Positions 1-64,000 of a DNA stretch of 64,000 nt are shown piece after piece (within the stretch, counting starts at the first letter, position 1; each line of letters starts with the position of its first letter). Made by a program: the position numbers and the translations under genes. Below the pieces are notes generated by a model. That model was given only the letters and a program-made list of their open reading frames with translations. It ran no database searches and was not told the origin of the DNA. This stretch comes from a virus (taxonomy: Duplodnaviria; Caudoviricetes), in IMG/VR virus record IMGVR_UViG_3300032328_000860, positions 1 to 64,000 of that record. One strand, written 5' to 3'.

Positions 1-1263
1 AACGGCGTTGAGTTGTCAATAAACGTCACTTCTATCGTGGCTGAAATTGTTGGTCGCGCCGGCTGGACTCCTGGCAACGCCATAAAAATTGTCATGTATG
101 GCGACAATGCTACAAACGATTCGGTCTGGCGACCGCCTAACACTTCCGTTCCAGGCACTCTTACTATTGAGTGGCGAGACACAGCCACCCCAACGCCCAC
201 CGCCACAAGCACTCCGACCAATACGCCGACACTAACATCCACACCAACACCAACCAACACACTAACACAAACCCCCACTACTACTCCGACAACTACTATA
301 ACCAACACTCCTACCTCTAGTACCATAGCAGTTACCCCTACCACGACAACTAGTTCTACTCCAACAATTACGCCAACTTCCAGTAGTATACCAGCTACAC
401 CCACTCCAACTACTACCTCGACTCCAACGCTAACGACCAGTATTACTCCCACTCCAACAAGCACACCGGCAGCAGCAGTTCCTATCAGTCCATTAAGTTT
501 AGCAAACGGATTCCTTAGCGCACTAAGAACTGACACCGTTAGTGACAGCGAATTCCCTAACGCTGCATTGACCAATGGATATTTGAGTGTTTTAAGAGTC
601 AACGACACAATTAGTGAAGCTGAATTTCCAAATGCTGTGTTAGCAAACGGGTATTTAGATATCTTGCGTAATGATTCTATTACATATAATACAGTTAATG
701 CTCCCACAAATCTAACGGCAACTTCTGTTGAGTTAAATGTTATTTTGACATGGACAGCACCGAACAATATCAGTTCGTCTTTGATGAGCAACTATATAGT
801 GGAGTATACGCCGTCAGGAGGTACGGCACAGACCGTCACTACCAACAGTAGCAACACCAGCTACACAATAACTGGACTAACAAGTGGTATATCTTATACA
901 TTTAGGGTGGCTGGTATGAATAATGGGAGTGTTGGAACTTACACGGATCCTAGTAACTCCGTGACAATTCCTAATATTCCAAGCGCTCCTCGAAATCTTA
1001 CTGCATCGCCTACTTGTTGTGGGCCACGCATAAATGTAAATTGGTCCGCTCCGACAAGCAACGGAGGCTTTGCAATAACTGGTTATAGAGTACAAATTTC
1101 AGGCGGTGGCTTTTCTGTAAATCAAGTAGTATCTGGTACGTCTTTTGCGAGTCCTGATAATGGTAATTATGGTGGTTCCGCAACAGTTTCTGTTAGAGCA
1201 ATAAACTCAGCGGGAGAAAGTCCTTTAACTAGCACAAATGTATCATGGGATTTTGGAAACTAA
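1..1263 (+). CDS. Thr/Pro-rich (mucin-like) surface or virion protein with two fibronectin type III domains; 5'-truncated by window edge
   Basis: Frame is open from base 1. Long TPTPT linker, then two FN3 repeats (APTNLTA..LTWTAP..Y.VEY..YTFRVAG; PSAPRNLTA..WSAP..GYRV..VRAINSAGES). Confidence 0.8.
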   Translation, partial: NGVELSINVTSIVAEIVGRAGWTPGNAIKIVMYGDNATNDSVWRPPNTSVPGTLTIEWRDTATPTPTATSTPTNTPTLTSTPTPTNTLTQTPTTTPTTTITNTPTSSTIAVTPTTTTSSTPTITPTSSSIPATPTPTTTSTPTLTTSITPTPTSTPAAAVPISPLSLANGFLSALRTDTVSDSEFPNAALTNGYLSVLRVNDTISEAEFPNAVLANGYLDILRNDSITYNTVNAPTNLTATSVELNVILTWTAPNNISSSLMSNYIVEYTPSGGTAQTVTTNSSNTSYTITGLTSGISYTFRVAGMNNGSVGTYTDPSNSVTIPNIPSAPRNLTASPTCCGPRINVNWSAPTSNGGFAITGYRVQISGGGFSVNQVVSGTSFASPDNGNYGGSATVSVRAINSAGESPLTSTNVSWDFGN

Positions 1264-1772
1264 TGAAAATTGATTATTTTAACACATTTATTGAAGAGAC
1301 AACCCGTAAAACATTATTTGACTTTGCTGTTAATATGCAAAATGACTTTGTAAAAACTTCAAATAAAGACAGAAAAATATCCGGAGCCTTAGTTCTTCCA
1401 AAAGAAGCGATATCCATTCAAAAAGAATTAATAAATCTGTATAGTAAAATATGTCCAATTACCCCAATGTCATATTGGCATAAAGGCATAATGTGTTCTA
1501 TAATGGAACCCAAATCGGAAATGCCTGTTCACTTAGACTCTAACTACAAAAAAGATGGCTTATCGGTTGTTGGCTTTAATCTATTAGTATCAGAATCAAA
1601 TGTTGAAAACAATGTCACGGTTGAAGATCAGAAATACATTATGAAAACAGGAGATATGATGGCTTACCTCATTAGTGATTACTATCATGGTGTATCTCCT
1701 ATAGGAAACGTTCCTAGGGTTATGTGGTATTGGCGTTTTTATGTAGACAAAAAAACTTGGGAAAACCGATAA
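1263..1772 (+). CDS. 2OG-Fe(II) oxygenase superfamily protein
   Basis: HxD (VHLD), distal H (YHGV) and R (PRVM); ATG at 1263 overlaps the upstream TAA; paralog of 3672..4259. Confidence 0.7.
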   Translation: MKIDYFNTFIEETTRKTLFDFAVNMQNDFVKTSNKDRKISGALVLPKEAISIQKELINLYSKICPITPMSYWHKGIMCSIMEPKSEMPVHLDSNYKKDGLSVVGFNLLVSESNVENNVTVEDQKYIMKTGDMMAYLISDYYHGVSPIGNVPRVMWYWRFYVDKKTWENR

Positions 1773-1814
1773 TAAATTTTAGTAAATAATACATACTTGT
1801 AAAAGGAGAATAAA

Positions 1815-3143
1815 ATGGCAATTATAACATATGAAGGTTTTGAAAATTATAGTTCTTTTGATGCTGTTAAGAGTTATTTGAATTATACTAATTATGGAAC
1901 TATGGGTTTTATTAGTTCAACAGATGCCAATGGAGTAACGCCAAGAAATGGCGGTAGTTGCATAAAATTCACTAATAGTACCAGAACATATCCTAGATTT
2001 TTAATTAAAAGTCCAAATAATGCTACCAACAGTAGCGGCGTTTTTGGTTTTGCTTGGTATCCAATATTACCAGCGGGCGGAGGTTGGGGAGACGTTACTC
2101 CTATAGCAACTATTGTAGATTCTGCTGGAAGACCTCATTTTTTTATTACAGTCAATAGTAATCTAAATATACAAGTAAGAGTGCTGAATACAACTTATGA
2201 CGCAAGCTATCACTGTGCTGGTAATCCTCAACCTTATAATCATTCTAATTATCTTTGGAATGTTCCATCCTTTAATTATGAATGTGGCAAAGGTGGTTGT
2301 AACATTAATTATTATTTAACTGATTATTCAGGAAATTGTGGTGGTAATGAAAGATCAGATATAGCCCCAATGTCTGCTAATATTTTAAACTTACTAGGCT
2401 CAAGCAGCAGCTTGATTACCATGAATGCATGGAACTATATCGAAGTAAAGTATAGTCTCTCTTCATCAACAAACGGTTATATTCAGTTAAAATTAAATAG
2501 AAATGCTAATGATTCTACTTTAGATATAAATTCTCAAAATATTAAAACAACATTTCAGAGTTCTCCTTCCGCACAGGGTCTAGTTTTTGGCATACATTGG
2601 AGTAGAAACTCTGCTAATACAGCTTCTTTACATAATAGCGCTTGGACAAGTTATTTTGATGATATCTACTGGGCAGATCTAACTGGTTCTAATAATAATG
2701 ATTTCCTAGGAAGAGTAAATTGCAAAAAGTTTAGTTATAATGAAGTTGCAAGTTATAATATGACAACACCAGCGAATAGTGGTACTGCTCTTTCTAATTT
2801 TAACGAGACTTTTAGTGGTATTGGAACCATATCAACAAGGAATTTAGGCAACGTTGTTGGTCAAACATTAGATGTTAAGAGTACAGGAGTTAGTAGTGAA
2901 ACACTAAGCCCTATATTTGTTCGTCAATATGTTCATGGCTATAAAACAGAACCTAATAGTGATATTGCTATCGGAGCTACTAATGGAGCAAATAATATAG
3001 CCGTTACTGGTGTTGGCTTGAGTAATGATAGTATCAACGGAACATTAAAGTTTAGAGATTATGATAATGCTCCTGACGGTGCTGAGTGGACAAATCAAAA
3101 GATTGCAGATACAACATTTAAACACACTATAATAGCAAGTTGA
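1815..3143 (+). CDS. Putative virion/tail protein, beta-sandwich (LamG/ConA-like)
   Basis: AGGAG RBS. N-terminal MAIITYEGFENY, then WNYIEVK and YFDDIYW and C-terminal PDGAEWT, resembling phage tail-associated proteins. Confidence 0.45.
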   Translation: MAIITYEGFENYSSFDAVKSYLNYTNYGTMGFISSTDANGVTPRNGGSCIKFTNSTRTYPRFLIKSPNNATNSSGVFGFAWYPILPAGGGWGDVTPIATIVDSAGRPHFFITVNSNLNIQVRVLNTTYDASYHCAGNPQPYNHSNYLWNVPSFNYECGKGGCNINYYLTDYSGNCGGNERSDIAPMSANILNLLGSSSSLITMNAWNYIEVKYSLSSSTNGYIQLKLNRNANDSTLDINSQNIKTTFQSSPSAQGLVFGIHWSRNSANTASLHNSAWTSYFDDIYWADLTGSNNNDFLGRVNCKKFSYNEVASYNMTTPANSGTALSNFNETFSGIGTISTRNLGNVVGQTLDVKSTGVSSETLSPIFVRQYVHGYKTEPNSDIAIGATNGANNIAVTGVGLSNDSINGTLKFRDYDNAPDGAEWTNQKIADTTFKHTIIAS

Positions 3144-3688
3144 AAAATATGAAGGGTGTTTGTGCAATATATAAAGGTAGGGCTTTAGCTTTAGTAACTC
3201 GTAGTGGTAGTCATGCTCTTATGAGCTTGATGTTGCCAGAGGTTTATGAAAAGAAAATACCTTCTAACCTAAAAGAAGATCGTTGGCATCCTATAATGAA
3301 TCTACAGGGTTGGGATATTAGAAATGGTTTACCAGAATGTGAAGTTTGTTGTATGGTACGAAATCCTGTAGATAGATTCAGAAGCTCTTGTGCTAGACGG
3401 AATAAGACTGTTGAAGAAGGTTTGTTAGAAGACGAAGTTCATTTTTGGAGCATAGAAAGTATGGGGCTTTTAAATGACAAAATTAAATACTTTTTATTTC
3501 CAGAACAAATTGATGAATGTGCATTTTGGTTAGGATTACCAACACTAGCACCAAGATTAAACGAAGAAAAAGATGATAAGAAACCAGTTTTAAGCGAGAG
3601 CCAACTTAAATTAGTGGTTAAACAATACTATAGAGATAATGAACTATATAAAAAATTAAAGGAGAATTATTATGCCAAACAATTTTGA
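3140..3688 (+). CDS. Sulfotransferase-family protein (Sulfotransfer_2-like)
   Basis: 5'-PSB-like TRSGSHAL and 3'-PB VRNPVDRFRS motifs; C-terminal Y..D..LY. Confidence 0.65.
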   Translation: MKNMKGVCAIYKGRALALVTRSGSHALMSLMLPEVYEKKIPSNLKEDRWHPIMNLQGWDIRNGLPECEVCCMVRNPVDRFRSSCARRNKTVEEGLLEDEVHFWSIESMGLLNDKIKYFLFPEQIDECAFWLGLPTLAPRLNEEKDDKKPVLSESQLKLVVKQYYRDNELYKKLKENYYAKQF

Positions 3689-4259
3689 TGGTCAGGTTTT
3701 ACTAGTTCCTAATTTCCTATCACCAGAAGAAATTCAAGTTCTTAAGGACTGGACCAATCAAGCTGTAATTGATGGTCAGTTTGTTGATGGAATCACAGGA
3801 GACTGGAACAAGAAAGAATTTGATCGAACAAAGAAAAGACTTACTAACAGAATGAGTCAAAATATTAATTATCCAGAATTAGTAAAGACTTTACAGGAAA
3901 GAATTCGCCAAGTTGTTCCACTAACAGCAGAAGCTCCAGTTATTGAGGGGCATGGTAAAGACGGAGTTGTTGTGAGCGTAACATATAATGATGGTGATGT
4001 TTACAAGCACAAAGATCCTAGTGTTGGCGAAGGGGTTGCGGGTTTAAGATGCAACATTTTAGCCAGTAAAGCACAAAACGGTGGAACAATCCACGTTGAG
4101 GATAAGACTTATAATTTGAATGAGGGCGATATGATGTGCTATTTAGTAACTGAACTTTATCATAGTGTTGAGGTTTGTAACGGAGATAACCCACGAACAC
4201 TATTTATGTTCGGATTTGTTGTTGATAAAGATAGCTGGAATAATCAAAATGGTGTATAA
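3672..4259 (+). CDS. 2OG-Fe(II) oxygenase (prolyl-4-hydroxylase-like fold)
   Basis: N-terminal VPNFLSPEE; HxD (KHKD), GG, distal H (YHSV) and R (PRT). Confidence 0.8.
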   Translation: MPNNFDGQVLLVPNFLSPEEIQVLKDWTNQAVIDGQFVDGITGDWNKKEFDRTKKRLTNRMSQNINYPELVKTLQERIRQVVPLTAEAPVIEGHGKDGVVVSVTYNDGDVYKHKDPSVGEGVAGLRCNILASKAQNGGTIHVEDKTYNLNEGDMMCYLVTELYHSVEVCNGDNPRTLFMFGFVVDKDSWNNQNGV

Positions 4260-4265
4260 TATAAA
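4249..4265 (+). promoter_or_regulatory. ATGGTGTAT + AT-rich motif, candidate phage-specific (late) promoter
   Basis: Same 9-mer recurs at gene boundaries at 8039 and 12902. Confidence 0.45.
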
Positions 4266-4306
4266 ATATTGCCATAAAAATTGTATTATTTGCAAAGGGT
4301 TTATGT

Positions 4307-4654
4307 ATGATTAAGCCTGGATATAGAAGTTCAGAATTTTGGCTAACCGTAGTTAGTTTCATATTTAGTGGCTTATATTTGATTGGTCTATTAGAGGATA
4401 ATAGTCAAAAAGAAGACCTGATAGCAGAAACTAGTCGGGGAGTAGAAGCTGTCATATTGGTCATAGGACAACTATTAGTATTATATAGATATGTCAAGGG
4501 TCGTAATGAACTTAAAAAGGTATGGTGGGATACAGCAAGTCCAGAAGAAAGAAAAGAAGCTAATACCAGAAATGCTAGAACAAAAAAAACCAAACCCAAA
4601 AAAACCAAATCCTCAACCCTAAAGGGAAAAAACAATGTCAATAATAACAGTTAA
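4307..4654 (+). CDS. Small two-TM membrane protein, holin-like
   Basis: KPGYRSSEFW N-terminus, two hydrophobic helices, highly basic C-terminal tail. Confidence 0.5.
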   Translation: MIKPGYRSSEFWLTVVSFIFSGLYLIGLLEDNSQKEDLIAETSRGVEAVILVIGQLLVLYRYVKGRNELKKVWWDTASPEERKEANTRNARTKKTKPKKTKSSTLKGKNNVNNNS

Positions 4655-5069
4655 ACAATTAGTTAAATTAGAAATTGATAAATTAATTATACAAGCTAAG
4701 TTATCTCTCAATGAGGTAAAAACAGTAGCATTAGCTCAAGCCTGGAGAATATTACAATTAGCCGTAGCTAGTACCATTCAAGTAATAGAAAATACAGCTT
4801 TAGACTTAACTGGTAAAGATAAAAAAACTATAGCTATGGAATTATTAAGCGAATTTTATGATAAAGTTTTTATAATTATAGATATTCCATTTGTTCCTAA
4901 TCTTGTTGAGCGTATTATACATAAGTATACTAAAGTATTTCTTATGATTTTAGTAAGCAGTACTATCGATGCTATGGTAACCACATTTAGAAATACTGGT
5001 GTTTTTGTTGATCGTAGTATTGATACAAATGCTTTTATGGAAGTTAGGCCAAAGATTTCAGAAAAATAA
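4635..5069 (+). CDS. Hypothetical protein
   Basis: 144-aa ORF overlapping the upstream gene in a tight operon. Confidence 0.65.
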   Translation: MSIITVKQLVKLEIDKLIIQAKLSLNEVKTVALAQAWRILQLAVASTIQVIENTALDLTGKDKKTIAMELLSEFYDKVFIIIDIPFVPNLVERIIHKYTKVFLMILVSSTIDAMVTTFRNTGVFVDRSIDTNAFMEVRPKISEK

Positions 5070-5081
5070 AAGAGGTTTACA

Positions 5082-5465
5082 ATGAATTTTACAGAAAGTT
5101 TTGAACAATTTAGCAGCAAATTAACCACAACAGATTTAGCTTTATATGCTGGGGCTGGACTTGTACTATGGGTCTTATTCAAAGAAAAACTTAATCCAGT
5201 TCAAAAAATGATATCTGATTTATTAAATAGGGCTAAAAGCTCTATAAATAAACCTAAAATTGATGCTGTTGTTATTCCAGAAGTATCTCCTGTTATTGTG
5301 TCAGAAAGCAATAAAGAAGATGTATTTTTTAAACTAGTTGTAAGCTGGAAACAAACACGAGATTTGGCGGTAAAGAGTGGTTGTGTTGAGGCTGTAAAAG
5401 TGGCTGACCAAATGTTTCCGTTTTTAAGTCCTAATGTGTGCGGTAAGACTGAGGAGAAAGTATAA
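5082..5465 (+). CDS. Hypothetical single-TM membrane protein
   Basis: GAGG RBS; hydrophobic LALYAGAGLVLWVLF. Confidence 0.65.
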   Translation: MNFTESFEQFSSKLTTTDLALYAGAGLVLWVLFKEKLNPVQKMISDLLNRAKSSINKPKIDAVVIPEVSPVIVSESNKEDVFFKLVVSWKQTRDLAVKSGCVEAVKVADQMFPFLSPNVCGKTEEKV

Positions 5466-5959
5466 TGAATAATGCAAAAGTATTATTAATAATTGGACTA
5501 ATATTAGTTCTTCTTGGTTGGTTTAAACCTGATGTCTCATCAGTATTTCCTAATAAAAACACCAATGTAGACGTTATGGAACTAGCTGCTCCAACAGATG
5601 CTAATATCAAAAAAGAAGCAGACGAAGTAGTGGTTTTATTAAAAGGATATAAGTCTGGTGATAAAAGAGATTTTAAAAAATTAAGAGATTTATATTTAGA
5701 TCTTGGTCGTTTAGTAGAATTGGACGGAGAAGATGAGGTTATTACTAGCACAGAAGAACTTCGTCAGGCTAATAAGCTGACAGGAGTAATGTTAAGGTTA
5801 GATATTAAAGGTAAGTATCCAGATCTAGCTAAAGAATGCAAAGACGTAATTGTTGCTGCTGTGGGTGATGATGCAATTAAACTATCTAAAGAATTAAGAC
5901 CAAAAGGTGTTGAAGGTTTTAATGGTTTAGCCTGGAGCTTTAATGAGGGTAGTAAATAA
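5465..5959 (+). CDS. Hypothetical protein with N-terminal signal/anchor
   Basis: VLLIIGLILVLLGWF; stop/start overlaps at both ends. Confidence 0.65.
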   Translation: MNNAKVLLIIGLILVLLGWFKPDVSSVFPNKNTNVDVMELAAPTDANIKKEADEVVVLLKGYKSGDKRDFKKLRDLYLDLGRLVELDGEDEVITSTEELRQANKLTGVMLRLDIKGKYPDLAKECKDVIVAAVGDDAIKLSKELRPKGVEGFNGLAWSFNEGSK

Positions 5960-8022
5960 TGCCACGCTTTACTCCTAAAGAACTATACGATAATTATCGA
6001 CAGGGCTACAATGGTTGTCTTTGGGAGCCCCATATATTCGATCATTTAATGGAAATTTCTAAATATCCATTATTCGGAGATGCTAGTAAGAAAGTTTCTG
6101 GAACAGGCAAAGGAAAGCTGTCTACTCCTTATAAAAGCGTATTAAAATTTGATAAAAACCCATATAATGAAAGACAAGTAACTGGTGACTGCCAAAATGG
6201 TAGCGATTTAGTATTGATGAGCGATGGCTCGTCAAAAGCAATTAAAGATATCAAAATTGGAGAGTATGTAATCAGCGCTCTCGGCAAGAAGAGAAAAGTC
6301 ACAAACATTTTTAAAAAACCTTATCACAAAAAAATGGTGGAGTTAACCCTGTCTAATCATACTAAAATAGCTTCTACTCCAGACCACCAATATATTATAG
6401 ATAATATATCAATGAAAACAAAGGCTATTGGATTACTAGAGATTGGAGACAGCGTATTTATGCCCCAGGTTGATTTTGAAGAAGATCATATTTTTGATAT
6501 GACTAATTTCTATGATGGGAAAATTATAGATGAAAATACCGACTACAAACAACTGAGACTAGAACCCGTAGAGAAAGGATATATTAGAGCCAAAGGGGGT
6601 AGATGCCCAATTAAACGATATATTAAATTAGACACAAAATTATGTTGGCTTCTAGGCCTATATGCCGCAGAGGGGGGTGTTGATGGTGTGGATAATAAGA
6701 TCGAAAGAATCACTTTCAACTTAGGCGGACATGAGGCTATTATCGCAGAACAAATTCGTTCTTACATCAAAGAAATCTTTGATATTGATACTCATATTTA
6801 TCAAGTGCCATCAAAATCAACAGTTATCTATGCTAGAATAAATAGTGTATTTGTTGCGAATTTATTTAAGTATCTTGTTAATGGCAACACCTATACCAAA
6901 AGCTTAGGGAAACAATTGTTTGTAACTACTAAAAAAAATAAACTAGCCTTACTAAAAGGCTGGATTGATGGTGATGGCCATCAAGGTAAAATACAGACTT
7001 CTGCTTGTAGTGTTTCTAAAAATCTAGTATTGAATTTTGCCAAAATAGCTAATGATGTTAATCTTAATTTTTCTATTTTGAAAAGAGATATGTCTCATGA
7101 TCAGAATAGACAAGATGCGTACGTTTTAAATTTAAGTGCTTCGTCGAGCAGACATATAGCTTGTGAAAAAACTAAATACATTACAAAAATATCTATGAAA
7201 AATACTATAGGTTCTATGATTAGAATCGTAGATATTAATATAGTAGAACCAGAAGAAAATTTTGTTTACTGTATAGAAGTTGAAAAAGATCATAATTTTA
7301 TTTGTAATGGTATTGGTATCAATAACTGTGTAAGTCACGCAACGCGAAACGCTTGTGATGTTAGTCGAGCAGTAGAAATTGATGTTCATGCAGATAGAGA
7401 GAGTTGGATAGCTAGGGGCGCAACAGAGGGAATTTATGGTGCTCGTGGGCATGGTGGACAAGGCATGAGTTGTGCTAGAGCGGCTGAGTTTGTGAGTAAA
7501 TATGGGGGTGTTTTAGTTAGAAAAAACTATAAAGGCGTTGTTGATTTATCTAAATACCAAGGAATGTTAGGTGCGGGCTGGGGAGGTCGTGGACTACCAG
7601 ATCCTATTATAGATTTAGCAAATGACCATCAAATAAAAACAGTTAGTCTTGTAAGAACAGTAGAAGAAGCACGAGACGCTTTAGCTAATGGTTATGCATT
7701 AAGTGTTTGTTCTAGTTATGGATTTAGTAGCATACGAGATAAAAAGGGCTTTGCTAAGCAGTCTGGCTCATGGGCTCATGCTATGGCATGGATAGCATGT
7801 GATGACACTAATGGAGAACTAGCGTTCCTGATCCAAAATAGTTGGGGCAAATGGAACGATGGAGGACATCCAGATTGGGGTCCTATTCCAGATGGATCTT
7901 TTTTAATAAAAGCCGATGTGGCAAAGGGAATGCTTTCTCAAAACGGGGCCTACGCATTCAGTAATTTTGATGGTTTCCCAGTACAAAAACTACCAGATTA
8001 CGGATTTGATTCTTATCTATAA
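5959..8022 (+). CDS. Papain-like (C1 family) cysteine peptidase containing an intein
   Basis: After removing the intein: RQVTGD-CVSHA (oxyanion Gln and catalytic Cys), WAHAM (His) and IQNSWG (Asn). Confidence 0.85.
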   Translation: MPRFTPKELYDNYRQGYNGCLWEPHIFDHLMEISKYPLFGDASKKVSGTGKGKLSTPYKSVLKFDKNPYNERQVTGDCQNGSDLVLMSDGSSKAIKDIKIGEYVISALGKKRKVTNIFKKPYHKKMVELTLSNHTKIASTPDHQYIIDNISMKTKAIGLLEIGDSVFMPQVDFEEDHIFDMTNFYDGKIIDENTDYKQLRLEPVEKGYIRAKGGRCPIKRYIKLDTKLCWLLGLYAAEGGVDGVDNKIERITFNLGGHEAIIAEQIRSYIKEIFDIDTHIYQVPSKSTVIYARINSVFVANLFKYLVNGNTYTKSLGKQLFVTTKKNKLALLKGWIDGDGHQGKIQTSACSVSKNLVLNFAKIANDVNLNFSILKRDMSHDQNRQDAYVLNLSASSSRHIACEKTKYITKISMKNTIGSMIRIVDINIVEPEENFVYCIEVEKDHNFICNGIGINNCVSHATRNACDVSRAVEIDVHADRESWIARGATEGIYGARGHGGQGMSCARAAEFVSKYGGVLVRKNYKGVVDLSKYQGMLGAGWGGRGLPDPIIDLANDHQIKTVSLVRTVEEARDALANGYALSVCSSYGFSSIRDKKGFAKQSGSWAHAMAWIACDDTNGELAFLIQNSWGKWNDGGHPDWGPIPDGSFLIKADVAKGMLSQNGAYAFSNFDGFPVQKLPDYGFDSYL
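6190..7326 (+). mobile_element. Intein (379 aa) with LAGLIDADG homing endonuclease, in C1 peptidase
   Basis: Block A CQNGSDLVLMSDG, block B STPDH, LAGLIDADG motifs LLGLYAAEG and LKGWIDGDG, block F VYCIEV, block G ending GINN, +1 Cys. Confidence 0.9.
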
Positions 8023-8038
8023 TTCTTAAATTATTTTA

Positions 8039-8057
8039 ATGGTGTATTATAATAATA
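8039..8057 (+). promoter_or_regulatory. ATGGTGTAT motif, candidate phage promoter
   Basis: Intergenic, just upstream of AGGAG RBS and the ATG at 8076. Confidence 0.45.
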
Positions 8058-8075
8058 CCTATTAGGAGTATTTTT

Positions 8076-8288
8076 ATGAATCTTAGAGAGCGCTTACAAA
8101 TACGCGGTTTAGTTAATCTAATCATTAGTGTTATTGAGCGTTTGGTTAATTTAATAATCAAACTATCTCCGAAACCTAAAGCCGATAATGTTCCTGTAAA
8201 TAAACCTAGTCGTCCTAGACCTATTAAAAAAGTAGTTGATACTATAGACAATATAGTACCATTGCCTTGGAGAAAAAAAGATGAATAA
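8076..8288 (+). CDS. Hypothetical small basic protein
   Basis: AGGAG RBS; overlaps the next gene. Confidence 0.6.
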   Translation: MNLRERLQIRGLVNLIISVIERLVNLIIKLSPKPKADNVPVNKPSRPRPIKKVVDTIDNIVPLPWRKKDE

Positions 8289-8589
8289 ATTAGTTTGTTC
8301 AATTTTATTGGCTGGCATATTCTTTTCTGCTACGAGTTATTATGGATCCACAACTGCTCCTGTTGTGCTTGTAGGGGGTATTATTAAAAGTAAACATATG
8401 GATGAGTCTCAAAAAAAATATAAAAGAAAAGACTGTCCGGTTTGCAAAGGCAAAGGATGGTATATGAGTGGTGATAATATTAAAAAAATAGAATGTGGTT
8501 ATTGTGAACCTGAAGATGAATCTAAATCATCTGATCCTAATGTTAAGTGTGGTAAAGACTCATGCAAAACCAAGGTTATACACAAATGA
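8281..8589 (+). CDS. Secreted/anchored protein with DnaJ-type Zn finger
   Basis: Signal-like N-terminus; CPVCKGKG...CGYC. Confidence 0.6.
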   Translation: MNKLVCSILLAGIFFSATSYYGSTTAPVVLVGGIIKSKHMDESQKKYKRKDCPVCKGKGWYMSGDNIKKIECGYCEPEDESKSSDPNVKCGKDSCKTKVIHK

Positions 8590-8981
8590 ATAACGAAGAT
8601 CTTAAAAAAATTGCCCAAAAAATTATTAACAAAATGCCTAATAAAGATGAAAATACAGAAAAATTTGGTAGCGTTATAGCAATATTGATGGTTATTAGTA
8701 TCATTTTAACGGTGGTTCGAGTTATACAAGAGTGTGAGAAAACCAAAATCAAATTATTTAATCGTCAGCAAAAATACGAATATTTTAGCGAACAAATTAG
8801 AACGCTAACTATGAAAAGATCATGGTTTACAAGAATGACTATTAAAAAAACCATCAGAAGAGAATTATCTAAAGAAGATTATAAAAAATATGGTGGCTAT
8901 TTAATGAATGCTATTTTAGATACTGGCGAAAATTTAACAGAAAATGAAATTAAAACACTAGTGGAGGCAGCAAATGTTTAA
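8586..8981 (+). CDS. Hypothetical single-TM protein
   Basis: ATGA overlap start at 8586; hydrophobic SVIAILMVISIILTVV. Confidence 0.6.
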   Translation: MNNEDLKKIAQKIINKMPNKDENTEKFGSVIAILMVISIILTVVRVIQECEKTKIKLFNRQQKYEYFSEQIRTLTMKRSWFTRMTIKKTIRRELSKEDYKKYGGYLMNAILDTGENLTENEIKTLVEAANV

Positions 8982-9228
8982 TATCTTAGTATGGTGTGTA
9001 TATGGACTATTTGTTGGCAGCATAGCCAAAAGCGTTGTTCCGGGCGAAGAAAATTTCGGTTTCTGGAAAACTATAGTTCTAGGTGTTGCCGGATCATATA
9101 TGGGTGGAGCTGTGCTATATATGCTTGGCAGTTATGATGCCGTTTCTCCTGCTGGTATAGTGATGGGTGTGGTTGGTGGAGTTCTAGCTCTAGTGCTTTA
9201 TAACAAGCTGTCAAAAACTAGTCCTTGA
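8974..9228 (+). CDS. GlsB/YeaQ/YmgE (transglycosylase-associated) membrane protein
   Basis: 84 aa, three TM helices; W..GL.VG.IAK.VVPG...TIVLGVAGS..GG pattern. Confidence 0.8.
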   Translation: MFNILVWCVYGLFVGSIAKSVVPGEENFGFWKTIVLGVAGSYMGGAVLYMLGSYDAVSPAGIVMGVVGGVLALVLYNKLSKTSP

Positions 9229-9252
9229 CCTAGGAACCAGAAGCTGTAATAT
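9225..9252 (+). promoter_or_regulatory. Sigma70-like promoter TTGACC-N16-TAATAT
   Basis: About 55 nt upstream of the dCMP deaminase start; same spacing at 25091 and 29536. Confidence 0.55.
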
Positions 9253-9305
9253 ATCTTATCGGTTGTCACCAAGCTTTCTCAATACCATCACTAATTTATA
9301 CAAAA

Positions 9306-9776
9306 ATGCTTAGACCATCATGGACAGATTATTTTTTGGGTTTGGCCAAGGTGGTTTCTCAGCGCAGTCATGATATACATACTAAACATGGTTGTGTTAT
9401 TACTGATCAAAACAATAGAATATTAGGTGTTGGCTATAACGGTTTTCCTAGAGGATTAAGAGACCAAGAACTTCCAACAGAAAGACCAGAAAAATATTTT
9501 TGGATGGTTCATTCAGAAATCAATGCTCTGGCTAATTGTGTAGTTAGGCCAGATAATGGTATAGCTTATGTAACAGGTCAATGTTGTAATAATTGCATTA
9601 TATCTTTGTGGCAGGAAGGTATTAAAACTGTCTATATGATAGATGATCATGGTACTTATTTGTTTGATGAAAATGCAAAAAAAAGATTCGATACTTTTGT
9701 TGAAATGAGCAATATAAAAATTCACAAAATAGATCCGGATCTTTCTTGGTTAAGTGGTGTTTGCGGTGTACTATGA
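9306..9776 (+). CDS. dCMP deaminase
   Basis: RPSW..YF, GYNGFPRG, HSE.NA and CxxC zinc motifs. Confidence 0.9.
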   Translation: MLRPSWTDYFLGLAKVVSQRSHDIHTKHGCVITDQNNRILGVGYNGFPRGLRDQELPTERPEKYFWMVHSEINALANCVVRPDNGIAYVTGQCCNNCIISLWQEGIKTVYMIDDHGTYLFDENAKKRFDTFVEMSNIKIHKIDPDLSWLSGVCGVL

Positions 9777-9843
9777 TCAATATAGTACCATGGTTCTATC
9801 GAAGAACTATCGGTTAATTCCAAAATATAGAAAGATTTTAATA

Positions 9844-10815
9844 ATGTTATTTGATGAACAAATTAGTCGCAAACCCGACCACTACCCTTGGACCCAAGAA
9901 TTCATAGAGGCTATGCATAATGGATTCTGGACTCATAGAGAGTTTAATTTTAGTAGTGACACTCAAGACTTTAAAGTGAATCTTACAGAACAAGAAAAAC
10001 AAATTATTACCCGAGCACTATCCACAATAGGTCAACTAGAGATTAGTGTGAAAAAATTCTGGGCTAAACTTGGAGATAATTTACCCCATCCTAGTATGAA
10101 TGATATGGGTTATGTTATGGCTAATGTTGAAGTTATCCATGGGGATGCCTATGAGAGACTGCTGGAAGTATTGGGTATAGATGATGCTTTTGAAGATATT
10201 TTACAATTAGATATTATTAAGGGGCGAGTTAATTATCTTAGAAAACATCTCCATAAATTTCATGACAATAATAAAAAACAATTTATTTACTCGCTCATTC
10301 TTTTTACTTTGTTTGTAGAAAACATAGCCTTGTTTTCTCAATTTTATACTATTAGTTTTTTTGGTAGATACAAGAATTTACTGAAAGACACTAATAAACA
10401 AGTTGAATATACTAGTAGAGAAGAAAATCTTCATTCTATGATAGGAATCAAGATCATAAATACCATTAAGCAAGAATATCCTGATTTGTTTGATGATGAG
10501 CTTAAGGCGAAGATAGAGCATGAGGCTAACGACGCCATTAAATATGAGTGTCAAATTATAGAATGGATAGTTAACGGATATACACATGAGAAACTTAATT
10601 CGGAACTTCTTAAAGAATTTATTAAGAACAGAATGAATGATTCTCTCCGGAAAATAGGATATGATTCAATTTTTGAAGTAGACGAGGCAACCATATCTAA
10701 AACATCTTGGTTTGATGAACAGGTATTAGGAAATAATATGACAGATTTTTTTCATAGCCGCCCAGTAGAGTATGCCAAGCACTCTCAAAGTTTCAGTGCG
10801 GAAGATTTATTTTAA
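9844..10815 (+). CDS. nrdB: Ribonucleotide reductase class I beta subunit (class Id/NrdBi-like)
   Basis: QLEISVK, EVIHGDAY, FVE and REENLH metal ligands; C-terminal DFFH.RPVEY. Confidence 0.92.
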   Translation: MLFDEQISRKPDHYPWTQEFIEAMHNGFWTHREFNFSSDTQDFKVNLTEQEKQIITRALSTIGQLEISVKKFWAKLGDNLPHPSMNDMGYVMANVEVIHGDAYERLLEVLGIDDAFEDILQLDIIKGRVNYLRKHLHKFHDNNKKQFIYSLILFTLFVENIALFSQFYTISFFGRYKNLLKDTNKQVEYTSREENLHSMIGIKIINTIKQEYPDLFDDELKAKIEHEANDAIKYECQIIEWIVNGYTHEKLNSELLKEFIKNRMNDSLRKIGYDSIFEVDEATISKTSWFDEQVLGNNMTDFFHSRPVEYAKHSQSFSAEDLF

Positions 10816-10841
10816 GAACCCATTATAAGCTTTAGGATAAG

Positions 10842-12494
10842 ATGACTAATAAAAAATATTACTGGTTAAATTCTCATAGTCGTATTTTTCTGGAACGAGG
10901 ATATGTCAAAGAAGGAATTACTCCGGAAACTAGAGTTAGGCAAATAGCCGAAACTGCACAATCTATTCTAAATATAGATTCATTTGCCGATAAATTTGAA
11001 GACTATATGAGTAGAGGATTTTATTCTTTGGCTACTCCTGTTTGGACAAATTTTGGTAACGATAGAGGTCTTCCAGTATCATGCTTTAACTCGTATATTC
11101 CAGATACTATGGATGGCATTCTAAATAAAGTGGCAGAAGTTGGAATGATGAGCAAGCTTGGTGGTGGAACAAGCGGTTATTTTGGAGACCTTAGACATAG
11201 AGGAGCGAAAATTAGTGTTGGTGGTGAAAGTAGCGGGCCTGTTCATTTTATGGAGCTATTTGACAAAGTAGCAGAAGTTGTGTCCCAAGGATCTGCTAGA
11301 AGAGGGTCATTTGCTGCTTATTTACCCGTTGAACATCCAGATATAGAAGAATTTTTACAAATACGTTCAGAAGGCCATAACATTCAAAATATGAGTATTG
11401 GCATTACAATAACTGATGAATGGATGAAAGATATGGTGGCCGGTGATAAAGATAAAAGAAAAATATGGGCTAAAATAATTCAAAAAAGATTTCAAACAGG
11501 GTATCCATATTTACTTTTTTCCGACAATGTTAATAACAACGCTCCTCAGCCATATAAAGATAAAAGACTTAAAATAAAAAGCTCAAATTTATGTTCCGAA
11601 ATCACCTTGCATTGTGATGAAGATAATTCTTTCGTGTGTGTTTTATCTTCTCTTAATCTATTACATTGGGATGAGATAAAGAATACTGATGCGGTGGAAA
11701 CCCTTGTGTATTTTTTGGATGCAGTAAATGAAGAATTTATTCGTAAAACAATAGATAGTAAATTCATGGAGTCTGCTCATAATTTTGCTAAAAACCAAAG
11801 AGCGTTGGGTATGGGTGTTTTAGGTTGGCATTCTTTATTACAGTCTAAAATGATTTCTTTTGAATCAATGGCAGCTAAAAACTTAAATGTAGATATATGG
11901 AAAACTATTAGAGCTAGGTCAGACAAAGCTTCTATCGAAATGGCAGAAAAATTTGGCGAACCAGAACTGCTTAAAGGATACAACAAGAGAAATGTAACAA
12001 CACTAGCAGTTGCTCCGACAACTAGCAGTAGTTTTATATTAGGACAGGTAAGTCCATCGATAGAGCCTTTAAATTCTAATTATTTTGTAAAGAAATTAGC
12101 TAAAGGTAGTTTTACATACAAAAATCCATATCTAAAAAAAATATTAAAAGAGAAGAATCAAGACAGAGAAGAAGTATGGAAAGATATTTTAGTTAGAGGC
12201 GGTAGTGTTCAACATTTAGATTTTCTAACTAAAGAAGAGAAAGATGTATTTAAAACATTTGGAGAAATTAGTCAAAAAGAAATTGTTATTCAAAATATAC
12301 AAAGGCAAAAATATATAGATCAGGCGGTATCTTTAAATTTAATGATTCCGCCAAATTGCCCAGCTAAAGAAGTCAGTGAACTACTTATTTTTGGATGGGA
12401 AAATGGGATAAAAACATTTTATTACCAGAGATCATCCAACCCGGCTCAAGAATTAGCGAGAAGTATTTTAACCTGTAGTAGTTGTGAATCTTAA
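10842..12494 (+). CDS. nrdA: Ribonucleotide reductase class I alpha subunit (short, no ATP cone)
   Basis: PVSC, SNLCSEI, APTTSSS, YYQRS and C-terminal CSSC. Confidence 0.95.
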   Translation: MTNKKYYWLNSHSRIFLERGYVKEGITPETRVRQIAETAQSILNIDSFADKFEDYMSRGFYSLATPVWTNFGNDRGLPVSCFNSYIPDTMDGILNKVAEVGMMSKLGGGTSGYFGDLRHRGAKISVGGESSGPVHFMELFDKVAEVVSQGSARRGSFAAYLPVEHPDIEEFLQIRSEGHNIQNMSIGITITDEWMKDMVAGDKDKRKIWAKIIQKRFQTGYPYLLFSDNVNNNAPQPYKDKRLKIKSSNLCSEITLHCDEDNSFVCVLSSLNLLHWDEIKNTDAVETLVYFLDAVNEEFIRKTIDSKFMESAHNFAKNQRALGMGVLGWHSLLQSKMISFESMAAKNLNVDIWKTIRARSDKASIEMAEKFGEPELLKGYNKRNVTTLAVAPTTSSSFILGQVSPSIEPLNSNYFVKKLAKGSFTYKNPYLKKILKEKNQDREEVWKDILVRGGSVQHLDFLTKEEKDVFKTFGEISQKEIVIQNIQRQKYIDQAVSLNLMIPPNCPAKEVSELLIFGWENGIKTFYYQRSSNPAQELARSILTCSSCES

Positions 12495-12533
12495 AATTTT
12501 TATATTACACCAATATAGTAAGGAAATTAAAAA

Positions 12534-12899
12534 ATGGGCAGTGTATTTTTAGATCAGACAAACTTTATGGTGGCTTGTGATCAAACTGTTTGTGAATGGA
12601 ATAAAAATCAGCTAGATATGTATCATACATTAATTAAAGAAGAATGTAAAGAACTACAAGAAGCTTTTGCTTCTGAAGATAAAGTAGAGATACTGGATGC
12701 TCTTATAGATATCATAGTAGTAACGGTTGGTGCAATTAATAGCATGGGTGCTAATGGCCAAGCCGCCTGGGATGAAGTTATGCAAACGAACTTTGCTAAA
12801 ATAGATCCAGAAACAGGAAAAGTTAAAAAAAGAGAAGATGGAAAAGTATTGAAGCCAGATAATTGGATAGGGCCTAATTTAAAACCTTATGTTATATGA
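12534..12899 (+). CDS. MazG-like/PRA-PH nucleotide pyrophosphohydrolase
   Basis: LIKEECKEL..EILDALIDI..V..N..K..REDGKVLKP. Confidence 0.85.
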   Translation: MGSVFLDQTNFMVACDQTVCEWNKNQLDMYHTLIKEECKELQEAFASEDKVEILDALIDIIVVTVGAINSMGANGQAAWDEVMQTNFAKIDPETGKVKKREDGKVLKPDNWIGPNLKPYVI

Positions 12900-12901
12900 C
12901 C

Positions 12902-12919
12902 ATGGTGTATATACTAATA
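12902..12919 (+). promoter_or_regulatory. ATGGTGTAT motif, candidate phage promoter
   Basis: Intergenic, upstream of phoH. Confidence 0.45.
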
Positions 12920-12958
12920 CTAAATTGGTATAAATAACTCTATAGCAAAGGAACTCAA

Positions 12959-13693
12959 TTGAGAAAAAACAACAAGTCTAGTAAGAAAAGATCCAAAGTA
13001 ATCGATGCCACAAATATTCCACTAGAATCAAGTACTCCCATCTATAGAAACAGATTAAAGCCTAGAACAGACAATCAAAAAGAATATATAAGAACTGCGA
13101 TAGAAAATACGATTACATTTTGTCAAGGATTAGCCGGTAGTGGCAAAACCCACATAGCTATCGGCATGGCGTTAGAATATTTGCTGGACGAAAAAGTAAA
13201 AAAAATTATTATTACTAGACCAATCTTGGAAGCTGGTGAAAAAATAGGTTATTTACCAGGATCAGCAGAAGAAAAATTACATCCTTATTTATTGCCAATT
13301 CTAGATGAAATCAATCATTTTATATCGCCAGCACAATATGCCACTTTAAGACTCAATAATAAAATAGAAGTTATACCATTGGGTCTTATGAGAGGCAGAA
13401 ATTTTCATAATTCATTTATAGTTGCTGATGAATGCCAGAATGCATCATATGAACAATTAAAAATGTTAATAACCAGAATAGGACAAAATAGCAAAATGAT
13501 TTTAACTGGAGATGTAAAGCAATCAGATCTTAATAGACATCTACAGGGTGGTTTTTCGCATATTATCAATGCACTAAAAACCGTAGAAGGCATTGGATAT
13601 TCAGAACTACATGCTTCTGATATCGTTAGAAATCCTATTATAGCAAACATATTAAAGATACTAGATTCTCATGAGAATACAGGACCAGCATAG
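12959..13693 (+). CDS. phoH: PhoH family ATPase
   Basis: GLAGSGKT, ITRP, GYLPG, MRGRNF, DECQN, GDVKQSD and DIVRNP. Confidence 0.95.
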   Translation: MRKNNKSSKKRSKVIDATNIPLESSTPIYRNRLKPRTDNQKEYIRTAIENTITFCQGLAGSGKTHIAIGMALEYLLDEKVKKIIITRPILEAGEKIGYLPGSAEEKLHPYLLPILDEINHFISPAQYATLRLNNKIEVIPLGLMRGRNFHNSFIVADECQNASYEQLKMLITRIGQNSKMILTGDVKQSDLNRHLQGGFSHIINALKTVEGIGYSELHASDIVRNPIIANILKILDSHENTGPA

Positions 13694-14255
13694 TAAGTGT
13701 TTATTGCTTAATGCGGATTATTTTCCTTTGAAGACCATATCATGGAAAAGAGCTATGGTATGGTCTATCAAATATAAAGACTCTCCAGAATATGGAATAG
13801 AAATACTTGATTATTATAATAATGAATATATTCGTGGTACCGGAGATAGACTTTATAAAGTGCCTTCTGTAGCTAAAACCATAAAATATTTCAATATATA
13901 TAATCGTAAAATTAATTTTTCTAGAAATAATCTATTTATTAGAGACGATTTTACTTGTCAGTATTGCGGTATTAAGCTTGCTCAGTCTCAACTAACATAT
14001 GATCACATTATACCAAAATCCAGATTCCTAAAAAACAAAACCTTATCGACGAACTGGACCAATATTGTAACTGCATGTAGACCATGTAACCATAGAAAAG
14101 CTAATAGAACACCGGTAGAGGCCGGTATGCAGTTAATAAAACAACCAATAGAACCACAATATGGATTAAAGTACTTGCCTTGGTATCAAGAGGCTTCTAC
14201 TATAACTAACAATAGCACCTGGGAACCTTTTATAAAGAATATGCAAAATGTCTAA
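13671..14255 (+). CDS. HNH endonuclease
   Basis: RDDFTCQYCG..TYDHIIPKS..WTNIVTACRPCNHRK. Confidence 0.9.
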   Translation: MRIQDQHSKCLLLNADYFPLKTISWKRAMVWSIKYKDSPEYGIEILDYYNNEYIRGTGDRLYKVPSVAKTIKYFNIYNRKINFSRNNLFIRDDFTCQYCGIKLAQSQLTYDHIIPKSRFLKNKTLSTNWTNIVTACRPCNHRKANRTPVEAGMQLIKQPIEPQYGLKYLPWYQEASTITNNSTWEPFIKNMQNV

Positions 14256-14655
14256 TCATATTTTCACCACCATTAAATCTAATAACCATGAATCTTTTTA
14301 TTGTTTAGCAGGTAAAGAAGATTTTGTAGATGAATCTGGATATCCTAGATTGTCGGACGCAGACAACACTAATATAGCAGCTAAAATTATACAAAATAAA
14401 AAAGGTAAACATTTTAATGATACCGCTTCATACAATAGTTATTATATTAAATGCAGTCCAAATAATACTCTTTATAATCCGATAGAACTTCATTCTATTA
14501 AAGACACTAAAACACAGTACGGATTTATAGATAAAACATGTAAAAATGAATGGTCTTTTAAGCAAGTTGATCATCATGTATTCTATAAATATTTAACTTT
14601 TTTACAAACTAAAAATATTTCTTGGCTAAACGATGCTGAGCGTGAATTAAAATAA
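14248..14655 (+). CDS. Hypothetical protein, paralog of 15361..15750
   Basis: Shared YC..KEDF.D..G.PR, YYIK, LYNP and YL.FL.TKN..WL..AERE. Confidence 0.7.
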   Translation: MSNHIFTTIKSNNHESFYCLAGKEDFVDESGYPRLSDADNTNIAAKIIQNKKGKHFNDTASYNSYYIKCSPNNTLYNPIELHSIKDTKTQYGFIDKTCKNEWSFKQVDHHVFYKYLTFLQTKNISWLNDAERELK

Positions 14656-14656
14656 T

Positions 14657-15004
14657 ATGCCAACCTATACATATTGTTGTGATAAATGCACACGAAAATT
14701 TGAACTGTTCTATTCATATACGGAATACCAGAGTTCTCCATTGTGCGTTCAATGTAAATCGTCGGATACATATCGGTCATATAGTGATGATTTATCCAAT
14801 GCTATATGTAGCGTAAGAAAACACTCTAGCGAATTAAAAACAGTAGGAGACTTAGCCAATCGCAATAGAGATAATATGAGTGATGATCAAAAAATTGAAT
14901 TATATTCTAAGCATAATTCTTATAAGGACAATTCCGACAGCAAACCACTGCCGAAAGGTATGAAAAGAATTAAAAAATCGAAAACTAAAAATAAATGGAT
15001 CTAA
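14657..15004 (+). CDS. FmdB-family zinc ribbon protein
   Basis: MPTYTYCCDKC..FE...CVQC.S. Confidence 0.8.
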   Translation: MPTYTYCCDKCTRKFELFYSYTEYQSSPLCVQCKSSDTYRSYSDDLSNAICSVRKHSSELKTVGDLANRNRDNMSDDQKIELYSKHNSYKDNSDSKPLPKGMKRIKKSKTKNKWI

Positions 15005-15007
15005 TAT

Positions 15008-15364
15008 ATGTTAGAAGATAAAACAGAACAAAATAATCAAGACCCGCCAGATCGTGAATTCTTAGAAAAAATGTTGGCTGGAGTAGCCCAACAATACGGA
15101 AGTTCCGATCTTCATAGACAAATACAGATTAACAATCAAAAACTTATCGATTGTAGGCACGAAATTGTTATGTCATTAACAGCTTTTGTTTATCAACAAG
15201 ACGATGAGGGCAAAGATATAGCCGCCGCAGAAATTTGTAGAAAAAATTTTCATATTCCGGTACCAGCCAACCACGACTATCATGATTATATGAAGAGTTT
15301 TTTTGGTTTCTTAGAAAACTGTATATCCGAATCCGCAACATCCTCAGACAATAAAGGGTTATGA
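15008..15364 (+). CDS. Hypothetical protein
   Basis: 118-aa ORF in a tight operon. Confidence 0.6.
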   Translation: MLEDKTEQNNQDPPDREFLEKMLAGVAQQYGSSDLHRQIQINNQKLIDCRHEIVMSLTAFVYQQDDEGKDIAAAEICRKNFHIPVPANHDYHDYMKSFFGFLENCISESATSSDNKGL

Positions 15365-15750
15365 TAATGAATGAATATATTTTTAATCCTAATTCTACAA
15401 AAACCCTAGTATCTACTACCAACGAATACTATTGTGTTAAAGATAAAGAAGACTTTCTAGATAATGGTGGACTGCCTAGAAAAAATCAAGACAGCGATGA
15501 TGTACTGGCTAAAAAAATTATAAAAGACGGAGGTCAGCCACAATACTATATCAAAGTTTCTAACATTAATAAATTATATAATCCTGTGAATGTAATACAG
15601 GAGGAGAAGGCCTATAGTTTTCTAGATAATGTTTGCAGACCATCGGACAGATTTAAGTCTGTTAATAGTAAGGTATTCGATTTGTATTTAAACTTTTTAT
15701 CAACAAAAAATACAGCATGGTTGTATAAAGCAGAAAGAGAGATGATATGA
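15361..15750 (+). CDS. Hypothetical protein, paralog of 14248..14655
   Basis: Full-length similarity to 14248..14655. Confidence 0.7.
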   Translation: MIMNEYIFNPNSTKTLVSTTNEYYCVKDKEDFLDNGGLPRKNQDSDDVLAKKIIKDGGQPQYYIKVSNINKLYNPVNVIQEEKAYSFLDNVCRPSDRFKSVNSKVFDLYLNFLSTKNTAWLYKAEREMI

Positions 15751-16085
15751 TGGCTAAGCTAAATAAAACACAAATATATGCTATATATTGGTTAAACAGT
15801 CAGAATAAAGATATAGATTTTATTTCTAATGATCTTAATATTACAAATAAACAAGTATCAAATATTCTAAGTAAGAATATAGATACTTCAGTTAATGACA
15901 GCAGTGCTGTTATTAATAATAATGCTAAGAATCTAATGATAACCCATACTTCTGGTCAAAAAGCTAATACAGTGGCAATTATGACTAAAGATGCTTCTTC
16001 TCTTGGAGATAAAATTAAGTCAGAAAGCGTGTCTATAAATAATAGAAACGATAGTGCTATTTTTAGACCCAAAAAGAACAAATGA
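15747..16085 (+). CDS. Hypothetical protein with possible N-terminal HTH
   Basis: IDFISNDLNITNKQVSNIL resembles a helix-turn-helix. Confidence 0.5.
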   Translation: MMAKLNKTQIYAIYWLNSQNKDIDFISNDLNITNKQVSNILSKNIDTSVNDSSAVINNNAKNLMITHTSGQKANTVAIMTKDASSLGDKIKSESVSINNRNDSAIFRPKKNK

Positions 16086-16504
16086 AATTTCCATCTAGAT
16101 ACTCTAATGGTAAGGAAGTATCAGCAGCTCAGTATATTACTGAACTTATTTGTGAACACCAAGCTAAAAGAAATCAATTAGATTTACATTATAGATTCTG
16201 GGTAAGTCCAGAATGGTCGAAATATTATAGAAATCAAATAGCATCAGCAAATAAGTTAGTAGTACAATATCATCCAAAAGCTATTGTAAGAGCACTCAAC
16301 GATAAGAGAGCAGAAAAAATATATTCCTTACGGGCACCACACCTACTACCTATTATACAAGAGTACCAGAACCAGATTGAAAATGAGAAATCTTCACCAA
16401 AACACGAATCCCTTATAGAGCGTAAAGAAAAACCTTCTCACAGACAATCGCATAATAAAACTAATATTTTTTCAAAACTTGAGGAATTAGATAATGAGCC
16501 TTAA
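16082..16504 (+). CDS. Hypothetical protein
   Basis: 140-aa ORF overlapping both neighbours. Confidence 0.65.
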   Translation: MKFPSRYSNGKEVSAAQYITELICEHQAKRNQLDLHYRFWVSPEWSKYYRNQIASANKLVVQYHPKAIVRALNDKRAEKIYSLRAPHLLPIIQEYQNQIENEKSSPKHESLIERKEKPSHRQSHNKTNIFSKLEELDNEP

Positions 16505-18530
16505 AGAAGACGTAATTAAAAACTTTGGAGATGAGATCATACTATCTGGTAGCGCTTTAGTCGATAAAAATGTTGTAGTTATACCAGTAAGCCCATCTCT
16601 AGACATAGCTTTAAATGGAGGCATACCAGAAGGTAGTTTTGTGATTCTAACTGGTCAGCCTAAATGCGGAAAACTTCAGAGATTAACAGATTTGATTTAT
16701 ACTCCCAATGGTCCAAAAATGATTGGATCTATCCAAATTGGAGACCTAATATGCAATCCTTATGGTTCGGTATCTAGTGTTATGGGAGTGTATCCTCAAG
16801 GTAAAAAAGATATTTATGAAGTAAAATTTAATGATGGATCAAAAACTTACTGCGGTTTAGAACACAACTGGACTGTAGCAAAAAATGACAGGACAACTAA
16901 TTATGTGACCATGACATTAGAAGAAATTCTAAAAGATGGACTAAGATATAGCGACAGATGGAAATGGAAAATTCAATTGACTAAACCTGTTTATTTTACA
17001 CAAAAGAAAAAACTCTGTATTGATCCATATATTCTAGGATGTATATTAGGAGATGGTGGAATAACGAATAAGACTCCAAAAATTACATCCTCGGATACTT
17101 TTGTCATAAATAAATTTAAACAGTTTTGTCAATCCAGAGGCTTATCTCTTAAGCATATTGCTAATTATGACTATAGAATAAGTAGCAAGAATACAAGGAA
17201 TATATTGGTTAGAAATACAGTAACTAAAGATCTAAAAAAACTTAAATTGATGGGCTGTTCTTCTCATACAAAATTTATACCTAATATATATAAATATTCC
17301 TCTATTAATAATAGATGGAAACTTATAAGAGGATTGATGGACACCGATGGTTACAATGATAATGGCTTAAGAGCTGAATATAGCTCGGTATCTGAAAAAC
17401 TAGCGAATGATGTTAGAGAAGTATTAGAAAGTCTTGGATATACTTGTAATATTACAAATAGATCTACGTCGTGTAACGGCAAAACATTCTTATCATATAG
17501 ACTACATATTCATGGTAATAATATTGATAAATTATTTAATTTACCAAGAAAAAAGAGCGGAAACAAAAGAAAAAAACCAGAGCTATTTAGAACCATAATA
17601 GAGGTTAATAAGATTGGTAAAGAAGAATCTGTTTGTATAGAAGTAGATCATCCAGAAGGTCTCTATTTAACTAATAATTTTATAGTTACACATAATACCA
17701 CAACAAGTCTAGATTTTGCGGCAACAGCACAAAAAAAGGAATATGCTAGTGGATCTTTCAAAGAAGGTAGGCATGTGTACTATCTAAATATCGAAGGTAG
17801 ACTTAAGAAAAGAGATCTTGAAGGAATAGATGGTTTAGATCTGAGTCGCTTTGAAATTATAGGTTCTCAACAAGGTAAGATTCTTCATGGTGAAGAATAT
17901 TTGCAAATTGCTGAACGTATTATTAATGAGGTTCCCGGTTGTGTACTAATTATTGATTCTTATTCAGCTTTATGCACAGAAGCAGAGATCACATCTGATA
18001 TGGATAAAATGCAAAGAGCTGACGGTGCCAAACTATTAGCTAAGTTCTGTCGTAAAGTAGCAAATGTTATTCCGGTCAATAAAAATATAGTCATAGGTAT
18101 TACTCACTTGATGGGAAATCCCACCGGATATGGAGCAGAATTTAAAGAGAAATCCGGCCAAGCTATAGCATATCAAACTGACATCAAGCTAAGAGCCAAA
18201 ACTTTTAAACCATGGCTTCTAGGGGCAGATAATACGCAAATAGGACAGGAAATAGAGTGGCAAGTGGTATGCTCTGCTCTAGGACCACCAGGGGCTGTAA
18301 CCACTAGTTATATAAGATATGGTCAGGGAATAGACAAATGCACAGAACTTATTAATTTAGCTTCTGATGTTGGCGTTATTCATAAGGGTGGTGCATGGTA
18401 CACTATTACTGTTGTGGACGATAAGCCTAAATTTCAAGGAACAGAAAAAGTTAGACAGTATCTATTGGACAATATTAAATCATATAATCAAGTACAAAAA
18501 GCAGTTAAAGAGGTGTTGGGAATTAAATGA
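16494..18530 (+). CDS. recA: RecA-family recombinase containing an intein
   Basis: SLDIALNGGIPEG; P-loop GQPKCGK|TT after splicing; Walker B IIDS; KGGAWY and KFQG. Confidence 0.9.
   Translation: MSLKEDVIKNFGDEIILSGSALVDKNVVVIPVSPSLDIALNGGIPEGSFVILTGQPKCGKLQRLTDLIYTPNGPKMIGSIQIGDLICNPYGSVSSVMGVYPQGKKDIYEVKFNDGSKTYCGLEHNWTVAKNDRTTNYVTMTLEEILKDGLRYSDRWKWKIQLTKPVYFTQKKKLCIDPYILGCILGDGGITNKTPKITSSDTFVINKFKQFCQSRGLSLKHIANYDYRISSKNTRNILVRNTVTKDLKKLKLMGCSSHTKFIPNIYKYSSINNRWKLIRGLMDTDGYNDNGLRAEYSSVSEKLANDVREVLESLGYTCNITNRSTSCNGKTFLSYRLHIHGNNIDKLFNLPRKKSGNKRKKPELFRTIIEVNKIGKEESVCIEVDHPEGLYLTNNFIVTHNTTTSLDFAATAQKKEYASGSFKEGRHVYYLNIEGRLKKRDLEGIDGLDLSRFEIIGSQQGKILHGEEYLQIAERIINEVPGCVLIIDSYSALCTEAEITSDMDKMQRADGAKLLAKFCRKVANVIPVNKNIVIGITHLMGNPTGYGAEFKEKSGQAIAYQTDIKLRAKTFKPWLLGADNTQIGQEIEWQVVCSALGPPGAVTTSYIRYGQGIDKCTELINLASDVGVIHKGGAWYTITVVDDKPKFQGTEKVRQYLLDNIKSYNQVQKAVKEVLGIK
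16674..17696 (+). mobile_element. Class-3-type intein (341 aa, starts with Leu) with LAGLIDADG endonuclease, in the RecA P-loop
   Basis: LQRLTDLIYTPNG, CGLEHNW, PYILGCILGDG, IRGLMDTDG, SVCIEV and IVTHN|T. Confidence 0.88.
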
Positions 18531-18943
18531 ATATTATTGATTTGGATGGCAATAGACATAACTGGAATCTTACGGGGAATATTGCTAAAGCTAGAATACA
18601 CGATAAATCATCTTTCCACTTAGTCGCCAGACAATTATTAATAGAAACATATCCAACTTTACAAATTTTAGAAGAAGTACCAATACAACTTAGAAAATCA
18701 GAAACATTATATCTAGATTTTTTCTTGCCACTAATAAAGACAGCAATAGAAGTTCATGGACAACAACACTATGAATTTATTCCATTTTACCATGGCAATA
18801 GAATGTCATTTTTAAAAGCTCAAAAAAAAGATAGAGAAAAAGAGGAGTGGTGCCTACTCAATGGATTAAAATTTGTTGCATTGCCGTATAATGAAACAGT
18901 AGATCAATGGAAAAATAAAATCTATGAACAACAAAACATCTAA
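18527..18943 (+). CDS. PD-(D/E)xK endonuclease, Vsr/DUF559-like
   Basis: LYLDFFLP..AIEVHGQQHY..QKKDREK..WC. Confidence 0.75.
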   Translation: MNIIDLDGNRHNWNLTGNIAKARIHDKSSFHLVARQLLIETYPTLQILEEVPIQLRKSETLYLDFFLPLIKTAIEVHGQQHYEFIPFYHGNRMSFLKAQKKDREKEEWCLLNGLKFVALPYNETVDQWKNKIYEQQNI

Positions 18944-19418
18944 AGAAGAATTGCATCACTGGGATAAAATCTTAGACGAATATGAACAGAGCATATCAAT
19001 GCCGTCCTATAATAATATAGGAGGAGTTCCAGAAACAGAGATAAATAATTATTTGAGTATGAGTAGGGATGAGTTAGAAAAATTATCACCAGAAGATTGT
19101 GCTCAAATAGCGTATAGATTATCTCAGTTTTCTTTCCATATTCAAAGAACCCTTAATAGAGAAATAGCCAGACATAACTGGTCAGAAGAAACCATTAAAG
19201 ATACTATAGCCGATGAGATCAATAATTACAAGGGATATGGTTATATCGAGAAGTCTTTGCAAGCTATAAAACATAATGATAAAGCTAACTCATTAAATGC
19301 TATAAAAAAATATGCCAAACAAAGAATAGATAGACTATCTTATATAGCTAATTCTCTAAAAAATTTATCCGATATTATGCTTAATATACAAAAAACAAAG
19401 GTGAAACATGGATCCTAA
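18924..19418 (+). CDS. Hypothetical helical/coiled-coil protein
   Basis: 164-aa ORF within the recA-dnaB operon. Confidence 0.6.
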   Translation: MNNKTSKEELHHWDKILDEYEQSISMPSYNNIGGVPETEINNYLSMSRDELEKLSPEDCAQIAYRLSQFSFHIQRTLNREIARHNWSEETIKDTIADEINNYKGYGYIEKSLQAIKHNDKANSLNAIKKYAKQRIDRLSYIANSLKNLSDIMLNIQKTKVKHGS

Positions 19419-19848
19419 AGAAATATTAAACAATCCCGAACAGATCAGAAATTTAATAGCGGTATTACAGGCTCTACTGCCAACGAATAATGATGATGAC
19501 GATCATGATAATGATCAAGTCCACACACCAACACCAGATCCCGTAGAAACCAAGTCTCGTACACATAATATCAAAACTAAAACTAGACGCAGAGTTGGTA
19601 GTGGTAGCAATGATACTACAAACAATATCAATAAATTTGACCAGATGACCGAGGCTCGCATGCACAAAGATGACGGACAAATAGATAAACTTCTTAGTAA
19701 GCATCCTCCAGTAGCTAGAATGAGAGATTTTGAGCCTATGGATGTTGTCTGTAGGGTGTGTGGAAAAAAAGAAACTGTAAGTCCCACCCTTGTGTTCGAG
19801 GGCGCTTCACGCTATAAGTGTAATAACTGTTCCACGCAAGCAGGATGA
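19408..19848 (+). CDS. Hypothetical protein with C-terminal Zn ribbon
   Basis: CRVCG...CNNC. Confidence 0.6.
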   Translation: MDPKEILNNPEQIRNLIAVLQALLPTNNDDDDHDNDQVHTPTPDPVETKSRTHNIKTKTRRRVGSGSNDTTNNINKFDQMTEARMHKDDGQIDKLLSKHPPVARMRDFEPMDVVCRVCGKKETVSPTLVFEGASRYKCNNCSTQAG

Positions 19849-19861
19849 AAGAATTCATTTT

Positions 19862-21328
19862 ATGATTTTATGTGATCCGTCAGCAGAAAGAGCTGTACTT
19901 AGCGGCATACTCAAATATGGAGAGGATGCCTTTTTCGACATATCAGACATAGTAAAAGAATCTACTTTCAGTATTGATAGTAACCAAATCTTATTCCGAT
20001 GTCTTAAGAATATCTGTGATAAAACACCAAAACCTACTATAGATATAGCATCAGTCTATTCTTCTGCCCAAGAGTTGGAGCTATCTCATGTTCTATCTAA
20101 GAAAGAGGAAGCCCAACACTTAAAAGCAATTTTTGATTTTCCAGTACATTTAGAGAATGTTAGAAAATTTGCTGGTAAAATTAAGAAATTAGAAATTGCT
20201 AGAATGCTTCATAAAGAAATGGAGTCTATTCAGGAGCAACTATTGGACGTAAATGGTAGTGAATCTTTATCTAATATTATTAGTATAGCAGAAAATGCTA
20301 TTTTTGATTTTACTGGATCTCTCTCCAATGACGATACCGCTCCTGCGGCAATGTCAAAAGATATTGATTCTTATATGGAGTATTTACAAAGTAATAAAGT
20401 AGATCAAATAGGTATATCTACAGGTTTTCCTGCGTATGATCAGGCTATAGGAGGAGGACTACGAAAAGGAACAGTAAATGTTATTGCTGCCAGACCAAAA
20501 GTTGGTAAAACTTTGTTATCAGACAATATGGGTTATCATATAGCTAGTAAATTACAAATTCCTGTATTAAACATGGATACAGAAATGACTAAAGAAGACC
20601 ATGTTCATAGAATACTAGCAATGTCTTCCGAAATAGAAATTTCTAAGATTGAAACAGGTAAATTTACGGACACACCCAGTAATCTTAGTAAGATCCAAAA
20701 AGCAGTTGGAGATTTGAAGAGCAGTAAATTATTTCATAAAAGTATTGCCGGAAAATCTTTCGAAGAACAACTATCTTTAATGAGAAGATGGATTATTAAA
20801 GAGGTTGGACTAAACACAGACGGCACAGCAAAAGACTGTGTAATTATATATGATTATTTGAAGCTTATGGATTCTGCTGGATTGTCTCAAGACATGAAAG
20901 AGTATCAAATACTAGGATTTATGATGACTTCGTTACATAATTTTGCTATTAAGTACAAAATACCAATATTAGCTTTTATTCAATTAAATAGAGACGGCAT
21001 AACAAAAGAGAGCACTGATACTGCCTCTGGCTCTGATAGAATTATTTGGCTATGTAGTAATTTTACTATTTTTAAGCGCAAATCCGATGAAGAAATAGCC
21101 GAAGACGGATCAGAGTCTGGTAACCGTAAACTAGTACCATTAATTAGTCGTCACGGAGGAGGCTTAGATGATAACGATTATATTAATTGTCATATGAAGG
21201 GCTGGTGCGCTAAGATTACAGAGGGTAAGACCAGATTAGAACTTATGAATAATACCAAGTCCAATAAAGGCGGATTTATAATTAACGATGATAATATCAA
21301 TGAACAAGAAGAAATCCCGTTCGTATGA
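19862..21328 (+). CDS. dnaB: Replicative DNA helicase DnaB
   Basis: AERAVLS, GISTGF..D, AARPKVGKT, TEM, IYDYL, QLNR and SRHG; likely ATG at 19862. Confidence 0.93.
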   Translation: MILCDPSAERAVLSGILKYGEDAFFDISDIVKESTFSIDSNQILFRCLKNICDKTPKPTIDIASVYSSAQELELSHVLSKKEEAQHLKAIFDFPVHLENVRKFAGKIKKLEIARMLHKEMESIQEQLLDVNGSESLSNIISIAENAIFDFTGSLSNDDTAPAAMSKDIDSYMEYLQSNKVDQIGISTGFPAYDQAIGGGLRKGTVNVIAARPKVGKTLLSDNMGYHIASKLQIPVLNMDTEMTKEDHVHRILAMSSEIEISKIETGKFTDTPSNLSKIQKAVGDLKSSKLFHKSIAGKSFEEQLSLMRRWIIKEVGLNTDGTAKDCVIIYDYLKLMDSAGLSQDMKEYQILGFMMTSLHNFAIKYKIPILAFIQLNRDGITKESTDTASGSDRIIWLCSNFTIFKRKSDEEIAEDGSESGNRKLVPLISRHGGGLDDNDYINCHMKGWCAKITEGKTRLELMNNTKSNKGGFIINDDNINEQEEIPFV

Positions 21329-22481
21329 TCAAGCACAATTAAAAAATCTATCAGATTTATTGTGTGATGATATTGAAAACCTATTGAATAGTTTAGAGAT
21401 ACAAGACTTTAAACTAATGGATAAAATGGTTTCTATGTCTTGTCCTATTCATGGGGGAGACAATGGTTCAGCATTTAATCTATACCATCAAGGAGACTCT
21501 TATAGAGGCAACTGGAAATGTAGAACACATAATTGTGAACAAATTTTTAAATCTTCTATCTTAGGTTTTATTAGAGGCTGTTTATCTAGAAATGAAGGAT
21601 GGTCTAAGCTAGGAGACCCAATAGTATCTTTTAATCAGGCGCTACAATACGCTATAGATTTTTCTAAATATGATCCGGCATCAGTTAAAATATCCAGAAA
21701 ACATAAAGAAAAGTCTGCTTTTGTTAATACTATTAAGCACGTTGGGGACTCTTTGCATAAAGAACTCAACACTTCAAACGGCAATATTCCAAAAATACCT
21801 AGACAGTCTGTAATAAGAGCATTAAAAATTCCTTCATCATATTTTATAGACAGAGGTTTTTCGTCCGAAATATTAATCAAATACGATGTGGGAGATTGCA
21901 TAGATACAACCAAAGAAATGTTCGATAGAGCAGTAGTGCCTGTGTATGATACTTCCGGACAGTTTATGGTAGGATGTACAGGACGAAGCGTTTTCAATAA
22001 ACATGAAGCGTGTGGTTGTTATCATAATGTGAATAAAGATTGTCCACGAGACACAGATCAGTGGAAGCACTCTAAATGGAAACATAATAAAAACTTTAAG
22101 ACACAAGATCATTTATATAACTTTTGGTATGCTCAAAAATATATAGAAAAATCTAAAACGGTTATTATTGTAGAAAGTCCGGGCAATGTTTGGCGTCTCG
22201 AAGAAGCAGGAATACATAATTCGGTAGCAATATTTGGATCATCTATGCATCAAAAACAAAAGATGCTGCTCGACATATCTGGAGCAATGTCTATTATTAC
22301 TATAATGGATAATGATGATGCTGGCAGGGCGGCTGCGGCAAATATAGAGTCCAAATGCAGTAGAACATATAATGTATACCATTTATCTTTAGAGCATTCA
22401 GATGTTGCCGAAATGACTGTAGATGAGGTAAAAAATATTATTATTCCACAACTAAATATTCATGAAAGTATTATATGCTAA
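21300..22481 (+). CDS. dnaG: DNA primase (DnaG-like)
   Basis: Zn-binding CPIH..WKC..C, GCTGR, TOPRIM IVESPGNV and MDNDDAG. Confidence 0.88.
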   Translation: MNKKKSRSYDQAQLKNLSDLLCDDIENLLNSLEIQDFKLMDKMVSMSCPIHGGDNGSAFNLYHQGDSYRGNWKCRTHNCEQIFKSSILGFIRGCLSRNEGWSKLGDPIVSFNQALQYAIDFSKYDPASVKISRKHKEKSAFVNTIKHVGDSLHKELNTSNGNIPKIPRQSVIRALKIPSSYFIDRGFSSEILIKYDVGDCIDTTKEMFDRAVVPVYDTSGQFMVGCTGRSVFNKHEACGCYHNVNKDCPRDTDQWKHSKWKHNKNFKTQDHLYNFWYAQKYIEKSKTVIIVESPGNVWRLEEAGIHNSVAIFGSSMHQKQKMLLDISGAMSIITIMDNDDAGRAAAANIESKCSRTYNVYHLSLEHSDVAEMTVDEVKNIIIPQLNIHESIIC

Positions 22482-23197
22482 TATTGGGAATTTCTGGACG
22501 CAAACAATCAGGGAAAACTACTACAGGTAATTTTATTTTATCATTATATCTGTCTAAACTACAATTTAGTGACAAAATATATATAGACGATTATGGTCAA
22601 CCAGTAGTATCTGATATACTTGGCAATGCCGCCTACAGCGGAGTATTTGACCCTAATAATCTGCCACAAGACGATGATACAAGGTATCTTGTTTCTAAAC
22701 TAAATAGCCAGATCAAGATTTATAATTTTGCAGATATCTTAAAGACCGATATATGTATAAATATACTAGGACTAACTAAGGAACAATGTTATGGATCAGA
22801 TGACAAAAAAAATGAATTAACAGATATGTTTTGGGAAGAAAAACAATTGTCTTGTAGGGATGTAATGCAAACTGTTGGTACTGATATATTTCGTAAATTA
22901 GATCCTAATGTTTGGGTAAGATCCACCATATCAAAAATTATGAAAGAATCGCCCGAATTAGCATTAGTTACAGATTGCAGATTCCCAAATGAAATAGAAG
23001 CTATAAAAAATGTTGGCGGAAAAGTTCTTAGATTAACAAGAAATCCTTTTAATTCTGATCATATTAGTGAAACTATCTTAGATAAAGACAAGTATGATTG
23101 GTCTAATTTTGATTTTGTAATAGATAATGACAAAATGTCTTTGTATGACCAATTAGTAGAAACCAAACAACTTTTGGAGCAAATATTAGATATATGA
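22475..23197 (+). CDS. Deoxynucleoside monophosphate kinase
   Basis: GISGRKQSGKTT, FAD.LK, RDVMQ.VGTD.FR, DCRFPNE and HISE. Confidence 0.88.
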   Translation: MLILGISGRKQSGKTTTGNFILSLYLSKLQFSDKIYIDDYGQPVVSDILGNAAYSGVFDPNNLPQDDDTRYLVSKLNSQIKIYNFADILKTDICINILGLTKEQCYGSDDKKNELTDMFWEEKQLSCRDVMQTVGTDIFRKLDPNVWVRSTISKIMKESPELALVTDCRFPNEIEAIKNVGGKVLRLTRNPFNSDHISETILDKDKYDWSNFDFVIDNDKMSLYDQLVETKQLLEQILDI

Positions 23198-25179
23198 TAA
23201 TTACATATTTTCGTAGTTCTAGCTATAATACACACAGTATGTGTGAACAACAATTCTTTGCAGAATATGTTTTAGGTTGGCGTGGTCCATCCGGACAAAA
23301 AGCAGACAAAGGAACTATTGTACATAAGGTACTAGAAATACTAGCGATTATTAGAAAGTCCGAACAAGACAAGATCGATACTTTTGAAGATGATGTTGTA
23401 GGCACAGTATCAATACATAACTATAATTTAAATACAATCATAGAAAAAGTATATAAATACTATACAGAAAAAACAACACACCATAAGTGGTCAATCAAAG
23501 ATTATAAAGATTGTCATGCGTGGGTTTATAAGGCGATAGAATTTAATAATGGGATGTTTGATCCTAGAAACAGAAATATTCTGTGTCCAGAGCAGCATTT
23601 TGATTTTGAAATTAAAAAACCTTGGTCCAAATACTCGTATAATATTGACGAACAAACAATAGAAGGCAATTTAGCTCTCAAAGGCACAATAGATTTGATT
23701 ACATTAGTAAATGATAATACCATAGAAATTATAGACTGGAAAGGATTACCAATAAACACTTCTTTACCAACACCTAATGGATGGACAACTATGGGAGAAG
23801 TTTTGGTGGGAGATAAGGTTTTTGACCAATATGGTCATCAATGTTCTGTTATTGGAAAATCTAAAGTAAAAACCAAAGATTGTTATAGAATAACATTTGA
23901 TGATAAAACATCAGTAGTTTGTGACGATGAACACTTATGGAAATTGAGTAGTGGAGAAACAGTTTGTGTTACAGAACTAAATAATGGTGATACTATAAAT
24001 GTTTGTAAGCCATTAATTTGTGATGATATTGAATTACCAATAGAACCATATTTATTAGGAGTATGGCTAGGAGATGGGAGAAATAGACAGTGTGAACTGA
24101 GTGGAAATGATATAGAGATTTTTGAAGAAATAGAAAAGCGTGGATATAAACTTGGTAAAATATGTTCTGACAAAAGATCCAATAATAAAACTGTAACAGT
24201 TTTGAAAACGAAAGATAAATTACGCTCACTTAACTTATTGAATAACAAACATATTCCAGAAATATTTTTTAGAGCCTCTTTTAATCAAAGATTAGATTTA
24301 TTGAGAGGACTTATGGATACTGACGGAAACATTAATACAAAACGAAAGCAAGCGGTCTTTACGTCTTGCAATAGAAGATTATCTAATGATGTTAAACACC
24401 TACTCTTAACACTAGGACAAAGACCTAATCAAAGCTTTATAAATAGAAATACTAATTTCAAAAATGATGTTAATATTTTTCCAATAGCATTTAGGCCAAT
24501 AAATCTAAATCCATTTTTACTATCCAGAAAAGCGGACAAAGTTGATGTTAATTGGGGGTCTGGCAGATCTAGTGTTAGACGAATAGTAAGTATAGAAAAA
24601 TCTATAACACAAAAAACTCAATGCATATCTGTAGATAGTCCAGACAATACTTATTTATGTACAGAAAATTTTATTCCAACACATAATACAGGCAGAAGAT
24701 TAGATTGGGCCACTGGACAGGAAAAAACTATTGAAAAACTGGAAAAAGATCCTCAGCTAAGAATCTATCATTATGCTATCAAACACTTATATCCTCATAT
24801 CGAGAATATTATGTTCTCTATTTATTTTATTAATGATGGCGGTCCATTCTCTATATGTTTTCACGATAAAGATTTGAATGATACCGAAAATATGATTAGG
24901 CAAAAATTTGAAGCTATTAAGTCTACTAAAAAACCTAAACTAAGTAAAAGTTGGATGTGTAGTAAATTGTGTCATTTTGGCAAAACAACATTCCAAAATA
25001 CTCATATTGAGCCTATCGTAGAATACAGAGATGGACAAGCATGCGGAATTGGGCAGTCTATGACCAAATGTGAGCAAATTAAACACGATCTTGACTTATA
25101 TGGTATCGACACTACAATGGGTCTGTACAAACATCCCAATCACGTCATAGGTTCATATAAGGCTCCCGGATCGGTATGA
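23194..25179 (+). CDS. PD-(D/E)xK exonuclease (Cas4/AddB-like) containing an intein
   Basis: SS.....C, GTIVHKVLE, E, LKGTIDLI, IIDWK|TG, QLRIY and a C-terminal Cys cluster. Confidence 0.85.
   Translation: MIITYFRSSSYNTHSMCEQQFFAEYVLGWRGPSGQKADKGTIVHKVLEILAIIRKSEQDKIDTFEDDVVGTVSIHNYNLNTIIEKVYKYYTEKTTHHKWSIKDYKDCHAWVYKAIEFNNGMFDPRNRNILCPEQHFDFEIKKPWSKYSYNIDEQTIEGNLALKGTIDLITLVNDNTIEIIDWKGLPINTSLPTPNGWTTMGEVLVGDKVFDQYGHQCSVIGKSKVKTKDCYRITFDDKTSVVCDDEHLWKLSSGETVCVTELNNGDTINVCKPLICDDIELPIEPYLLGVWLGDGRNRQCELSGNDIEIFEEIEKRGYKLGKICSDKRSNNKTVTVLKTKDKLRSLNLLNNKHIPEIFFRASFNQRLDLLRGLMDTDGNINTKRKQAVFTSCNRRLSNDVKHLLLTLGQRPNQSFINRNTNFKNDVNIFPIAFRPINLNPFLLSRKADKVDVNWGSGRSSVRRIVSIEKSITQKTQCISVDSPDNTYLCTENFIPTHNTGRRLDWATGQEKTIEKLEKDPQLRIYHYAIKHLYPHIENIMFSIYFINDGGPFSICFHDKDLNDTENMIRQKFEAIKSTKKPKLSKSWMCSKLCHFGKTTFQNTHIEPIVEYRDGQACGIGQSMTKCEQIKHDLDLYGIDTTMGLYKHPNHVIGSYKAPGSV
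23743..24687 (+). mobile_element. Class-3-type intein (315 aa, starts with Gly) with LAGLIDADG endonuclease
   Basis: GLPINTSLPTPNG, CDDEHLW, PYLLGVWLGDG, LRGLMDTDG, TQCISV and IPTHN|T. Confidence 0.88.
25091..25118 (+). promoter_or_regulatory. Sigma70-like promoter TTGACT-N16-TACAAT
   Basis: About 58 nt upstream of the dnaE N-half start. Confidence 0.55.
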
Positions 25180-27041
25180 TTAAAAATTATTCTGTATTGC
25201 ACTGCCATTCTCACTACAGTCTGTTAGATGGTATAAGTAAGCCACATCAAATTGGAGACAGATGTACTAGCATAGGAGTATCGTCTTGTGCTATTACTGA
25301 TCATGGATCAATTTCTGGTTGTGTTCAATTTTATCAGGCTATGAAAACAAGAAAAATAAAACCTATACTAGGATGTGAACTATATATCAGTACTGATAGT
25401 GCTACTAATAAGACTAAAGACAATAGTAAACTAAGTCACTTTCTTATTATAGCTAAAAATTTATCTGGATGGCATACTTTGATCAAAATAGTATCCGAAT
25501 CCAATAAAGAAGAATATTTTTATCATAAGCCAAGATTAAGCATGGATATATTGGCTGATTTGTTAGATGGCAATATTATAGGCTACTGTGGACATTTAGG
25601 ATCCACATTATCAGATCTAGCACACCATTCTGGTGGAGATATTAAACAATGTTCTGACTATATCTACAGAATGAAAGAAATATTTGGTCCTGAAAATTTC
25701 TTTTTAGAAGCACAATTAATGGATCAAGAGTTTAGTCCAGAACAAAAAGATATGACCGACTTTATGAGAAATCTATCTCATAAAACACAAACTAAAATTA
25801 TTGCAACTCCGGACGCTCATTATTGTGAGAAAAAAGATGCTATTGATCAAAGAATTTTATTATGTAATAATCTAAAGACGACATTAATAGATATCAATAA
25901 GAAGATTTTGGCTGGTCAAGATGTGCCTATGAGCTGTTTTTTTAAATCAGAAAATTTCCATATTCCAGACAGTATCGAAATGAATGGATGGCATACGGAA
26001 GAAGAAATAGAAAACACTAACTACATTAGTAGTATGTGTGAGGAATACGACATACTTAATAAGCCTATGTTGCCCACTTTTCTATGTCCAAATAATAATG
26101 CTCCGGATGAATATTTAAGACAATTATGTCGTAATGGATGGAAAGATAAAATAAAAGACGTTATTCCAGAATCAGAACATCACATCTACATAGATAGAAT
26201 CAAGTTTGAATTAGACATTTTGCAAAAGGCTGGTCTGTCTAGCTATTTTCTTATTGTTCAAGATATTGTCGAATATGTTAAGAATAATAACTGGTTACCT
26301 GGACCAGGACGAGGTAGTGCTGCCGGTTGTTTAGTCTCTTATTTGATAGGCATTACACAAATTAATCCGATCAAGTATGATTTATTATTTGAACGATTTT
26401 ATAATGAGGGCAGAAATACCGCCGATCACATATCTATGCCAGATATAGACGTAGACGTACCAATTAATAAAAGAGAATATGTTATAGACTATATTAAAGA
26501 AAAATATGGTAGAGATAAGGTATCGCAAATGATTACTTTTAATACTATGAAAGGTAGAGGTGCTCTCAAAGAGGTACTTAGAGTATATGGTAATATTTCT
26601 TTTGAAGAAATGAATAGAATCACCAAATATATACCAGACGAGTCTAAAATAGCAGACGAGCTGCAAGAAATGAAGGAAGATACCGGAGAGTCTTCTATTA
26701 TACGGTGGGCGTTAGAGAATAACGTTGACAAACTCAAAGAATGGTGCTATATATCTGATGACGGTTCTTTGGCGGGTCCATTGGCAAAAAGATTTGAACA
26801 AGCCATACGTCTTGAAGGCACTAAATCTAATCAATCTAAACATGCAGCCGGTGTAGTTATTAGTAAAGAAAGTCTTGGTTCTGTGTGTCCTATGATCTAC
26901 GATGCTAAAAATAAGCAAAATATCGCGGGTATGGAAATGCAGGATTTAGAGAGCCTTGGTTTAATCAAGTTTGATATATTAGGAGTAGCTATGTTGGATA
27001 AAATTATGGCCGTATCAGAAACTCTTAAAAATGGAGAATAA
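25176..27041 (+). CDS. dnaE: DNA polymerase III alpha, N-terminal half (PHP + palm/thumb)
   Basis: LHCHSHYSLLDG, TDHG, GPGRGSAAG, LLFERF, MPDIDVD, HAAGVVIS and GLIKFDILG, followed by a stop. Confidence 0.93.
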   Translation: MIKNYSVLHCHSHYSLLDGISKPHQIGDRCTSIGVSSCAITDHGSISGCVQFYQAMKTRKIKPILGCELYISTDSATNKTKDNSKLSHFLIIAKNLSGWHTLIKIVSESNKEEYFYHKPRLSMDILADLLDGNIIGYCGHLGSTLSDLAHHSGGDIKQCSDYIYRMKEIFGPENFFLEAQLMDQEFSPEQKDMTDFMRNLSHKTQTKIIATPDAHYCEKKDAIDQRILLCNNLKTTLIDINKKILAGQDVPMSCFFKSENFHIPDSIEMNGWHTEEEIENTNYISSMCEEYDILNKPMLPTFLCPNNNAPDEYLRQLCRNGWKDKIKDVIPESEHHIYIDRIKFELDILQKAGLSSYFLIVQDIVEYVKNNNWLPGPGRGSAAGCLVSYLIGITQINPIKYDLLFERFYNEGRNTADHISMPDIDVDVPINKREYVIDYIKEKYGRDKVSQMITFNTMKGRGALKEVLRVYGNISFEEMNRITKYIPDESKIADELQEMKEDTGESSIIRWALENNVDKLKEWCYISDDGSLAGPLAKRFEQAIRLEGTKSNQSKHAAGVVISKESLGSVCPMIYDAKNKQNIAGMEMQDLESLGLIKFDILGVAMLDKIMAVSETLKNGE

Positions 27042-27043
27042 TC

Positions 27044-27223
27044 ATGGAGAGAACTTTTAAAGAATTAATTGTTGGTACAAAGTTTACTGTAAATAATGTG
27101 GAATATATTAAAACAGAACCGGTAAGAGTTAGTTGCTGTCGATCTATCAACTGTCAAGTAGCTAACGATCCCGGTCAAAAAACCTTTTTTCCAGATGAGG
27201 CTGTAGTAACTATCAATGGCTAA
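27044..27223 (+). CDS. Small Cys-containing hypothetical protein (59 aa), absent from the ORF track
   Basis: GGAG upstream; ATG at 27044 to TAA at 27223; MERTFKELIVGTKF..SCCRSINC..DEAVVTING; fills the gap exactly. Confidence 0.6.
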   Translation: MERTFKELIVGTKFTVNNVEYIKTEPVRVSCCRSINCQVANDPGQKTFFPDEAVVTING

Positions 27224-27908
27224 TTTCCAAAAAATTTGTGTTTTTGATTTAGAAACGGATGGGTCTAATCCAGATATTTGTAGTCCAGTGCAGATAGCTG
27301 CCGTAATGGTTGATCCTGTTAGATTAGAAATCATAAAAGATTCAGAATTTAACATTATGATTAAACCAGATGCTTTAGAAAATGACTCAAGCTATAATTA
27401 CGGAGATTCTGATATATTGGACTTTCATGCCAAGGTTAGGTCATCTACAAAAGACAAGATCTTGGCTAGTTGGCTAGAATATCCGAAGCAAGATCACAGT
27501 TGGAATATGTTTGTTTCATATTTAGATATGTATCATATTAGATCTTCTAATAAAAGTTGCTTTACTGCACCTATTGCAGCCGGATATAATATCAATAGAT
27601 TTGATTTACGAATTACAGAACGACTGAGTAAAAAATATAACAATCTCAATAAAGAAGGCAGGTCCTCTCTATTTTATCCTAGAGACGTTATAGATATCAT
27701 GAATCTTGTCTTTTATTGGTTTGAAGGAAATAACGAACTCAAAAACTATACTCTAGATAATCTTAGAGATTATTTAGGAATAAATAAAGACGGGGCGCAC
27801 GATGCTTTAAAAGACGTACAAGATAGTGCTAATATTTTGATTCGTTTTTTAAAGCTACATCGCAATATGTCTAAAAAAATTAAGTTCAAATCTTCTTTTA
27901 ATCTATAG
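27216..27908 (+). CDS. DEDDh 3'-5' exonuclease (DnaQ/epsilon-like)
   Basis: FDLETDG (ExoI), GYN..RFD (ExoII) and AHDALKD (ExoIII). Confidence 0.9.
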   Translation: MANFQKICVFDLETDGSNPDICSPVQIAAVMVDPVRLEIIKDSEFNIMIKPDALENDSSYNYGDSDILDFHAKVRSSTKDKILASWLEYPKQDHSWNMFVSYLDMYHIRSSNKSCFTAPIAAGYNINRFDLRITERLSKKYNNLNKEGRSSLFYPRDVIDIMNLVFYWFEGNNELKNYTLDNLRDYLGINKDGAHDALKDVQDSANILIRFLKLHRNMSKKIKFKSSFNL

Positions 27909-27913
27909 GATTT

Positions 27914-29539
27914 ATGTCAAAAAATTTAGTATTTGATTGTGGGTGTCAATTCAAGGTTCTTGATGATGCTACGAATAGTAACAATCCTAAAATATTGTTT
28001 TCTCCAAAAATATCAGATATTAGTTTGGAGTGTTCAAAAACATGGGAATTAATTTCAGAAGGTAACACTAAGGGTTGTTTTCAACTAGAGTCGCGGTTAG
28101 GACAAACCATGGCTCGTAAATTAAAGCCACAAAATATTGAACAGTTATCTGGTTTAATAAGTATTCTAAGGCCGGGATGTCTAGAGGCACATAGAGACGG
28201 TAAAAGCGTATCGAATCATTATATCGATAAAAAAAATGGTCTTGAATCTATAGACTATTTTCATCCTGCTTTAGAGCCTATCTTAAAAGATACATATTCA
28301 GAAATGATATATCAAGAACAAGCTATGTCTATAGCCAAAGAGCTAGCCGGTTTTGATCTGAAAGAAGCAGACAATCTTAGAAAGGCGATAGGCAAAAAAC
28401 AAGCAGATAAAATGGCTAAGGTAAAAAAACAGTTTATTGATGGAGCCAAGACTAATGGCAAAATAACAGAAACAGATGCGGAACAAATCTTTGAATGGAT
28501 AGAAAAATCCCAAAGATATTTATTTAACGCTAGTCATTCTATTAGTTATGCAATGAATGCTTATCTATCTTCTTATGCAAAAGCGCATTTCCCCAGAGTA
28601 TTTTTTGCATCATATCTAAGATTTGCCAAAGACAAAATTGATCCGCAACAGGAAATCAAAGAGCTTGTTAGAAATGCTGTTGAAATGGATATTGTTGTTA
28701 ACATACCAGATTTTAGAAATCTGAATCGTTGTTTTATTTTAAAAGACAATTATATCTATTTTGGACTAACTGATATTAAGGGGGTTGGGGATTCTGTTTA
28801 TAATAAAATTATAACATTAGCAGACCAAAGGAACGTTAATGAGTTGTCCTGGACGCAGATTTTATCTAGTGTGCTATTAAATATTAATTCTATTGCTAGC
28901 AAAGCCTTGATTAGTTCTGGTGCATTTGATTATTTTAAGAAACACAGAACAGAGATGCTTTTTGAGTATGATATATGCAGTAATTTAACAAAGAAGGAGA
29001 TGATAAGTTTCATAGAACTAGCTAAAACAGAAACCTCTGTACAAAAAATTCTACAATATATCCTACAAAATAATAAGCTAATTAAAAATCGTAAACTAGC
29101 TTTTCAAAATTATGTGCATTCGTTGATTAGTCCTCCTTATTCTTTAACAGACAAGATAGAGTGGTTATCTGATTCGGAAAATGCTCTGCTAGGCGTTGCT
29201 ATTACATGCTCTAAGTTAGATGTATATGACGTATCCTCTGCGAATTCTAATTGCAAAACCTTTAAAACATCATACGCAAATAATAATATTATTATAGCTG
29301 GAGAGATTAGTAATATTAATATTGCTAAAACTAAAACAGGTAAAAATCCTGGACTAGAGATGGCTTTTATAACTATTGATGATCAATTTGGCTCATTGGA
29401 TTCGGTAATATTTTTCCCAGAGCAATTTGCTAAATATAGAAACTACTTGTATCCTGGAAATGTATTGGTTTTTTCTGGCAATAAAACTAAGTCTAAAGAC
29501 GGCTTGGTAGTAGAAAAATGCTTTGAACCAGCAGCTTGA
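27914..29539 (+). CDS. dnaE: DNA polymerase III alpha, C-terminal half (fingers, HhH, OB)
   Basis: GCFQLES, ILRPG, IYQEQ, ADNLRKAIGKK, FNASHS..Y, FGLTDIKGVG, ALISSGAFD and MAFITIDD. Confidence 0.92.
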   Translation: MSKNLVFDCGCQFKVLDDATNSNNPKILFSPKISDISLECSKTWELISEGNTKGCFQLESRLGQTMARKLKPQNIEQLSGLISILRPGCLEAHRDGKSVSNHYIDKKNGLESIDYFHPALEPILKDTYSEMIYQEQAMSIAKELAGFDLKEADNLRKAIGKKQADKMAKVKKQFIDGAKTNGKITETDAEQIFEWIEKSQRYLFNASHSISYAMNAYLSSYAKAHFPRVFFASYLRFAKDKIDPQQEIKELVRNAVEMDIVVNIPDFRNLNRCFILKDNYIYFGLTDIKGVGDSVYNKIITLADQRNVNELSWTQILSSVLLNINSIASKALISSGAFDYFKKHRTEMLFEYDICSNLTKKEMISFIELAKTETSVQKILQYILQNNKLIKNRKLAFQNYVHSLISPPYSLTDKIEWLSDSENALLGVAITCSKLDVYDVSSANSNCKTFKTSYANNNIIIAGEISNINIAKTKTGKNPGLEMAFITIDDQFGSLDSVIFFPEQFAKYRNYLYPGNVLVFSGNKTKSKDGLVVEKCFEPAA

Positions 29540-29563
29540 CACTGATCTCGTTCGGCCTATTAT
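29536..29563 (+). promoter_or_regulatory. Sigma70-like promoter TTGACA-N16-TATTAT
   Basis: Intergenic, upstream of ssb and its GGAG RBS. Confidence 0.6.
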
Positions 29564-29606
29564 AAATCGTTGTGTGACCTTTTTAATTTTTAAACGGAGA
29601 TTTGAT

Positions 29607-29981
29607 ATGAATATTACATTGCTTAGAGGTAATTTAGCTCGTGATCCAGAACTAAGAGTAGTTAATACTGGAGGCAAGCAAACATCTGTTGTTAATTTTA
29701 CTGTCGCAGTTAGTCGAGAGTATACTAAGAACAGCGGAGAAAAAGATAAGATTACCTCTTTTATTAATTGCGAAGCATGGGATAGCGGTGCAGATATGAT
29801 CGCAGAATCGTTCAAGAAAGGCGATCTAGTAATGATTGAAGGATCATTAAGAAATGATACCTGGGAAAAGGATGGTGTTAAGCATAGTAGTCTTAAGGTT
29901 AGAGTTAATAACTTTTCCAAGATTACTCGTTTGACCAAGGGGAACAAGCAAGGACAAACACAAGAGCCAGTGGCTTTTTAA
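29607..29981 (+). CDS. ssb: Single-stranded DNA-binding protein
   Basis: MNITLLRGNLARDPELR, FINCEAW and KKGDLVMIEGSL; GGAG RBS before the ATG at 29607. Confidence 0.93.
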   Translation: MNITLLRGNLARDPELRVVNTGGKQTSVVNFTVAVSREYTKNSGEKDKITSFINCEAWDSGADMIAESFKKGDLVMIEGSLRNDTWEKDGVKHSSLKVRVNNFSKITRLTKGNKQGQTQEPVAF

Positions 29982-30013
29982 TCATATCTAATATAGTCTT
30001 AAAGAATCGAGAA

Positions 30014-30046
30014 ATGTGGGGGTTGAAATATACCCCCATATTTTTA
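30014..30046 (+). terminator. Rho-independent terminator after ssb
   Basis: Stem ATGTGGGGGT / ACCCCCATAT followed by a T-run. Confidence 0.7.
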
Positions 30047-30051
30047 TATCT

Positions 30052-31722
30052 ATGAAATCTAATAAGCTAAAAATTCTATTGTGTTCAGAAGCCAGCTTTA
30101 TTAATTCTGGTTTTGGTATCTATGCCAAAGAACTACTATCTCGTTTATATGCTACTAACAAATATGAATTGGCAGAGTTTGCCTCATATGGGTTTGTTAA
30201 TGATCCTAGAGATTCTAACATTAAATGGAGATATTATGCGAACGCCGTCAAAGAGAACGATCCAAGACATCAAGAATATCAGTCTAGAACAGATAATCAG
30301 TTCGGAAGATGGAGATTTGAAAAAGTTTTATTAGATTTTGAACCCGATGTAGTTGTGGATATAAGAGACTACTGGATGAGCGCTTATCAAGCTGTGTCTC
30401 CTTTAAGAAAATATTTTCATTGGGTGCTGATGCCAACAGTCGATTCTGCCCCACAACAAGAAGAATGGATTGATACGTTTATAGGTGCAGATGCTATTTT
30501 TACATATTCAGATTGGGGTGCGCAAGTATTAAAGACACAATCTTCAAACAGAATAAATTATATCAATACAGTATCTCCTGGTGTTGATCTGAATATTTTT
30601 AAACCACAAAATCGTACAGAAATAAGAAATACTTTTGATATTCCTAGCGATGCTATTATTATAGGGTCTGTTATGAGAAATCAAAAACGTAAACTAATAC
30701 CAGAACTATTTGCTTCTTTTAGAGCCGTATTAGACGAACTAGAACGGTCGGATGATACAGATGTTGGTGAACGTGTGTTCCTATATCTGCATACAAGTTT
30801 TCCTGATATGGGCTGGGATATTCCAGAGCTACTTAAAGAACAAAGACTGAGTAATAAGGTTTTGTTTACTTATTTATGTAGAAACTGTGGGGACACATCA
30901 TGTTCGGTATTTAGTGGTCCTCAAAAGGTATGTAAAAAATGTCTAAATAAAGCAGCAACTTTTCCTTCCGTAACAGACGGAGTAAAATCCGAAACCTTAG
31001 CACAAATATATAATCTATTCGATCTATACGTACAATATTCTATATGTGAAGGTTTTGGTATGCCTCAAGTAGAAGCTGGTGCTTGTGGTGTGCCTATTGC
31101 TACGGTTGATTATAGTGCTATGTGTGATATTGTCAGTAAGTTAGAAGCTTATCCTATAAAAGTTAGAGCATTATTTAAAGAACTTGAAACCAAGGCTATG
31201 AGAGCATTTCCGGATAATCAAGATCTTAAGAATTATATCCTAGACTTTATCAAACAACCTATACAAGCAAAAGAACAAAAAAGAACGAGAACGGCAGAAC
31301 TAACTAGAGAGCATTATGATTGGAATAATATTATCAGCATATGGGAAACTTATTTTGATAATCTTGCTAATTCTAATATCAGAAAAGATTGGTCTAAAGG
31401 CGAAATATTAAAGTTATCAGTATTAACACCACAAAAAGAGGATTATAAAAGTAATTTTGATAAATTATTATATCTATGCAATTATAATATGCATGATCCA
31501 TCTATGATTGGTTCTTATCGTTTGTTGGAATTATTGAATCATGCAGATTATGGATTTGTTCATCAAAACACTACATCGATTATGCCATATGATTTTAAAA
31601 ATATATACTCTTATTTAGAAACTATAGTACATAATAATAATAGTACTCAAGAGATTAAGCAAAAAAACATTCAATTTGATGATGATTTTATCAGATACGC
31701 ACATTTAAAACTTAATAGCTAA
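30052..31722 (+). CDS. Glycosyltransferase, GT-B fold (GT4-like)
   Basis: SGFG, PGVDLNIFKP, RNQKRK and EGFGMPQVEAGACGVP (E-x7-E); CxxC..CxxC insertion. Confidence 0.88.
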   Translation: MKSNKLKILLCSEASFINSGFGIYAKELLSRLYATNKYELAEFASYGFVNDPRDSNIKWRYYANAVKENDPRHQEYQSRTDNQFGRWRFEKVLLDFEPDVVVDIRDYWMSAYQAVSPLRKYFHWVLMPTVDSAPQQEEWIDTFIGADAIFTYSDWGAQVLKTQSSNRINYINTVSPGVDLNIFKPQNRTEIRNTFDIPSDAIIIGSVMRNQKRKLIPELFASFRAVLDELERSDDTDVGERVFLYLHTSFPDMGWDIPELLKEQRLSNKVLFTYLCRNCGDTSCSVFSGPQKVCKKCLNKAATFPSVTDGVKSETLAQIYNLFDLYVQYSICEGFGMPQVEAGACGVPIATVDYSAMCDIVSKLEAYPIKVRALFKELETKAMRAFPDNQDLKNYILDFIKQPIQAKEQKRTRTAELTREHYDWNNIISIWETYFDNLANSNIRKDWSKGEILKLSVLTPQKEDYKSNFDKLLYLCNYNMHDPSMIGSYRLLELLNHADYGFVHQNTTSIMPYDFKNIYSYLETIVHNNNSTQEIKQKNIQFDDDFIRYAHLKLNS

Positions 31723-31727
31723 TAATA

Positions 31728-32720
31728 ATGAATATTCTATACATAGGTCCCTATAGGCAAAACTCATTAGACGGTATACATTCTTTATGTATATTGCAAA
31801 CACTACTCACTAATACTGCTCATAATATTGTTGCTAGGCCGGTATATATCGCTAACAGTAACCACGTATCGGAACTGCCTTTAGAGGTGGTTAATGCTGA
31901 AAATAATAATCAAAATATAGATTGTGTTATTCAACACTCACCAATATCGTTTGCTAGTAGAGTCTATGGTATAGACAAAAATATTATCATACCTATTTTA
32001 GGGTCTAATAAACTATCTCTTAACGAAGAAAATATACTAGCATCTTTCGACATGGTATTACTAGACAATAAGTTAGATGCTAATAAAATCTTAAAAAGTA
32101 GCTATCATACACTAAAAAATATTAAAAATTTTGATTATGATATATTTTCTGGGTCTGTTAATAATAATGTTTATGATCTAGATATTCTTAGCAGTTTACA
32201 GAAATTATATTTTGTTGGTAATGCTGTAGATAATACAGAATATATTAATATTCTGGTACGATCTTTTATTAAAAATAATCATCAAGATAATATGGCTTTA
32301 GTCTTGTACTTATTAGACGTAGACTTTAAAGATAAAGAATATATAGACAAAAGAATTAATGATATCTATACAAACTATTACCCTAATAATAGACTGAATA
32401 AGGTAATCACAGTTCCAATACAAACCAGTCTTAAAAATTTAATTATAGCTCACAATACTTGTGATATATTAATAGATTTACATAATAAAGGATCTAATTC
32501 TATAAATCTCAAGATCGCACAAGCTCTTAATAAATCCATTATTCATATAAGCAATGATTTAACATATAAGTCTAATGATCATGCTGAGATGGCCCATAGC
32601 GGTTATTTAAGCATTAATGAAGAACATATAGACAATGCAATTAGAACTTATATAAGTTCTAAGAACTTGCAAACAACACCCTCATTATTTAAAACTCAGC
32701 ATCTTAATAAGATAATATGA
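31728..32720 (+). CDS. Divergent glycosyltransferase-like protein
   Basis: MNILYIGPYR, DCVIQHS, LYFVG and HNTCDILI, but the EGF/E-x7-E motif is lost. Confidence 0.55.
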   Translation: MNILYIGPYRQNSLDGIHSLCILQTLLTNTAHNIVARPVYIANSNHVSELPLEVVNAENNNQNIDCVIQHSPISFASRVYGIDKNIIIPILGSNKLSLNEENILASFDMVLLDNKLDANKILKSSYHTLKNIKNFDYDIFSGSVNNNVYDLDILSSLQKLYFVGNAVDNTEYINILVRSFIKNNHQDNMALVLYLLDVDFKDKEYIDKRINDIYTNYYPNNRLNKVITVPIQTSLKNLIIAHNTCDILIDLHNKGSNSINLKIAQALNKSIIHISNDLTYKSNDHAEMAHSGYLSINEEHIDNAIRTYISSKNLQTTPSLFKTQHLNKII

Positions 32721-33580
32721 CTACACATACCATTAGTAATATCGCCTATAAAGTAATAGATAAGGACATCAGAGTTCTATATGGAACTCATAATAGTAGT
32801 TTCGACGCTATTATGTATAGCTTAGATAATATTAATTATTGTCTAGATTCTATATATAGTCATTATTATGATCTATATATTACACATAACGGTTTTGATT
32901 ATGTTCAAGAAGCCCAAAGTTGGTGCAATGCTATGCATCTGACTACTTTAGTTTTCTTTCATCAAAAACCACCAGTAAAATTTAAAAAAGAAGACGGTGT
33001 CATTTTAAAAAATGCCTTGGATAAAACCAATAAAATCTTTATGAGTCAAGAAATAGGTGCTGCTTGGGGTGCTAGCACATGGAACAATACTTATATAATA
33101 GAATATGGAGTGCCTGTTCCTGAATTAATATCTGAGAGAACTAAATCTATATTATTTATTAATCAATCAAATAATACTCAAATACATAATCTATATTCTA
33201 GTCTAGTTAATAAATTCCACGGCGCAGATCTGCTACAAATATTACCATTAGATATTAATATTATTACAAAAACACTATTAGATTATCGTGTGGTTGTCGA
33301 TATGGATAATACAATCAATAGCCTGTTGGCCTCTGCTTGTGGGTGCAAAGTAATTACTTCTCCTATGGTTTCTCTTAATGCTGATATCAAAGAAGTTTAT
33401 AAAGTCATGAATTATGACGGTTTGACTAAGATGATAGAGAATATTATGTTAGAGCCCATAAGTGATAGAGATATAAAATTTAACCAACAGTTAATTAATA
33501 ATCAGTATAGCTATAATACTTTTAGTAACAAAGTCACAAATATTCTTACAAAAGCTAAGAAGGAGATATTCGTTTTATGA
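32717..33580 (+). CDS. Divergent glycosyltransferase-like protein
   Basis: IEYGVP and LLASACGCKVIT; GT-B C-terminal pattern without the catalytic Glu. Confidence 0.5.
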   Translation: MTTHTISNIAYKVIDKDIRVLYGTHNSSFDAIMYSLDNINYCLDSIYSHYYDLYITHNGFDYVQEAQSWCNAMHLTTLVFFHQKPPVKFKKEDGVILKNALDKTNKIFMSQEIGAAWGASTWNNTYIIEYGVPVPELISERTKSILFINQSNNTQIHNLYSSLVNKFHGADLLQILPLDINIITKTLLDYRVVVDMDNTINSLLASACGCKVITSPMVSLNADIKEVYKVMNYDGLTKMIENIMLEPISDRDIKFNQQLINNQYSYNTFSNKVTNILTKAKKEIFVL

Positions 33581-33996
33581 AACATAATTTTGCCATAGTG
33601 CGAGATAAAAGTACTACTGTTCCATTAGGATATATTCCAGTACCTCTTACTGATACCGGATCGATAATAAACTTATCTTGTGACAATATAATATGCGATT
33701 GTTTAGAGTATTATACTAAAAAGCAGTCAACGGATTCAATACAACAACTATTAGAAAAAATTAAACCATCAGGCCTATTAGTTATTATTTTAACAGACAT
33801 AAAGAAACAATTGTCTGGATATATAAATGGCTCTACCCCTTCAGATAAGCTGTTGCAAACCTTTGTGGATAAGCTATCTATTTGGTCTTTAGACGATATA
33901 TTATTGGCTGTTAATAAGCCATATTTAAAAATACAAAAAATAGACCATGTAAATAATCAAATAATTATAACAATTAAAAGAATATCATTAGACTAA
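33577..33996 (+). CDS. Truncated or degenerate class I methyltransferase-like protein
   Basis: SCDNIICDCLEY...KIKPSGLLVI resembles D.I...LEH..LKPGG; no GxG motif I. Confidence 0.4.
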   Translation: MKHNFAIVRDKSTTVPLGYIPVPLTDTGSIINLSCDNIICDCLEYYTKKQSTDSIQQLLEKIKPSGLLVIILTDIKKQLSGYINGSTPSDKLLQTFVDKLSIWSLDDILLAVNKPYLKIQKIDHVNNQIIITIKRISLD

Positions 33997-34670
33997 TGTT
34001 AGACATTCTGATTATAGCGCCCGAGATAACAAAAGGTATGAAATCTCTCGGATCAAAAGCTTTATTGGCAATAAAAAAAAATTTGTCAGTAATAGAGTAT
34101 CAAATCGCACAAGCTCGTAGCATAGACAAGCATGCTAGAATAACAACTATACTTGGTTTTGAATACGAAAAAATACTTAATATCATTAAGCAGCATAAAA
34201 ATATAGACTATATCATTAATTATGAGTATAAGCATACAAATCAGGCCTATAGTCTAAAATTATTTTACGATCAGCATAAAGACGTTTCTAATTTATTAAT
34301 TATCAGCAGTGGTGTCTTGTTAAAAGATCTTGTTATAGATAAGTCTATGTTGATGGATCACTCCAAGGTCTTTTTGTTAAATAGGGACAAAGAAAATTTC
34401 GAACTTGGATGTTCACAAGATAGTAATTATACTGAGTATATATTTTATGATTTGCCTTTTAGGTGGTCAGAATGTATTTATTTAAACAAAGAAGGAATAG
34501 AAGCAACAAAAGAATTTGTTGGTAAAAATATTTCTGAGCAAATGTACTTATTCGAAGCAATTAATAACATACTTAAAAACATAGATATAGATAAGTGTGT
34601 TATAGATAGACGCAAAATTATGAAGATTACCAATCAAAAAGATATAGCAAAAGCGAAGGTTTTTATATGA
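33996..34670 (+). CDS. NTP-transferase (LicC/sugar-phosphate nucleotidyltransferase-like), degenerate
   Basis: ILIIA....GMKSLGSKALL, IEYQI, LGF and N.EY..TN..YSL. Confidence 0.65.
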   Translation: MLDILIIAPEITKGMKSLGSKALLAIKKNLSVIEYQIAQARSIDKHARITTILGFEYEKILNIIKQHKNIDYIINYEYKHTNQAYSLKLFYDQHKDVSNLLIISSGVLLKDLVIDKSMLMDHSKVFLLNRDKENFELGCSQDSNYTEYIFYDLPFRWSECIYLNKEGIEATKEFVGKNISEQMYLFEAINNILKNIDIDKCVIDRRKIMKITNQKDIAKAKVFI

Positions 34671-35416
34671 TTAAACTATTAGTACAATACTGTGACAGTA
34701 AATTTATACAAAATCTTTGTGTTCTACAATTAGAGGACATTGTAGTAGAACCAGCTGTATTTGATAAAAAATTATATAGACTATATTTTTCATATCAACC
34801 AACACATATTATATTTGTAGCAAATAAAATTAGTGAAGAATGTGCTCAGTTTATTGAGGACTATCAGGACTCTGTGAATATCTATGTATACCACAATCAC
34901 GAAAAAACATTATTTCTCATACCAAATTATCCTGATTCTTGTGTACATTTAGTTCCCGAGACTTTAGCGTCAATGATGCCTAATGACCATAATATAGACA
35001 AGATTATTTATATTCCGAAGAATCTCATTAGTACAAATATTTACTATAGTGATAATCGCCACAGGAACAAATCCATAGTATACTTTGCTCCAAAACAAAT
35101 AACGTCTTTACCTAATGATCTAGTTAAAGTATTATATCCCAACACTACATTACCGATTAAAATATTTGACAGTCCTAGGATTCCGCATCCACAAAATCTA
35201 GGAGTGCTGACCGAACTGGACAAGGGGGAATTACTAAGGAATAGCGAATATTATTTAACTTATGATTTAGATGAATATTTTATAGAGGCTATAGAGTGTG
35301 GATGTAAAATAGTTAACATTAATAATGTTATCAACTATACTACAGAAGCATCTAATCAAGAAAAAATTAATACAATTAAGTATCAAGATTTTTTGCAAGG
35401 AGTTTTTAATGTCTAA
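34667..35416 (+). CDS. Divergent glycosyltransferase-like protein
   Basis: HPQNLG and YFIEAIECGCKIV. Confidence 0.45.
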   Translation: MIKLLVQYCDSKFIQNLCVLQLEDIVVEPAVFDKKLYRLYFSYQPTHIIFVANKISEECAQFIEDYQDSVNIYVYHNHEKTLFLIPNYPDSCVHLVPETLASMMPNDHNIDKIIYIPKNLISTNIYYSDNRHRNKSIVYFAPKQITSLPNDLVKVLYPNTTLPIKIFDSPRIPHPQNLGVLTELDKGELLRNSEYYLTYDLDEYFIEAIECGCKIVNINNVINYTTEASNQEKINTIKYQDFLQGVFNV

Positions 35417-35867
35417 AGATGTTGGCTTTGTGTTGTTGAAGCTGCTAAATAACAATATTTATGATAATATTCTACAGTGCTTAAAAGGCATATCTCTTGA
35501 ACATCCATATGATCAAGCCGTTATTTTTAATAGCTATTCAGAAAAAGCAGAAACTTTAAATTTACCAATATTGCACTTAACACAGTGTAAGTTTTTTAAG
35601 GGCACATTATTTTTGTTTGATTTGCCTAGCGTAATTTTAACTTCTACATTTCCTAATATTACTAAGCGTATACTATATGTCGGAGACATTCCATGGACGC
35701 AGAACCCTGCTACGGCCTATAAGGAATGGTCTTCTATATATAATCAACAAAATCTTGATTTTATAACACAAACCCAAGAACTATATGATCTATACAGTAT
35801 ATGCTGGAAAAAACCTCTAACTATTTCAGAAAATTTTAATTATGAACAAATCAAATCCTTTATATAG
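35409..35867 (+). CDS. Hypothetical protein (glyco cluster)
   Basis: AGGAG RBS before the ATG at 35409. Confidence 0.55.
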   Translation: MSKDVGFVLLKLLNNNIYDNILQCLKGISLEHPYDQAVIFNSYSEKAETLNLPILHLTQCKFFKGTLFLFDLPSVILTSTFPNITKRILYVGDIPWTQNPATAYKEWSSIYNQQNLDFITQTQELYDLYSICWKKPLTISENFNYEQIKSFI

Positions 35868-36639
35868 TACATTATCTAGTCAAGATAAATTAAAAATTTT
35901 AACAGAATTATATATTGAACAGAACAAAAGTTTTGCTGATATAGCCGTTATGTTTGACACTTATCCTAATAAAATTAGAAGGGATGCTAAAACATTAGGA
36001 CTATCTATACGCAACAAATCTGAAGCCCAAAAAAATGCACTAAATACAGGTAAGCATAAGCATCCGACAAAAGGAACTCAAAGATCAGAAGAAACTAAAA
36101 TCAAAATAGGATCTCAAGTTATGCAAAGCTGGGAGAACTTATCTGATCAGGAATTGGAAATCAGAAAAGAGAAGGCGAAACAAAATTGGGATAATATGGA
36201 TACTCAAACAAAACAAAATATACATCAACTAGCGATAGAAGCAGTAAGACTAACCAGTAAAACAGGATCCAAACTAGAAAAATTTTTGCTAAATCAATTA
36301 ATATCGGATAAGTATGCTGTGAATTTTCACAAAGAACAATCGCTTGTCAATACAAAATTGCAAATTGACCTATTCTTGCCAAAACTTAACATAGCTATAG
36401 AAGTTGATGGGCCATCTCATTTTGAGCCGGTTTGGGGAGATAAGTCTTTGCAAAGAAATATATCGTATGACCAAAAAAAGGAAGGATTAATCACCGGCAA
36501 AGGATGGCACCTTATTCGCATAAAACAAACTAAAGATTTCTCTAAGGCCAGAGCCTTAAGAATTTATGATCAATTAATTAAGTGTATTCGTCAGTGTGAA
36601 TCGTCTAAAGTTTCCCAAAAAATAAATATTGAGGATTAA
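35842..36639 (+). CDS. Putative free-standing endonuclease (HTH + NUMOD3-like + Vsr/DUF559-like nuclease)
   Basis: LY....SFADIA (HTH), KGTQRSEETKIKIG (NUMOD3-like), SKLE and IDLFLP..IAIEVDGPSH. Confidence 0.7.
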   Translation: MNKSNPLYSTLSSQDKLKILTELYIEQNKSFADIAVMFDTYPNKIRRDAKTLGLSIRNKSEAQKNALNTGKHKHPTKGTQRSEETKIKIGSQVMQSWENLSDQELEIRKEKAKQNWDNMDTQTKQNIHQLAIEAVRLTSKTGSKLEKFLLNQLISDKYAVNFHKEQSLVNTKLQIDLFLPKLNIAIEVDGPSHFEPVWGDKSLQRNISYDQKKEGLITGKGWHLIRIKQTKDFSKARALRIYDQLIKCIRQCESSKVSQKINIED

Positions 36640-36645
36640 TATATT

Positions 36646-37374
36646 ATGACTAAAAAAGAAAAGTCTCAGGATATTGTTGCTAATGATACCAAGGTCATAG
36701 AGGTCAAAATTCCTAAAATTACAGACTTAGAATGGACTGATTACGTATTAGCCCTATTATCCGATGATGAAAAAATATCGGACAATCCCACTACAGATGG
36801 TTTACGTCGCATTTTCGAAGTAGCCCTAAATTGTAAAGTTATATCCTCAACAACAACAATAGCCCAATCTCCTGAACCAAATAATGAAAAAAGAGCCACT
36901 GTCGTTCACTCTATAACCTACGTTTTAAATGAAGAGTCATGTTCCAGGGCTGAATTAAATGTAATCACTGTAGACGGCGCAGCAGACGTTTATTGGGGCA
37001 ACTGTGACAAAGTATATCGAAACCATCCTGTGGCCGTCGCTGAAACCAGAGCAGAAGGCAGAGCCTTACGCAGAGCATTGAAATTGAGAAAAGTTGTGGC
37101 CGCTGAAGAACTGTCAAAAGAAATTGATGATAATCCTGATGCTAATACAGTATCTCGAATTAGTAATGCTCAAATTAATTTTATTGACATTATGGCTCAA
37201 AGACTTAATATAAATGTAAGTAAGTTATTGACCGAAAATAAATTATCTGTCGATAACATATATAATATATCTCATGATGATGCTGTTAATATTATTAGAC
37301 TTTTGTCCAAATATCAACAGAATACGTCTGAGATATTAGAAAGCATCATGGGCTATTCAGGAGACTGGAAATAA
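36646..37374 (+). CDS. Putative ssDNA-annealing protein (Rad52/Sak-like)
   Basis: AVAETRAEGRALRRAL helix motif and ISNAQINFI C-terminal module. Confidence 0.5.
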   Translation: MTKKEKSQDIVANDTKVIEVKIPKITDLEWTDYVLALLSDDEKISDNPTTDGLRRIFEVALNCKVISSTTTIAQSPEPNNEKRATVVHSITYVLNEESCSRAELNVITVDGAADVYWGNCDKVYRNHPVAVAETRAEGRALRRALKLRKVVAAEELSKEIDDNPDANTVSRISNAQINFIDIMAQRLNINVSKLLTENKLSVDNIYNISHDDAVNIIRLLSKYQQNTSEILESIMGYSGDWK

Positions 37375-37376
37375 TT

Positions 37377-37703
37377 ATGAAAGTACTATATAGAGCTAGC
37401 GATAAGTTAACATTTGAATTAGAGGGTGCTGGACAAAAAGAAATTTTTAAAGAGTTAGCTATAATTCAAGAGATTTTTGCCGAAGAAGTATGCGGCCTAT
37501 GTGGTAAGCACAATCTTAGGTTTGTGGTCAGAAATGTTGAGGGTAATGACTACTATGAAATTAGATGTTCTGATTGTGGTGCAATTTTAGCTTTTGGACA
37601 ACACAAAAAGGGCGGTACCCTATTTCCTAAGAGAAAAGATGATGACGGAAACCTACTTCCTAATAGGGGATGGCATAAGTGGAACGGTAAAGACAAAAAA
37701 TAA
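37377..37703 (+). CDS. Zinc-ribbon hypothetical protein
   Basis: CGLCG...CSDCGA. Confidence 0.65.
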   Translation: MKVLYRASDKLTFELEGAGQKEIFKELAIIQEIFAEEVCGLCGKHNLRFVVRNVEGNDYYEIRCSDCGAILAFGQHKKGGTLFPKRKDDDGNLLPNRGWHKWNGKDKK

Positions 37704-37713
37704 TTCTTATTAT

Positions 37714-38088
37714 CTATTTCCACTTACCTATAGGACACGATGCTTCAGGCAATGCTAGTTTATTTATAAACTCGCGTTGTTTGCTTAGAGAACATCCGCA
37801 TTTATCGCATACACTTTGCTTAGAATTAAAGAATTCACAGCCGTGACATATATTTAGTCTTTCTGTGATCTGCTCATCTGTGCATAGATCCTGAGTGTTT
37901 TTATGCAAATTCTTAAGAGCATTTTTGTCATTCTGTATTTGTTGTATTCTTGGCGCTATGCCTATAGGACATATTAATATTGGATAATTATTGTCATAAG
38001 AAACTACTTTAGCCCCACATTTTTCACACCAGTATAAACTATACTCTATCTCTATAAATTGACAGAGAATAATATTATTTAGTTCCAT
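37714..38088 (-). CDS. Cys-rich small protein (DUF6171-like)
   Basis: RLNICHGCEFF..CDKCGC..K..LPEASCPIGKW; probable start at MELNN (38088). Confidence 0.65.
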   Translation of the reverse strand: MELNNIILCQFIEIEYSLYWCEKCGAKVVSYDNNYPILICPIGIAPRIQQIQNDKNALKNLHKNTQDLCTDEQITERLNICHGCEFFNSKQSVCDKCGCSLSKQREFINKLALPEASCPIGKWK

Positions 38089-41000
38089 ATTCATAAGGGA
38101 TAAGTTCCCATGGGAAGTAACTAGACATAAATTTACCTTTAGTTTCAATTTTATCAACACTACCGTAGAAGCTTCTAAAAATCATTTCATTTTGCAATTT
38201 AAAGAAATCTGGTATTTCTGCGTATTCTAGATTATTGTTCGCTGTTTTTTGTAAACTAACCCAATAATATAAGTTGTTATTCATTGAGCCAAATTGTCCT
38301 ACAGAATCTATCTCTAGTGGTATTAATGGGCTGGCTGAAGAATTTGTTCTATATCCTGATCTAGATCCGTATCTATAAACAGTACTAAGTAAATCACATC
38401 CTCTTAATTGTCTTGGTATACGCTTAAACATCACTTCTATATTATTAGTATTTGTAAGATTAAGTAAGTTACCTACTCTTGTAGGCTTTCCTAGTCTATC
38501 CCCAACATCTTCTGTAGTAGAAACTAATCCTTTTCCAGGTGAACTACCAGTATCCGTAAAACACTTACCATAGCCCGGAGCATAGTTAACATCCGCAGAT
38601 TGGTCATTACCCAATAATGTTGGTTCGGGCATTTCATAATAAGGAACGGGAACTAGATATGTTTCTATTGAATGTACTGTTAACTCATCATTAGGAATTC
38701 CGCTAATAATTTCATCTCCATTAATATTAAACCATCTTTCAACTATAATGGTTTTCCAGTCCTTAATGCTGGAACCAAAGTCTTGCTGAAATTTAGTTTT
38801 TTGTCTATCAATCTCTAATTGTGGAATAATATATTTGTGTTTACTTATATCTCCTTCAAATTTTTCTACACCACTATCGCCTATAGTATCATTGTCAGCA
38901 AATTTTGGACATATATTATTGTCTATAGGAGGTCCTTTAAATAAAGGTAAGGCTTCTACACAAGAATATTCAGTAGATACTAATATTTTAGGATTACTAG
39001 CAAAATCACAAATGCATCCTTGAGATGGATCTATATTGATCATATAATGATCTTGGTTAATTTTTTTATAATCAATTAAATAATTATTATTATCTTGTGT
39101 AACTAAAAGTTCTAGTTTTGGTAAAATATCGGGATTATCATATTTTGGATGGTTTATAGGCAAAGTATGTGTAGCAATATAGTCGCGTGTTATCACAGTA
39201 TTTCTGTCCTTTACTATCCTAACAGGATCTGATCCTATGTTGGTCGGTTTAACTGTTATATTGTATGTATTTTCATATATAATCTCCCCAGTAGCTGTGC
39301 GATTTTGTTGGGTTTCTGGATCGATATAAGTTACAGTAGCAGAAGATATGGTTTGGGTTCCGAGCGCTGTTAGAATATCGTGTCTTTCTTTATATAGTTT
39401 CTCTAGTGCTCTGGTTGTTCTAAGAATATAGCATTCATTTACATTAGAAGGATTACGAGTATGGCAATCTCCTTTATCCTTAATTTTTTTAGATATTTTA
39501 TCTAGATGTAAGGCTATATATTTAATTTTATTAGAATTTATAATTTCCGAAGTAAGGGTTTCATCGCCGGCTTTACTGTCTAAAGCAGCATCATACGTAT
39601 CATTATCTATGGCGATGATTCTATTTTTTAAATTATTAAAGTCTGTAGTCGATAAGGGTTTTACTGGAATATGTTCTACATAATCATTTTCCACCTCTAA
39701 TACTCCGTATAAGCCATCTAAAGAGCTATCATCAAATGATGGTAGTTTAATATACATAAAATCTTGAGTATGTTCATTAGTATTAGACGCCGAAAATCTC
39801 AGCTGTTCTCGCAATTGATGCATCGTTTCTGATTCTAAAGACGTTGGTTGTCCTCCTCTATATTTAGTATTAGCTGAATTAGCAACAACAAGATTAGCAT
39901 CAGAATCAAACATATTATTCTGTAATACGTCGGCCGAATAAGCAAAACCATGCACACCGCCTGTAGATACAGATGCTGGGACTAATTCTAGTTTATCATT
40001 ATATGTCCAAAATTTAATAGAATTATATTTAATTTTATCATTTAAATGATTGTTAAAAATTTCATAAATATTTTTTAATTTATTAAAAGCAATATTATTG
40101 TATAGAAAATTTTTGCTAATAAATGGAGAGATATCTCCATAAGAACCTGTACTATGCGCTGGAGAGATAATATCATAAGAACTAAGATTATTGCCATAGT
40201 TTCCATTTTTATCTAATCCCCAACTATTATACAAAGCAACTGAGCCTTCTGCGGATGTTGGATTGTTTTTATATACAAAAAAGACTTTATTGCTCAGAGA
40301 CGGAGAGAGTCTATCATTCGTACCAACGCTGGCGCTTAGAATCAATACTGAAAACAGCTTATTGTTTCTGTAAATAAGAGCCTTATTAGCTATAGATACT
40401 TTTAGAATCTCCCTACTATCATCAGGCTCTCTTTTGTTGCTGTCAGTATATAACTCTATAGTATCTCCTATAGAAAAAATATCATAAGGAATACGACTAT
40501 CTATAGCGATAACCTTGCCATCAAGCATATCTCCATATAAATTATTGCTAAAAAAATTATTTCCATATCTAATATGACTATGCATCAGGCTTAGAGGTAA
40601 AGCATGTATTAAATCTCCGTAATTATTCTCGGTTCTCCATCGATTATTATTATTAATTATCTCCTGCTCTGTTGCGTTTGGTGGTAATATAGGCTTGTCT
40701 TTAATTCTAATCCACGGACCCTTTTGTACAATATATGTTCCAGTATTTTGTGTACAAGACTGATTATTGTTTGGTGCGGTTGTTGATGTCGAAGGCGGTA
40801 CAAATGATACATAAACAATATCTCCTTCTTGACACAATACATCAGAAACAACAACTGGTGCCCCTGCTAAAGCTGTCTGCTGTGTAGAAGCATTGCTACA
40901 AGTTACTTGAATATGTTTATATAATTTAGAATCCACAAAATAATTTATATCACTAATAACAGAAAATTTAAAAGTAGATATATTATCACAAAAATTTCTA

Positions 41001-44000
41001 CATACTCTAATAAAGTTATAACGATTTGGTTTTAAAACAGGCAGATTACTGTATTTAAAAATAGTAGCTTCTAGAGAATGCCATAGGTCTTGTGGTTTTC
41101 TAAAATTAATCAGTACCTTTTCTGGAGAACCAAAAGGATATTTAGTATATGATGGAAAATAAATTTGTCTACCAGCATCCTGCATGTTCTGCACAAAAGA
41201 AAGCTCTTGTAAATAATTAAATAATATTTGATAACCAGGCGAATTAATAGCTGTTGCTAAAGCCACTCCTAATCCTGCTAAACCAAACCCGGCCATCATA
41301 CCAGCACCAATAGCAAGAGAAGCCAATATATTAACAATAGCATAAGTTGGGAAAGGAGGAGACTGCAACATTAATCCCTGGTCTAAGGTGTCAGGATTTC
41401 CATTATAACAAAAGGATGAATCCGCAATTAAAGTTCTAGGAGCATTAATATTTGCTAATGGTAGTAAAGCTTTATGGTTAGTTAAATCAGCAATATAAGT
41501 ATTTCCTGGATAGGATGGGTCTTTACCATATTCTATTAGAGATAAAACATCACAATTACCGTAGGACTCTAAAGACGGATTAGAATAAGGTATTGGTTTT
41601 TCAGTATCCCCAACATGTAAAATTAACTCCCAACTACACAAAGAATTAAATATATCTGAACTTTTTTGAGTATTTTCAGCATTCTCTAATCCAGTCAGAT
41701 ATTGACTATTTGCTATATTATCCTGTACACTCATATTGTCTTCTTCGTCTAGTACCACAATAGTAAGCTTAAATTCTGTAGATCCTGTTAGTCCCCGACC
41801 CAATTGTGTTTTATTTAGTGTAGACGGTGGTTCCTCTCCTTGAAATAAAGTATCAGCTGCTAATTTTGATAAGCTATTATTATTAATATTAATTTTATTA
41901 TGTTTCATCATAGCGGTATACAAACAAGCTTCTCTATCAGAATAGCCAACAGCAGCATTAGAAGGATTTACCTCATCAGATGATGATACTATTTTTTGCT
42001 TAGATAAGAACAAAGAAGTAGGAAAGGCTGTGCTTATATTAGATAAACCACTACCAGACATAGCGACCAGAATGGGGTTTTGTACATCATTAATTATTAT
42101 GCTGGATGGTGCTGGACATTGTTGTATATTATGATCATATAATACATTATATTTAGAAGCATTATCTGAAAATTTAATACTAAAATTATATTTATTATTC
42201 TGTATATGTTCTTGGTTTAATAGAATAATGCAGTCGGCTGGGCTTTTCCATACATCACCCAGTCCCGAACCTCCATGAGTATCTATCGTGGCTTGTATAT
42301 AGTCAGACAGTCCAGAAATAGCAATACCCTGTGTTATAGGACCACTATTGTTATACTGTTGTTTAGTGCCACCACTATTAATGTTAGCGTGTGTGGTCGT
42401 TAGAGGAGGAACAGAACTATCTATAAAATTAAATGATCCAGCTCTGATAGGATTTCTCTGTTCATTATTCGTTGTGGCTGTTTCTTCGGCGGGAGTGCCT
42501 CTATCTTCTATTATTTTTGGGGCTGGTAATATATCTAGTCTCACTATTAGATTTTTAGTATTAACATAATTTAAAAAATTTAGTTTAACTTCTACGTTTT
42601 TAATAGCAAAGTTATTAACTCTTGGAATTCTAATTATTTTTTCTCCATTCGGACCCAACACATTCTCTGGTAAAGAATATGGACCTGTTACAGCAAATGA
42701 ATAAGTGTAACTTCCTTCTCTTTGTTCTGCTTGAAACTCATCATTGACTATTGGCTGATTAGAAGTAGCTGTTCTTTCAATACCTTTTGGTTGACCAGCA
42801 GATAAATATCTGTAACCATGATTAGATCTTGTATTAGCATCAATGTCTGCATATTCTTTGTTTAATTGATTGTTATTATATATTTCACCGGGTGAGAAAG
42901 AAGGTTCTCCTGCGGTTCTACAGCCAGCATCCCATTGCACACCTTTGCTAATTGCTAAGACAATAGAACTAGAAAATTCTTTTGGTCTAATAAAAGTACT
43001 AGCAGAGTTATCTCCTACTGATATTCCTCCAGAAGATAGTCTTTGTAATTTGGGTCCCATAAAACTAAAAGAATCTCTAGCTCCAGGATTGAATTTTAAT
43101 ATACTACTACGATTCGCATGGATACTATATCCTATACCATTGTGTCCTAGCCATCCACTAATAGGATGAAATACTCCTTTAGTAAATGTTAAAACGCCAC
43201 CGTTAGTAACGGGTAAGGCTTTTTGATAACACATTTTATGAGTAGATTTATTGTCTGACGGTAAACCTATAGAGGTATTGAGGTATGATAAATTATGTCC
43301 TGTAATATCGGGTAATAATTTAAATTGCTGAGAAACTATCTGTCCGCCATATGCTACAGGAGTGTCTGTTGGCAACTCTAGTCCTGGTAGTACAGGTATA
43401 GAGTACTGGTTTAAAAAATTGCTGTCATATCCTCCATATGTTTTAATAGGAGGAGCAAAGTCTGTACTAATAGAGGGAAATGTAAATTGAGAAGTGTCCT
43501 CTTCTTTAAATTTTTGAAGCACAGTATCATATGAGTATTTATATAGAGCAAAACCCTCTGGTGATTTATTATATCTAGTATATCTTAAAACATTTTGTCT
43601 ATTCGCTCCGGTTTCATTGGTACCTGCACCTGTTACTATTGATGCTTTTCTTGCTACTATAGAAGGATCATATAAGCTTAAACAGTTAGCGCATTCTGGT
43701 CTATCAGAACGAATTTTTTCTAATATAATAGAATGTATTTTAATAATAGTATTATTCGGTTTATATACTAATGCAAAATTTGTATCATCCGCATATATTT
43801 TATTTGATTTAATATTAAATTTGTAATTAGCATTAAAATTGGTAACTTCTTGTTGTGGCACGCTAAATCTGCCTACTGCGGAAGTGCCCATGAATTCTTT
43901 TACTAACATATTAGTATTTATAGGCCAGAATACACCTCCTATATTACTAATAGCAAATCTATCAAATGTAGGACAATGTACTCTTATGTTATCAGCATTG

Positions 44001-46162
44001 AGATATAATGGCGTAAATTCTGGACTGCTTACTATATTAGGCGGAGCTATCCATGTTTGTGTGTCTTTGTCAAAATATTTACCCTTACACTCTGCATTGT
44101 TTTGAATGTCTTGTCTACTACCTCTTTTATCTCCTCCATCAATTACATAGATTGTACGTTGTTTAACAAATGAGCCAAAAGGTGTAGTAATCTCACATTG
44201 AATAATAAATATACCTGTGTCGTAAACTATCATTTCTGGTTCTGCTAAGTCCGAGATATCTGTTACCGGGCCTATAGGATTAGGATTTTTAAATTTAGCT
44301 TTTGGACCACTGAGCTGCGACCATAAATATGTAATTTTAGGATCCAGATACCTTTCTGGTAAAAAATAGATTTCATCAATTCTAGTTTTAGGTTGATAAT
44401 TTACCGCAGACAATGGAATAGTGGCACTAATAAGTGGACTAGTTGCGCTAGGTGATTGATTATATGTCTGATAAGTATAAGTACTATCATTAGCTGGTAA
44501 TATTAACTCTTGATCATTATTTGTATAAAGGCTATTTATATAACCTCCAGAAGTCATTCTGGGTAAAAATTTAGTCTGATCTATTCCTGGAAATTCTGCT
44601 TTAACAGCATCATACAATGGAATAGTGCCTACCACAACTCCTGCTGTTAAAAGATTTATATCAGATTTATTATCCCCTATGTCGGTAGCTATTTTATTCG
44701 TATCAAATATTATTTCTTGATTATTAAAAACCGTAATATTTGTTGTGGTTTTGGGACATAGTGTTGTCATAACCTGTGTTACAACAAGACCAGTATTATC
44801 AATCTTTATTTCTGGTTTTTTGGATAAAATAGTGTTGGATGTTATCTCTAATACGGCTCCATATTTTTGCAACAATTTTGTAAATAATTGCTTTTTTGAT
44901 GTTACTAGATTATTATTAAAAGAATATGGAGATGGTTTAGTGTCTAAAAATAAACTTTTATTAATAGATAAATTAGTTGTAGAAGGAGTTTTTGTAATTG
45001 TTTGTAATGTGGAACTAATTTCTTTTGCATATTTTTTTAATAATTCTATTTCTGTACTAATATCTGTGTTAGTATTAGCTTCTTGTTCAGTAATGTAATC
45101 ATTAATCAAAAGTTTTATATCTATATAATCCATTGCATTAATAGCAAAATCAGAAATAAATGGACTGGTACTAAATAAGTGTGCTAATTTTTTAAAACAT
45201 CTAGATCGACTGAGTTTTAATTTTGGATTAATAGTACGTTTTTCGTCTAAAGTAAAGATTCTATATAATTGTGTATAATAATTATGTAAAGCGGCTGATA
45301 TATACGATTTTGATGGAATACCTATAGCACTTAATTTATCTTTTTCTGCTGTGTCCGTATAAAAACAGAACATATCACCATCAGGTATCCATAAATGCAC
45401 TTTATGTGGTCCTAGATTAATGTTCGCAGTATCTAACATAAACATAGGATTGGTTGTTCCAAAAGAAGTCACCGGAATTAATGCCGGGGCGGTGCCTCTA
45501 TGGTCTAATATTGCCATATCCGTAAATGAGCTAGGACGCTCTAATACGGGCATTAAAAAACTAGAATCTATTTTGATGAAAGATTGTCCTGGTCTACTAG
45601 AAGATGTTACTCGTGATCCGATTGGAATATCTTGATAATAAGCGGCTCCTCCTAATACTAAACTGGCTTGAATAGAATTAACCGCTGGTGGCGTCCCTTC
45701 TGTAGCATCACCAACTATTTTAACCCAAGCTAATATACCATAATATATTGCATTACTATTATTAGGCCTATTTAATACCCAATCAACAACCATATCTCCA
45801 TTAGTAGCAGACAAGGTTTTAAAAGAAGGTTTAAACTTATAAAAATTTTCTATACCCAAACGACCAGAGGTTAAAGAGGCGTTACTATTAGCAAAACTAC
45901 CGTCCGATGATAACACTTTATTATCTACATAAATATCATCAGTAACTAATATAGGCAGCCATGTATATTTGGGAGGGGTAGGATACTGAGCGGTAAATAA
46001 GGTATTTAAATTATCAAATTTAGTACTAATGGGTGATGAAGTGTTAGAAAAAGATATACTGGAAGCATCATCCGATATGGTATATGGAAGTAAATTTTCT
46101 AGTAATGATCCATTTAAAATAGAACAATTACTACTAGTATCTAATATTCTGTTATTAATCAT
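38075..46162 (-). CDS. Giant (2695 aa) putative virion/tail protein with PKD-like and P-domain-like segments
   Basis: Uninterrupted ORF. YLWSQLSGP..GIFIIQCEITT (PKD-like); IKNVEVKLNF..NLIVRL...SWELIL (proprotein-convertase P-like); Gly/Ala hydrophobic segment. Confidence 0.6.
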   Translation of the reverse strand: MINNRILDTSSNCSILNGSLLENLLPYTISDDASSISFSNTSSPISTKFDNLNTLFTAQYPTPPKYTWLPILVTDDIYVDNKVLSSDGSFANSNASLTSGRLGIENFYKFKPSFKTLSATNGDMVVDWVLNRPNNSNAIYYGILAWVKIVGDATEGTPPAVNSIQASLVLGGAAYYQDIPIGSRVTSSSRPGQSFIKIDSSFLMPVLERPSSFTDMAILDHRGTAPALIPVTSFGTTNPMFMLDTANINLGPHKVHLWIPDGDMFCFYTDTAEKDKLSAIGIPSKSYISAALHNYYTQLYRIFTLDEKRTINPKLKLSRSRCFKKLAHLFSTSPFISDFAINAMDYIDIKLLINDYITEQEANTNTDISTEIELLKKYAKEISSTLQTITKTPSTTNLSINKSLFLDTKPSPYSFNNNLVTSKKQLFTKLLQKYGAVLEITSNTILSKKPEIKIDNTGLVVTQVMTTLCPKTTTNITVFNNQEIIFDTNKIATDIGDNKSDINLLTAGVVVGTIPLYDAVKAEFPGIDQTKFLPRMTSGGYINSLYTNNDQELILPANDSTYTYQTYNQSPSATSPLISATIPLSAVNYQPKTRIDEIYFLPERYLDPKITYLWSQLSGPKAKFKNPNPIGPVTDISDLAEPEMIVYDTGIFIIQCEITTPFGSFVKQRTIYVIDGGDKRGSRQDIQNNAECKGKYFDKDTQTWIAPPNIVSSPEFTPLYLNADNIRVHCPTFDRFAISNIGGVFWPINTNMLVKEFMGTSAVGRFSVPQQEVTNFNANYKFNIKSNKIYADDTNFALVYKPNNTIIKIHSIILEKIRSDRPECANCLSLYDPSIVARKASIVTGAGTNETGANRQNVLRYTRYNKSPEGFALYKYSYDTVLQKFKEEDTSQFTFPSISTDFAPPIKTYGGYDSNFLNQYSIPVLPGLELPTDTPVAYGGQIVSQQFKLLPDITGHNLSYLNTSIGLPSDNKSTHKMCYQKALPVTNGGVLTFTKGVFHPISGWLGHNGIGYSIHANRSSILKFNPGARDSFSFMGPKLQRLSSGGISVGDNSASTFIRPKEFSSSIVLAISKGVQWDAGCRTAGEPSFSPGEIYNNNQLNKEYADIDANTRSNHGYRYLSAGQPKGIERTATSNQPIVNDEFQAEQREGSYTYSFAVTGPYSLPENVLGPNGEKIIRIPRVNNFAIKNVEVKLNFLNYVNTKNLIVRLDILPAPKIIEDRGTPAEETATTNNEQRNPIRAGSFNFIDSSVPPLTTTHANINSGGTKQQYNNSGPITQGIAISGLSDYIQATIDTHGGSGLGDVWKSPADCIILLNQEHIQNNKYNFSIKFSDNASKYNVLYDHNIQQCPAPSSIIINDVQNPILVAMSGSGLSNISTAFPTSLFLSKQKIVSSSDEVNPSNAAVGYSDREACLYTAMMKHNKININNNSLSKLAADTLFQGEEPPSTLNKTQLGRGLTGSTEFKLTIVVLDEEDNMSVQDNIANSQYLTGLENAENTQKSSDIFNSLCSWELILHVGDTEKPIPYSNPSLESYGNCDVLSLIEYGKDPSYPGNTYIADLTNHKALLPLANINAPRTLIADSSFCYNGNPDTLDQGLMLQSPPFPTYAIVNILASLAIGAGMMAGFGLAGLGVALATAINSPGYQILFNYLQELSFVQNMQDAGRQIYFPSYTKYPFGSPEKVLINFRKPQDLWHSLEATIFKYSNLPVLKPNRYNFIRVCRNFCDNISTFKFSVISDINYFVDSKLYKHIQVTCSNASTQQTALAGAPVVVSDVLCQEGDIVYVSFVPPSTSTTAPNNNQSCTQNTGTYIVQKGPWIRIKDKPILPPNATEQEIINNNNRWRTENNYGDLIHALPLSLMHSHIRYGNNFFSNNLYGDMLDGKVIAIDSRIPYDIFSIGDTIELYTDSNKREPDDSREILKVSIANKALIYRNNKLFSVLILSASVGTNDRLSPSLSNKVFFVYKNNPTSAEGSVALYNSWGLDKNGNYGNNLSSYDIISPAHSTGSYGDISPFISKNFLYNNIAFNKLKNIYEIFNNHLNDKIKYNSIKFWTYNDKLELVPASVSTGGVHGFAYSADVLQNNMFDSDANLVVANSANTKYRGGQPTSLESETMHQLREQLRFSASNTNEHTQDFMYIKLPSFDDSSLDGLYGVLEVENDYVEHIPVKPLSTTDFNNLKNRIIAIDNDTYDAALDSKAGDETLTSEIINSNKIKYIALHLDKISKKIKDKGDCHTRNPSNVNECYILRTTRALEKLYKERHDILTALGTQTISSATVTYIDPETQQNRTATGEIIYENTYNITVKPTNIGSDPVRIVKDRNTVITRDYIATHTLPINHPKYDNPDILPKLELLVTQDNNNYLIDYKKINQDHYMINIDPSQGCICDFASNPKILVSTEYSCVEALPLFKGPPIDNNICPKFADNDTIGDSGVEKFEGDISKHKYIIPQLEIDRQKTKFQQDFGSSIKDWKTIIVERWFNINGDEIISGIPNDELTVHSIETYLVPVPYYEMPEPTLLGNDQSADVNYAPGYGKCFTDTGSSPGKGLVSTTEDVGDRLGKPTRVGNLLNLTNTNNIEVMFKRIPRQLRGCDLLSTVYRYGSRSGYRTNSSASPLIPLEIDSVGQFGSMNNNLYYWVSLQKTANNNLEYAEIPDFFKLQNEMIFRSFYGSVDKIETKGKFMSSYFPWELIPYEYGTK

Positions 46163-46173
46163 AACTACTATAA

Positions 46174-49100
46174 TTATTCCTTAATAGCCGTTAATGTCCA
46201 TTTGCCATTAATAAAAGTAAACATTGCATTCTTATCAGAGGCTACGGTAAATCCTACTGGATTATCAAAATTAACAGTTAATACTGGAGCATTTATAGAT
46301 CTGCGTCCTTGAATATATTCCAAAGTTAAACGAGCTTGATTCGCTGATGATGTTATTCCTTTAGCAATCATAACCGGCTTTGTGAGTGGCTCATAAAATC
46401 CTGTAGACTTATTATATCTACATAATAGTTTGGTTCCCATAGGAGCGCAATATCCGCACTTATCTTTTACATAAACTAACCTACGATATCCTGCTTGTAA
46501 CGGCTGCTTACTAAACTCCATATCGTCTATAAAAGCTCTAGTGGCATATGTTTCATCATAATCTGGTTGTTTAACTAAATCTTCTTCTAATGTTACATAA
46601 ATATCTCTATAAGGACATTTACTTTCTCTTTTATAGTTTAAAAATTCGTCAATAGTATCTATATCATTAGTATTAGTTACTACAAACGGAGGATTTTCTT
46701 CTCCACAACCTTGTCCGGCCGTCCATAATTTTCTATCATCATCCCACGTTAAATCTATAGGACCAACTCGCCACAAATCTGGGCGTTCTGCCCAATTAAG
46801 ATAAAATTCTTTTAGTCTATATTTTTGTGTCCATCTATTATTAAGAAATTTTTGTGTTTTACTAATAATACTACCCTTATACCCTGAAGTATAATCCAGT
46901 GTAGTTGGTAAGGCGGTCGTAGTATTTTCTGGTTCAAATCCACCATCAACAGCCAAATCGTCTTCTAAAAATATCGGAATTACCATAGTATCGTTAATTT
47001 GTTGTCTGTTAAGATTGGCCCAAGCAGCTCCCGGTAAGTTTTGGTTATTTAAGCTCTTAGAAAAAATAGTAGTTTGTCCTGATATTTCAAACATATCTCC
47101 AACTGACAACATCTTATATTTTACTGCTGCTTTTCTTACAATCTTTAGCTTAAATCTTTTAGGTCTACCAAATACGTCTATAGCATATGGTTCATCCGCA
47201 GCATTAGGAATAGGATATCCATCAGTATCATAGCCCCAAGAATGTAGTACTAGCGGCCCTCTTAAACCAAAAAATCTTTGATTATTTTCATGTAAAACCC
47301 TATTAGTGGCTGGAGACAATTTACTCATTTTGAAAAATAATTGAGCGTCATATCTACTATAATCTAGATTCCTAGGCTCCAATTCAGCGGGATGTGTAGT
47401 ATATGCTGTTAAATTACGACTGGTTTCTAATGCATATTTAGATTGATTAGGAGGAACAGATCCTCTAGCAACAATTTCTATACAGTGTCTCATACGATCT
47501 CTAAAGTGTCTAGTTTGGCCGCCATAACCAGTAGATGCCGAAGAAATATCCTCATGTACTCCTTCTGGATGAGCGCCACTATAATTTTGTGTGTTTACAT
47601 TTTTAAATTCTCCGTCTGGCACCACAATAGGGTTTAAAGTAATTAGATTAATAGGAATTTCTTTATTATTCTTAATTCTAGAATTTAATTTTTCTCCAGG
47701 AGCGCCACACTTATCGCAGACAATTAAAACCACACCATTATTTGCTACTGTTTTAGTGCCAGTCTTATCATATTGGACAACTTTTATTTTTCTAACTTTA
47801 GTTCCAAAACAAAACGGACAATTTTGTGTCATATGAACAGAATATGAAAATGTTGCATTTTTATATGTTGGATAAAATGAAATAGGAGACAATAAACCAT
47901 CTAAACTCATAGCAGATTGAGTTCCATAATCTTTGTCTAATTGTGAACCAACTTCTTTTCTTTCATATAATTGTACTGTGGCAGTAACTCTGCCAGTATT
48001 TTTTAAAGTAGTAGGAGAAGTATTGGTAGTCAAATAATTGTTATTATTTCTAACCAACTCATTATCACCCTGATCGGTACTTGTGGTAGGAATAGACCAT
48101 TGAGTAGGAGCTTGAATTCTAGTTTGAAATGGTACTGTGGTAGAATTTAAAGAAAAATCTTCTACATATGCTGGTGTTCTAGATGGCTCAGAAATATATG
48201 GTGAAGCTTGTCCTATCAGCACCATACTAGGACTCCATCCAAATAATTTGGAAGACAAATCTTCGCTACCAAACTGAGACTTATCTAATCTTTCATCGTC
48301 TTGTGTCTTTTTTTGATTTCTTATAACATTCTTTAATTCTTGACCAATACCAACCATTTGCTTGTTTCGTTTAAGATTGGCTAAATTTATTTTTTTGATT
48401 CTATCATTTTCTTCTTTATTAAATAGTCCTATTTTACGAGTATAGGTTCTAAAGCTATATGATGTTGATATTCCTTGCTGACCAATAGAACACTGGATGT
48501 TACTAATCATCGGCCCACCACTAGGCTTAACATTCGCCTTTAAATCTAAAACAGTATAAGCTTGTATATAGGTGGCAGTTGGAGGAGGGCCAACAGCAAC
48601 AACAGCTCCAGGAATATAAGACAAATCTGGAAAAGTTTCTGTAATTCTTTTAGCATCAACATATATTAGATTACCAGTATTGACAACATAGTCATAATTA
48701 ATACCGCCAAAAGAAAAAATTCCACCCAAATCAAATAGCGGCAAACCAGGCATATCTAATTGAGCAGTTTCTATAACAGACTGATAGTTAATCCTAGACT
48801 CTATCTCCTTGTATGCTGCAATATCTAAACTATTCATGCCTCCATAATTCCATGGAACAAAATCATCTCTAACTTCAATATCTATAGAGGTAATTAAGTT
48901 TTCTATAGCTTTCCTGGCTTCGTCAACATTGGGCTGATATACAGAAACGTTTGTGCAAACTGGTGGTATTGTGTCTGTTTGACTTACTGTAATCCCGGTT
49001 GGATAAATATCGAATTTTTCAACATCAGGATAATTAATCCATGGTCCGTATACAAATTTATTAGATTTAATAGGAATACCAGCGAAAAATGGATGTGCTG

Positions 49101-52100
49101 CTTTAGGCGCTAACTCAACATTATTTGCGGAACTATTAGAAGATACCGTATATAATCCTAAATAATGAGGATTATTCTGATCATCATAAGAAGCAGGAGT
49201 AATATAGTTTAACATATATCTAATCCAATCCCAGTCTAAACTGCTGGTGGTTTTTAAATATACTATCAGATCTTCCGCGGCTAAATTTGACAGAACTGTG
49301 CGATTAGGATCTTTTGCATTCTCTGTGCTAGACACATTAAGAGTAAGACCAGGAGCATCTATTAAAATTCTTGCTCCTAATAATTTACCCGGATCCAAGA
49401 AAACATATCCTTCTTCTACAGAGGTTGACGTGTATAACTTAGATCGTGGCATTGGCATAGGAATAGTCCCAGTAGGATCAACAATCTCAACATTCCAAGC
49501 GTCATAAGACTTAACATTGTTACTAAGAGATAAGTTTCGTAATGTCGTATGAGGAGAAGTAACACCATTGCTAGAACGCAGTCCTCCAACAAAACTACTA
49601 TTCGTACTTAAGGATGGCGGTGGTCCAGAATGTTTTTGGTCTACTATAACATAATCTGTTGGATTCAAGCCAGTAAAATCTAATGATGGAAATACAAAGG
49701 ATTTAGTACAATCGGTTCGTTTACTTTCTGTTAAAGCTAACCAAGCGCTATAGCTAAAATAAGGATTACCTCCATCTTTAGCAAAATCCGCTATAAAATT
49801 AGTGTTTTTACTAGCTTCACATTTTGCCTGTCTAATATAGTCGAAATAATAATTGTTATTATAGCCTAATAATGGCTTAATCTTGCCTTGATCATCAGAT
49901 AAATTATACCATTCTGAACTACCCACCACAATTCCGTCGTCTATAATATTACCATATTCTTCCCAAGCACCATCATTTGTTGGTTCATAGTTATATGTGA
50001 TTTTGCCGTCACCAGAAAAGGCATATCCATAACCAATATTGGTTGGAAATGCTATATTCGCTATACTTTCGTCTCTAAAACACTGTAATGCATTACCAGG
50101 ATGAACCATGTATTTTTTTCCATAAAATTTACCTACCTCGGCAATAAATCTATGAATAATTTTTAAATCTTGTAAAGCTTTTTCTTGAATATATTGACTA
50201 CCATCGTTTTTATCGGGAGATACAACAGTAGGATACAGACTGTCTCCCGCAATATTTGATCCTAATAATTTCCAATACCAGTCTGTTTGATCAGATGCTT
50301 CTTTTGTAGCATCATTATTGTTGAGTCCGAGTTCGCTCATTAATTTGTTTTTAGTCTCAACAAAATATGCTCTTCTAACCATTTCTATAAGGTCTGGCTT
50401 ATAAGTTTTGGCCAAAGAATATACTAGAAAATTATCAAATCCGGCTAATGCTGCTCGAATTTCAGATTCTGTTAGTACAAAATATTCTATAGGAGGAACA
50501 GGACCAGTATTAATAGCTCCTAAAGAATTAAAGGCAGTATCAGCAACAGGAGCGGTTGGCTGATAAGTATATGGTAAAGGAAACTTAGGAAAAAATTTGC
50601 CTATTTCATTTCCCGTAGTAGGATCCTCAGATCCTAAGAATGCTCGTGTAAGACTAACCGACATTACTGGTAATTCGCTAACTCTAATTACTACTGCTAA
50701 CTGACCCGTCCACGTATCAAAAAATACTGGACGTATCTCTCTGGTCGATGTTGTACTATCCGTTGATCCGGCACTAGTTTTAAAAGCAACATCATTATCA
50801 TGAACATAACCAAAAAATGGACATATTAGATCTAAATGAATAGGAAACCATCGTGCGTTGCCTGCTCCTGCAGTACCAAATCTGTCTGTATGATTAGTTT
50901 TTGTAGCCGGATCGTAATTGCCATAATGAATATCTATGCCATCATTTAGTTCTGGTGTAGTTGTCCATACAGCATCATTAGTATCCCATTGTTTTGATAC
51001 CACTTTTTGTATTTCGTATTCATCTTTAATAATTTGTACAAAAGCTGTTTCTAATTGATTGGATGTTCCTATAGCGTCTGCTAGAGCTGGATTCCTAGTG
51101 CTGTTAAAATTAGGAAATCGTATTTTACCATGGCCGTAATTTTGAGTTAAGGAAAGCCTAGGCATGGTATTGTATAGAGATGGTCCGTCCTTTAAAGAAA
51201 AATAGTTAATGAATTTTTTATTTTTAGGATCAAACACGAAACTACTTTGAGTGTACGCTAGTCTATAACTTTGAATCTGTAATAATCGTTGTTGTGATCC
51301 TCCTATAATCATAGCTCGCGCAGGAGTATCATTTTTTTCTTTGCCAGAAGTATTAGAGGATACCGGATAACCACTACACTGTAATAATTTAATAGTATTA
51401 TCTATAGTATTACTTCTTGGTTGTTGTAGCCTACTAACGGCTCGTACTTTTATAACATGATATAATTGTCTTAACCAGATTGTTGGAACCATATCTATTG
51501 TTATATCATGACCGGTCTGTTCTGCTACTAAATTAATTAGATCCATCACACTAATAATAGGTCCCTGAACTCGTATATCGTTTGGAATTTTATATGTTTG
51601 ACGAGAATCATCAGTATAGATCAAATCTGCCAAATCCAAAACAAATTGACATCTAGTAGTTGGTGCTCCAGGAGTCACAAAATGATTAAAAACTTGAGGA
51701 TTGATAACTCCAAATTCATTAAAAGCTGGAGTAATGGGCGCAAATAGATTATTAGCGGATCCTCCTTGTCTAGTAGTATGATAATCTTCTCTCTGCATAC
51801 ACTTTGATATTATTCTACCAAAAGGAGAAAATGCCTTTTTAAGAGCCTCAATGCCAGCGGCATTAAAATCGGTGTCTAATTTATTGATGCTGGTATGTGT
51901 GGTAGATGTTAAAGCTATCAAACCTTCTACAATTTTATTGACGCTAACTCCATTATCACTCGGTTTTGCTACACCAAATCCGTCTACTCCAAAAGACTCT
52001 AAAAATCCATAAACATTAAATACATTAGGTAACACACCGCGAGATAATTCTCTTAGATTATACTCAGCTCCTGCTTTAAGTAGATAATTTTTTGGAGAAC

Positions 52101-52833
52101 CATAAAAATTCGTTGCTTGGCTACTTGTAGATTTACTAAAAATAGAACCGCCGTATTTGTCTACTATAACATAGCACGAATTTAAAATAGATTGAGCACT
52201 ATTAACTATAACGCTATAGCTTTTACCTCCAGTAGATACTGTACGATTCCAAGATTGTACAAAGCCTCCAAATGAGAAATTGCCCATTTTAAAGTATACT
52301 GGAGTATCTATAATATCATAAGCATAATCAGGATGAGCATCTTGGTTAGAGCTATTATAAGTACCATCTTCTTTCATACGAGTTTTTCTACCAAAAAATC
52401 CAGGGTCTGGTCCTGTCCAATATCTAGATACCAATCCCATCATTGGATCTAGTGCATAGTATACTTTGCCTGGCAGAATACGGTTTTCTAGACCATGTAT
52501 GCTACTGTTAAACATAACGCTATCTGGTTTATTAATATAGCAATTGTCTCCGACACAAGTGTTATAATGGTTATCGGTATAAGTAAGTAAACGAGGATCA
52601 GAGACAGGTCTAGATGTTAGATACTGATCATACATACCAGATCCTGCAGAAAGAGAAGATGGATTTTGGTTTTTACCACATCCATAAGCAAAGTCATCTT
52701 CTACAAGATTAACTGTTAACTGAGACGGCTGATTACCCCAGCCTAAGCTAGTATTAAAACTAGAAACACTAGCTCCTAAAAATAATGTTTGAGCTATTAA
52801 TTTTGGTTCGTTTGAGCACGGTTGAGTTGGCAT
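46174..52833 (-). CDS. Large (2219 aa) putative tail/baseplate protein
   Basis: Long ORF in the structural operon. N-terminal FLGASVSSF..LGW..SQLTVNLV and ISNIQCSIG..GISTSY resemble hub-type beta folds; internal CPFC..CDKC. Confidence 0.55.
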   Translation of the reverse strand: MPTQPCSNEPKLIAQTLFLGASVSSFNTSLGWGNQPSQLTVNLVEDDFAYGCGKNQNPSSLSAGSGMYDQYLTSRPVSDPRLLTYTDNHYNTCVGDNCYINKPDSVMFNSSIHGLENRILPGKVYYALDPMMGLVSRYWTGPDPGFFGRKTRMKEDGTYNSSNQDAHPDYAYDIIDTPVYFKMGNFSFGGFVQSWNRTVSTGGKSYSVIVNSAQSILNSCYVIVDKYGGSIFSKSTSSQATNFYGSPKNYLLKAGAEYNLRELSRGVLPNVFNVYGFLESFGVDGFGVAKPSDNGVSVNKIVEGLIALTSTTHTSINKLDTDFNAAGIEALKKAFSPFGRIISKCMQREDYHTTRQGGSANNLFAPITPAFNEFGVINPQVFNHFVTPGAPTTRCQFVLDLADLIYTDDSRQTYKIPNDIRVQGPIISVMDLINLVAEQTGHDITIDMVPTIWLRQLYHVIKVRAVSRLQQPRSNTIDNTIKLLQCSGYPVSSNTSGKEKNDTPARAMIIGGSQQRLLQIQSYRLAYTQSSFVFDPKNKKFINYFSLKDGPSLYNTMPRLSLTQNYGHGKIRFPNFNSTRNPALADAIGTSNQLETAFVQIIKDEYEIQKVVSKQWDTNDAVWTTTPELNDGIDIHYGNYDPATKTNHTDRFGTAGAGNARWFPIHLDLICPFFGYVHDNDVAFKTSAGSTDSTTSTREIRPVFFDTWTGQLAVVIRVSELPVMSVSLTRAFLGSEDPTTGNEIGKFFPKFPLPYTYQPTAPVADTAFNSLGAINTGPVPPIEYFVLTESEIRAALAGFDNFLVYSLAKTYKPDLIEMVRRAYFVETKNKLMSELGLNNNDATKEASDQTDWYWKLLGSNIAGDSLYPTVVSPDKNDGSQYIQEKALQDLKIIHRFIAEVGKFYGKKYMVHPGNALQCFRDESIANIAFPTNIGYGYAFSGDGKITYNYEPTNDGAWEEYGNIIDDGIVVGSSEWYNLSDDQGKIKPLLGYNNNYYFDYIRQAKCEASKNTNFIADFAKDGGNPYFSYSAWLALTESKRTDCTKSFVFPSLDFTGLNPTDYVIVDQKHSGPPPSLSTNSSFVGGLRSSNGVTSPHTTLRNLSLSNNVKSYDAWNVEIVDPTGTIPMPMPRSKLYTSTSVEEGYVFLDPGKLLGARILIDAPGLTLNVSSTENAKDPNRTVLSNLAAEDLIVYLKTTSSLDWDWIRYMLNYITPASYDDQNNPHYLGLYTVSSNSSANNVELAPKAAHPFFAGIPIKSNKFVYGPWINYPDVEKFDIYPTGITVSQTDTIPPVCTNVSVYQPNVDEARKAIENLITSIDIEVRDDFVPWNYGGMNSLDIAAYKEIESRINYQSVIETAQLDMPGLPLFDLGGIFSFGGINYDYVVNTGNLIYVDAKRITETFPDLSYIPGAVVAVGPPPTATYIQAYTVLDLKANVKPSGGPMISNIQCSIGQQGISTSYSFRTYTRKIGLFNKEENDRIKKINLANLKRNKQMVGIGQELKNVIRNQKKTQDDERLDKSQFGSEDLSSKLFGWSPSMVLIGQASPYISEPSRTPAYVEDFSLNSTTVPFQTRIQAPTQWSIPTTSTDQGDNELVRNNNNYLTTNTSPTTLKNTGRVTATVQLYERKEVGSQLDKDYGTQSAMSLDGLLSPISFYPTYKNATFSYSVHMTQNCPFCFGTKVRKIKVVQYDKTGTKTVANNGVVLIVCDKCGAPGEKLNSRIKNNKEIPINLITLNPIVVPDGEFKNVNTQNYSGAHPEGVHEDISSASTGYGGQTRHFRDRMRHCIEIVARGSVPPNQSKYALETSRNLTAYTTHPAELEPRNLDYSRYDAQLFFKMSKLSPATNRVLHENNQRFFGLRGPLVLHSWGYDTDGYPIPNAADEPYAIDVFGRPKRFKLKIVRKAAVKYKMLSVGDMFEISGQTTIFSKSLNNQNLPGAAWANLNRQQINDTMVIPIFLEDDLAVDGGFEPENTTTALPTTLDYTSGYKGSIISKTQKFLNNRWTQKYRLKEFYLNWAERPDLWRVGPIDLTWDDDRKLWTAGQGCGEENPPFVVTNTNDIDTIDEFLNYKRESKCPYRDIYVTLEEDLVKQPDYDETYATRAFIDDMEFSKQPLQAGYRRLVYVKDKCGYCAPMGTKLLCRYNKSTGFYEPLTKPVMIAKGITSSANQARLTLEYIQGRRSINAPVLTVNFDNPVGFTVASDKNAMFTFINGKWTLTAIKE

Positions 52834-52835
52834 TT

Positions 52836-54899
52836 TTAATGATCCATCCAGTTCTTATCATTAGAGCATTGTTGATATACCCAACTAACAGTTTTAACAA
52901 ATCGTCCATTAGTTGGTTCCCATGTTACATTATCTCCCTTAACAAATACTTGTCCTCTAGCTCCCATTGGGCCTAAACTTCGACCAACAATTGGAGTACC
53001 AAACATATAACCTGGTCTATCTCCGAAAGGTTTTAGTCCTTCAATAATACCAGTAATAGTCTGAAAGATTGTGCCTCCGGTCCACAAAGGACAATCGATA
53101 TTTTGCATGAAAAATCCTTTTAAGGATGACGGCGGAACAACTAATACTTCTATACTAATCTCTTTGCTACTAGATGTTTTTGTTCCTAAGTTTTGCAGTA
53201 TAGGTCCTAATGCTCGACCTAATACAAATGCTTCTCCAATAACGTCTGTTGGTCCGGTATCTGACATAGTAATATTTTCACTAATAACACCACTAATAAT
53301 AGTAAACTTATTATTAAATTCATAACTATATGAGATAGTACCTTTACGAGGATTGTGTCCTTCTGATGTGCTGACTGGTATAATATTTAATAATCCCAGA
53401 GTAGAATACATAGGATTATTTGGTGGTGGTGGAGGATTGGTTGCAGCATTAATGTACGGAGTATTACGATCTTTACTATTCATCACCAAACAAGCTCTAC
53501 GATAGAGATATGGTTTAATATCACTTAACCATCCACTAGCAGCATTTGCATATTTACTACCATAAAACTGATTAGTATCTGGAGAATTTTGGTCTGCAAC
53601 GTCTAAAAGCTTTTGAGGGCCGGTCGTCAATAATCCGCTAATTAATCCGCTACTATATGATAGATCTAATCTGGTAGGAGCAAGCTCATTTATTAAACCA
53701 GGATTACCTGTTAACGCTCCCGCAGCCGCCATACTTAAGCCTTTAATTTCTCCTTGTACTCTAACAGTATGTATATATTTTTCATCTGTTGACATTTCTA
53801 CGCTATAATCTTCTATATATCTGATACCAGTGGGCATAGCCAACCATGTATCTGTAACCTCATATTTAGCTTCCGTAATACTAAAATTAATAGATCTTAA
53901 ATGATTATATAAATAACCACCTCCTGATAGGTGTGGCCATGGATTAGGTATATTAGGAGGAGTAGTATTGATCGAAGTGGCTGGACCAATAGCTATTAAT
54001 CCGGTAACGGGTGCTGGACTAGTTTGTCCAGGATAGGTGCTCCAGCTATTAATACCGTAGCCTAATCTATAGTCTACCCATTTTTTAGCATTTAAATATG
54101 TACTATATTGTGCATTATTTCCTGTTCCAGACGGTACTCCGATAGCGCTAACGGTACGAGAAACTCTAAATTGTGGTATTGAGATAATATCCAAATCAAC
54201 ATCTACGCCGGGAGTAGCTCCTGATCCAGTTCTAGTACTAGCGCTACTAGTATTTACTGGCTGAGGATTATTCGCGGCAGGAGATGTTGGTTTCATCTTA
54301 GGATTATGATATTCTTGCTTTTGTTGAACTTTAGTTCTATATGAAGCATATGTATACTCTTCTAATGGTTCGATATTCCATGAATCGACCGTTCCTTTAA
54401 CTGAAAAACCGGATATTGCAGACTCATTGGCTTCTAATACTATTGTATAGTCTGCTGTAGTCACCCAATTGTCTGTGGTTTTAGAAAAATCCATACTCAT
54501 TACACGTACGCCGGTAGCGGCAAAAATCTGACCCGGAGGCTGACTAGACGACGGAGCCCCAGCACATGTGATTGACAACACCCCAAAATCATCCTTTGTA
54601 AATAATGATTTAAGCTGATTAATACCTGTTACTACAGGAGTAACTCCGCTTCCAAAGGACGTTAAAGTACCAGGATTACCGGTGCGTACAATTTTACCAG
54701 TTAGTGTAATCTTGGTGGTTAATACTTCTGCTCCTCCAGCAGCATTTCTTTCTGTGGTATAACTAATATCAACAAATGGAGTTGGACCAGCGATTTCATG
54801 AACACCAGATCCATTCCAACGTACTGCTACTGCTGGTTGTGGCTGTGTAGCTGTTTGTGCTGTTAATACTGTGTCAAGTATTTCCGATGAATATACCAT
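52836..54899 (-). CDS. Putative virion structural protein (687 aa)
   Basis: Beta-rich with repeated VSRTVSAIG / TVRVQG / ISYSYEF elements; located in the structural operon. Confidence 0.5.
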   Translation of the reverse strand: MVYSSEILDTVLTAQTATQPQPAVAVRWNGSGVHEIAGPTPFVDISYTTERNAAGGAEVLTTKITLTGKIVRTGNPGTLTSFGSGVTPVVTGINQLKSLFTKDDFGVLSITCAGAPSSSQPPGQIFAATGVRVMSMDFSKTTDNWVTTADYTIVLEANESAISGFSVKGTVDSWNIEPLEEYTYASYRTKVQQKQEYHNPKMKPTSPAANNPQPVNTSSASTRTGSGATPGVDVDLDIISIPQFRVSRTVSAIGVPSGTGNNAQYSTYLNAKKWVDYRLGYGINSWSTYPGQTSPAPVTGLIAIGPATSINTTPPNIPNPWPHLSGGGYLYNHLRSINFSITEAKYEVTDTWLAMPTGIRYIEDYSVEMSTDEKYIHTVRVQGEIKGLSMAAAGALTGNPGLINELAPTRLDLSYSSGLISGLLTTGPQKLLDVADQNSPDTNQFYGSKYANAASGWLSDIKPYLYRRACLVMNSKDRNTPYINAATNPPPPPNNPMYSTLGLLNIIPVSTSEGHNPRKGTISYSYEFNNKFTIISGVISENITMSDTGPTDVIGEAFVLGRALGPILQNLGTKTSSSKEISIEVLVVPPSSLKGFFMQNIDCPLWTGGTIFQTITGIIEGLKPFGDRPGYMFGTPIVGRSLGPMGARGQVFVKGDNVTWEPTNGRFVKTVSWVYQQCSNDKNWMDH

Positions 54900-54924
54900 G
54901 CTTGTGTCCTATTAAAATATCCTT

Positions 54925-56367
54925 TTACACTGATCTGCTTAATGTCGGGGTGGGAGTGGGGGTTGGTGTTGAAGTTGGTGTAGAACTAGCCAAATTATTC
55001 TCAAACAATGTCAAAGAATTAGGTATGATTTTACCATCAAATAAAAATCCTTTATATAGAACTTTAATTTCATCATTAGCATAAACTTGGTCTTGGTAAA
55101 TAAGTTGTCCAATATGAATAGGAGCACATAAACTTTTTGAAGGTGTTGGCGTTACTGTTCTTGTTGGAGTAATAGACGGAGTTGGTGTTCTAGTGGCTGT
55201 TGGAGTACGAGTAGGGGTTAGTGTCATTGATAAAGAAGGAGTAACACTAGGAGTAAGAGATCTTGTGGGCGTTAGTGAACGAGTAACTGTCACAGACGGG
55301 GTCGGACTTCTTGTTAGTGTGATGGTAAGAGTAGGAGTAGGAGTAGGCGTTTTAGTAGGAGTAAGTGTGGGACTAACTGATACAGTAATAGAGGGGGTGG
55401 GAGTTAGGCTAGAGGTTGGTGTGGCGGTAGGAGTAACCGTTCTAGTAGGAGTCGGACTAATACACACATTAGGCGTACCCCATGTATTATTCGGAGTGCC
55501 AAAATTATCGCTCACTACAGAATCCGGTAAAATATCAGACATAGTAGCATATGTCCAATAGCCAGGACTTCCGCTTTTATTAGGATCAAAATAAGCAGCT
55601 TTATACCACTCATTTTCATTTGGTAACCAATACGACTCTTTATTCTGTGGAGAAGGTTTTGGTCCGCTAGTAGCAAAATTAGTTAAAAGATATACTCCGT
55701 TTTCTGTAGTGCTTGGACCAGGTAAACCTATAGGTTTGTTGTTATATAACCAGTTAATATATCTAACAGCATTAAACCAGTTCATAAAATTTACTGGTTT
55801 ATTTCCCATATTAGGTAAAACAGAATATGAGTACGCTGTTGTTGAAGAACCAGATCTACTAATACCTCCTCTTTGTCGGCTATCTCCCATTTGAGACACC
55901 CATAAGCCTAACGGACGAGAACTGGCGCCAACAGCATTAAGAAATGCCGCATATTCATCATTAGTTACTGGATATTTTTGAATTTGATAGTTATAATTGA
56001 CACTGCCAAAATTATTATTACTAGAATCAGCTATATTATTAGTATTACCAACAACTACATAATTTACACTATCAATAAAATCAACAGTTTTAGCTAAACG
56101 AAATCCAACATCTCCACTTTTTAAATCTAGTGTTGCTACGCCAAAATAAGTTTTGGTTATCATAGATTGCGAAGACTGATATGATCCTCCTCTATATATA
56201 GAAAAGCCTCCACTAAAACTATCTAATAGCTCATTAATATTTCCTGCTTGATCATAAGTGCCATAATAGCTAGATCGTCCACTAGATCCTACTGTTGTTA
56301 AATTTCCGTCCACAGAATTCCAGTCTGCGGTATTATTATAATTAGCACTATTACAGGATGTTAACAT
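54925..56367 (-). CDS. Circularly permuted FGE/SUMF1 (C-type lectin fold) domain protein with Thr/Pro/Ser-rich tail
   Basis: GTYDQAGN, RGGS and VGFRLA precede KYPVTN.EY..FLN, PVNF..W, LPNENEWYKAAY and YWTYAT. Confidence 0.8.
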   Translation of the reverse strand: MLTSCNSANYNNTADWNSVDGNLTTVGSSGRSSYYGTYDQAGNINELLDSFSGGFSIYRGGSYQSSQSMITKTYFGVATLDLKSGDVGFRLAKTVDFIDSVNYVVVGNTNNIADSSNNNFGSVNYNYQIQKYPVTNDEYAAFLNAVGASSRPLGLWVSQMGDSRQRGGISRSGSSTTAYSYSVLPNMGNKPVNFMNWFNAVRYINWLYNNKPIGLPGPSTTENGVYLLTNFATSGPKPSPQNKESYWLPNENEWYKAAYFDPNKSGSPGYWTYATMSDILPDSVVSDNFGTPNNTWGTPNVCISPTPTRTVTPTATPTSSLTPTPSITVSVSPTLTPTKTPTPTPTLTITLTRSPTPSVTVTRSLTPTRSLTPSVTPSLSMTLTPTRTPTATRTPTPSITPTRTVTPTPSKSLCAPIHIGQLIYQDQVYANDEIKVLYKGFLFDGKIIPNSLTLFENNLASSTPTSTPTPTPTPTLSRSV

Positions 56368-56419
56368 TATTGGTCCTTTTATGACAAACTTCAGTATTAT
56401 ATTAATATAATAAGATATA

Positions 56420-59400
56420 TTAGCAAGGAGAAAGTCCGGTAGCTGTTTTATAAATCCAATCTAAATAGTTCTCAGTATTACATAATTGTTCTAGTAACTG
56501 ATAGCCTTCACCAATCATTAAAGTTTTAAATTGATCAACAGCAGTACCAATAGCTTCTCTGTTCATACTGCCGCTAGTATCTATAAAAATAACTATTCTT
56601 ATTGGCCGTAAGGATGACGGAGTAGGCATATTTGACCATATAGACTCTTTTTTGCTCTTAATAAAGGCTCCGGTTAAAGTTTGACCAGTTACAGGACAAG
56701 GAGGGGATTCTCTCGGAGTATCTACGACATTTGTTAATGGAATAGGGAGCGCGGGACTTGCGTTAGGAGGGAATATGCCCATACTCTGACAGCTATTAAG
56801 TCTAACATTAAATAATATAATTTTAGACGGATCATAGTTTTGATTGGTTATAAGAGTATTAAACTTGTTAACATCGGCAATCCAATCACTACTAATACTA
56901 CTATATGGAGTACTCTCATCAATAAATACCATAATATAATCTTGAGAATTAATAATACTTTGTGCTAGAGATGGCGTGGGAGTAGGAGTTACTGTTCTAG
57001 TAGGTGTTGGAAAGGGCGTTTTTGTGGGTGTTGGTGTTCTTGTTATATTACATATATTATGATTATTACAAATTACAGAATAAGTAGTATCAGAATTAAT
57101 ATTTGAAGAATAATGTACTATTTCATTATTATTAGCTAAAACTTTAACATTTAATGACCAAGATGTAATAATTTTATGTTTTTTAATTAATAGTGGAATA
57201 GAGAATGAAGATGCGGATGCTCTGAATGAATATGAGTATTTGTCTAAAGATATATTATATGGGCTAGTTTTATCAACAGAAAATATTATAGTATAATTAG
57301 TATGAGGAATAAGATCATTTACTTCTACAAAAATAGAATCAGATGTATATTCCCATGGTCCTATGCCAAACTCATCAACATCAGAACATTCCGGCTCAAT
57401 ATCACTTTGAGTAGCATAAGTCCAGTATCCACTGTTTATACCAGATCCCTTATAATAAGCAGCTTTATACATTTCATTAAAAGATGGTATATAGTATGAG
57501 CCTGACGGATTAATTGTTATTATGTTTTCATTAGTAGATAGATCATAAACACCAGAATCCGTATGTCTAGAATCAGGATTATCAACCAGATTATGCAGCC
57601 AGTTGCAATAGCGAGCAGCCATAAACCAATTAATGCCTACAACGGGCTTATCATCCATATTGGGCTTAACTTTATATTTAGATCCAAAGTCCTGATATTC
57701 ATCAAATATAACGCCATTATTATAAGAATTAGAATTTGCATAAACATTTTGTGGATGTACTATTGGCTGACCAAAACCATTTGTAGCAGATGAGGTTTGA
57801 TAAAATGTGCCACTAGGATCTACTATATTTAAATATTTAGTATAATCACTATTAGTAACCTCTAATCTATTAATTAGATAACTATCCTCTACACAACCAA
57901 CAGCTTTATGGGTTGATCCGGCTAAGTCTTTAAGACCAACAGTTCTATATTCTGTATTATTTAATAGAATAGGTGTGGTATTTCCTATATCATTGTCTAT
58001 ATCTATAGTATACCAATAACCACTAGAAATATCATGACCATATAATACATTATTCCCAAAAGCAATTTGAAGACCAGTATTACTAACAGCGCCATGTATA
58101 ATACCGCTGACTAATAATGTTGGGTTATTATATGGAGGAACAGTGTTTTCATTTAAATTAATACCATATAGCAATCCTTTATTTGTTACTCCATAAAGCA
58201 TTCCTTCATATATTGATATGTCACTAACGTCATTATTTATACCCAGACCCATAGGTACAACCCATTTTTCGGAACTAGTAGCATATGACGTACCAGATAA
58301 AGAAATTATATTTATTTTATATAGATCATCGGTTTGATTATCAAAATACCAATAACTATTATCATAATAAGAGGCATTAGTTATGGCCCCAGATACCAAT
58401 ACTGAGCCCGATACTAAAGGCTGTGGGGATAACTGAGTATTAGTATTAATATTGATTGAACTATAATATAAGCCAGAAGCATATAGGCCGTCCCCATTAT
58501 AGTGATAATACAATATATTGTTAGCATTATCGTATGCCAAACCATCTACGAAGTCTAAATTTAGAAAATTGTTATGAGTTTTAGTATTAGAGGCTAATTT
58601 AAAATTAGGGTTTATACTCCAAATATTATTATTTCTACTGACACCATAAATATTAATATCGTTTAAGATAGAAGGATTGTTGTTATTGTCTTGAACTTGT
58701 GCAAAATTAGGTAAAGATAAAGGATTATTCTTAGAGGCAAGCCTAAAGCCTACATAATCTAAAGAGCTGTACGAACTATATGTTCCTGGTACTAATCCAT
58801 AATTATTATGAATATAGTTTTTAGATATGTTAGTAGCAGAATCCATAAAAGATCCGCCGAATAATAGGTGTGCATAGGACTCATAAGACCCATGATAAAA
58901 ACCTATTTGATCAGATGTCCATTCCCAAACGTTTCCGCTCATATCAAATGTGCCATATGCGCTAGGACAGCCGTTATACCCTACTGATGATACATTTGTT
59001 GACCCTTGCCATTCAACACATTTTTTATAGTTGGCTTTATTAAGATTATCAATATCTAAGCCCGGCAATAATAAATTCAAACTCGGAGTTGGTGTTGGAG
59101 ACAGTGTCGCGGTCGGTGTCTGGGTGGGGGTAATACTGTTTGTAACAGTAACTGTTGGCGTGACTGTATTAGTTGGCGTAACCGTAGGAGTTGCTGTGCT
59201 AGTGGGAGTAATGCTTCTAGTTAAGGTTTGTGTAGGAGTTACTGTTGGCGTAACCGTTGTTGTTGGTGTGACTGTTGGTGTAGTTGTTACTGTTGGTGTG
59301 GTTGTTGGAGTAACAGTAGAAGTTGCTGTTCTGGTGGGGGTAATGCTTCTAGTTAAGGTTTGTGTAGGAGTTACTGTTGGCGTAACCGTTTCTGTTGGTG

Positions 59401-60757
59401 TGACTGTTGGCGTAACCGTTTCTGTTGGTGTGACTGTTGGTGTAGTTGTTGCTGTTGGTGTGACTGTTGGTGTAGTTGTTGCTGTTGGTGTGACTGTTGG
59501 TGTAGTTGTTGCTGTTGGTGTGACTGTTGGAGTTGGAGTATTACTACTAGTTGGCGTTATTGTTATAGTCGGTGTGACTGTGGCCGTTATCGTAGGCGTA
59601 GTTGTTGGTGTTGTTGTAATAGTTGGCGTGATAGTATTTGTTGGTGTTGGTGTTGGGGTTCGTGAAGGATCTATTTGCCAAGAATTAATAATTACTCTAC
59701 CATTGTCCACCATCCCCGCACCATCAAAAAAAGCATTTCCTATTGCTATGTATTCACCATTATCACTCAAGCTAACATGTGTGCCGGCTATCATAACAGA
59801 GCCTCGTAGCACAGCTGTAGCACTTGTTATATCATATACAAAAGTGCCGTTAGTAGCGCTTAGAGCTACGAAAGAACCAGAACCATTTAAGCTTATACTA
59901 GGATTCAACTTAGAGACAGACTGAAGGCTAATAATAGAAAATCCTGCCCAATTAGCACCATTCCATTGGTATTTATAGTAATCTGCTAACTGAGGCATAC
60001 TACCACCGACAGTATATTCAAATCCAAAAAACATAGTATTGCCATCATTACTAAGCTCTACTTGCTTAATAATATATGCAAAGCCAACGGATCCTTTAGC
60101 TACCCAATTAGCACCATTCCAGGCAAAAGCTCTAACCACGCCATAACCAGGAGTGGTCTGTAAAGCAGAATAGGCTACAGTAAAACCATCGCTGCTCAAA
60201 GATACTGATGATAACCCACTATCTCCATAAGAAGAAAGGTTAATAGTCCCTAATGGCATCCAGCTATTGCTACTAGATTCCCATGTGAATACTTTTATTC
60301 CTGTAGTACTTATGACTGCGATGGTGTTGCCGTCGCTACTAATATCCACATCTTTACCAAATTCATCACCAGAGATAGATCCGTTTATATCGTTTCCTCT
60401 TTGAATCCAATCCGTACTATTCCAATCATATACTCTAGCGCTACCGCCATTAATAGCTCCTCCATCATTAAATGGAGCGCCGATTACCAATACGGACCCA
60501 TCGCTATTTAGTTTAACACTAGATCCGTGTCTGTCACCAAGGGTTTCTCCATAAATATCAGATCCTCTCTGAGTCCAGGACAAGCCTATTCTTTCATAAA
60601 CTCTAACAGCCCCGCTATCGGAACCACCTGTATCAAAATATGGAGAACCTATTGCTAGTACTACCCCATTGTCATTTAGGCTTATGCTACTGCCAGTAGA
60701 ATCTCCACTATTAATACCGTCAATAGGATTACCAACAGCATACCAGTTATAAGACAT
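56420..60757 (-). CDS. Multidomain adhesin-like protein: FG-GAP propeller, Thr/Pro stalk, permuted FGE domain with insert, vWA-like C-terminus
   Basis: G.SISL..G..LAIG.P...GAVRVY repeats, TPTVT arrays, FGE motifs and DTSGSM. Confidence 0.8.
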   Translation of the reverse strand: MSYNWYAVGNPIDGINSGDSTGSSISLNDNGVVLAIGSPYFDTGGSDSGAVRVYERIGLSWTQRGSDIYGETLGDRHGSSVKLNSDGSVLVIGAPFNDGGAINGGSARVYDWNSTDWIQRGNDINGSISGDEFGKDVDISSDGNTIAVISTTGIKVFTWESSSNSWMPLGTINLSSYGDSGLSSVSLSSDGFTVAYSALQTTPGYGVVRAFAWNGANWVAKGSVGFAYIIKQVELSNDGNTMFFGFEYTVGGSMPQLADYYKYQWNGANWAGFSIISLQSVSKLNPSISLNGSGSFVALSATNGTFVYDITSATAVLRGSVMIAGTHVSLSDNGEYIAIGNAFFDGAGMVDNGRVIINSWQIDPSRTPTPTPTNTITPTITTTPTTTPTITATVTPTITITPTSSNTPTPTVTPTATTTPTVTPTATTTPTVTPTATTTPTVTPTETVTPTVTPTETVTPTVTPTQTLTRSITPTRTATSTVTPTTTPTVTTTPTVTPTTTVTPTVTPTQTLTRSITPTSTATPTVTPTNTVTPTVTVTNSITPTQTPTATLSPTPTPSLNLLLPGLDIDNLNKANYKKCVEWQGSTNVSSVGYNGCPSAYGTFDMSGNVWEWTSDQIGFYHGSYESYAHLLFGGSFMDSATNISKNYIHNNYGLVPGTYSSYSSLDYVGFRLASKNNPLSLPNFAQVQDNNNNPSILNDINIYGVSRNNNIWSINPNFKLASNTKTHNNFLNLDFVDGLAYDNANNILYYHYNGDGLYASGLYYSSININTNTQLSPQPLVSGSVLVSGAITNASYYDNSYWYFDNQTDDLYKINIISLSGTSYATSSEKWVVPMGLGINNDVSDISIYEGMLYGVTNKGLLYGINLNENTVPPYNNPTLLVSGIIHGAVSNTGLQIAFGNNVLYGHDISSGYWYTIDIDNDIGNTTPILLNNTEYRTVGLKDLAGSTHKAVGCVEDSYLINRLEVTNSDYTKYLNIVDPSGTFYQTSSATNGFGQPIVHPQNVYANSNSYNNGVIFDEYQDFGSKYKVKPNMDDKPVVGINWFMAARYCNWLHNLVDNPDSRHTDSGVYDLSTNENIITINPSGSYYIPSFNEMYKAAYYKGSGINSGYWTYATQSDIEPECSDVDEFGIGPWEYTSDSIFVEVNDLIPHTNYTIIFSVDKTSPYNISLDKYSYSFRASASSFSIPLLIKKHKIITSWSLNVKVLANNNEIVHYSSNINSDTTYSVICNNHNICNITRTPTPTKTPFPTPTRTVTPTPTPSLAQSIINSQDYIMVFIDESTPYSSISSDWIADVNKFNTLITNQNYDPSKIILFNVRLNSCQSMGIFPPNASPALPIPLTNVVDTPRESPPCPVTGQTLTGAFIKSKKESIWSNMPTPSSLRPIRIVIFIDTSGSMNREAIGTAVDQFKTLMIGEGYQLLEQLCNTENYLDWIYKTATGLSPC
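59208..59390. repeat. Exact 51-bp direct repeat (59208-59258 and 59340-59390) in the Thr/Pro stalk
   Basis: gtaatgcttctagttaaggtttgtgtaggagttactgttggcgtaaccgtt occurs twice, 132 bp apart. Confidence 0.9.
59371..59530. repeat. Coding 30-bp tandem repeat (about 5.3 units)
   Basis: tgactgttggtgtagttgttgctgttggtg occurs three times exactly, plus two t[g/t]actgttggcgtaaccgtttctgttggtg variants. Confidence 0.9.
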
Positions 60758-60882
60758 AAATGCTCCTTATTCCAATATGTCTATAAGCTGTAGTTGTGCT
60801 ATAAACAATATTGTCAAAGCGAATAATACCGAGTCCTGAACTAGATAACATTATAAACATCCTCTAAGTTTATTTCCTTAAA

Positions 60883-63183
60883 TTAATTACATTCTGGTCC
60901 ACATCTAACCACCACAAAACTATTAGCCTGAGAATTAGAAACAGTATTTCTAACTCTGCACTCTAAAATAGCTTGTTCTCTATTAGTCAAATTAGTAGAC
61001 ATTAATGCCATTATAGAACCCACTCCGTTTTTATTTAAAAGCAAGGTTCCGCTACTAGGAGATAAAATAATGTTTTCTGATCCAGAAATCCAGTTATAGG
61101 TATGAGATTCACCAGGAACAGCGCCTGTGATATTAGCAGCAATTAATCGTGTACCAGAACAACAATTCAATGGCAAGGTGAGTATTGGGGCACCCGAAAT
61201 AGCTACGGACAAATTGGTATCAGGCAAACAATTGTTGCAAACCACGGAAAAATCTTCGCTAATTACTGGAGCAACATCACAACTCTTAGGACGAATAGAC
61301 ATATTAAAATTAAAGAATTTTTTATTTGAATTCTTATATACACTATTGCTTCTATAATTAGAGTAAACATCTCGGTTATCTATAGCACAAGACCCGCTAG
61401 GAAAACAGAAGCTCAAATCTGTCTGTACCAATTTATTAGAAGATACTGCTAAAAATTCTCCAGATTGTTTAGATACAACCATAGGCCAATTGCCGTCTAG
61501 TCCATTAATAGTATATGTATATCTTTGTCCAGGATTTAGATTGCTCACAGTGGTATTGACCTGATAATTATTATTTCCAGGACCAGATAGTGTTTCTCCT
61601 AAAGAACCATGGTCTATAACAATCTTGGATAAGCAATCAATACACATAACCATCATGTCATTACTGCTATAAACAGCAGTGTTACAATCATCTTGTCGAA
61701 CTTCTAGTTTAAATCTAGTATGCTTATCGCTGTCAACAATAGCAGCATAACATGATTCGTCTAAACTATTGACTAAAACTCTGTCATCTGTTCTGGGGCA
61801 TAGTCCAGTAGACGAGCAAAATGTTAAAGACACAGGAATTTGAGCAGTAGATCCTTGGGCCAGAAATGATCCGCTAACAGGATATATAGTTGCTGGCCAA
61901 TTGGCATCTATGCCTTTAAAACTATATTTATAGCTTTTTCCTGGATCTAAATTAGAAAGATTAGCAATGAAGTTGCTTGTGTTTTTAGAATTTCTATCTA
62001 AAGTAGATGAAGATGGTAGTGACACTTGTACTTTTGGAATACAATCATTGCACACAGCCATTAGCTCATTACTTGTAAAAGATACCGGATTATCACAATC
62101 TAATTGAGTAACTAATAATTTGGTTCTTGCTAACTTGTCCAAGCATTGATTGTCTAACGTATATCTTAGAGTATCATCAGACGAACATACTCCCGTAGTT
62201 CTGCAGAACATTAGTTTAGTGGGAATATTAACATTAGTCATGGCTGAAGAAACTATACCGCTTATAGGATAAATACTAACGGGCCAATTAGAATCTATGC
62301 TACTAAAAACATATTGATAAGATGCTCCTGTAACCAAATCTTTTAATTCTGTGTTAAAAGATATTTTATTAGAATCATTTAACTCCAACATAGAAGGAAT
62401 GGTAGCAGAAGGCTTCTTTATACAACCACGGCATACTAAAGAAATATTGCTCTTTGTAGCTGTTTGGTATACTTTATCTCCTACCGGAGAAACACTAACT
62501 TGTAAAATAGAATATAATTCTTCGGCATTGGCACAGTTTTCTAAAGAGTTATAAGGTAAAGCTGTGCTTTCTGAACATCCGTCAACTGATGGACAAAAAG
62601 AAACTATAGCATTAATACTATAATTATCCTGTGGTGTTTGAATATATCCAGATATTGGTAATACTTTAACAGGCCAATTGGCGTCCAATCCAGTGATGGA
62701 GTATCTATACAATTGATTAGGAATTAATCCGGATATTTTTGTTGATATATTTGTATTATTGCCAGAAGCATCATCCATAACCACATTTATAGACTCTACT
62801 CCTAGTTTAGGTAAACAATCTTCACACTCTACTTCACAAGGGTATGTAAAAGCTATTTTCCCTGTGGATTTTTCTACAACAGATAGTCCCATTACAGAAT
62901 ACAGACTTTCTGGACCTATATCTAAACCAGGAATAGACATATCTGTATTAGGCATGTTAAAAAATACTGTTGGATCTGTTGGAGGACAATATCCTGTTGT
63001 GGGACAAAAATAAGCAAATGTTTTAATGCTATAAATAGCGTCCTTATTTGTTGCAAAAAACTCTCCTGATAATGGCGAAACCCTAATGGGCCAATTGCCT
63101 CCTTTATTGGTAAAAGAAAAAGAATATTGCTCGTATGGCTTAAGTCCACTAACTTTAATATCGATAGGTTTCACGTTTGACAT
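60883..63183 (-). CDS. Cys-rich repeat protein (about six 130-aa Ig/FN3-like repeats)
   Basis: Repeated unit L.PG..Y.Y....D.NWP..V.P.SG...FC...G.C...CxxC. Confidence 0.75.
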   Translation of the reverse strand: MSNVKPIDIKVSGLKPYEQYSFSFTNKGGNWPIRVSPLSGEFFATNKDAIYSIKTFAYFCPTTGYCPPTDPTVFFNMPNTDMSIPGLDIGPESLYSVMGLSVVEKSTGKIAFTYPCEVECEDCLPKLGVESINVVMDDASGNNTNISTKISGLIPNQLYRYSITGLDANWPVKVLPISGYIQTPQDNYSINAIVSFCPSVDGCSESTALPYNSLENCANAEELYSILQVSVSPVGDKVYQTATKSNISLVCRGCIKKPSATIPSMLELNDSNKISFNTELKDLVTGASYQYVFSSIDSNWPVSIYPISGIVSSAMTNVNIPTKLMFCRTTGVCSSDDTLRYTLDNQCLDKLARTKLLVTQLDCDNPVSFTSNELMAVCNDCIPKVQVSLPSSSTLDRNSKNTSNFIANLSNLDPGKSYKYSFKGIDANWPATIYPVSGSFLAQGSTAQIPVSLTFCSSTGLCPRTDDRVLVNSLDESCYAAIVDSDKHTRFKLEVRQDDCNTAVYSSNDMMVMCIDCLSKIVIDHGSLGETLSGPGNNNYQVNTTVSNLNPGQRYTYTINGLDGNWPMVVSKQSGEFLAVSSNKLVQTDLSFCFPSGSCAIDNRDVYSNYRSNSVYKNSNKKFFNFNMSIRPKSCDVAPVISEDFSVVCNNCLPDTNLSVAISGAPILTLPLNCCSGTRLIAANITGAVPGESHTYNWISGSENIILSPSSGTLLLNKNGVGSIMALMSTNLTNREQAILECRVRNTVSNSQANSFVVVRCGPECN

Positions 63184-63217
63184 ATTAGTTTCTCTGATTG
63201 TAGTTTGAGAGGAAATA

Positions 63218-64000
63218 TTATTTTATAATAACAGGACTATAGGACCCAACACAATCTGTACATGTTAATGTTACCAGATTAGATAAATACTCATTATCTG
63301 AACCGACAATTTTGGCCACCGCTTGCAATACTATAGATGGTTTATATTGGTCAAATTTATATAAACTATTATCTAGTACATATGGAAGTACACCTTTTTG
63401 ACCACTAGGAGGGCACATACTAGAATGTTTGCAAAACATTCCGTTCATCACGGCCGTTACAGTACGTGATTGTGTAGATCCTTGTTGACGGTACTCAATA
63501 CTGTTGTTTGCTACAGAAAGTGTTTCACCAGAACTCATTATCAATTCTGGTATATATGTTATATTTTGTGTATCTGGTATAACAATAAATGGCCAATCAG
63601 ATCTCAATGCTCGTAATTCATATGTACATTCTATATTAGTTGGCAAGTTTTTTAATTTAACTATAAAAGGTGTTAGTTCTTCTGCTTCACGATCAAAAGA
63701 ATTATTTGAAGCAATAGCTGTTAGTGTAAGGTATGGGTCAACAATACAGTTGTCACATCTAACTATCATGGGATTACTGTGATAAACTGGTTCAAAAGAA
63801 GCATACGATTCAACGGACACTCGTAGTATTGCCATCATATCTTTTGACTCATCACTATTTATAAAAGTAAATTCAGATGTTACTCCGGTTGGAGTTAATA
63901 TGCTAAAAGACGAAGAGTTTCCTCCATCAATCTCTGTATATGGCAAATCGCCAATAACATTTTTAGAAAATTTAATCTTAGTTGGTATGCTTATAGTGTC
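63218..64000 (-). CDS. Paralogous Cys-rich repeat protein, 5'-truncated by window edge
   Basis: Frame is open to base 64000; RCDNC, NLP....TY....SDWP, FC..CP and TCTDC. Confidence 0.7.
   Translation of the reverse strand, partial: DTISIPTKIKFSKNVIGDLPYTEIDGGNSSSFSILTPTGVTSEFTFINSDESKDMMAILRVSVESYASFEPVYHSNPMIVRCDNCIVDPYLTLTAIASNNSFDREAEELTPFIVKLKNLPTNIECTYELRALRSDWPFIVIPDTQNITYIPELIMSSGETLSVANNSIEYRQQGSTQSRTVTAVMNGMFCKHSSMCPPSGQKGVLPYVLDNSLYKFDQYKPSIVLQAVAKIVGSDNEYLSNLVTLTCTDCVGSYSPVIIK

Follow-up and report, generated by a model that had tools for sequence, protein, structure and literature searches.

A DnaE-type polymerase encoded in two genes on either side of an exonuclease gene in aquatic phages

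Introduction

To our knowledge, C-family bacterial replicases are treated as single-chain enzymes, with the intein-spliced cyanobacterial polymerase as the exception. The cyanobacterial case is represented by the Ssp and Npu DnaE split inteins (Wu et al. 1998 and Caspi et al. 2003, as cited in PMC2677866 and PMC3919608). The locus described here lies in a 64,000-nucleotide stretch of viral DNA (positions 1 to 64,000 of IMG/VR record IMGVR_UViG_3300032328_000860; hereafter the window) and, like the cyanobacterial one, would supply a replicative C-family alpha subunit from two genes, whose products we call alphaN and alphaC. The cyanobacterial halves, however, sit at separate loci and are ligated by trans-splicing through IntN and IntC, whereas the phage halves have no intein and flank an exonuclease gene. 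The cyanobacterial break falls at FNKSH, equivalent to alphaC residues 204-208 (alphaC ~205 is where the two NCBIfam models for the cyanobacterial proteins, NF007079 and NF005616, join). The phage break precedes it by ~230 residues and falls at the palm/fingers junction.

Closer in setting are the "fractured genes" of environmental phages described by Dassa et al. (2009), which include three dnaE loci (PMC2677866). These too are found in aquatic phage-like DNA, with dnaE in adjacent pieces and another gene in between. Their pieces carry split inteins (N parts of 88-105 aa) and the gene between them is a free-standing homing endonuclease, while the break in the window has neither. Its middle gene appears to be the polymerase's own proofreading exonuclease, fixed across the clade. 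Group 2.2 jumbo phages have been reported to encode an intein-less minimal Pol III alpha whose two proteins are predicted to make up a single enzyme (Iyer et al. 2021; PMC7824862). That version lacks the PHP and other domains, is cut within the nucleotidyltransferase module and is encoded by distant genes alongside a family B replicase; the window, in contrast, has the full DnaE domain set cut after the palm and adjacent genes, and no other polymerase, PolB included, was found in the phage genome.

Intein-less two-chain replicases that assemble non-covalently exist in the B family, as 43A/43B of T4-like gp43 and as the two-gene PolB of Methanothermobacter. In PhiKZ, DNAP-N and DNAP-C form a stable 1:1 complex of known structure (PMC13648687). 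The phage enzyme proposed here would resemble them in being intein-less, two-chained and non-covalent, but they belong to a non-homologous polymerase family, break elsewhere and have no exonuclease gene between the halves. The bacterial Pol III core (alpha-epsilon-theta) likewise pairs a C-family polymerase with a DEDDh proofreader, which in the phage would also bind alpha; bacterial alpha is a single chain and phage alpha is two. PolC also holds its exonuclease "inside" the polymerase at the gene level, as an in-frame domain within PHP, whereas the phage exonuclease is a separate ORF at the palm/fingers junction. We found no published account of this palm/fingers split of DnaE in the literature.

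Results

The source phage is uncultured and aquatic, and its 223-kb genome is rated 100% complete by CheckV. The initial annotation had described a DnaE divided between two genes with a proofreading exonuclease between them. We confirm this. The ORFs are as listed in Table 1; the stop codon of alphaN occupies 27039-27041, two ORFs intervene before the start of alphaC, and each ORF of the split locus has its own start codon.

Table 1. Features of the split dnaE locus and its neighbours (positions in the window)
Feature	Coordinates	Strand	Description
PD-(D/E)XK nuclease gene, upstream	23194..25179	+	Pfam PDDEXK_1 and LAGLIDADG_3; intein at ~23743-24690
alphaN	25176..27041	+	621 aa; N-terminal DnaE polypeptide with PHP, palm, thumb and first fingers helix; C-terminus ...LKNGE
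orf59	27044..27223	+	59-aa protein, predicted all-beta, confined to the window's clade
exonuclease	27216..27908	+	230 aa; DEDDh 3'-5', epsilon/PolC-exo-like; 8-nt overlap with orf59
alphaC	27914..29539	+	541 aa; C-terminal DnaE polypeptide with remaining fingers, HhH and OB
alphaC N-terminal extension	27914..28033	+	residues 1-~30, with Cys9 and Cys11 (F-D-C-G-C-x-F), plus Cys40 in an L-x-C-x-x-T-W block
FNASH, alphaC 204-208	28523..28537	+	equivalent of the intein site of cyanobacterial split DnaE; uninterrupted
SSB gene, downstream	29607..29981	+	Pfam SSB 3.1e-25

alphaN matches the Pfam PHP domain (PF02811, 7.6e-34, residues 8-180) and the entire DNA_pol3_alpha domain (PF07733, 1-260 of 260, 1.2e-75). 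Its PHP metal-ligand positions (D18, H43, E68, H88, H140, D213 and H215) are at least 97% conserved, as are the catalytic aspartates D423, D425 and D427 (PDIDVD) and D600 (KFD) across 86 sequences; H9-x-H11 is present in the alphaN of the window. The protein aligns with Pol III alpha of Taq, E. coli and Mtb (phmmer E 2e-77) and resembles DnaE models (NCBIfam 1e-139) far more than PolC models (1e-34). alphaC matches DNA_pol3_finger (PF17657, 20-166 of 166, 7.4e-45), HHH_6 (PF14579, 3e-08) and residues 586-899 of E. coli alpha (phmmer E 5e-47), with an OB fold match of 26.6 bits, slightly below the 27-bit cut-off. Fingers residues R86, Q134, E135, R156, K162, Y202 and H208 are invariant. The AF2 model of alphaC (pLDDT 93) retrieves Pol III alpha structures in Foldseek (E 1e-22), so that alphaC alone is confidently predicted to fold as the C-terminal half of Pol III alpha.

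Mapped onto solved Pol III alpha, alphaN 608 corresponds to Taq 626, alphaC 36 to Taq 648 and alphaC 33 to E. coli 586. The halves abut in PHROG 405 at profile positions 615 and 618 and meet at NF004226 positions 575/567. Judged by homology, alphaN and alphaC add up to one complete DnaE, with no part missing or duplicated, and the cut falls in the loop just after the palm, at ~570-585 in E. coli numbering. The end of alphaN, placed by the initial annotation ~18 aa past the third catalytic aspartate, is 21 residues after D600.

The alphaN start overlaps the stop of the upstream PD-(D/E)XK nuclease gene (ATGA), and both belong to one gene string. This nuclease gene precedes alphaN in 80 of 80 close loci (below), although only the window and one of these (L074) have the intein in it. 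The SSB gene is kept downstream in those close loci whose sequence reaches that far; its start is likely ATG 29607, which is preceded by GGAG, rather than TTG 29523. The single promoter-like motif proposed earlier is not supported: between 22000 and 30500 there are 48 sigma-70-like sites against 44.4 +/- 6.2 expected from shuffles, and the promoter and terminator scan gave nothing above chance. The shared orientation and the gaps of +2, -8 and +5 nt between alphaN, orf59, exonuclease and alphaC suggest coupled translation and near-equal amounts of the products. The 223-kb genome gave no Pfam match to PolA, PolB, beta-clamp or clamp-loader, and the split DnaE is the sole DNA polymerase detectable in it. 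We identified no clamp-binding motif. With no clamp or clamp loader of its own detected, the phage would rely on the host for part of its replication.

We then compared this arrangement among relatives. The 80 close loci (94-68% identity) have alphaN of ~621 aa, orf59, the exonuclease and alphaC of ~540 aa with tight junctions, and a further 81 diverse loci were drawn from a scan of viral contigs with profile A3 (583 confirmed matches). The order alphaN, exonuclease, alphaC and the same breakpoint recur in 80 of 80 close and 81 of 81 distant viral loci; in all 161 the DnaE domains lie on two polypeptides rather than one, and in none are alphaN and alphaC found apart. alphaN of the 81 diverse loci ends at HMM position 611-620. 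Single distant alphaC proteins used as queries (P0265 and P0152) had almost no matches where profile A3 succeeded. The arrangement is seen in hundreds of related viral contigs, the split alphaC family reaches down to 37% identity (representatives of 50%-identity clusters), and thousands of database proteins of ~540 aa have the alphaC architecture. dN/dS is 0.036 for alphaN, 0.032 for the exonuclease and 0.038 for alphaC, which indicates strong purifying selection on both halves. Many of the relatives that we term type 2, as distinct from the window's type 1, have lost ~100 residues of the PHP domain. Six relatives have a stop-containing insert of 9-12 nt in alphaN, away from the junction, which is puzzling.

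The exonuclease matches Pfam RNase_T (2.4e-11) and phrog_192, "DNA polymerase exonuclease subunit" (7e-22), and its DEDDh pentad (D11, E13, D130, H195 and D200) is at least 97% conserved in 128 sequences. All 161 loci have its gene between the two halves. The middle gene that is conserved universally is the exonuclease gene and not the small ORF, and the complex is probably at least a trimer that includes the exonuclease. Neither orf59 nor the exonuclease matches a homing-endonuclease family in Pfam, PHROG or NCBIfam.

orf59 is found in 80 of 80 close loci, with F14, C31, C32, N36 and V55 invariant, and its HMM has zero matches in the 81 distant loci. The slot holds an unrelated ~75-aa ORF in other lineages, or none (hhalign probability between the two families 0.1%, no relation). 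Constraint on orf59 is weaker, with a median pairwise dN/dS of 0.44 and 0.09 against the closest relative. It has no Pfam match above the cut-off and no PHROG or NCBIfam family, and an ESM Atlas search returned unnamed viral clusters only. The AF2 model (pLDDT 93.5) has SH3-like barrels as its best PDB matches, with Z only ~5, and is best described as a predicted generic SH3-like barrel. Theta of the bacterial core is helical; orf59, with its all-beta model and no family match, showed nothing that points to a relation with theta (HolE). The initial annotation had read the locus as a Pol III core-like operon: the co-oriented string with an exonuclease bears this out, while the small-ORF part applies to the window's clade only.

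The first ~23 residues of alphaC have no counterpart in contiguous DnaE. Across 96 sequences, with identities as low as 36%, C9, C11 and C40 do not vary, and a beta-hairpin is predicted at residues 4-6/12-17 (pLDDT ~80). Type-2 relatives have no hairpin and mostly have Asp at the C40 position. The initial annotation suggested that this FDCGC segment could be an assembly module: its cysteines are invariant, but it cannot be a general assembly device because 64 of the 81 diverse split loci lack the extension.

Contiguous relatives exist. P0168 (1133 aa) shares 50% identity with alphaN and 44% with alphaC and spans the junction; it aligns with alphaC only from residue 24 onward, and a short linker stands in place of the ~7-aa tail and ~23-aa extension of the window. 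The contiguous forms P0168/P0141 and P0186/P0193 nest within the split clade, so the split is either reversible or arose more than once. The placement is provisional because the tree is from FastTree only. P0168 has no locus among the viral contigs, and metagenome contigs gave only one match, at 31%. Among 23 viral relatives of P0186, contigs with both halves have a span of 3.6-4.9 kb against a coding length of 3.3 kb; these span lengths point to split genes. In INPHARED the best matches are ~34% (alphaN) and ~31% (alphaC) identical, contiguous where coordinates were compared, and no cultured phage with this split was seen in that search. A single-protein scan of genome contigs gave only four close matches, in MAGs whose taxonomic labels disagree with one another. 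Such matches are probably phage contigs that were mis-binned, and we therefore draw no host inference from them.

Discussion

The comparative data bear on several ways in which alphaN and alphaC could be related. This gene family is rich in inteins. Relatives have contiguous ones at four alphaC sites, one relative (L048) is a textbook fractured gene with a true split HINT domain and a LAGLIDADG gene at its FNASH break, and split-intein dnaE occurs in environmental phage DNA (Dassa et al. 2009; PMC2677866). It is nevertheless very improbable that a cryptic or atypical split intein, or another form of protein ligation, joins the phage halves after translation. A split-intein DnaE needs an IntN of ~100 aa and an IntC of ~35 aa, and the L048 intein takes ~100 plus ~40 residues and gives HINT/Intein_splicing matches. 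alphaN, in contrast, runs at most 13 residues past the last DnaE-homologous position, and alphaC adds ~23-30 residues in type 1 and 0-10 in type 2. Pfam finds neither an intein nor a HINT domain in either half, as the initial annotation had maintained, and the FNASH site is intact, also as maintained. The end of the extension has no conserved terminal Asn followed by Cys/Ser/Thr, and no Cys/Ser nucleophile opens an intein-like tail. Joining at the level of RNA or translation appears equally remote, whether through an intron that contains the exonuclease gene and orf59 or through recoding (frameshifting, readthrough or bypassing). Such processes have precedents, as group I introns with ORFs occur in phage genes and bypassing is known in T4 gene 60, and the stop-containing inserts of the six relatives could be counted on the same side. 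However, a permissive Rfam scan of 24500-30200 found no intron, and many type-2 loci leave no room for intron RNA, as the gaps between their three ORFs measure only -1 to 12 nt. Gap lengths and frames at the junctions differ among relatives, and hence there is no conserved recoding site. The presence of a start codon on every ORF, and the strong purifying selection on the exonuclease together with its conserved pentad, also speak against it.

The halves might instead not rebuild one polymerase, one being a relic or the two having separate jobs (e.g. alphaN in nuclease or repair functions and alphaC as a DNA-binding factor), with the host polymerase replicating the phage. The partial host dependence implied by the missing clamp and clamp loader, and the PHP residues lost in many type-2 relatives, would fit this. 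We consider it improbable given dN/dS of ~0.04 for both halves, the conserved catalytic aspartates of alphaN, the invariant nucleotide-binding fingers residues of alphaC, and halves that never separate. We know of no catalytic use, in Pol III alpha structures, for either the palm or the fingers on its own. As the record is a metagenome-assembled virus contig, a frameshifted or chimeric assembly or a gene-calling artefact was also considered. The chance of this is vanishingly small; the same architecture in 161 loci from different samples, along with the thousands of ~540-aa database proteins, already refutes it.

A two-polypeptide DnaE, as inferred in the initial annotation, is favored by every comparative test: the break, gene order, selection, catalytic residues, the lack of another polymerase, and the lack of an intein or room for an intron. 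With no element to splice the halves, the enzyme is most likely a non-covalent complex. We consider it likely that the replicative polymerase of this phage is a DnaE of two chains held together at the native palm-fingers interface, with the exonuclease most likely as its proofreading subunit; assembly, stoichiometry and activity are here predicted from the genes. alphaN would bring PHP, the whole palm with its three catalytic aspartates, the thumb and the first fingers helix, and alphaC the remaining fingers, which contact dNTP and template, together with the duplex-binding HhH module and the OB domain. No covalent link would be needed for the interface between palm and fingers to form again. 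In type 1, the window's lineage, the Cys hairpin at the alphaC N-terminus may steady the junction, possibly as a metal site, and the clade-specific beta-barrel protein orf59 may contribute too. Type-2 lineages lack the hairpin, and such a stabilizing element is not general. A bolder version, possible but rather doubtful, is that the exonuclease is the obligatory structural bridge of a three-chain enzyme, alphaN-exo-alphaC. Gene insertion at the palm/fingers loop would then have made the split a single time, at the root of a very large clade of aquatic phages, arriving non-covalently and by a different route at the PolC-like "internal exonuclease" design, and the three cysteines of the type-1 hairpin would form an inter-subunit metal site.

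Annotation pipelines name both halves "DNA polymerase III subunit alpha", and the split goes unmentioned. Taken together, our results indicate that replication in a very large group of aquatic phages appears to use a DnaE permanently cut between palm and fingers, implying that the domain interface is enough by itself to keep the active site together. The phages would offer a natural system for palm-fingers communication, subunit assembly and docking of the proofreader, as well as an evolutionary example of how a "gene in pieces" can become fixed through gene insertion, with no splicing element involved.

Two genes that together cover one DnaE

The source IMG/VR virus record is 223,437 bp long (completeness 100% by CheckV), and the window is its first 64 kb; GC is ~33%. 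Between 22.4 and 30 kb lies a single gene string in which the two parts of a DnaE (Pol III alpha), alphaN and alphaC, flank a small ORF, orf59, and a DEDDh exonuclease.

Genes of the co-oriented string at 22.4 to 30 kb
Gene	Coordinates	Length	Orientation	Remark
dNMP kinase			co-oriented	first in string
PD-(D/E)XK nuclease	23194-25179		co-oriented	LAGLIDADG intein inside
alphaN	25176-27041	621 aa	co-oriented	
orf59	27044-27223	59 aa	co-oriented	
DEDDh exonuclease	27216-27908	230 aa	co-oriented	
alphaC	27914-29539	541 aa	co-oriented	
SSB			co-oriented	last in string, after alphaC

Pfam assigns PHP and a complete DNA_pol3_alpha palm domain (1-260/260) to alphaN, RNase_T to the middle gene, and DNA_pol3_finger (20-166/166), HHH_6 and an OB fold to alphaC. 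In alignments to solved Pol III alpha chains, alphaN 608 pairs with Taq 626, alphaC 36 with Taq 648 and alphaC 33 with E. coli 586. The halves cover 43-615 and 618-1076 of the PHROG 405 profile and meet at about 567-575 of NCBIfam NF004226. Judged by these alignments, the two polypeptides add up to exactly one DnaE. ORFs, Pfam and the solved chains thus confirm the initial annotation of a split DnaE with an exonuclease between its halves. It had gene 1 stopping about 18 aa past the third catalytic Asp; the stop is indeed close, but 21 residues run from D600 to the end. According to E. coli domain limits reportedly drawn by Lamers in 2006, the palm extends to 560 and the fingers start at 561, which places the cut in the loop following the first helix of the fingers. 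In P0168, a contiguous natural relative of 1133 aa (identity 50% to alphaN, 44% to alphaC), the junction is a four-residue linker in place of the window's ~7-aa tail and ~23-aa extension.

The suggestion of one promoter-like motif ahead of the polymerase genes is unsupported. The alphaN start overlaps the stop of the nuclease gene, and therefore the transcription unit starts further upstream. The nuclease intein (23743-24690) occurs, among 80 close loci, only in the window and L074; in the remainder, nuclease residue 183 is immediately followed by residue 499. The listed SSB ORF (29523-29981) begins at TTG 29523 and overlaps alphaC, but translation more likely starts at ATG 29607, which follows GGAG and coincides with the point where the Pfam SSB domain begins. 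At 29956-30053, Rfam gives a weak L20_leader match (25.5 bits, with the gathering score at 58.7; E 0.083) that is probably due to chance.

The break and gene order are conserved

A viral-contig scan with alphaN returned 229 relatives, of which 80 were kept (94-68% identity). As far as each sequence extends, all 80 show nuclease, alphaN, orf59, exonuclease, alphaC and SSB, with near-constant ORF lengths and junctions mostly of +1/+2, -8, and -8 to +24 nt. A profile scan yielded 583 additional viral loci, from which 81 diverse loci were kept. In every one, alphaN ends at HMM position 611-620 and is followed by the exonuclease gene and then alphaC; the first gap is anywhere between -1 and 6195 nt, with a median of 242 nt, and the second has a median of 11 nt. 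The same break and order thus recur in 80/80 close and 81/81 diverse loci, and because this order is common to both sets, the conserved core is alphaN, exonuclease and alphaC.

We also searched 1.84 billion cluster representatives with alphaC and inspected the best 150 matches. Most are 500-580 aa long and align from residue 1-8, at identities down to 37%; longer proteins among them are accounted for by inteins, and contiguous DnaE makes up only a handful. In a provisional FastTree tree, every split form groups with four contiguous ones in a single clade (support 100; stem of length 1.1) that excludes Salmonella DnaE and two phage DnaEs. Within this clade the four contiguous forms fall at two positions, a topology that would fit one old split with rare re-fusion.

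In the genome collection, the split form was found on four MAG contigs only (L190-L193). These freshwater contigs, one of 141 kb, carry alphaC of 56-63% identity; their labels read Alphaproteobacteria, "bacterium", Flavobacteriales and Chitinophagia. Because the labels are mutually inconsistent, they are probably phage contigs mis-binned into bacterial MAGs. The INPHARED phage collection holds no record closer than about 34%. The split DnaE is widespread in uncultured aquatic phages.

No element to rejoin the halves

A split intein, an intron or recoding could each restore one chain from two genes. The absence of a split intein at the break, as initially annotated, is borne out: neither alphaN nor alphaC has a Pfam match to an intein or HINT domain, and the termini are too short, with at most 13 residues beyond the last homologous position in alphaN and about 23-30 extra residues in alphaC. 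A positive control is provided in the same gene by a related locus, L048 (8663-11676). Its alphaC is itself cut, at FNASH (residues 204-208 of the window's alphaC), and DnaE there is therefore in three pieces. The first alphaC ORF ends in a HINT N-part of ~100 aa, the second has a ~40-aa leader (the HINT C part), and a free-standing 305-aa LAGLIDADG gene lies between them, an arrangement that Dassa et al. 2009 describe as a "fractured gene" (PMC2677866). Other alphaC relatives (P0122, P0125, P0146, P0126) carry contiguous inteins, some with LAGLIDADG domains, at four positions (residues ~85, 131, 156 and 206, window numbering), so inteins are easily detected in this family. None lies at the alphaN/alphaC junction. 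RNA-level splicing finds no more support, as a permissive Rfam scan of 24500-30200 revealed no intron. Junction gaps and frames vary among relatives, and therefore there is no conserved recoding site. Nothing able to rejoin the halves is present.

Further breaks occur within alphaN. In L138 and L155 it is broken at ~residue 381, with extensions of ~88 aa and 25-40 aa and, in L155, a ~800-nt gap; this looks like a split intein. In L091 and L111 the cut is at ~residue 420 beside PDIDVD; a tail of 12 aa and a leader of ~85 aa flank it, which may represent an atypical split intein.

Both halves are under purifying constraint

Among pairs with unsaturated dS, dN/dS is 0.036 for alphaN, 0.032 for the exonuclease and 0.038 for alphaC. 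Values for orf59 are noisier (0.09 vs its closest relative; median 0.44). Across 86 alphaN sequences, the polymerase Asp and the metal-ligand positions of PHP show conservation of at least 97%, as does the DEDDh pentad in 128 exonuclease sequences covering both alphaC types. Fingers residues R86, Q134, E135, R156, K162, Y202 and H208 do not vary among 96 alphaC sequences.

Six related loci from at least three lineages (L052, L054, L060, L064 at about 4094/6025, L065:6016 and L075:6013) have an in-frame alphaN stop in PHP motif I, directly after H-V-H-S. It lies in a 9-12 nt insert (TAA GTG ACT, TAA GTG AGA TCA or TAG AGA TCA) between the window's HS and HY, and the insert is absent from L076 and L078, sister loci of L065. 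A Ser-to-Ser hop (TCY...TCA) over it would suit L065 and L075 and fail for the L052 type; termination with a restart at GTG would suit L052 and L065 and fail for L075. Many type-2 alphaN (e.g. L095-L117) lack ~100 PHP residues, at HMM positions ~110-210; the window's clade retains all PHP metal-ligand positions. Decay of the PHP domain may be under way in lineages for which the DEDDh exonuclease is enough.

Junction elements and small ORFs

Two types of alphaC were seen. Type 1, the window's (17/81 diverse and 80/80 close loci), begins with a predicted beta-hairpin, F-D-C-G-C-x-F (pLDDT ~80; model mean 93), and has Cys9, Cys11 and Cys40 invariant in 96 sequences. Type 2 (64/81) opens directly at an I-D-Y-N-D-x-x-T-W block without the hairpin and mostly has Asp at the Cys40 position. 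The alphaN tail after FD.LG has a median of 20 residues in type 1 vs 17 in type 2, and type-1 tails end in an L-x-x-G-hydrophobic motif. This covariation would fit a clasp at the junction that is specific to the lineage and may be a metal site. The proposal that the FDCGC extension could be an assembly module may apply in that lineage-specific form but not as a general device, as 64/81 diverse loci lack the hairpin.

The orf59 product is modelled as a small all-beta barrel (pLDDT 93.5), for which the PDB offers nothing closer than generic SH3-like domains (about Z 5). It has no family match, and its HMM has none outside the window's clade. Many other lineages of both types (L083-L157) carry a ~75-aa ORF right after alphaN (alignment A4; LSLC..ND...YQVH...FS.LY...A..KF.E.K.K), which stays there even in loci whose exonuclease lies 6 kb away, beyond other genes. 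By hhalign it bears no relation to orf59 (probability 0.1%). Some lineages have no small ORF after alphaN.

A probable two-chain replicase

PolA, PolB, beta-clamp and clamp-loader have no Pfam match in the whole genome. The split DnaE is the only polymerase found there, and the phage presumably relies on the clamp of its host. An analogue is the split polymerase of PhiKZ, a stable 1:1 complex shown experimentally, although that enzyme is B-family (PMC13648687). We found a single published "split Pol III alpha", in T4-like jumbo phages (PMC7824862), and it is unlike the window's: it lacks PHP, is reduced to a minimal core, is encoded by genes far apart and coexists with PolB. Two broad surveys of bacterial C-family polymerases (PMC3919608, PMC12926913) mention no split other than the cyanobacterial one with an intein, or frameshift fragments.

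Taken together, the intact domain set, conservation, selection and missing splicing elements support a DnaE of two chains. Most likely, alphaN and alphaC would form a non-covalent enzyme with the exonuclease as its bound proofreader; the genes are closely spaced and their translation is probably coupled, which would provide all subunits at the same time. The split itself is confirmed, and this main interpretation of it is supported on sequence grounds; the DnaE described here would be a variant among split replicases.
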